A DNA stretch of 25,623 nucleotides from a virus (taxonomy: Duplodnaviria > Caudoviricetes), in the IMG/VR virus record IMGVR_UViG_3300034073_003672, positions 1 to 25,623 of that record. One strand, given 5' to 3'. The notes under the pieces are model-generated. The model was not told the DNA's origin. It saw nothing but the letters and a program-made list of their open reading frames with translations, and did not search any database. Shown here piece after piece: positions 1-25,623 of this stretch (its first letter is position 1; each line of letters opens with the position of its first letter). The translations under genes were made by a program, and so were the position numbers.

Positions 1-274
1 CGAAGTTTGTCAGGTGGATGTGAAGTCGTCAGAAGTCGATGGTGATGGTAAGACGTTCAAAGTCCATTACAGCATGAGCGGTGAAATCACCGGCGTGAAA
101 GAAGAAACCATCAAATCAAAATCTAAGCCTGGCGCTACGATTACGGCCAGTGTGAAGGTATACAAAAAAACTGAAGATGGTAAGACAGTGTATGACATCA
201 ACACAAAAACCCAAGTCATTGACTTAGGCAAAGGTGATGTGATGGCTGTTCACCGCCGCAACGTCGGCATTTAA
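1..274 (+). CDS. Phage major tail tube protein (P2 FII-like), 5'-truncated
   Basis: Frame is open from base 2 to the stop at 274. Beta-rich C-terminus. Lies directly upstream of the tail chaperone and tape measure genes. Confidence 0.75.
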   Translation, partial: EVCQVDVKSSEVDGDGKTFKVHYSMSGEITGVKEETIKSKSKPGATITASVKVYKKTEDGKTVYDINTKTQVIDLGKGDVMAVHRRNVGI

Positions 275-297
275 TTTCCCTGTAGTTTGCGCGCATT

Positions 298-324
298 GGG
301 GTCACTTCGGTGGCCCCTTTTTTT
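298..324 (+). terminator. Intrinsic terminator after the tail tube gene
   Basis: GGGGTCAC-TTCG-GTGGCCCC followed by T7. Confidence 0.8.
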
Positions 325-337
325 ATTCGGAGAACGT

Positions 338-931
338 ATGAAAAAACAAGAGTTGTTTCAACCAGAAGTGTTAACCCTTCGCTGGCCAGTTCAGAGCGCC
401 ACCGGCTCTCTGACGGCGTTAACGCTGCGCCTTATATCCCATGCTGATCATGCCAAAGTGCTGGAAGACCATAAAGACGAAACTCAGATTTTTACCGAGT
501 TTGCCCGTCTGTCGTGTGGCATAGCTGCAGACGAAGTCAACCGCATGAAGGCACCAGACTGGAACAAGCTGCGCCTGAAACTATCCGACCTGGTTGTCAA
601 AGGCAGCGACTTTTACTTTAAGCGTGCGGGTGTTGCATTCAATCCGGATTCGCCTTTATTGCTGCAACCTATCCTCAGCGATACAAACGAAACCATCTCG
701 GAGCTGTTTCTGGAAATCCCGACAGTGGCCACCACGGAGCTGATGAAAAAGCACACAAACCCTGATGAGCGAAACCTGTTTATCACAATGGCCTGCACTG
801 GTTTGAGTGCGAAAGAAATTAGCCGGCTGTCGGCTCCGGATTGGAATCACCTGCAGGGGCGGATCAACAGTTTTTTGAACGAAACGGCGGATTACTTTCC
901 AGCCGAGACGTCGACACTCTCACCGACATAA
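338..931 (+). CDS. Tail assembly chaperone (P2 gpE / Mu gp41-like) with two tandem similar domains
   Basis: ATG at 338 with a GGAG RBS. Internal duplication: CGIAADEVNRMKAPDWNKL versus CTGLSAKEISRLSAPDWNHL. Located between tube and tape measure. Confidence 0.8.
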   Translation: MKKQELFQPEVLTLRWPVQSATGSLTALTLRLISHADHAKVLEDHKDETQIFTEFARLSCGIAADEVNRMKAPDWNKLRLKLSDLVVKGSDFYFKRAGVAFNPDSPLLLQPILSDTNETISELFLEIPTVATTELMKKHTNPDERNLFITMACTGLSAKEISRLSAPDWNHLQGRINSFLNETADYFPAETSTLSPT

Positions 932-1038
932 TCCCGCTTGTTTACAACGTCAGCGAACAGGAAATTTTGTCCTGGTCAACGGACAAAGCGCTGCGGCGTT
1001 ATGAGTTAGCTATCCAGAGACTTAAACAGGGGGCGTGA
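871..1038 (+). CDS. -1 frameshift extension of the chaperone (gpE+E'-like), slippery site TTTTTTG at 871-877
   Basis: T-TTT-TTG in the chaperone frame, the same heptamer used by P2 gene E. The -1 frame stays open to a TGA that overlaps the tape measure ATG. Confidence 0.7.
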   Translation, partial: FFERNGGLLSSRDVDTLTDIIPLVYNVSEQEILSWSTDKALRRYELAIQRLKQGA

Positions 1039-3596
1039 TGTCCGCAAAATACAGTATCGCACTTGCTGCAGTCGACCAGTTCACAGCCCCGTTTAAATCC
1101 TTCAGCGCGACCAGCTCAAAGCTGGTCACGCAAATTCAGGGGCAAAAGGCCGAGCTGAGAAGCCTGGCTGCAGCTCAGCGTGATCTATCTGGCTTTAACC
1201 AGATGAAAGCAAAACTGGGTGAAACCACCAGCGCCCTGGATAAAGCGAGACTGGCCGAAAAAGCACTGACCGCCGAGATTAATGCGGTCGGTGTTCCGAC
1301 CAAAAAAATGGCTGCAGAGTTTGATAAAGCCAGGAATAAAACCGCTCAGTTAACCGCTGAACACCAGGCCCAAACAAACAAACTCAACAGCCTGGAGCGA
1401 AGCCTCGAAAAAGCCGGTGTTGATGCCAGTAAATTTGCCACCGAGCAAAGCCGGATAGAAAAGGCAACAGAACAAGCCAATGCCGCGCTCAAGGTGCAGC
1501 AGGCGCGATTAAAGTCAGTGTCTGACGCACAAGACAGGGTGGAGGCCAATAAAGCCGCCAGAGCCGATTTACGCGGTGAAATGCTGGAGACAGCAGCGAT
1601 AGGTTATGTCGCCGCCCAGCCAATTATGAAAGCCATTGAGTACGAGTCCTCGATGGCGGATGTGAAAAAGGTCGTCAATTTTGAGGACGATGCTGAAGCT
1701 AACAAAATGGGCCGAGACATCCTCAAGATGTCGACTCAAATTCCGATTGCTGCTGCAGGTCTTGCTGAAATTACTGCAGCAGCCGGTCAATCCGGTATCG
1801 CCAAAGCGGAGCTGCTGAACTTCACCACCAGTGCCGCAAAAATGGCAACGGCGTTTGATGTCTCTGCAGAAGAGGCAGGCAGCACAATGGCCGCCTGGCG
1901 CGCCTCGATGGGTTTGTCACAAAAGCAGGCTGTAGACCTTGCTGATGCGACAAACTACCTGTCGAACAATATGAATGCCCAGGCAAAAGATATTGCCGGG
2001 GTGCTGAAACGCCAGGGCGCTGTCGCCATGGCGGCAGGCTTAGATCAGATACAAGCAGCCTCGTTGTCAGCTGCCTTGCTGTCAGGCGGTGCGGGTGAAG
2101 AAGTTGCAGCCACGGCGCTGAAAAATATCACCGGCGCAATGATGAAAGGCGACACCGCTACAGCGGCCCAACAAGGTGCCTGGTCGGAGTTAGGCTTCGA
2201 TCCTCAGATGCTGGCTAAGGACATGCTGTCTGATGCACCTGGCACGATGATCAAAGTGTTTGAAGCGATGCAAGGCGTACCTGAAGAAGAAGTCAGCGCC
2301 CTGGTATCGACGCTGTTCGGGGAGGAGGTCAAAGGCTCGGTTATGCCGATGCTGAAGAACTTAGACAACCTGAAGAACGCTTTTAAGATGACCGGCGATG
2401 CAACCAAGTATCGCGGCTCGATGGAGGCGGAATATCAGGCCCGATCAGCAACAACAGCAAACGGGATGCAGCTGCTGGCCAATAAGTTTGACCGGCTGCA
2501 AATTAGCATCGGCACGTTACTGCTGCCAGCGCTTAATGAAATCATGGGGCCAGTGGCAGATTTTGCTGATCTGCTGGCAGACGGGGCTGAAAAGTACCCG
2601 ACTATAGCCAAGGGCCTTGCCATGGTTGGTATGGGTCTGGTGGCGCTCAAAGTGGGCGCTTTGGCGCTGAAATTCGTTGGCCTGACGTTTGGCCAGGGAA
2701 TGAATGTGCTGAACCTTGGCAGAGCAAAATTATCCGCGACCACCGGCAACACCGCACGAACAGCGACTCTCGCCAATTTAGCACTGCAGAAGCTAAACGC
2801 CACTATGGCCCGAATGGGGTCACGGCGGACGCCAGTTAGTGCTGACATAGGTGGCAGTTCGCGTCGACGTCGTGTTCGCCCAGCTCGCACAGGGCGACTG
2901 GCCAGAGCTGGAGCAGTACTGGGTGGCGGAGCGCTCATGGCGGGTAGCGCTATGGCTGCGCTGCCAATGGGTGCAGATGTACTTCAAGGTGCAGGCAAGT
3001 TAATCAGGCCGTTAGCTCTTGCGATGTCAGGAGCTGACCTTGCATCCAGTTTATCTGCAGGTGACAACGTGGCCACCGGCGCAGCAGCTGGTGACATGCT
3101 GGGAGGTTTGGGAGGAGCAACAGCAGGCGGCATGGCCGGAGCTGCAATTGGATCCGTCGTGCCAGTCATTGGCACCGCCATCGGCGGTTTAATCGGATCC
3201 ATTATTGGCGGCTTAGGCGGCGGCATGCTCGGCGAGTGGGCGGGCGGGAAAATCGGTGGGATGTTTGACGCTGGCACGTCGAACTCTCCAGTCCCGCCCG
3301 TGGGCCAGGCGAATAAGTTACCGACGTCTTTAGAGGCTCCACCTTTGCTTGCAGCAGTCAGTGACCGGCTACCACCTCCGGAAGCTATCCGGAAGCAGAT
3401 AAGCAGTCAGGACAACAGGCAGATGGTCTTTAGTCCGACCATTACGATACCTGGTTCCTCCGGCAACAAAGAAGCGGATCAGCGCCTTGTAGACTCCATC
3501 ATGCAGCGCTTAAAGGCTGAGTTTATGACGATGATGGGCAGCAATGGTTTGTCGGTTCGTCTGGATGGTTCGCTGTCAGATAGGAGTAGCAGCTGA
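1038..3596 (+). CDS. Tail tape measure protein (TP901-family core)
   Basis: About 850 aa, Ala-rich and helical, with a YESSMADVKKV core motif and a Gly-rich C-terminal region. Position fits. Confidence 0.93.
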   Translation: MSAKYSIALAAVDQFTAPFKSFSATSSKLVTQIQGQKAELRSLAAAQRDLSGFNQMKAKLGETTSALDKARLAEKALTAEINAVGVPTKKMAAEFDKARNKTAQLTAEHQAQTNKLNSLERSLEKAGVDASKFATEQSRIEKATEQANAALKVQQARLKSVSDAQDRVEANKAARADLRGEMLETAAIGYVAAQPIMKAIEYESSMADVKKVVNFEDDAEANKMGRDILKMSTQIPIAAAGLAEITAAAGQSGIAKAELLNFTTSAAKMATAFDVSAEEAGSTMAAWRASMGLSQKQAVDLADATNYLSNNMNAQAKDIAGVLKRQGAVAMAAGLDQIQAASLSAALLSGGAGEEVAATALKNITGAMMKGDTATAAQQGAWSELGFDPQMLAKDMLSDAPGTMIKVFEAMQGVPEEEVSALVSTLFGEEVKGSVMPMLKNLDNLKNAFKMTGDATKYRGSMEAEYQARSATTANGMQLLANKFDRLQISIGTLLLPALNEIMGPVADFADLLADGAEKYPTIAKGLAMVGMGLVALKVGALALKFVGLTFGQGMNVLNLGRAKLSATTGNTARTATLANLALQKLNATMARMGSRRTPVSADIGGSSRRRRVRPARTGRLARAGAVLGGGALMAGSAMAALPMGADVLQGAGKLIRPLALAMSGADLASSLSAGDNVATGAAAGDMLGGLGGATAGGMAGAAIGSVVPVIGTAIGGLIGSIIGGLGGGMLGEWAGGKIGGMFDAGTSNSPVPPVGQANKLPTSLEAPPLLAAVSDRLPPPEAIRKQISSQDNRQMVFSPTITIPGSSGNKEADQRLVDSIMQRLKAEFMTMMGSNGLSVRLDGSLSDRSSS

Positions 3597-4000
3597 TGAA
3601 TCAACAAGCGGCATTAGGGACTTATGTCTTTAGCCTGGGAAACAAAACAGCGTTTGATAAGTGGGTCCGCCAGTCTTCTGGTGGCTGGGTCAGTATCGAT
3701 ATCACCAACGGCAAGCCCATCAGTCACAACACAGGTCAGGGTCTGGAAAGCATCAGCATCACCGGCAAAGTTCACGGCGTACCAGGCATGGACGCCCTGG
3801 ATAAACTCCGTGCGCTGCAGGCAACCAGAAAGCCACAGACTCTCATTACTGGCCAAGGCCGGAACTTGGGGCGCTGGAAAATAAACAACATCACTGAAAC
3901 ACAAAGCCGGATCATTGATGACGGTACAGCGCTGGTGGTTGAGTTTAGTGTTGAGCTGGAGGAGTTCGCAGATGAAATCAGTAGTAAGCAAAGCCGGTGA
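3596..4000 (+). CDS. P2 gpU-like tail protein
   Basis: ALGTYVFSL start, G...ESISITG, and GRNLGRWKI...ETQS motifs. Follows the tape measure gene. Confidence 0.85.
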   Translation: MNQQAALGTYVFSLGNKTAFDKWVRQSSGGWVSIDITNGKPISHNTGQGLESISITGKVHGVPGMDALDKLRALQATRKPQTLITGQGRNLGRWKINNITETQSRIIDDGTALVVEFSVELEEFADEISSKQSR

Positions 4001-4181
4001 TAGCGTGGGCCTGTTGGCTCACCTTCACCTGGGGCGCGATGACGATGAAACTGAGGAGGCTATTTATGACAGTAACCCGGGGCTGGCTAAATATGGCCCC
4101 GTTTTACCCTCCGGAGTGACGGTTCTTATCCCTGATATGCCAGAGGCTCCACTGGCCAAAGCGGTGAACATATGGGACTAA
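3972..4181 (+). CDS. P2 gpX-like tail protein (LysM-like)
   Basis: ATG at 3972 with a GGAG RBS. GDSV...NPGLAKYGPVLPSGV...IWD signature. Confidence 0.88.
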   Translation: MKSVVSKAGDSVGLLAHLHLGRDDDETEEAIYDSNPGLAKYGPVLPSGVTVLIPDMPEAPLAKAVNIWD

Positions 4182-5182
4182 ATTTTACACCCCGTTTTAT
4201 TGCAAGAGGAGCGCATGCCGCCCTCATCAATCAGCGGCTGATCTCCTGGGAACGGATAGACGCTGCAGGCAGACAATCCGACCAGCTGACGTTAAAAATA
4301 GACACGCAGGGCATGCCTGGACGACCAAGGGAAGGCGAAAGCATCGGGGTGTCTGAGGGGTATGCTGAGTCACCGGCGCTGACCGATAAAGGGATGTTTA
4401 AAATCACAAGGGTCACGCCCAGGATATTTCCGGACAGCGTGACTATTGTGGCAACTGCAGCACCGTTTCAGGTGAAAGATGAGACGCAGTTCAAGCTGCG
4501 CCGGTCACGCAGTTTTTCAAAAATGAAACTCGGGGATATTTTCCGCCAAGTGGTGAAAGCCCACGGATTTTCGCCCCGGGTTGCACCCGACCTTGATGCG
4601 CTCCTGGTTGAACACATCGACCAGACCGACGAGACCGACATGGGCTTTTTAACGCGCCTGGCGAAACGCTACGACGCTGTGACTAAGCCTGTGGATCAGC
4701 TTTACATCATGGCCAGAAGGGGGCAGCTGAAAAGCATATCCGGACAAACTCTGGAGCCGGTCAAATTCAGCTTGCCAAGGAACAACGTTCCAACCAGTAC
4801 CAGCTTCATCAATGCGGAGGTCGACTTTCCCAGTCGGACTACGTTCAAAGGTGTGGTTGCAAAGTACTGGGACGCTGATGCCGGAAAGGAAGTGGAGGTC
4901 ACGCTGGGCGATGCTCCGTTTAAAAAGCTGGCTGACCAGTTTGAAAGCGAAATACACGCCCGGGAGTCAGCTGATAGCGAGCTGAGAAAAGTGGTCCGCA
5001 CAGGGGTCACGTTAAAGATGGAAGTACCAGGCGACCCTCGCCTGGTAGCAGAGGGATTGATTGAGCTGGATAGCAGCTTTCCTGACTACATGCGCGGCCG
5101 TTGGTCCTTAGATAAGGTCACAGCCAAGGGTGACAGAGGGAGTGGCTATCGATGCTGGCTGGAAGCCACAGAACCGCTTTAA
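4172..5182 (+). CDS. Phage late control protein D / baseplate hub (gpD)
   Basis: HIDQTDETDMGFLTRLAKRYDA motif in the gpU-gpX-gpD order. Confidence 0.88.
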   Translation: MGLNFTPRFIARGAHAALINQRLISWERIDAAGRQSDQLTLKIDTQGMPGRPREGESIGVSEGYAESPALTDKGMFKITRVTPRIFPDSVTIVATAAPFQVKDETQFKLRRSRSFSKMKLGDIFRQVVKAHGFSPRVAPDLDALLVEHIDQTDETDMGFLTRLAKRYDAVTKPVDQLYIMARRGQLKSISGQTLEPVKFSLPRNNVPTSTSFINAEVDFPSRTTFKGVVAKYWDADAGKEVEVTLGDAPFKKLADQFESEIHARESADSELRKVVRTGVTLKMEVPGDPRLVAEGLIELDSSFPDYMRGRWSLDKVTAKGDRGSGYRCWLEATEPL

Positions 5183-5335
5183 AAGAGAAGAGGGCGACAA
5201 CCCGGTGGTTGCACACCGGGCTGACGTCTTACCCACATGAGTATGCCATGTGAGCCAAACCAAGGCCCTCCCGCCTCGCGAGGCGCGGGGAGACTATCCG
5301 ATCATTGTTAAATTTGCAAAGGAAAGGCTCACGTT

Positions 5336-6094
5336 ATGAGTAAACCGTTTTTTTCATGGATGGGTGGCAAGCGCCGCCTGGCTAAAGAAATCCTGCCAGA
5401 GTTCCCTGAACATGAGTGCTATGTAGAGCCGTTCTGCGGCGGTGCCGCGCTGTTTTTTATGAAGATGCCGACAAAGGTTGAAGTGATCAACGATGTGAAC
5501 GGCGACCTGGTGAATTTATATCGCGTGGTGCAGCATCACCTCGAGGAGTTCGTCCGCCAGTTCAAGTGGGCGCTGATCAGCCGCAAAATGTTTGAGTGGC
5601 TGGACGATACCCCAACCGAAACGCTGACAGACATCCAACGCGCAGCGCGTTTTTATTACCTGCAGCAGATGTCGTTTGGCTCCAAAATACAGGGCCGCAC
5701 CTTTGGTACCGCGACCACCACAGCGCCAAAACTAAACCTGCTCCGGATGGAGGAAAATTTAAGCCAGGCGCATTTAAGGCTGAGCCGGACTTTTGTTGAA
5801 CATCTGGACTGGCAGGCGTGTATAAAGCGCTATGACCGACCTCACAGCCTTTTTTATCTGGACCCGCCGTACTGGGAAACAACCGGCTACGGCGTGGACT
5901 TCCCTTTTGAGAATTACCAGGCAATGGCCGAGCTGGCCAGAACAGTCAAAGGTAAGATGATCATCAGCATCAACGACCATCCGGACATTCGTAAAGTCTT
6001 TGCTGGCTTCCGGATGAAAGAAATAAACCTGCGGCATACCGTGGGTGGCCGTGGTGGTAAAGAAGCTGGCGAACTGGTCATTTTTAACTGGTAA
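5336..6094 (+). CDS. DNA adenine methyltransferase (Dam/D12 class, phage-type)
   Basis: WMGGKRRL, YVEPFCGGAA (SAM binding), EVINDVN and FYLDPPY (catalytic) motifs. Confidence 0.92.
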   Translation: MSKPFFSWMGGKRRLAKEILPEFPEHECYVEPFCGGAALFFMKMPTKVEVINDVNGDLVNLYRVVQHHLEEFVRQFKWALISRKMFEWLDDTPTETLTDIQRAARFYYLQQMSFGSKIQGRTFGTATTTAPKLNLLRMEENLSQAHLRLSRTFVEHLDWQACIKRYDRPHSLFYLDPPYWETTGYGVDFPFENYQAMAELARTVKGKMIISINDHPDIRKVFAGFRMKEINLRHTVGGRGGKEAGELVIFNW

Positions 6095-6209
6095 CTTTAC
6101 CACTTGGCAGCTTTTCACTGGTAAACAGTGGCCTGCAGCTGGTAAGCCTTTGGTAAACCGCGCCTGGTGTTGCAACTTTTCGCGCAACACCAGGCAACAC
6201 CCGCAACAC

Positions 6210-6242
6210 AAAAAAATAGCCCGCATATGCAGGGCTATTGTT
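6210..6242 (-). terminator. Probable intrinsic terminator for the leftward operon
   Basis: AATAGCCC...GGGCTATT stem preceded by an A-run on the plus strand, which is a U-tract on the minus strand. Confidence 0.6.
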
Positions 6243-6248
6243 CAACTT

Positions 6249-6271
6249 TTATCCACAACTTCTGTGGATAA
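6249..6271. promoter_or_regulatory. Inverted pair of perfect DnaA boxes
   Basis: TTATCCACA-acttc-TGTGGATAA. Confidence 0.6.
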
Positions 6272-6272
6272 G

Positions 6273-6554
6273 TCACTCTGCCGATTCTGGCTCTGGCAGT
6301 ATAGCTATCATCCACTCGCCAAGATTATTCCTTGAGCTATGGTCCACAAAAACACCTAAATCCCGTCCTATACGCTTCACAGCTTCAAGCTGAGCGTCAT
6401 TCAGCCACTTTTTCACATCAGCCAAAGCCTGCGGGTGAAGTACGTTACACAGAGCATAAGCGTCGTTGAATGATAAAGTTAAGTTGATAGAGTTAACCTG
6501 AACTTTTGACTCAGTGCCAAGCACCGCGCCGTTGATATCTGCATCACGCATCAC
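6273..6554 (-). CDS. Hypothetical protein (93 aa)
   Basis: Last ORF of the leftward operon; overlaps the upstream stop codon. Confidence 0.65.
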   Translation of the reverse strand: MMRDADINGAVLGTESKVQVNSINLTLSFNDAYALCNVLHPQALADVKKWLNDAQLEAVKRIGRDLGVFVDHSSRNNLGEWMIAILPEPESAE

Positions 6555-7180
6555 TTAGTCTCCACTTTGTCCAAGTCAAAACCTTCAGCCAAACTCCAGT
6601 GAATTGCCTGGCACTCCCGCCCTACATTTTCAGCCTCTCCAAACCGCTCCTGGTTAACCACCAGCCCCAAACTTTTCAGCGTTTGCATCGACTTGATCTG
6701 CACACCGATTTCCTGGCTCGTTGCTGGCCTGTTGAGTTTGACCATATTGCTGAGCGCCAACCGTTGAGCTGGTGTTACTTTTACTTTTTTGTTCATAAGA
6801 TTCCTGAATTTACTAACCTGTTTATCTACATCCACTCCAAGACTCTGCAGCTCTGATTCAACCTCATCATCACTCATAGCCAAAATGTCGTCAGTGATGA
6901 AATCACTTAGGTTTTCAAGCGCGCTTTTTTTAGTCTCTACAGCAGGCAGTTCGTTGGCTGGGATCTCTTCAAAAGCCCCATCAACAACTCGGCACCATAC
7001 ACCCCTGACTTTTGTTGCAACGCCGTCAATATACTGATTGCAGCTCGGGTCATAGCCGTCCGGAATTCTCGCTATGAGCGAGTATTTTTCGTGCGGGTCG
7101 TATTGGTACCGCTTCGCTTCATAAATTTCACCGGCTTTTACGCCGAGCCTTTTATCCGTTGTTAAAATCATTATTTCCAT
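6551..7180 (-). CDS. Hypothetical protein (209 aa), possibly with a C-terminal winged-helix-like domain
   Basis: Long ORF coupled within the operon. The VTPAQRLAL...SLGLV segment suggests a winged helix. Confidence 0.7.
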   Translation of the reverse strand: MEIMILTTDKRLGVKAGEIYEAKRYQYDPHEKYSLIARIPDGYDPSCNQYIDGVATKVRGVWCRVVDGAFEEIPANELPAVETKKSALENLSDFITDDILAMSDDEVESELQSLGVDVDKQVSKFRNLMNKKVKVTPAQRLALSNMVKLNRPATSQEIGVQIKSMQTLKSLGLVVNQERFGEAENVGRECQAIHWSLAEGFDLDKVETK

Positions 7181-7719
7181 GGTTAAGCCCCCAGTGCAGC
7201 CAGCACTATTTTTGTTAATTCATCGTCGGTAAGGTTGCTCGGGAAAGCGGCGCCTGCTGAAGATGCAGCATCCCTTGCGGCCTTCATATTCATCGGAGCT
7301 GCTGCTGCAGCTTTTCTTAAAATGCCTGGATAATTTTTAGCGAAAAGGTACCAGCTTGGATTTTCGTTAATCTCACTTTGCGCTTCAGCAAAACTATCGC
7401 AGCTCGGACATCCGCAAAACTGGCCGCCACAAGAGCAAAATTCAACTTCGTTATGCTTGTCCTGTGAATATGCAGTAATAAGCAAACAGTTTGTGCACAA
7501 GCAATAGTACGGACCCTCCTTCGACCTCCTTTCTTTAAACCTCAGCCAGCAATCCTGAATTTCTTTATTTTTATACTGACCATCCTCCCCAGTCCTTAGA
7601 GCTGAATCACGCAGCCGCTTCCCAAATTGCTCCAAAAACCAACGCTCGAAAGCTAATGAATTTATTTCCACGGTTAAACCCCCAGCGCTGCCAGCACTAT
7701 CTTTGTTAATTCATCGTCG
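7171..7719. repeat. 58-bp direct repeat pair (7171-7228 and 7662-7719) spanning gene junctions
   Basis: 53/58 identical. Encodes DDELTKIVLAALG-stop plus the next gene's MEI start. Confidence 0.9.
7183..7671 (-). CDS. Hypothetical Cys-rich protein (162 aa)
   Basis: CLCTNC...CSCGGQFCGCPSC cluster. C-terminus shared with the upstream ORF. Confidence 0.7.
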   Translation of the reverse strand: MEINSLAFERWFLEQFGKRLRDSALRTGEDGQYKNKEIQDCWLRFKERRSKEGPYYCLCTNCLLITAYSQDKHNEVEFCSCGGQFCGCPSCDSFAEAQSEINENPSWYLFAKNYPGILRKAAAAAPMNMKAARDAASSAGAAFPSNLTDDELTKIVLAALGA

Positions 7720-8012
7720 CTTAGGCGCTTATTCAGCCATGCCTCATCCCAGTTGATAGGCACTTCTCGTGCTGCTGCCAGGTTAAAAGCTGTAGCAGAC
7801 TTTGATTTTGCTCTGGCTCTGATCATGCTTGCCTGGCCAGCCATGCCAGAGCCGATTAAACGAGCCATTTTTTCACCATCCTTATCCTTGTTGGTATGCG
7901 CTGCTTCAACTATTAAAGCCCCATGCTGTTCTAAAATTGCAGCTGCAGCGAGTTGCATCATCTCAACGATCAAAGGAGCCTTTATTACCCGCGCTCTGGT
8001 TGCTTCGTCCAT
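7674..8012 (-). CDS. Hypothetical protein (112 aa)
   Basis: GGAGG RBS upstream of the ATG; within the operon. Confidence 0.7.
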   Translation of the reverse strand: MDEATRARVIKAPLIVEMMQLAAAAILEQHGALIVEAAHTNKDKDGEKMARLIGSGMAGQASMIRARAKSKSATAFNLAAAREVPINWDEAWLNKRLSDDELTKIVLAALGV

Positions 8013-8021
8013 AGGTGCCTC

Positions 8022-8462
8022 CTAATCTTGTGGCTCAACTGCAGGTGGTGGCAGTTGTTCGATATCTTTAAATTTTATGCTCATATCAGATGCGTCCATT
8101 GTGATGCGTTCGGCAAAAAGAATAACTATCCCTGCAGAGCCATCCATTTTTGGATAACCCTCAATCCCGCCATCGCTGTCGTCATAATCAAAAGCCTGCT
8201 GAACACCCCAGCGGTTGTAGTCATGCTCTAAAACTAAAAAGAAGCAAACTCGTGCGATGCGCTTCAGAGCCGCCTGAACAACATCTCCTTTTGAGCCTTC
8301 CAGCCATTCCATGCCATCGCCCCAAAAATTATTTATTTCTTCCGCTTTTTCTTTAGTGAAAACATTCAGGTCGACAGCCAGCCCTACTTCAAACCAGTTA
8401 TAGTCAACAGTGAACTCCTTCACATTCGATGCTTGCATTACAGTTGTTTCGCTCATCGTCAT
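8022..8462 (-). CDS. DUF2528-like phage protein
   Basis: VDYNW...EINNFW...EGYPKMDGSAGI pattern, recalled for DUF2528. Confidence 0.65.
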   Translation of the reverse strand: MTMSETTVMQASNVKEFTVDYNWFEVGLAVDLNVFTKEKAEEINNFWGDGMEWLEGSKGDVVQAALKRIARVCFFLVLEHDYNRWGVQQAFDYDDSDGGIEGYPKMDGSAGIVILFAERITMDASDMSIKFKDIEQLPPPAVEPQD

Positions 8463-8472
8463 ATCCCTAAAT

Positions 8473-8547
8473 TTAGATAAAAAGTATCGCTTTGTTTAAC
8501 CACATTACAGTGAAAACAAAAGCACCGGTGGCAGCAAGAACTGCCAT
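8473..8547 (-). CDS. Possible 24-aa hydrophobic peptide
   Basis: MAVLAATGAFVFTVMWLNKAILFI fills the operon gap; its ATG is 1 nt after the upstream stop. Confidence 0.4.
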   Translation of the reverse strand: MAVLAATGAFVFTVMWLNKAILFI

Positions 8548-8548
8548 G

Positions 8549-8803
8549 TTAGTCACCCTGTTCTGCAGCCGCTTCATCCTCTGCCTCCAGTTGTCGCATT
8601 TCTTCAATGCAGCTCGGGCAGGCGTTGCCACCGACTTCGTCTGAGCGTTCGTAGGCATGCCAGCCTTGCTTAGCTATTAGCCGTGCAGCCGCTTCGGTAT
8701 TGGGCGCGTCGACAACGATTTCAGCATCGCAATTGCAGCAGTTGCATTTGGCGGTTGTTACCAGGGTAATTTCGGATTGAAGTGGTTTTTTCAGTAAAAA
8801 CAT
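8549..8803 (-). CDS. Hypothetical zinc-binding protein (84 aa)
   Basis: CNCCNC and CPSC motifs; AGGAG RBS. Confidence 0.7.
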   Translation of the reverse strand: MFLLKKPLQSEITLVTTAKCNCCNCDAEIVVDAPNTEAAARLIAKQGWHAYERSDEVGGNACPSCIEEMRQLEAEDEAAAEQGD

Positions 8804-8812
8804 GACAGCTCC

Positions 8813-8959
8813 TTAGTTGGCCAGAGTGAGCAGCTGCTCAAGGTAACGACAACGGCACAGGCAGATAGCGTATTCGCGCACCAGTGCCTTGTTTTCTTCA
8901 GAGCTGAGTATTTGTTGCAGCGTTAATTTTCTAACAATGTTATATTTGTCGTGTGACAT
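8813..8959 (-). CDS. Small hypothetical protein (48 aa), not in the ORF track
   Basis: MSHDKYNIVRKLTLQQILSSEENKALVREYAICLCRCRYLEQLLTLAN, with a GAGGA RBS. Confidence 0.6.
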   Translation of the reverse strand: MSHDKYNIVRKLTLQQILSSEENKALVREYAICLCRCRYLEQLLTLAN

Positions 8960-8987
8960 AAGCCGATCCTCAAATTAGTTTGTGTCT

Positions 8988-9021
8988 CAGAAAGCCCTGG
9001 GGTTGCCGCCCTGGGGTTTTC
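8988..9021 (-). terminator. GC-rich hairpin / probable terminator after the par operon
   Basis: GAAAGCCCTGGG-GTTGCCG-CCCTGGGGTTTTC, immediately downstream of the ParB-like gene. Confidence 0.55.
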
Positions 9022-9033
9022 AGTTTGTAGAGC

Positions 9034-9297
9034 CTAGTTTTGTATATGGTATTTACCATCCCCCTTGTCGTACTTCTTAAACAGGTCTTCCAACGCTTCC
9101 AGGACAAAAGCTTTTACAGGCTTATCTGAGCCAGCTCTCATCATGTGCAGACGGCGGTAGTACTCCTCCGGCACATTCAGCGGCAGGCGTTTTAATACCT
9201 GGTCTAAATCGTCGCGCGCCAGCGCCTCCAGTGCCTTTTTACCGTCAGCGTTGTCAGTTAAAGTCGGTTTTTTGATAGACAAACTTGTTTTACTCAT
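9034..9297 (-). CDS. Ribbon-helix-helix centromere-binding protein (ParG/type Ib ParB-like)
   Basis: Small ORF overlapping parA. Flexible N-terminus followed by KRLPLNVPEEYYRRL...VKAFVLEALEDLF. Confidence 0.75.
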   Translation of the reverse strand: MSKTSLSIKKPTLTDNADGKKALEALARDDLDQVLKRLPLNVPEEYYRRLHMMRAGSDKPVKAFVLEALEDLFKKYDKGDGKYHIQN

Positions 9298-9928
9298 TGG
9301 CTAACTCCTGCAACTCCATCATGATTTTCTTTATATCAAAGCGTGGCTTTTCATCTTCACCCAGTGCGAGAACTGACTTACCTACTGCGGCCAGTTCCGG
9401 ATAATCTTTGAACTGAAAGGTGTTAGCCTTGAATACAGGCAATTCATACTCAGCCAGGGCATCCCTGACATCTTTACTCAAGTTAGTATTTTTTATTGCC
9501 CTAGATATTAAAAATGCCGCTTTTGGTTGTCCGTCAGTAATTTGCTGACGCACTTTTACCATCTCGACGACGCCAGCTGTTGCCCATACATCATAAGGGC
9601 TAGGCATAACGGTTATCAGCACAACATCAGCGGCTCTGACAGCTGCTGCGCTGAGTTCGTTTACCACTGGCGCTCCATCGATAATGACCCACTTGTAATC
9701 TCTTGATACTTTTGGCAGGTCACGAGCTATTGATAAACCCATTCTGATAACAGGCATCAAATCATCGCCAACGCGCCTGTCGCCCCAGTCCGATGACGAC
9801 CCTTGCGGGTCATGGTCAACAAGCAACACTGGGCCATCATATTGATGCAGCATGCTGGCAAGGTGAGTGGCAACTGTGGTTTTACCAGAGCCACCTTTTG
9901 TATTTAATATCGCAACGACTATCGGCAT
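9290..9928 (-). CDS. parA: ParA partition ATPase (type Ib, ParF-like)
   Basis: Deviant Walker A KGGSGKTT, VDHDPQGS, IIDGAP and PSPYD motifs. No N-terminal HTH. Confidence 0.93.
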   Translation of the reverse strand: MPIVVAILNTKGGSGKTTVATHLASMLHQYDGPVLLVDHDPQGSSSDWGDRRVGDDLMPVIRMGLSIARDLPKVSRDYKWVIIDGAPVVNELSAAAVRAADVVLITVMPSPYDVWATAGVVEMVKVRQQITDGQPKAAFLISRAIKNTNLSKDVRDALAEYELPVFKANTFQFKDYPELAAVGKSVLALGEDEKPRFDIKKIMMELQELANE

Positions 9929-9947
9929 TTCCGCCTCCGTTCAGTTA

Positions 9948-9995
9948 ATTTGCATTGTGCAAATGCACATTAGTACAAATGCACATTTATTGCAA
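9948..9995 (-). promoter_or_regulatory. parA promoter overlapped by 8-bp repeat array (parS-like array A)
   Basis: Minus-strand TTGCAA-17-TAATGT, overlapped by AAATGCAC/ATTAGTAC/AAATGCAC units. Confidence 0.65.
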
Positions 9996-10365
9996 CCCCT
10001 CTAAAATAACTAACTACTTTGCACCTTTATTTAGCTAATCCTTTCTGTTTGAGCCTGAAAGCCTTTATTTTCAATGGTTGTGCTACTTACAGTAAAGCTC
10101 GGGTCCTTACCTTGACAGTCAGAATACACAGCAATAAAAACTAGCATTTACCTTAACCGCATTATTTTCCACTCTCCTATAAATCCTAGGGCCTGAAAAA
10201 ATCAACAAAGCAGAAAAACAACGGCTTCAACTAAAAGACAGTAGTGAAACCTCAACAAATATACACAGAAAGCCCTACGTAAAACCAGAATCCGCAATAA
10301 TGTACACAAAAAGCCCAACACAAGTATACATAGTGCCATAGGGCATCAAGTGTACATACACAGTG

Positions 10366-10393
10366 ACCCCATACTATACGTATAGTATGGGGT
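10366..10393. other. Protelomerase target telRL (28-bp perfect palindrome)
   Basis: ACCCCATACTATAC|GTATAGTATGGGGT, about 160 bp upstream of the protelomerase gene. The core resembles phiHAP-1/VP882-type sites as recalled. Confidence 0.9.
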
Positions 10394-10555
10394 GTAATGT
10401 ACACCACATATTGCCCTAGGGCATTGTGTATATACACAGTGCCATAGGGTTATAAATGTACATAGATGGTAAAAATAGGGCTTGACATATACATAGTTGT
10501 GAACTAAAAATATATGTAGGGTTTATTGTGTACTTTTATTGCGAGGTTGACGGCT

Positions 10556-12178
10556 ATGAGTGGCGAAAGCAGAAAGAAGGTAGACTTAAAAAAGTTAGTT
10601 GATGAGCTGATAGCAGAGGTGAAAGTCATCGATGCTGATGACTCTTTGAATCGGTCAGAAAAAACAAAGCTGATAACTCGGGCAGCAACAAAGTTTAAAA
10701 ACAAATTGCATGATGACGGCCGAAAAAAAGACGATGCCAGGATAGCGCTCGGCACCTATCGCAAGTATATGACGCAGGCTAGAGCAGAGGTAACGGCTCA
10801 GAATTGGAAGCACCACAGCTTAGGGCAGCAAATAGAGAGGCTTTCTAAGAAGTATCCTCAGTTCGCTGATGCCTTTCTAAAAATGAATGAAAAATATCAC
10901 ATAACTGATATAAGGCTTGCTCATAGAGACCTGTTAAATAGCATCAAAGATAACAATGAAGCCTATGAAGATATTAAGGGCATGAAACTGGACCACGAGG
11001 TGATGCGCCATTTAACTGTTGCCAGCGCCCAAAAAGCGAAACTGGCAGACCAGGCGGCCGAATCGTTGGAATATAAGAAGCACTCCACTGTTGAAATTAA
11101 CTATCACCAACTGCTCGCCAGTGTGGTCGACCTACTGACGAAGAAAACAAAGACTGTTGGCAGCGACAGTGCTTATAGTTTCAGCCGCTTGGCACTCGGC
11201 ATAGGCTTTGCCACTGGCCGCAGGTCAGTCGAAATACTAAAACAGGGTGAGTTTAAAGTCCTGGATAAACAACGGATGGAATTCTCCGGACAGGCCAAAA
11301 AGCGCGGTGGTGCCGACTACAGCGACTCATACACGATTTACACTCTGGTCGACGCTAACCTTGTAATGCAGGCTATAGAGCAAATGCGACAGCTGCCTGA
11401 AGTTGTAGCCCTGGATGACTTTGACGAGCTGCCAGAAGTGAAGCGAAACGACGCGATTAATAAGCGTTGTGCAAAAACGCTTAATACCACTGCAAAGCAA
11501 TTTTTTGACGATAATGAGCGGGTTTTTAAAGACTCCCGGGCAATATGGGCGCGCCTGGTGTATGAGCTGTTTTTTAAGCGCGACAAACGCTGGGCTAAAA
11601 AGGATGAGGATGTTTTCTGGCAAGAGATGCTGGGCCACGAGGATATGGAAACGCAGAAAGCTTACAAACAGTTCAAAATAAACTATGACGAACCAGAAGC
11701 TACTGCAGCTGAACCGGTCAAATTCAAAACCAGACTGGAGGCTATGATGGCACTGGATGAGGAGATGGCGGAACGGCCAGCTCTTTTAAAAATTCACGAC
11801 TGGGCAAAGGGGCGCCTGAAGCAGGACCCAAATGCCACCATCAACCAGTCAGTGATCACCAGGGAAATCGGCTCCGGCCGGAAAGTGATCAAGGACTATT
11901 TAGACTTAACGGCCGACGCTTTAGCGGTGACTAATGTGGAGGTGACTGTGGCGCCTGTTCCTGCCAAAAGTGCGCGCCAGGATAAAACAGAACCTGCAGA
12001 TGGTGCTGGTGTAAAACCATTCCTGAAGGCCCAAAAAGTGGATGATGAACACTATGAAGCGGTGGCGCTGGTGAATGGAGAGGAGGTCGCTCGAGTAAAA
12101 ATTAAGGGCGGCAGAGTTGAAGCTATGACGGCCGCCCTGGAGGCTTTTAAGAAATCGTCAGCTGTTGGTCGACATTAA
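10556..12178 (+). CDS. telN: Protelomerase (telomere resolvase)
   Basis: ATGRRSVEI, FSGQAKKR, FKDSRAIWAR and LGHED..TQKAY catalytic motifs. GAGG RBS before the ATG at 10556. Confidence 0.95.
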   Translation: MSGESRKKVDLKKLVDELIAEVKVIDADDSLNRSEKTKLITRAATKFKNKLHDDGRKKDDARIALGTYRKYMTQARAEVTAQNWKHHSLGQQIERLSKKYPQFADAFLKMNEKYHITDIRLAHRDLLNSIKDNNEAYEDIKGMKLDHEVMRHLTVASAQKAKLADQAAESLEYKKHSTVEINYHQLLASVVDLLTKKTKTVGSDSAYSFSRLALGIGFATGRRSVEILKQGEFKVLDKQRMEFSGQAKKRGGADYSDSYTIYTLVDANLVMQAIEQMRQLPEVVALDDFDELPEVKRNDAINKRCAKTLNTTAKQFFDDNERVFKDSRAIWARLVYELFFKRDKRWAKKDEDVFWQEMLGHEDMETQKAYKQFKINYDEPEATAAEPVKFKTRLEAMMALDEEMAERPALLKIHDWAKGRLKQDPNATINQSVITREIGSGRKVIKDYLDLTADALAVTNVEVTVAPVPAKSARQDKTEPADGAGVKPFLKAQKVDDEHYEAVALVNGEEVARVKIKGGRVEAMTAALEAFKKSSAVGRH

Positions 12179-12391
12179 CTTTACTAGCTCTTGAAGCCTA
12201 CGACTTTGTTTTAGCAGGGCGGTGTAAAAGCCGCCGCTTTCAGAGCCTTGATTAACCTGGTTAGCAACGCTGGCCATCCCTACCAGTTCCTCTGCAGACA
12301 GAGTTGCTTCATCTAATAAATCTTCTAATGACGTCGAGACTTCCTGTCGTAGCCTTTCCGTCGCCAATACTTGCTGTACTACATCATTCAC
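12158..12391 (-). CDS. Small helical hypothetical protein (77 aa), candidate effector or antirepressor
   Basis: GTG start with an AGGAG RBS. Third gene of the module; overlaps the 3' end of telN convergently. Confidence 0.65.
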   Translation of the reverse strand: MNDVVQQVLATERLRQEVSTSLEDLLDEATLSAEELVGMASVANQVNQGSESGGFYTALLKQSRRLQELVKLMSTNS

Positions 12392-12403
12392 AAGTTAAAA
12401 CTC

Positions 12404-12922
12404 CTATTTTAAAAATCCTTTCTTACGCAGCATTCTGACAACAATCACTGTTTGAATTGTGAGCCAGGTTAAAATTGCTACTTCTGCATAGCTCAGTATG
12501 CCTTTAAATATCTCATAATTGTCGAAGAAGAAAAGGCTCGGCTGTATTCCAAGCCGGGCCTGTTCAAATTCGACGAATACCATCAGATTGACAGCAATAG
12601 AACCAAAGTAAGTGCCAATTAAAACCCACTCTGATTTTAATCTATGGTACACCACACGCCAGCCTGTAAAAACATGGATATAAGGCCTCCACAAAATAAC
12701 CAGGCACATAAATAAATCATTAAAGCTGTGAGCCACATAAAAAAATTGACGGTAGTCGCCTTTTTTCATCGACTGAAGCAAAGGTGATAACACAGCAATA
12801 TCTAGTAGCTTTGGCACCAGCATCAATAACAAAATCGAATGCAGGTTACTATTCCTTTTAGCCAAAAAAACCAGCAAAAGTATCCAGAGGCACAAAAATC
12901 CATTTTCAATGACTGGCGGCAT
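12404..12922 (-). CDS. Multi-pass membrane protein (172 aa, about 5 hydrophobic segments)
   Basis: Several hydrophobic stretches and a basic C-tail (RMLRKKGFLK). GGGGA RBS. Confidence 0.8.
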   Translation of the reverse strand: MPPVIENGFLCLWILLLVFLAKRNSNLHSILLLMLVPKLLDIAVLSPLLQSMKKGDYRQFFYVAHSFNDLFMCLVILWRPYIHVFTGWRVVYHRLKSEWVLIGTYFGSIAVNLMVFVEFEQARLGIQPSLFFFDNYEIFKGILSYAEVAILTWLTIQTVIVVRMLRKKGFLK

Positions 12923-12938
12923 TAACTAATTCCCCGGC

Positions 12939-13196
12939 TTATTGCTGATTTACTACTACCGGAGGATCGGTTTTATCTTTTCCGCCAGAAGTTAAAGCTC
13001 TTACTTCATACGTTGACGGCTCTTCCTTTTCACCAGAACTAAGCGTCACAATATCTTCTGAGGTTACAGTTTTAACGACTGGCGGGTCAGTTTTGTCTTT
13101 GCCGCCTGATGTCATTGGGCTAACTGTTCCGCCTGAAAGGGCTGGGTCTTGAGTTGCCGTCGTCAATACTGATGTGCCGAGATTTTTAATGTCCAT
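12939..13196 (-). CDS. 85-aa repeat-containing peptide precursor-like protein
   Basis: ATG at 13196 with an AGGA RBS. TSGGKDKTDPPVV occurs twice, with 10 of 13 codons differing only synonymously. Confidence 0.85.
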   Translation of the reverse strand: MDIKNLGTSVLTTATQDPALSGGTVSPMTSGGKDKTDPPVVKTVTSEDIVTLSSGEKEEPSTYEVRALTSGGKDKTDPPVVVNQQ

Positions 13197-13218
13197 TTTT
13201 TTCCTTTTTCGGGTTGTC

Positions 13219-13259
13219 AAAATACAGTTATAGGTACTGCCCGTCAATGCCCTATAACT
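13219..13259 (-). promoter_or_regulatory. Putative sigma70 promoter for the peptide module, with an overlapping inverted repeat
   Basis: Minus-strand TTGACG-17-TATTTT. AGTTATAGG-16-CCTATAACT inverted repeat brackets the -35. Confidence 0.55.
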
Positions 13260-16200
13260 TCTGGTTAACCTTCAATCGTAGCTGCCTTTCGCGATACCGC
13301 GACCTCAGAAGCTGTACCAGCTCCGCTTTGCCTATCAGCTGCCGGTCAATATCCAAAATGTCCTGTACTGACAACTGGGCTTGGGCAAATTCCGGAGGGA
13401 TCTCTGTGCCGGATATAAACTCATGCACGATCCTTATCACTCGATCTCGAACATAGGGATACTTCTCATCTGTACATATATGACTAATTTGGAAAGTGTC
13501 CCCATCGCCACAGAGCTCGGCCTCAAAGGCTTCTGGAGGTATTGGCTGCGCGTCCAGGCCTGTCTCTCTGCGTAGGGCTGCAGGTGCGTCCTTATCGTGG
13601 AACTGAAGGCTGCTGATGCCGTTCGATTTTCTGAGCTGAACATAACGCATCATGTGGGCCCAGGAGCCGGGTTCAATCATTAGCATGTTGTGGCCGCTTG
13701 ACTTCCACTTGTGGATCACAAGACCAAAACGCTCCAGAATGTTTTTAATGAACGTTGTCGGGTCTTTAGGCATTGCGCTAGGGTTTACATAGGCCCCGAT
13801 TTTAAGCGCGTTATACAGCTCTATAGAGGCCCTGTCTTTGAGTATGTCCGACATGGCCACCCGAGCCGCTTTATGCGTAAATTTACCTTCACCGGTCATC
13901 GGGTTTATGCCGAGCTGTTGGAACAGCTTCACATAAAGATTCCTGGTGGCGCGTTTGTAGTTATGCCTGGTCAAAACCACCTTGTTTTTTATTTGCGCCA
14001 TATCGTAGGCAACGGCCTCTGCATCACTGGACTGCAGCAGCTCCATGGCCGCCACTTTCTTGATGCCCCGGTCATCATAAAACGCTATTACTTCCGGAGT
14101 AATTTCTGCCACGCATAACTGCGTTTCCATGTGGTACCGGTCAATCTGTGCTGCCTCGGCCTCTGACCTTAGTTCTGAGCGGCTCAACCGGTTATAGACG
14201 TCGTCGTCTGGTGTTGGCTGGCTCATGATCATCTCGATGCGTTTCATCTCGATAATCCCCTTGCCCCACTTCTTCATTTGCTTCGCTGCAGCTATGGCAT
14301 CGTCATCAGCACAAAGCGCGTCGACAACATAGCGGTCAGCTATGAGGATCAGCAGCAGGTTGTTGGCGAAGTCGTTGCGGCTTCGGTTTTCTTCCGCTAT
14401 CGATGCCAGGCGAACTTCGTCATAGATGGTTTTTTTCCGACGCAGAATAATTTCTGTGCTTGTCTCTTCAAAATCGACAGTTAGCTCATCAGCTGCCACC
14501 AGGCCGCGATAAATAGCCTCGCGGTCAATATCCCGCTGCGTGTTGTTTATGCCTATTCCCATGACGTACTGGCGCGCCGTTCTGTCGCGTCTCATCATTT
14601 GTACAGCGTCTGTCGGCGGTACCACCCCATGAAAAATAGACACATGGTTGCTAAAGTGCGGAACGGTAATTGATACCCCGGAGCTGATAGCCGGTGAATA
14701 AATAATGACATCGTATTTAGTGCATTCGCCGTTTGGATCGTTCAAAAACGCTTCCACGTTTGCATCCGCTTTGCTGTCCTTGTGAACGTGCATTACACGA
14801 ATATCGGGCTTTTGTTGCTTCAGCACTTCAACCATTTTTTTGCCGTCTTTGGCTGAGTCGTTGGCCACCAGTACGGTCTTATCAGCCTTGGCCAGCGAGA
14901 TAACTTCAGCAAAAGCGCTATTGATGTCGGTGTGCAGGACGCTGATGTGTTTGCATGTGCCGGTCACTTCGATAATGTGAATAGGTTCACCAGGGCGCGC
15001 CATCTCACACAGGTCAATCAGGCCGTCATTGGCATCAGCATCGCACAACAGAACACGCCTGGAGGCGCGCATGGCTTGCACTAAACCGTCCATCACTAGG
15101 ACAGGATTATCGACAGGACCATTGGTTGTATGTCGCATTACCTGGCTGGCCTCATCAATACACAATGTATCAACCGTCTGAAACCAGTTCAGGCCGTCAG
15201 CGTTGGAAAATTTAGGGTTAATGATGGAATTTACACAGCATGCCAGGTGCGAAACAAACGGCATTTCCGAAGCCATGGTGTCCTGGTAATTGCTAATGTT
15301 CAGGCGGTTTGACGCATCACCGATCAGGCTGACCCTGTGGGCGATGTAAGCGGCCTTTGGTGCGCGGTGCATGATGGGCTGGATCAACAGGTCAGTTTTG
15401 CCTGAACCCATCGGGGAGCGGATAATTATACAGCCCTGCAGACCTTCCACCAGGTCGACAACAGCGCTTGGGATCCTGACGTTACCATGCTCCGTTTCTT
15501 CGCCCTGCAGGCGTATATAATTTACATTCGGCTGACTGAGTGCCTGGTCTGAAAAAGAGCGTAATGTCCTGGCGCGGTGCAGTTTACCTTTGGCCAGCCA
15601 GTTAATGCGGCCTCTGACTTTAAATTCGCTGATGCTTACGCCAGCTGGCAGACTGTTTTGCACATAGCGATAAACCTGCTCTGTACTGTACTTTATTGGC
15701 GACAGCATCATGCCAGCGCCAACGGCCTTCAGCGCCTCATCGTTTGCATTGTCATGACCAGAAAAACTAAGCCGCTGCAGGCAGTACTCAAAATAATGAG
15801 GATGTGCCACCAGTCGATTTTTACGGGCTTTAATTTGCTTCTTCACTTCGTCCAGACCTGCGATGCAATGCAGGTCGTTGAAGTCGGTAGGCTTCTTGCT
15901 GATGTCCAGCTCATCGAACAACGGATAAACAGAACGGATCCCAAAATCTTTATGCAGCTCGATGGCCGTCATTAAACCTTTGTTGCCGACCTTAATTTTA
16001 AATGCGTCGTTATCTGCCGCGTTAGTGATCTGCAACTCCGGTCTGTAGCGACTGTAATCGCGCAGAACCTTCTTCAGGTTGTCGGCGTTCATTGCGACAA
16101 TAACAGGGATGCTGGTGGCTAAAAACACAGTAGCACCGGTGGCGAAACCTTCGGTGGCATACGCCTTATCACTGGACTCAAGGTCGCCAATAATACAGTG

Positions 16201-16974
16201 CGCGCCATCGAACTGATGGTCATCGACGGCCACGGTATATTTTTTAAATTTTTCGTATAGCCGCTGCAGGCCCTTGTACTCGCCGTGAATGTCATGCAGA
16301 GCGATGGCTGTGAAATCCCCTGACCAGTCGCGCATGCGCTTCAATTCAATAGCACCAGTGGCGACAATGTCAGCAATCTGCTTTAGCTGAAAATATGGGG
16401 CGGTGCCGTCTTCAGCACCTAAGTACTGAACTGCATTACGGGGCAGCTGACGGTTTTCCTGCCGGATAAAAACATCCTGGTACGCCAGATGCTCGTTATA
16501 GCGCAGCTCCCTGGCTTTCTTTTCCTTGGCTTCCAAAGCAGCAAGCCGGTCCTGTCGGTCCCGGCGTTTTTTTGCTTGCTGCTCTGCCCAGGCGTTTTGC
16601 CTGGCTGAATCAATTCTTTGGCCGCCCTCCTGCTGATATATCTCCAGAAGCGCTTTAAAGCCGTCAAACGTCGCGGTGTAGCCGCCGTCTTTTTGCGTTG
16701 TGAAGTTGATGTGAGGGTATTCGATGCCGCCAGCTGTGCGCTTAATAGAGCCGTAAACAGCAACCTTGCCGTTATAGCCTTTTTTGAGGGTCTTTATTTT
16801 GCCGCGCAGCTTTTGGTCGTTCAGCTGGACATCGGATGAAATAGCGTGCCAGTCGACCTGAACCTCTGCAGCTGTTGCTGCAACATCCGAGCTGCAGAAG
16901 TCGAGCAGCGTATATGGATCAGAGTTAAAGCGCGCTTGGTAGAACTCTATGAGAGAACTTTTATTATGGGACAC
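13252..16974 (-). CDS. repA: Replication protein RepA (Toprim primase plus helicase), N15/VP882-type
   Basis: 1240 aa. Toprim motifs TEGFATG, AADND and TDFNDL; helicase motifs SPMGSGKT and IDEASQ. Syntenic with telN and cI. Confidence 0.9.
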   Translation of the reverse strand: MSHNKSSLIEFYQARFNSDPYTLLDFCSSDVAATAAEVQVDWHAISSDVQLNDQKLRGKIKTLKKGYNGKVAVYGSIKRTAGGIEYPHINFTTQKDGGYTATFDGFKALLEIYQQEGGQRIDSARQNAWAEQQAKKRRDRQDRLAALEAKEKKARELRYNEHLAYQDVFIRQENRQLPRNAVQYLGAEDGTAPYFQLKQIADIVATGAIELKRMRDWSGDFTAIALHDIHGEYKGLQRLYEKFKKYTVAVDDHQFDGAHCIIGDLESSDKAYATEGFATGATVFLATSIPVIVAMNADNLKKVLRDYSRYRPELQITNAADNDAFKIKVGNKGLMTAIELHKDFGIRSVYPLFDELDISKKPTDFNDLHCIAGLDEVKKQIKARKNRLVAHPHYFEYCLQRLSFSGHDNANDEALKAVGAGMMLSPIKYSTEQVYRYVQNSLPAGVSISEFKVRGRINWLAKGKLHRARTLRSFSDQALSQPNVNYIRLQGEETEHGNVRIPSAVVDLVEGLQGCIIIRSPMGSGKTDLLIQPIMHRAPKAAYIAHRVSLIGDASNRLNISNYQDTMASEMPFVSHLACCVNSIINPKFSNADGLNWFQTVDTLCIDEASQVMRHTTNGPVDNPVLVMDGLVQAMRASRRVLLCDADANDGLIDLCEMARPGEPIHIIEVTGTCKHISVLHTDINSAFAEVISLAKADKTVLVANDSAKDGKKMVEVLKQQKPDIRVMHVHKDSKADANVEAFLNDPNGECTKYDVIIYSPAISSGVSITVPHFSNHVSIFHGVVPPTDAVQMMRRDRTARQYVMGIGINNTQRDIDREAIYRGLVAADELTVDFEETSTEIILRRKKTIYDEVRLASIAEENRSRNDFANNLLLILIADRYVVDALCADDDAIAAAKQMKKWGKGIIEMKRIEMIMSQPTPDDDVYNRLSRSELRSEAEAAQIDRYHMETQLCVAEITPEVIAFYDDRGIKKVAAMELLQSSDAEAVAYDMAQIKNKVVLTRHNYKRATRNLYVKLFQQLGINPMTGEGKFTHKAARVAMSDILKDRASIELYNALKIGAYVNPSAMPKDPTTFIKNILERFGLVIHKWKSSGHNMLMIEPGSWAHMMRYVQLRKSNGISSLQFHDKDAPAALRRETGLDAQPIPPEAFEAELCGDGDTFQISHICTDEKYPYVRDRVIRIVHEFISGTEIPPEFAQAQLSVQDILDIDRQLIGKAELVQLLRSRYRERQLRLKVNQKL

Positions 16975-16987
16975 AGTTCATCCTTAA

Positions 16988-17043
16988 AAATACACAAATG
17001 AACATTTGCACATATGAGCAAATGCACAAAAACACATTTGTTT
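16988..17043. repeat. 8-bp periodic repeat array B upstream of repA
   Basis: AAATACAC AAATGAAC ATTTGCAC ATATGAGC AAATGCAC AAAAACAC ATTTGTTT. Confidence 0.8.
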
Positions 17044-17315
17044 GCTATTTCTAAGGGCCTTAACTAAACTTCGCTTTGCTTGTTAGCGCAGTTTTTGTTC
17101 AGGCCCTTTAACCTGTCTCAAACAGTTATCCAGAAAGCCCCGGGTGCCAGCCCGGGTTTTTCATTTCTGAAACAGGTAAAATTTTTTAAATCTTCTTAAA
17201 TCATTGCTCACCTGCATAAAAAAACGCACCCGGATCGCAATACGGCTGCGCGAATACTAAGCCAAAATTTAACTATAATCAAAGAAAGAGATCGTCTTTC
17301 AGTGAAATAGATCCA

Positions 17316-17933
17316 TCAAGCGATCTGAATACAGAATTTCACTGTACCACAAAATACAGCTTCGTCATGTAAAATTGCTGAAGGGTACTGAGGGTTTAAA
17401 GCCTTCAGGAATGCGCCTGTGCCGTCAACAATGAGTTTTCTAAACACAGGAGTTTCAGCACCGTTTGTCACAACAACCGGCGTGTTGTTTCTCATGTTCT
17501 TTTCACGCACAACAATGATGATGGATCCATCAGGGTACGACTCATTTTGTGCTGACTGCATACTTTCGCCTGAAACCCTTAGCGCATAGGCATTACCCGC
17601 CACAGGGTACGGCGAATACACGTACTCCAGTACAGGATCAACGGTAGGGTCAAACGACTCAGCCAACCCCCAGTCTATAACTGGTACCAGCTGGCCACTT
17701 GGAGTTTTTTGGTCAGCTGCAGCACCGCCACAGGCTTCTCTAAAAAGACTATCCAGCGAAATACCGAGCGCCGTGGTCAGGATGAAGAGCAGCTGGCCGG
17801 ATGGTTCCAGCCCTTCTCTTTCTATCCGAGATAAATGACCAGGCTGAATTGCACCGCCAACTTTGTCGCTGACTTCTTGCAAAGTTAGCTGTTTTGACTT
17901 GCGAATTCGCCGCAGAATTTTCCCAACGTCCAT
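17316..17933 (-). CDS. cI: cI-like prophage repressor (XRE HTH plus S24 domain)
   Basis: LRRIRKSKQLTLQEVS...LSRIER helix-turn-helix and ALRVSGESM...LKALNPQY S24 fold. Confidence 0.88.
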   Translation of the reverse strand: MDVGKILRRIRKSKQLTLQEVSDKVGGAIQPGHLSRIEREGLEPSGQLLFILTTALGISLDSLFREACGGAAADQKTPSGQLVPVIDWGLAESFDPTVDPVLEYVYSPYPVAGNAYALRVSGESMQSAQNESYPDGSIIIVVREKNMRNNTPVVVTNGAETPVFRKLIVDGTGAFLKALNPQYPSAILHDEAVFCGTVKFCIQIA

Positions 17934-17968
17934 GAATAGATCCTCAGTTTCCCCACTCTTTTTTGAAT

Positions 17969-18079
17969 ATAGTTAAAAAAGCATTGAAATAAAATTTAAC
18001 TATTAGCAAAATAGGTAATTACTAATAACCGTAAATTATCACTTACGATGATTAAAGATAAGCAAATTATCAACTTACC
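17969..18079. promoter_or_regulatory. Divergent immunity/operator region
   Basis: AT-rich. ATAGTTAAA/TTTAACTAT inverted repeat and two copies of AAATTATCA(A)CTTAC. Confidence 0.55.
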
Positions 18080-18104
18080 TACAATACGGACCGGAAACTG
18101 AACC

Positions 18105-18305
18105 ATGGCTGACGATGCAGACGTGGCTCAGGGGTTCACGGAACATTATTTGAATTTGGCACTGAGCAGGATCAAGGTGCCAGACCGAACCATCCCTAGT
18201 GCAGAACATTGCTGCATCTGTGATACACCCATCCCAAAAAAACGGCAGCAAATTTTACCAGGCATTCAAACCTGTGTAGACCATGCTGGCTGGAAAGACA
18301 GCTGA
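18105..18305 (+). CDS. TraR/DksA-family zinc-finger protein
   Basis: N-terminal DxxDxA (DDADVA) and CxxC...IP..R....PG...CVDH. Confidence 0.85.
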   Translation: MADDADVAQGFTEHYLNLALSRIKVPDRTIPSAEHCCICDTPIPKKRQQILPGIQTCVDHAGWKDS

Positions 18306-18943
18306 TGGAGATGCCTGTGAGCGAGTACTGCCAACAACTGGACTGGGTGCGCCTTCGAATTTTTCAGGCGCACTCGGTACATATAAAGACCAGGGGAGAC
18401 GACGGCGTTGCCGCTTATGTGATCCCTGCCGCTCACACCCGCAAGAAAAACACAGACGAACACATGAGTGGCGATATGAGCCGAGTGAAAGCCCGTGAAG
18501 TACGCAAGGGCAAAAGCGCTGTGCTGTTGCCGCCATGGGCGTTTGATGACACAAAGATTGTCCGCGCTGTTGGCCGCTTGCCAGACACTGAGCGCCGGTG
18601 GGTTCGCTACGCCTATAGTGGCAATTACACCTGGGATGATGAGTCAGGTATTGTTTTTGACCTATGGGAAAAGCTTGCGCCCCAGTTCACAGGCCTGCGC
18701 GGAAAAACCCTGGCGAAAGTCAGGGGTATGGTTTATCTCGCCGTCCAAAACTATAAGTCTGTCCGTACCCAAGGCAAGCCTGCACATACCCCTGAACGCA
18801 TTCGCCAGCTGGTGGAAATACCAGAGGGCAACTGGCGCAGGGATTGGCTGCCGCGCTGGAGACTAATGCGAACCGAACTGGCCAGCATCGATCATGCTGC
18901 CCTGTCGTCAATTTTGGAGGTGGCCGGTGACAGAACCGAATAG
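18305..18943 (+). CDS. Phage antitermination protein Q-like
   Basis: WVRYAY, YLAVQ and NWRRDWLPRW motifs. Position after cI and TraR matches VP882-like phages. Confidence 0.7.
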   Translation: MEMPVSEYCQQLDWVRLRIFQAHSVHIKTRGDDGVAAYVIPAAHTRKKNTDEHMSGDMSRVKAREVRKGKSAVLLPPWAFDDTKIVRAVGRLPDTERRWVRYAYSGNYTWDDESGIVFDLWEKLAPQFTGLRGKTLAKVRGMVYLAVQNYKSVRTQGKPAHTPERIRQLVEIPEGNWRRDWLPRWRLMRTELASIDHAALSSILEVAGDRTE

Positions 18944-19319
18944 CCCAAACCCATGCCCTCACTGCAAAGACATCCCGTCGCTCAGAACAGACTCAGCGAC
19001 GGGATTCTTTATGGTGGCGTGTATAGCCTGCAAAGTTTACACAGAGGCGACATCCAGCAACGAGGCCGCCATTGGCTACTGGAATAACTTTGCCCAGGAA
19101 CACCGTGCCTGCTTAGGCTGCGGAAGCCAGCCAACGATTAAGCACAGCAAGCTTCGACAGATGTGGGTTTATCAATGCACCGGTTGTAACTGGCAAGGCA
19201 ACCTAAGCCACTCATCACAGGGCGCGCTCTGTGACTGGCATCGCTCAAATACGCCTGGCGACATGCACATCATGGAGCTGTGGCAGATGAGAGCAGCGGA
19301 GCTTCAGAATCAAGCATAA
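18927..19319 (+). CDS. Double zinc-ribbon protein (Lar-like)
   Basis: PCPHC...CIAC...AIGYWN and CLGC...CTGC...DWH. GGAGG RBS before the GTG at 18927. Confidence 0.6.
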   Translation: MTEPNSPNPCPHCKDIPSLRTDSATGFFMVACIACKVYTEATSSNEAAIGYWNNFAQEHRACLGCGSQPTIKHSKLRQMWVYQCTGCNWQGNLSHSSQGALCDWHRSNTPGDMHIMELWQMRAAELQNQA

Positions 19320-19369
19320 ACATTTACACAAAAGAACATTTACACAAAAGCATATTTGCACATTCACAG
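19314..19369. repeat. 8-bp periodic repeat array C
   Basis: ATTTACAC AAAAGAAC ATTTACAC AAAAGCAT ATTTGCAC ATTCACAG. Confidence 0.8.
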
Positions 19370-19382
19370 AAGGACCGACGAA

Positions 19383-19646
19383 ATGGAAGAATTCGCAAAA
19401 CTGTTTAACACCGCAAGAACGCAGATCCTCGTTGTACTGGATGACACTAGCGATGCAGACTTATCGCAGATCACACTGACGGCAAAGCCAAAAGGTGGGC
19501 AGGCGATTAAAATAGTCGTTGGCGGCTCTGGCCCAGCTGGCCGTGAACGGATTAACCATATTTTCAACATCATGGACAAGCAGGCAGCACTGAATATTGT
19601 GCTTCCTATGTTGCCAGCTCCGGAGGCTTTGTTATGTACAGTTTAA
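19383..19646 (+). CDS. Hypothetical protein (87 aa)
   Basis: AGGA RBS; within the operon. Confidence 0.65.
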   Translation: MEEFAKLFNTARTQILVVLDDTSDADLSQITLTAKPKGGQAIKIVVGGSGPAGRERINHIFNIMDKQAALNIVLPMLPAPEALLCTV

Positions 19647-19939
19647 CGCCAGGCATTGAATCAAAAGAGCGGATATTGCTGCTGCTTCAGTTAACAGAAA
19701 TCACCAGCGAGGATATTATTGCTGCTCTGGTGGATCACCTCGAAAGAGGTCTGAGTGTTACGACCTCAGCTGCGCTAAACAACGTCCCGCAGCCGAACGT
19801 CAGCCGCGCCTTAGCTACGCTGAACGAAAAGGCCGAAATAGTTGAAAAGATAAAAGAGCATGACGAAAGAAGGCGAAAACAATATCAGTTAACCGATATA
19901 AAAAATAATAAAGAAAACAGCTCAGGCGTAAATGAGTAA
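19634..19939 (+). CDS. PapB/FocB-family transcription regulator
   Basis: LTPG.ES.ER..LLLQLT.I.SEDIIAALVDHL..G...PNVSRAL..LN pattern. Confidence 0.7.
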   Translation: MYSLTPGIESKERILLLLQLTEITSEDIIAALVDHLERGLSVTTSAALNNVPQPNVSRALATLNEKAEIVEKIKEHDERRRKQYQLTDIKNNKENSSGVNE

Positions 19940-19969
19940 TGACACAAAAGCACAAATGCACAAAAGCAC
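19930..19969. repeat. 8-bp periodic repeat array D
   Basis: AAATGAGT AATGACAC AAAAGCAC AAATGCAC AAAAGCAC. Confidence 0.75.
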
Positions 19970-20178
19970 AAGTAAAATGGCCTGTGCCGGAACGCGACAA
20001 CTTAGTCTATATTACCGCCACCGCACTGGCCTGCAGCCGTAGCCCGTCAGCTGTCTATTTTGAGCAGGCGCTCAAGTTTATGCACCGACATATTGATAAC
20101 CGGACATCACTCGGCCTTTGCTGTATCGCTCAAAACGCCGAGCTTTTATCAGCAAAAAAGATACTGCAGGTAGCGTGA
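19939..20178 (+). CDS. Hypothetical protein (79 aa)
   Basis: TAATG and TGATG coupling with both neighbours. Confidence 0.55.
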   Translation: MTQKHKCTKAQVKWPVPERDNLVYITATALACSRSPSAVYFEQALKFMHRHIDNRTSLGLCCIAQNAELLSAKKILQVA

Positions 20179-20474
20179 TGAATAATCAGCAAATGCACAT
20201 CAACCGCTATGTTTTTGGGAAAATCACGGACGATATGTCAAGCGGCCCCCTATCGATGTGGCGACAGTTTGACGATAAGCTACTCAAATTTTTTGCTAAT
20301 GAGATTTTTGAAAAAGCGCCTGACTTTTGCTTTGGGGCTTTCGATGTGGACAGAGTGACTTACTCTGTTAGGTGTTTAAAGCACTCGCCTAACCAGCGCC
20401 AATTTATCCTGGACGCATTAGACAATGGCAGTCCATTTAGGCTGCTGCGTGACGTACAAAAAACAGGCAGTTGA
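20178..20474 (+). CDS. Hypothetical protein (98 aa)
   Basis: ATG overlaps the upstream TGA. Confidence 0.55.
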   Translation: MNNQQMHINRYVFGKITDDMSSGPLSMWRQFDDKLLKFFANEIFEKAPDFCFGAFDVDRVTYSVRCLKHSPNQRQFILDALDNGSPFRLLRDVQKTGS

Positions 20475-20500
20475 CACTTTGACACGCTTTGAGGTATCTT
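20471..20500 (+). promoter_or_regulatory. Putative late promoter (pR'-like)
   Basis: TTGACA-18-TATCTT followed within about 40 nt by a terminator, upstream of the lysis genes. Confidence 0.6.
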
Positions 20501-20536
20501 TCCGACATATTCAGCTAAATTGCTAGAAATCTAAAC

Positions 20537-20558
20537 AACCCGCTTCGGCGGGTTTTTT
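20537..20558 (+). terminator. Intrinsic terminator (tR'-like)
   Basis: AACCCGC-TTCG-GCGGGTT-TTTT. Confidence 0.85.
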
Positions 20559-20756
20559 GTTGCCTAAAATCCGGAGCCGCCATGAACTAGAAAACACCCA
20601 CAGCTGAAGCAGTAGCATTCAGCCAGGATAGCTTGATCCTTCATTCAAGAATTCCCCTCGCGACGTATCCTGGGAAAGGTGGCCGTAACGGCAAGGAACA
20701 GGTCCGGTTAGCGCCCGGTTAGCGCATCAGTAAGCTATGACAACATGAATTTTATG

Positions 20757-20781
20757 AAGCCCGCATTTTGCGGGCTTTTTT
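20757..20781 (+). terminator. Second intrinsic terminator before the lysis cassette
   Basis: AAGCCCGCA-TTT-TGCGGGCTT-TTTT. Confidence 0.8.
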
Positions 20782-20794
20782 ATTGGGGGTAATC

Positions 20795-21067
20795 GTGGAT
20801 CTCAACACATTGATAGCTCTCCTGACTTTAATCGTCGTCGTCGTTGGAGCCGTGGTCGGCGTACTTTGGTCGCGATTGAATGACCTAGGCAATGCGTTAG
20901 TTGATGAACGGGTAAATGTCGCAAAACAGTACATCACCTCCGTTGAAATGGACCGACGCCTGGAGCAGGCCATTAAGCCAGTGGAGAAAATGCTGGAGAA
21001 GATTGAAGAGCAGAATAAGCAAATTTTTGCAGCAATTACACATGGTAAGAGGATGAGCGATGGCTAA
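20795..21067 (+). CDS. Single-TM plus coiled-coil protein, putative holin or lysis accessory
   Basis: GTG start after a GGGGG RBS. N-terminal transmembrane segment; directly upstream of the endolysin. Confidence 0.6.
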   Translation: MDLNTLIALLTLIVVVVGAVVGVLWSRLNDLGNALVDERVNVAKQYITSVEMDRRLEQAIKPVEKMLEKIEEQNKQIFAAITHGKRMSDG

Positions 21068-21614
21068 AACAGAAACTAAGACGGCCGCAATCACCAAGGT
21101 GATAGAGCGTGAAGGAGGTTATGTATTCCACCCGTCAGATCGTGGCGGTCCGACTCGTTACGGTATAACTCAAAAGAAAGCTAAAGAGTTCGACTACACA
21201 GGCCACATGGCTGAGTTTCCCGTCGAGCTGGCGTACCGCATTTACGCCGCTGACTTTTGGGACAAAATTCGCCTGGATGAAATTGCTGCCATCGATGGCC
21301 AGCTGGCCACCGTGATTTTTGATTTTGCTGTGAATAGCGGTGTTTCAACTGCAACGCGCCAGCTGCAGCGTCTGCTGAACGTTCTGAATCAAAAAGGAAC
21401 GCTTTATCCGGATTTAGTTGTAGATGGAGTCCCAGGCTCAAAAACGGTTCTGGCCGTGACTGATTTTGCCAAAAAGCGCGGCTCTGAAGGCACTAAGGTG
21501 CTGACTGAGTCGCTTAACAGCCTTCGCATTGAGTTTTGCGTTCGCATCATGGAAAGCGATGAAAGTCAGGAAGCATTTGGCTTTGGCTGGTTGCATCGCA
21601 TCGTCAACCTTTAG
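21060..21614 (+). CDS. Endolysin, glycoside hydrolase family 108 with peptidoglycan-binding domain
   Basis: EGGY..HPSDRGGPTRYGIT, FDFAVNSG, DGVPGSKT and FGWLHRI motifs. Confidence 0.92.
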   Translation: MAKTETKTAAITKVIEREGGYVFHPSDRGGPTRYGITQKKAKEFDYTGHMAEFPVELAYRIYAADFWDKIRLDEIAAIDGQLATVIFDFAVNSGVSTATRQLQRLLNVLNQKGTLYPDLVVDGVPGSKTVLAVTDFAKKRGSEGTKVLTESLNSLRIEFCVRIMESDESQEAFGFGWLHRIVNL

Positions 21615-21624
21615 GAGTAAATAG

Positions 21625-22161
21625 ATGAGCTTAATAGCTGTCGCCCTACAATTAGCCGCATCAACTGGCCTCGCTGGAAAGCTTGGCAAATGGATTGGCG
21701 GAAAGAACGGCGAGGCAGTTGCTGAACAAGTGATCAGCATCGCCCAGTCAGTCACCGGTGAACCTGATCCCGAAAAAGCGGCGGCTGCCGTTCTGGCCAA
21801 TAAGGCCCAACTGATGGAGTTTGAAGAGCAAGTCTTCCAGCGTGAGCTGCAGCTGGAGAAGCTGTCCCTTCAGAACGTGGAAAGTGCGCGCAATCTGCAG
21901 ATAGTTGCGCTTAACCAAACTGACGTATTTAGTAAGCGTTTCATTTACTACCTGGCATCAGCTTGGACCGCTTTCGCTTTTATCTATTTGCTGGGCATTA
22001 CGTTCACTACAGTGCCAGAAGCTAACGTGCGCTTTGCTGATACGGTTTTAGGCTTTCTGCTTGGCACCGTGATTGCTGGCATCATCGGCTTTTTCTTCGG
22101 TAGCAGCATTGGCCGTGACCGACCAGATGAGCCACAGCCCTCCCTCAGCTCGGCGCGTTAG
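21625..22161 (+). CDS. Putative holin-like membrane protein
   Basis: VESAR motif and two C-terminal transmembrane segments ending GFFFGSS. Follows the endolysin. Confidence 0.65.
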   Translation: MSLIAVALQLAASTGLAGKLGKWIGGKNGEAVAEQVISIAQSVTGEPDPEKAAAAVLANKAQLMEFEEQVFQRELQLEKLSLQNVESARNLQIVALNQTDVFSKRFIYYLASAWTAFAFIYLLGITFTTVPEANVRFADTVLGFLLGTVIAGIIGFFFGSSIGRDRPDEPQPSLSSAR

Positions 22162-22163
22162 CC

Positions 22164-22427
22164 ATGCTCGGCTTCATGAGCGCAAAGCAGGCTAAGGCAG
22201 CAGGCTTTACACATCATGGCAGCCATTACGGCATCCCGGTTTGGATTGGAGACCCTGAAGGTGACTTCATGGTCGCCACCAAGTGGGCGCCTGCTGAACT
22301 GCTGATGACTCTATTTCATTACATCGAGGGATTCATCCAGTCAGTTGTCTGGCCTGATGAGGAGCATGGCTTTCAGTTCGCACTGGGTCAGGCCATCGAT
22401 GCGGAAGGTAACAACAGTAAATCATAA
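22164..22427 (+). CDS. Hypothetical protein (87 aa)
   Basis: GFTHHGSHYGIPVWIG motif; fills the operon gap. Confidence 0.65.
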   Translation: MLGFMSAKQAKAAGFTHHGSHYGIPVWIGDPEGDFMVATKWAPAELLMTLFHYIEGFIQSVVWPDEEHGFQFALGQAIDAEGNNSKS

Positions 22428-22440
22428 AATCAGGAAAAAA

Positions 22441-22779
22441 ATGGAAAACCAGCACCGCAAAATTAAAGGTTATCGTGAACTCTCTGCATCTGAAATCGAT
22501 TTGATGAACCGCATCAAAGATAAGGGCGCTGAGCTACTGGCTTTACAGGCAGAACTAGCAGGCTCATTAAGCACAGCTTATGCAGAAAAGCTTAATGCAG
22601 CAGTGAAAGCACAAGAAGGTACAGGCTTCAGCATCTATCAAGGAGCGACTGATGAAGCGATTGAGTTCCGCCGCTTCAGTGATGCAGAACCTGAACGCTG
22701 GGCCAACATCGGCAAGACCGATATACAGACTGGCTTGATGGCCATGGTGCGCGCTGTAGCGCAGCCAGCTGGCGTCTAA
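22441..22779 (+). CDS. acb2: Anti-CBASS cyclic-nucleotide sponge protein Acb2 (T4 Vs.4 family)
   Basis: MENQHRKIKGYRELS..EIDLMNRIK and EPERWANIGKTDIQTGLMAMVRAVAQP match the Acb2 signature as recalled, with Y11 and K26 in register. Confidence 0.88.
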   Translation: MENQHRKIKGYRELSASEIDLMNRIKDKGAELLALQAELAGSLSTAYAEKLNAAVKAQEGTGFSIYQGATDEAIEFRRFSDAEPERWANIGKTDIQTGLMAMVRAVAQPAGV

Positions 22780-22855
22780 AACCAATTGCCCTCGGGTGCA
22801 AGCTCTGAACCAACATGGCTCAGGCCATCGACTGGGGCGCACCCCGGGGCAAAAA

Positions 22856-22900
22856 AGGTACTCCCCGGACTTCCAACAGAGACGGGTAGAAGACTCGCGG
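22856..22900 (+). other. Putative lambda-like cos site (cosQ-like plus cosN-like)
   Basis: AGGTACT-21-GGGTAGAAGACT-CGCGG parallels lambda GGGTCCT...GGGCGGCGACCT-CGCGG. Upstream of terS. Confidence 0.6.
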
Positions 22901-23051
22901 CCTTTACGACATTGAAGATTTTCGGAACAAGTCCTTTCTTCTCTTCTGCGGAGGAAGGACCAAGCAGTGTTTAGTTGACGCCCAGCCAGTGATTTTGGCC
23001 GGGCGTTCTTTGTTTTAGGGCTTCACAGTAGGCTTTAAAACAAAGGACCAA

Positions 23052-23091
23052 AAAGAAACATTTGAACATTTGCACTTTTGCGCTTTTGTCC
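23052..23091. repeat. 8-bp periodic repeat array E upstream of terS
   Basis: AAAGAAAC ATTTGAAC ATTTGCAC TTTTGCGC TTTTGTCC. Confidence 0.75.
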
Positions 23092-23109
23092 TTTCTTACA
23101 GGGTTGTTT

Positions 23110-23667
23110 ATGGGTCTGAAATTTAACAAAGCCACCTTTGCCCAGCTCATTGGCAAGTCTCCTCGCTGGGTTACAAAGTTGATAACTGAAGAAGGGATGC
23201 CCGTCGAATCGGGTGGAGGTAAAGGGGTTGAGCTGGTCATTGATTCTGAGGAAGCAATCGCCTGGCTTATCCGTGAAGCTCTGGCCAAAGAGCTGGGAAT
23301 GCGTGACGGAGATGATGCACCCGCATCAGGCTCAAAAAGTGAAGAAGAATTACTGCTCATTAAAGCCAAGCGGATCCAAGAAGAAATAAAAGCCAAAAAA
23401 GCCCAGGGACTTTCTATCGATTTAGAAGAGCTGAAGCCGGTTCTTTTTGAAGTCGCCAACATTTTTGGCCAGCAATCTGATGCCCTTGGGGGGCGTATTG
23501 CCTCGGAGTTTGCCAGCATAAATGACCCAGCCATTATTAAAGCCAGGATGCTCGAAGAATCAAGACGAATTCGAGCTCAAACCGCTGAGCGCATCTATAA
23601 GTTTATTGCTGAATATCGTGGCTACGACAGCGGAGATAGTGACAGCGCCACCACCGAGGGCAGCTGA
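23110..23667 (+). CDS. terS: Terminase small subunit (Nu1-like)
   Basis: NKATFAQLIGKSPRWVTKL..EGMP..GGG winged helix. Upstream of TerL. Confidence 0.85.
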   Translation: MGLKFNKATFAQLIGKSPRWVTKLITEEGMPVESGGGKGVELVIDSEEAIAWLIREALAKELGMRDGDDAPASGSKSEEELLLIKAKRIQEEIKAKKAQGLSIDLEELKPVLFEVANIFGQQSDALGGRIASEFASINDPAIIKARMLEESRRIRAQTAERIYKFIAEYRGYDSGDSDSATTEGS

Positions 23668-25623
23668 CGAATGGGCAGAAGCTAACCGCATATTGCCGCC
23701 TGGCAGTCCGGAGCCAGGTCCTTTCCGTTATACCCGAACCCCTTACATGGTGCCTGTGTGCCGCGCCTTTGCCTCCCCAAGATACAAGCGGGTTACGTTT
23801 GTCATGGGAACGCAGATGGGTAAGTCAGCGACCATGTTTAACGTGATTGGGTGGCGTCTGGATGATGACCCAGCGCCGGTGATCTACGTTGGCCCAACGC
23901 AGTCGAACATTGACAAGGTGGTCGAGCCGAAAATTGCTGAAATGTTCAGGGAGTGCGACAGCCTGAACCGCAAGCTGAAGAAGGAAAAAGGCGAAACTTC
24001 AAAGCACCGGAAAAACGTTGGCGGTGTTCACTTGCGTTTAGCCTGGGCAGGTTCAGCCACTGAGCTGGCGTCTGACTCGGCCGCGCTGACACTGGTTGAT
24101 GAAATCGACAGACCAGATGACAACGCCAGCGGCGAGGGTTCACTAGAAGAAATTGCCGAAGCCCGGGGCGATGCTTACGCAGACTCTAAAACGGGTTATA
24201 CCGCGACCCCGACAGAAGGGCGCGCCGAGCGTTACACGCACCCAGTCACCGGTCACACACACTGGGCCGTGACAGATCCAAAACAGCTATTTTCACCTGT
24301 ATGGCGACTATGGCAGTCAGGCACCAAGCACGAATGGATGGTGCCGCACCTTGATCCTGCTTGTGGCGAGTACTTCAGCCCATCCAGTGAACTACTGTGG
24401 TGGCCAGGCAAGGGTACTGATGCGGAATGCACCCCGAGCCATGCCAGTCGCCATGCCAAGCTGATTTGTCCGCACTGCGGCGCTCAGATTGATGATTCTG
24501 AACGAAGCCGCATGAACGCCAGAGGGGTGGCCGTTGCTCCAGGGCAACTAGCCAAGTCTCACAGTGAAGGTTTTGTGTCCATCACCCAGGGTGATCAGGT
24601 GCATATAGTGCCGTACTGGACAGCCGTTGAAACGGATGATGGTAACGACAGTTTCAGCATATGGGTCAGCGGCCTTTGCTCCTTCAGCGCAAAAAAATCA
24701 TTTGGTTTCCTAGCTAAAAAGCTGCTGGAAGCCATCAAGTCGGGCGACCCTGGCAAGATGATGGCTGTACATAACACCGGTTTTGGTGAAGTGCATAGCG
24801 CCATTGGTGACGCTCCAGCCTGGGAAGAAGTGTACGAACTGCGCGACACCTATTCAGCTGGTCAGGTCCCAGAAGGATTTGACCAGTTGATCTGCACGGT
24901 GGACGTGCAAAAAGACCGAGTTTATTACGTGGTCAGGGCATGGCGTCCAGGCATGACCAGCCGTCTGGTTGAATGGGGTGAAATCTGGGGCGATACCGAC
25001 AAGCCAGAAGTCTGGGACGAAGTCGCCAACCTACTGGAACAAGAGTGGGAAGGCCGAACGCTCAGCCTGATGGGGGTAGATGCTGGTTATCGCACTGATG
25101 AAGTGCTGATGTTTGTCAGAAAGCATAAGGGCCGCACCAGGGCGCTGATGGGATTTGAACGGCTGTCAAAAGCGTTTCGGATGGCACGGCTCGAAGTAGA
25201 CACCAAAGGCAAAACCCGTAAGCACGGCGATAAACGCTGGGACTTTGATGCTGGTTTAGCAAAAGCCTGGGTTCATAGCCGAGTTCGCTGGCCAAAAGGT
25301 CAGGATGGTGACTGGCGCTTACCTGCAGACGTGTCGGAAGAGTATTGCCAGCACATTGTTGCTGAAGAATACGACGAAAGCACAGGCAAGTGGGTAAAGG
25401 TCGCCAAGCGTAACGACTACCTAGACTGCGAAGGCATGAATTATATGTGCGCTCGAATGCTCAGGATTGACCGTAAAAAAGCCCCCACAGACAAAAGCGA
25501 ACCTGTGCCAGATGATGAAAAACATGATCTGCCCAGCGATTCAGACGATGAACCAAAGAAAACCCGCCCAGTGAAGCGCCGGTCAACAGCTGCCAAGAGG
25601 CGGCCGCGCCAGGGCTTTGTTGC
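23606..25623 (+). CDS. terL: Terminase large subunit (lambda gpA family), 3'-truncated; start uncertain (23522, 23606 or 23618)
   Basis: EWAEANR, RTPYM, GTQMGKS, VDEID, TVDVQ and NDYLDCE motifs. The frame reads through to the window end wherever I translated it. Confidence 0.92.
   Translation, partial: MLNIVATTAEIVTAPPPRAADEWAEANRILPPGSPEPGPFRYTRTPYMVPVCRAFASPRYKRVTFVMGTQMGKSATMFNVIGWRLDDDPAPVIYVGPTQSNIDKVVEPKIAEMFRECDSLNRKLKKEKGETSKHRKNVGGVHLRLAWAGSATELASDSAALTLVDEIDRPDDNASGEGSLEEIAEARGDAYADSKTGYTATPTEGRAERYTHPVTGHTHWAVTDPKQLFSPVWRLWQSGTKHEWMVPHLDPACGEYFSPSSELLWWPGKGTDAECTPSHASRHAKLICPHCGAQIDDSERSRMNARGVAVAPGQLAKSHSEGFVSITQGDQVHIVPYWTAVETDDGNDSFSIWVSGLCSFSAKKSFGFLAKKLLEAIKSGDPGKMMAVHNTGFGEVHSAIGDAPAWEEVYELRDTYSAGQVPEGFDQLICTVDVQKDRVYYVVRAWRPGMTSRLVEWGEIWGDTDKPEVWDEVANLLEQEWEGRTLSLMGVDAGYRTDEVLMFVRKHKGRTRALMGFERLSKAFRMARLEVDTKGKTRKHGDKRWDFDAGLAKAWVHSRVRWPKGQDGDWRLPADVSEEYCQHIVAEEYDESTGKWVKVAKRNDYLDCEGMNYMCARMLRIDRKKAPTDKSEPVPDDEKHDLPSDSDDEPKKTRPVKRRSTAAKRRPRQGFV

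Follow-up and report, generated by a model that had tools for sequence, protein, structure and literature searches.

Between the convergent genes telN (protelomerase) and repA (primase-helicase) of a linear plasmid phage, we find a real, conserved cassette of three co-oriented genes encoding a repeat-bearing peptide precursor, a membrane protein with five helices, and a third, small protein. The slot that it fills is known for lysis-control modules, and, judged from sequence, the cassette may serve as a peptide-sensing control of lysis. The DNA analyzed (the window) is a 25.6-kb fragment (25,623 nucleotides) of this phage, in which Pfam recognizes telN, repA, cI, Q, lysis, terminase, parAB, and tail genes. 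The three minus-strand ORFs of the slot, of 85, 172, and 77 aa (Table 1), each have a purine-rich stretch ahead of the start (3/3), in agreement with the original prediction of three genes, each with a ribosome-binding site, between repA and telN. None of the three proteins matches Pfam, PHROGs, or NCBIfam, and the predicted absence of a LuxR or HTH factor from the slot holds on the same searches. The complete record G003 (38.2 kb) shares 99.9% identity with the window and does not count as a separate occurrence. Upstream of telN, a perfect palindrome at window positions 10366-10393 is likely the telomere resolution site; G003 is rearranged there relative to the window.

Table 1. Coordinates of the cassette and of the features discussed with it (window positions).
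Feature	Position	Strand	Remarks
telN protelomerase	10526..12178	+	context; 68% identical to VP882 TelN
77-aa small protein, qtip position	12158..12391	-	overlaps telN 3' end; candidate antirepressor or effector
172-aa five-helix membrane protein, unnamed family	12404..12922	-	D69, R79, and E98 invariant in 31/31 rows; predicted N-out, C-in
85-aa repeat-peptide precursor	12939..13196	-	ATG at 13196, stop at 12939; two identical 13-residue copies, core GG-K-DKTDPP, and one degenerate copy
9-bp inverted repeat, 16-base spacer	13226..13259	.	over the repA stop codon; weak -35 match
repA primase-helicase	13252..16974	-	context; convergent with telN
CI repressor (HTH_3 + Peptidase_S24)	17316..17933	-	presumed target; catalytic Ser/Lys positions kept, VP882-type Ala-Gly absent

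The 13-residue repeat of the precursor begins at residues 29 and 69 and is identical at 13/13 residues, with the degenerate copy lying between the two; this length was reached by none of 2000 shuffles, whose maximum was 6. The two copies differ at 10/39 bases and every change is silent, and this speaks directly for translation of the ORF and for selection on the amino acids of the repeat. The repeat-bearing precursor described from the DNA alone therefore stands. A precursor that is 89% identical (P0004) retains both cores, and the core shows little variation among the four alleles available (the window, P0004, X12 in part, and L062), while the membrane proteins encoded beside it span 41-66% identity; in this it is unlike private phage codes. 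The peptide had also been proposed to be exported. The 85-aa precursor contains neither a hydrophobic signal stretch nor a cysteine, and in three precursors the top 9-residue hydropathy within the first 33 residues was 0.94-1.14, that is, no signal peptide by a hydropathy scan, which is not a signal-peptide predictor. Export is thus invisible in the sequence, and this part of the proposal found no support. A peptide search of the ESM Atlas returned only scores under 0.9, and a loose core pattern matched 20 viral loci, with the membrane gene in only the 2 already known.

A family profile of the membrane protein, built from 8 sequences, retrieved 27 representatives (E up to 0.001) among 1.84 billion. 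The alignment used for conservation has 31 rows, consisting of 26 of the 27 representatives (a 103-aa fragment was left out) and five earlier rows; P0021 repeats the L062 protein. Besides the invariant residues of Table 1, N26, D41, N112, and K140 are present in 28-30 of the 31 rows. Family hydropathy and an AlphaFold model with five long helices (pLDDT 92.5) both support five membrane-length helices, as had been estimated from the single sequence; an earlier fold based on 4 sequences had a pLDDT of 46 and was unusable. Basic residues cluster in loop 3 and at the C terminus, and the positive-inside rule points to a predicted topology with the N terminus outside and the C terminus inside. Family members are 158-227 aa long, which leaves no room for a cytoplasmic output domain.

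The family has no name in the resources searched. Pfam gave no family for any member at E 0.001. PDB sequences searched with a profile yielded no match below E 0.4, and viral models searched with Foldseek yielded none at E 0.001, the best rows being mostly unnamed or uncharacterized proteins. Searching annotated phages and plasmids with family members by tblastn yielded nothing useful. The ESM Atlas contains feature-level look-alike clusters of hypothetical Pseudomonadota proteins (score 0.92), so the family may be larger. Searches of gammaproteobacterial genome samples at E 0.001, run with no positive control, found the family in 0/400 genomes on three occasions, apparently largely the same draw, and one of these samples held one 53-column match at E 0.005. 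Further genome samples at the same threshold, again with no positive control, gave 0/15, 0/2, 0/156, 0/12, and 0/17, and four candidate loci on genome contigs proved to be unrelated genes.

The start of the cassette had been read as a putative promoter and operator, and neither reading was upheld. The promoter match (9/12) is at chance level, with 2 sites found and 2.5 expected. The 9-bp inverted repeat (13226-13259) is present in the sequence, yet it runs over the repA stop and forms a modest RNA hairpin (z -1.86; 10/200 shuffles as good), and its half-site did not turn up in the control regions of cI; a hairpin or terminator in the RNA is just as probable here as an operator. A terminator-like hairpin with a T run also lies on the minus strand at 12535-12555, within the membrane gene and ahead of the small ORF in the direction of transcription. 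The small-ORF effector could be uncoupled by it from the first two genes, but terminator-like sites are near chance in number (3 found, 1.4 expected).

The cassette is a conserved, mobile three-gene set of linear plasmid phages. Among 52 telN loci taken from IMG/VR, for which we listed the slot contents, it is present in 2. One is a near-identical copy of our phage; the other, L062, belongs to a phage whose TelN is 51% identical and whose RepA is only about 20% identical. After telN, L062 has a gene for a peptide of 43 aa (core GG-G-DKTDPP), one for a membrane protein of 173 aa that is 41% identical to the 172-aa protein (E 3e-36), and an 82-aa ORF. The two phages thus have in common the core GG-x-DKTDPP. 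L062 preserves the gene order within an inverted block, in which the small ORF abuts repA, not telN. Slot contigs were examined in 8 of 20 listed metagenome runs. In X6, one contig spans the slot at about 92% identity. On one contig of X12, telN is followed by the small ORF, then by a membrane gene that has diverged but has the same length, by a likewise diverged peptide gene in which 20 bases covering the start of the core match exactly, and finally by repA. Unlinked homologues of the three genes had been set beforehand as grounds for abandoning the proposal; they are linked in L062 and on the X6 and X12 contigs. Cluster look-ups gave small-ORF relatives at 90-92% identity and membrane relatives at 65-66% on contigs of matching length, which we infer from these lengths to be linked with each other and which were seen together directly only on a 5060-base contig; gene neighborhoods are known for only a few members of the membrane family. 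The small terminase subunits of this phage (window 23062-23667) and the L062 phage (L083 471-1076) are 92.5% identical, against about 20% for RepA, which points to recent exchange and perhaps a shared host.

The small ORF shares the last 21 bases of telN and lies on the same strand, and in the same place against telN, as Qtip in L005 and L006. Against a profile of 20 slot ORFs it did not score above shuffles (52/500), a weak test, since Qtip itself reached only 6 bits when left out, and hhalign gave no match (slot-ORF profile 0.5%, Qtip 0.15%). Homology to Qtip is therefore unsupported within the reach of these comparisons. Of the Qtip-sized effector originally proposed, the qtip-like position is confirmed, whereas a relation to Qtip was not detectable. 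The 77-aa ORF and the 82-aa ORF of L062 show a weak likeness, with a local score reached by 6/3000 shuffles and only 0.75% by hhalign. A complex prediction for CI with the 77-aa protein scored 0.00 and is uninformative either way.

The CI of this phage is 41% identical to VP882-type CI. Its S24 domain keeps the Ser and Lys positions, and the alignment places DWGLAE here opposite SWVQAG in VP882-type CI, leaving no Ala-Gly at the aligned site. The best sites of G003 differ from the LexA consensus at 4 positions or more, and the slot is devoid of such sites. With no Ala-Gly in CI and no LexA site in the slot, another induction route seems to be needed. An antirepressor under other control could reasonably supply it, and the 77-aa ORF is suitably placed for one. 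The CI of the L062 phage was not found by tblastn with this phage's CI at E 0.01; as the two small ORFs look related, this dissimilarity fits a shared target other than CI.

Most other telN loci are arranged differently from these two. A LexA-type box, by a pattern that we take to be the consensus, lies within 520 bases after telN in 44/52 loci (34 exact, 10 near); of the remainder, 7 have none and 1 is incomplete, and the slots of this phage and L062 are without one. Where ORFs were listed, the box stands in most cases ahead of a single small ORF, and an induction gene is thus what this position usually appears to hold. Most of the loci L029-L077 have a lone ORF of 85-110 aa behind the box, about 250-330 bases after telN, in the qtip position. 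The CIs inspected in LexA-box phages (L008-L017) have neither the Ala-Gly nor the catalytic Ser, which fits induction by a LexA-controlled antirepressor, and the lone slot ORFs look like an SOS-controlled antirepressor family related to Qtip in position. The layout of prophages with non-cleavable repressors and LexA-controlled antirepressors, in the part of PMC3121763 available to us, is the apparent arrangement of most of these related telN loci. Our phage likewise pairs a non-cleavable-looking repressor with a small candidate antirepressor, but differs from that layout in having no LexA-type box in the slot, as does L062. Two further slot contents were noted, a resolvase-like gene with a 113-aa ORF and a LexA-type box (L033, 1801-2827) and an 80-aa small ORF with a divergent 106-aa ORF (L073, 1752-3430). 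The accessible text of PMC12802170 describes HAP-1-like phages as having no TF-smORF module.

The nearest known systems by position are VqmA-phage/Qtip of VP882 and the TF-smORF modules, which, in the parts of PMC10432266 and PMC12802170 available, occupy the same repA-telN slot. As in VP882-type phages, a small protein of about 80 aa is encoded on the strand opposite to telN and abuts its 3' end, in the company of a similar TelN (68%) and CI (41%). In our phage, however, the peptide and membrane genes stand in place of vqmA, the small ORF is the last of a co-oriented trio and is not divergently transcribed, and it has no sequence likeness to Qtip. The cassette is accordingly not a TF-smORF module, because the divergent transcription factor that defines those modules is absent. 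According to the portions of Silpe et al. (10.1101/2022.09.16.508337) available, small ORFs of the slot are non-proteolytic antirepressors, and repA-telN DNA of linear phage 63 did not induce lysis. In PMC10432266, the word "membrane" is absent from the main text, 12 of the 22 supplements gave no match, and the locus could be among the 274 repA-telN loci of that study. No description of a cassette of this kind was found in a literature search that mostly excluded subscription journals, and the architecture is apparently new and undescribed.

The original prediction had likened the cassette to arbitrium. That system consists of AimP, AimR, and AimX of SPbeta-like Bacillus phages, with a signal-peptide precursor and an intracellular receptor of the RRNPP type with TPR and HTH domains. 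Both belong to temperate phages and divide the work among three genes, for a peptide, a receptor (putative here), and a small effector. In contrast to arbitrium, the phage here is of gammaproteobacterial type, the precursor has repeated cores and, by hydropathy scan, no signal peptide, and the putative receptor has neither TPR nor HTH and is integral to the membrane. In the four alleles available, the core shows little sign of diversifying with the putative receptor, barely changing while the membrane protein drifts to 41% identity. We therefore do not class the cassette as arbitrium or as arbitrium-like. The available part of a 2026 review (PMC13389391) places arbitrium-like peptide communication in phages of Gram-positive hosts.

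Our preferred reading, held tentatively, is that a peptide-gated membrane sensor controls a CI-antirepressor-like effector post-translationally. The precursor would be cut into core peptides, which, having no signal, might reach neighboring cells when the host lyses or by way of the membrane protein. The GG-x-DKTDPP core would be the likely ligand, with a putative binding pocket lined by D41, D69, E98, N112, and K140. As the cassette encodes no transcription factor, control would be post-translational, with the membrane protein holding or releasing the 77-aa protein at its basic cytoplasmic face and the free protein inactivating CI without cleavage. Of the lysis-lysogeny role proposed at the outset, the position of the effector and the sequence of CI fit, whereas the export, the operator, and the likeness to arbitrium are unsupported as originally put. 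Several results count against peptide-gated control: the precursor has no signal peptide, the cassette no transcription factor, the proposed operator no support, the small ORF no likeness to Qtip or the slot ORFs, and the core little diversification. The presence of the cassette in only 2/52 loci, the flipped small ORF of L062 that abuts repA, the dissimilar CI of that phage, and the result with phage 63 also weigh against it. We regard as doubtful the more specific version, phage-to-phage communication among Gram-negative temperate phages, in which a signal-less, multi-copy peptide leaves lysed or lysogenic cells, is sensed by a new family of receptors in the inner membrane of other cells, and switches a CI antirepressor without a transcription factor. 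If true, this cell-to-cell version would take over from both SOS cleavage and host quorum sensing in triggering induction.

An unlikely alternative, and the one that survives best, is that the peptide and the membrane protein serve the lysogen in superinfection exclusion or anti-phage defense, with the peptide shutting or triggering a membrane effector and the small protein acting as a partner, not as an antirepressor. Conserved charged residues within the membrane helices would also fit a pore or transporter, and a mobile cassette that flips its orientation, has no transcription factor, and keeps its small ORF with the membrane gene across unlike CIs is compatible with such a role. Against this stand its place, which is that of induction modules, the want of any other obvious induction route in this phage, and the failure of PHROGs, Pfam, and NCBIfam to match a family. 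Distinctly unlikely, in our estimate, is that one transcript combines two functions, the 77-aa ORF being an ordinary slot antirepressor and the peptide and membrane genes a passenger pair, for example a captured host signaling pair. This would accord with the lone small ORF that usually fills the slot and with a membrane family wider than these phages, given its 27 representatives and the Pseudomonadota look-alike clusters (0.92). However, the three-gene order is kept in L062 despite the inverted block, the two cassette small ORFs resemble each other (6/3000 shuffles) and not the lone slot ORFs, and no chromosomal copy appeared in the gammaproteobacterial samples searched with no positive control. 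Finally, it is improbable that the peptide acts only inside the cell, as a tag, leader, or substrate bound, cut, or modified by the membrane protein, since, although the missing signal peptide, the nearly constant core, and invariant Asp, Glu, Arg, and Lys residues that could be catalytic would suit it, no enzyme family matches and a precursor that carries several cores is typical of peptides that are processed and released.

Under peptide-gated control, a module of peptide, membrane protein, and effector in a VP882-like sensory slot would carry peptide communication across the Gram-negative envelope with another receptor architecture. The candidate ligand, of 9 to 13 residues, can be synthesized, and CI-PR reporters have been published for this phage group, which makes the claim directly testable. 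Even with no role in signaling, the pairing of a new membrane family with a peptide core under selection would still need explaining.

Two further features of the window were noted. The late region contains a gene for an Acb2/Tad1 hairpin-domain protein, by Pfam, of an anti-defense sponge family (22345-22779). Within telN, positions 11592-11635 are matched by the 89-base contig 8 of run X8, which has the same non-phage sequence on both flanks; its layout resembles that of a CRISPR spacer between repeats, with a type I-E look, and it could point to the host genus.
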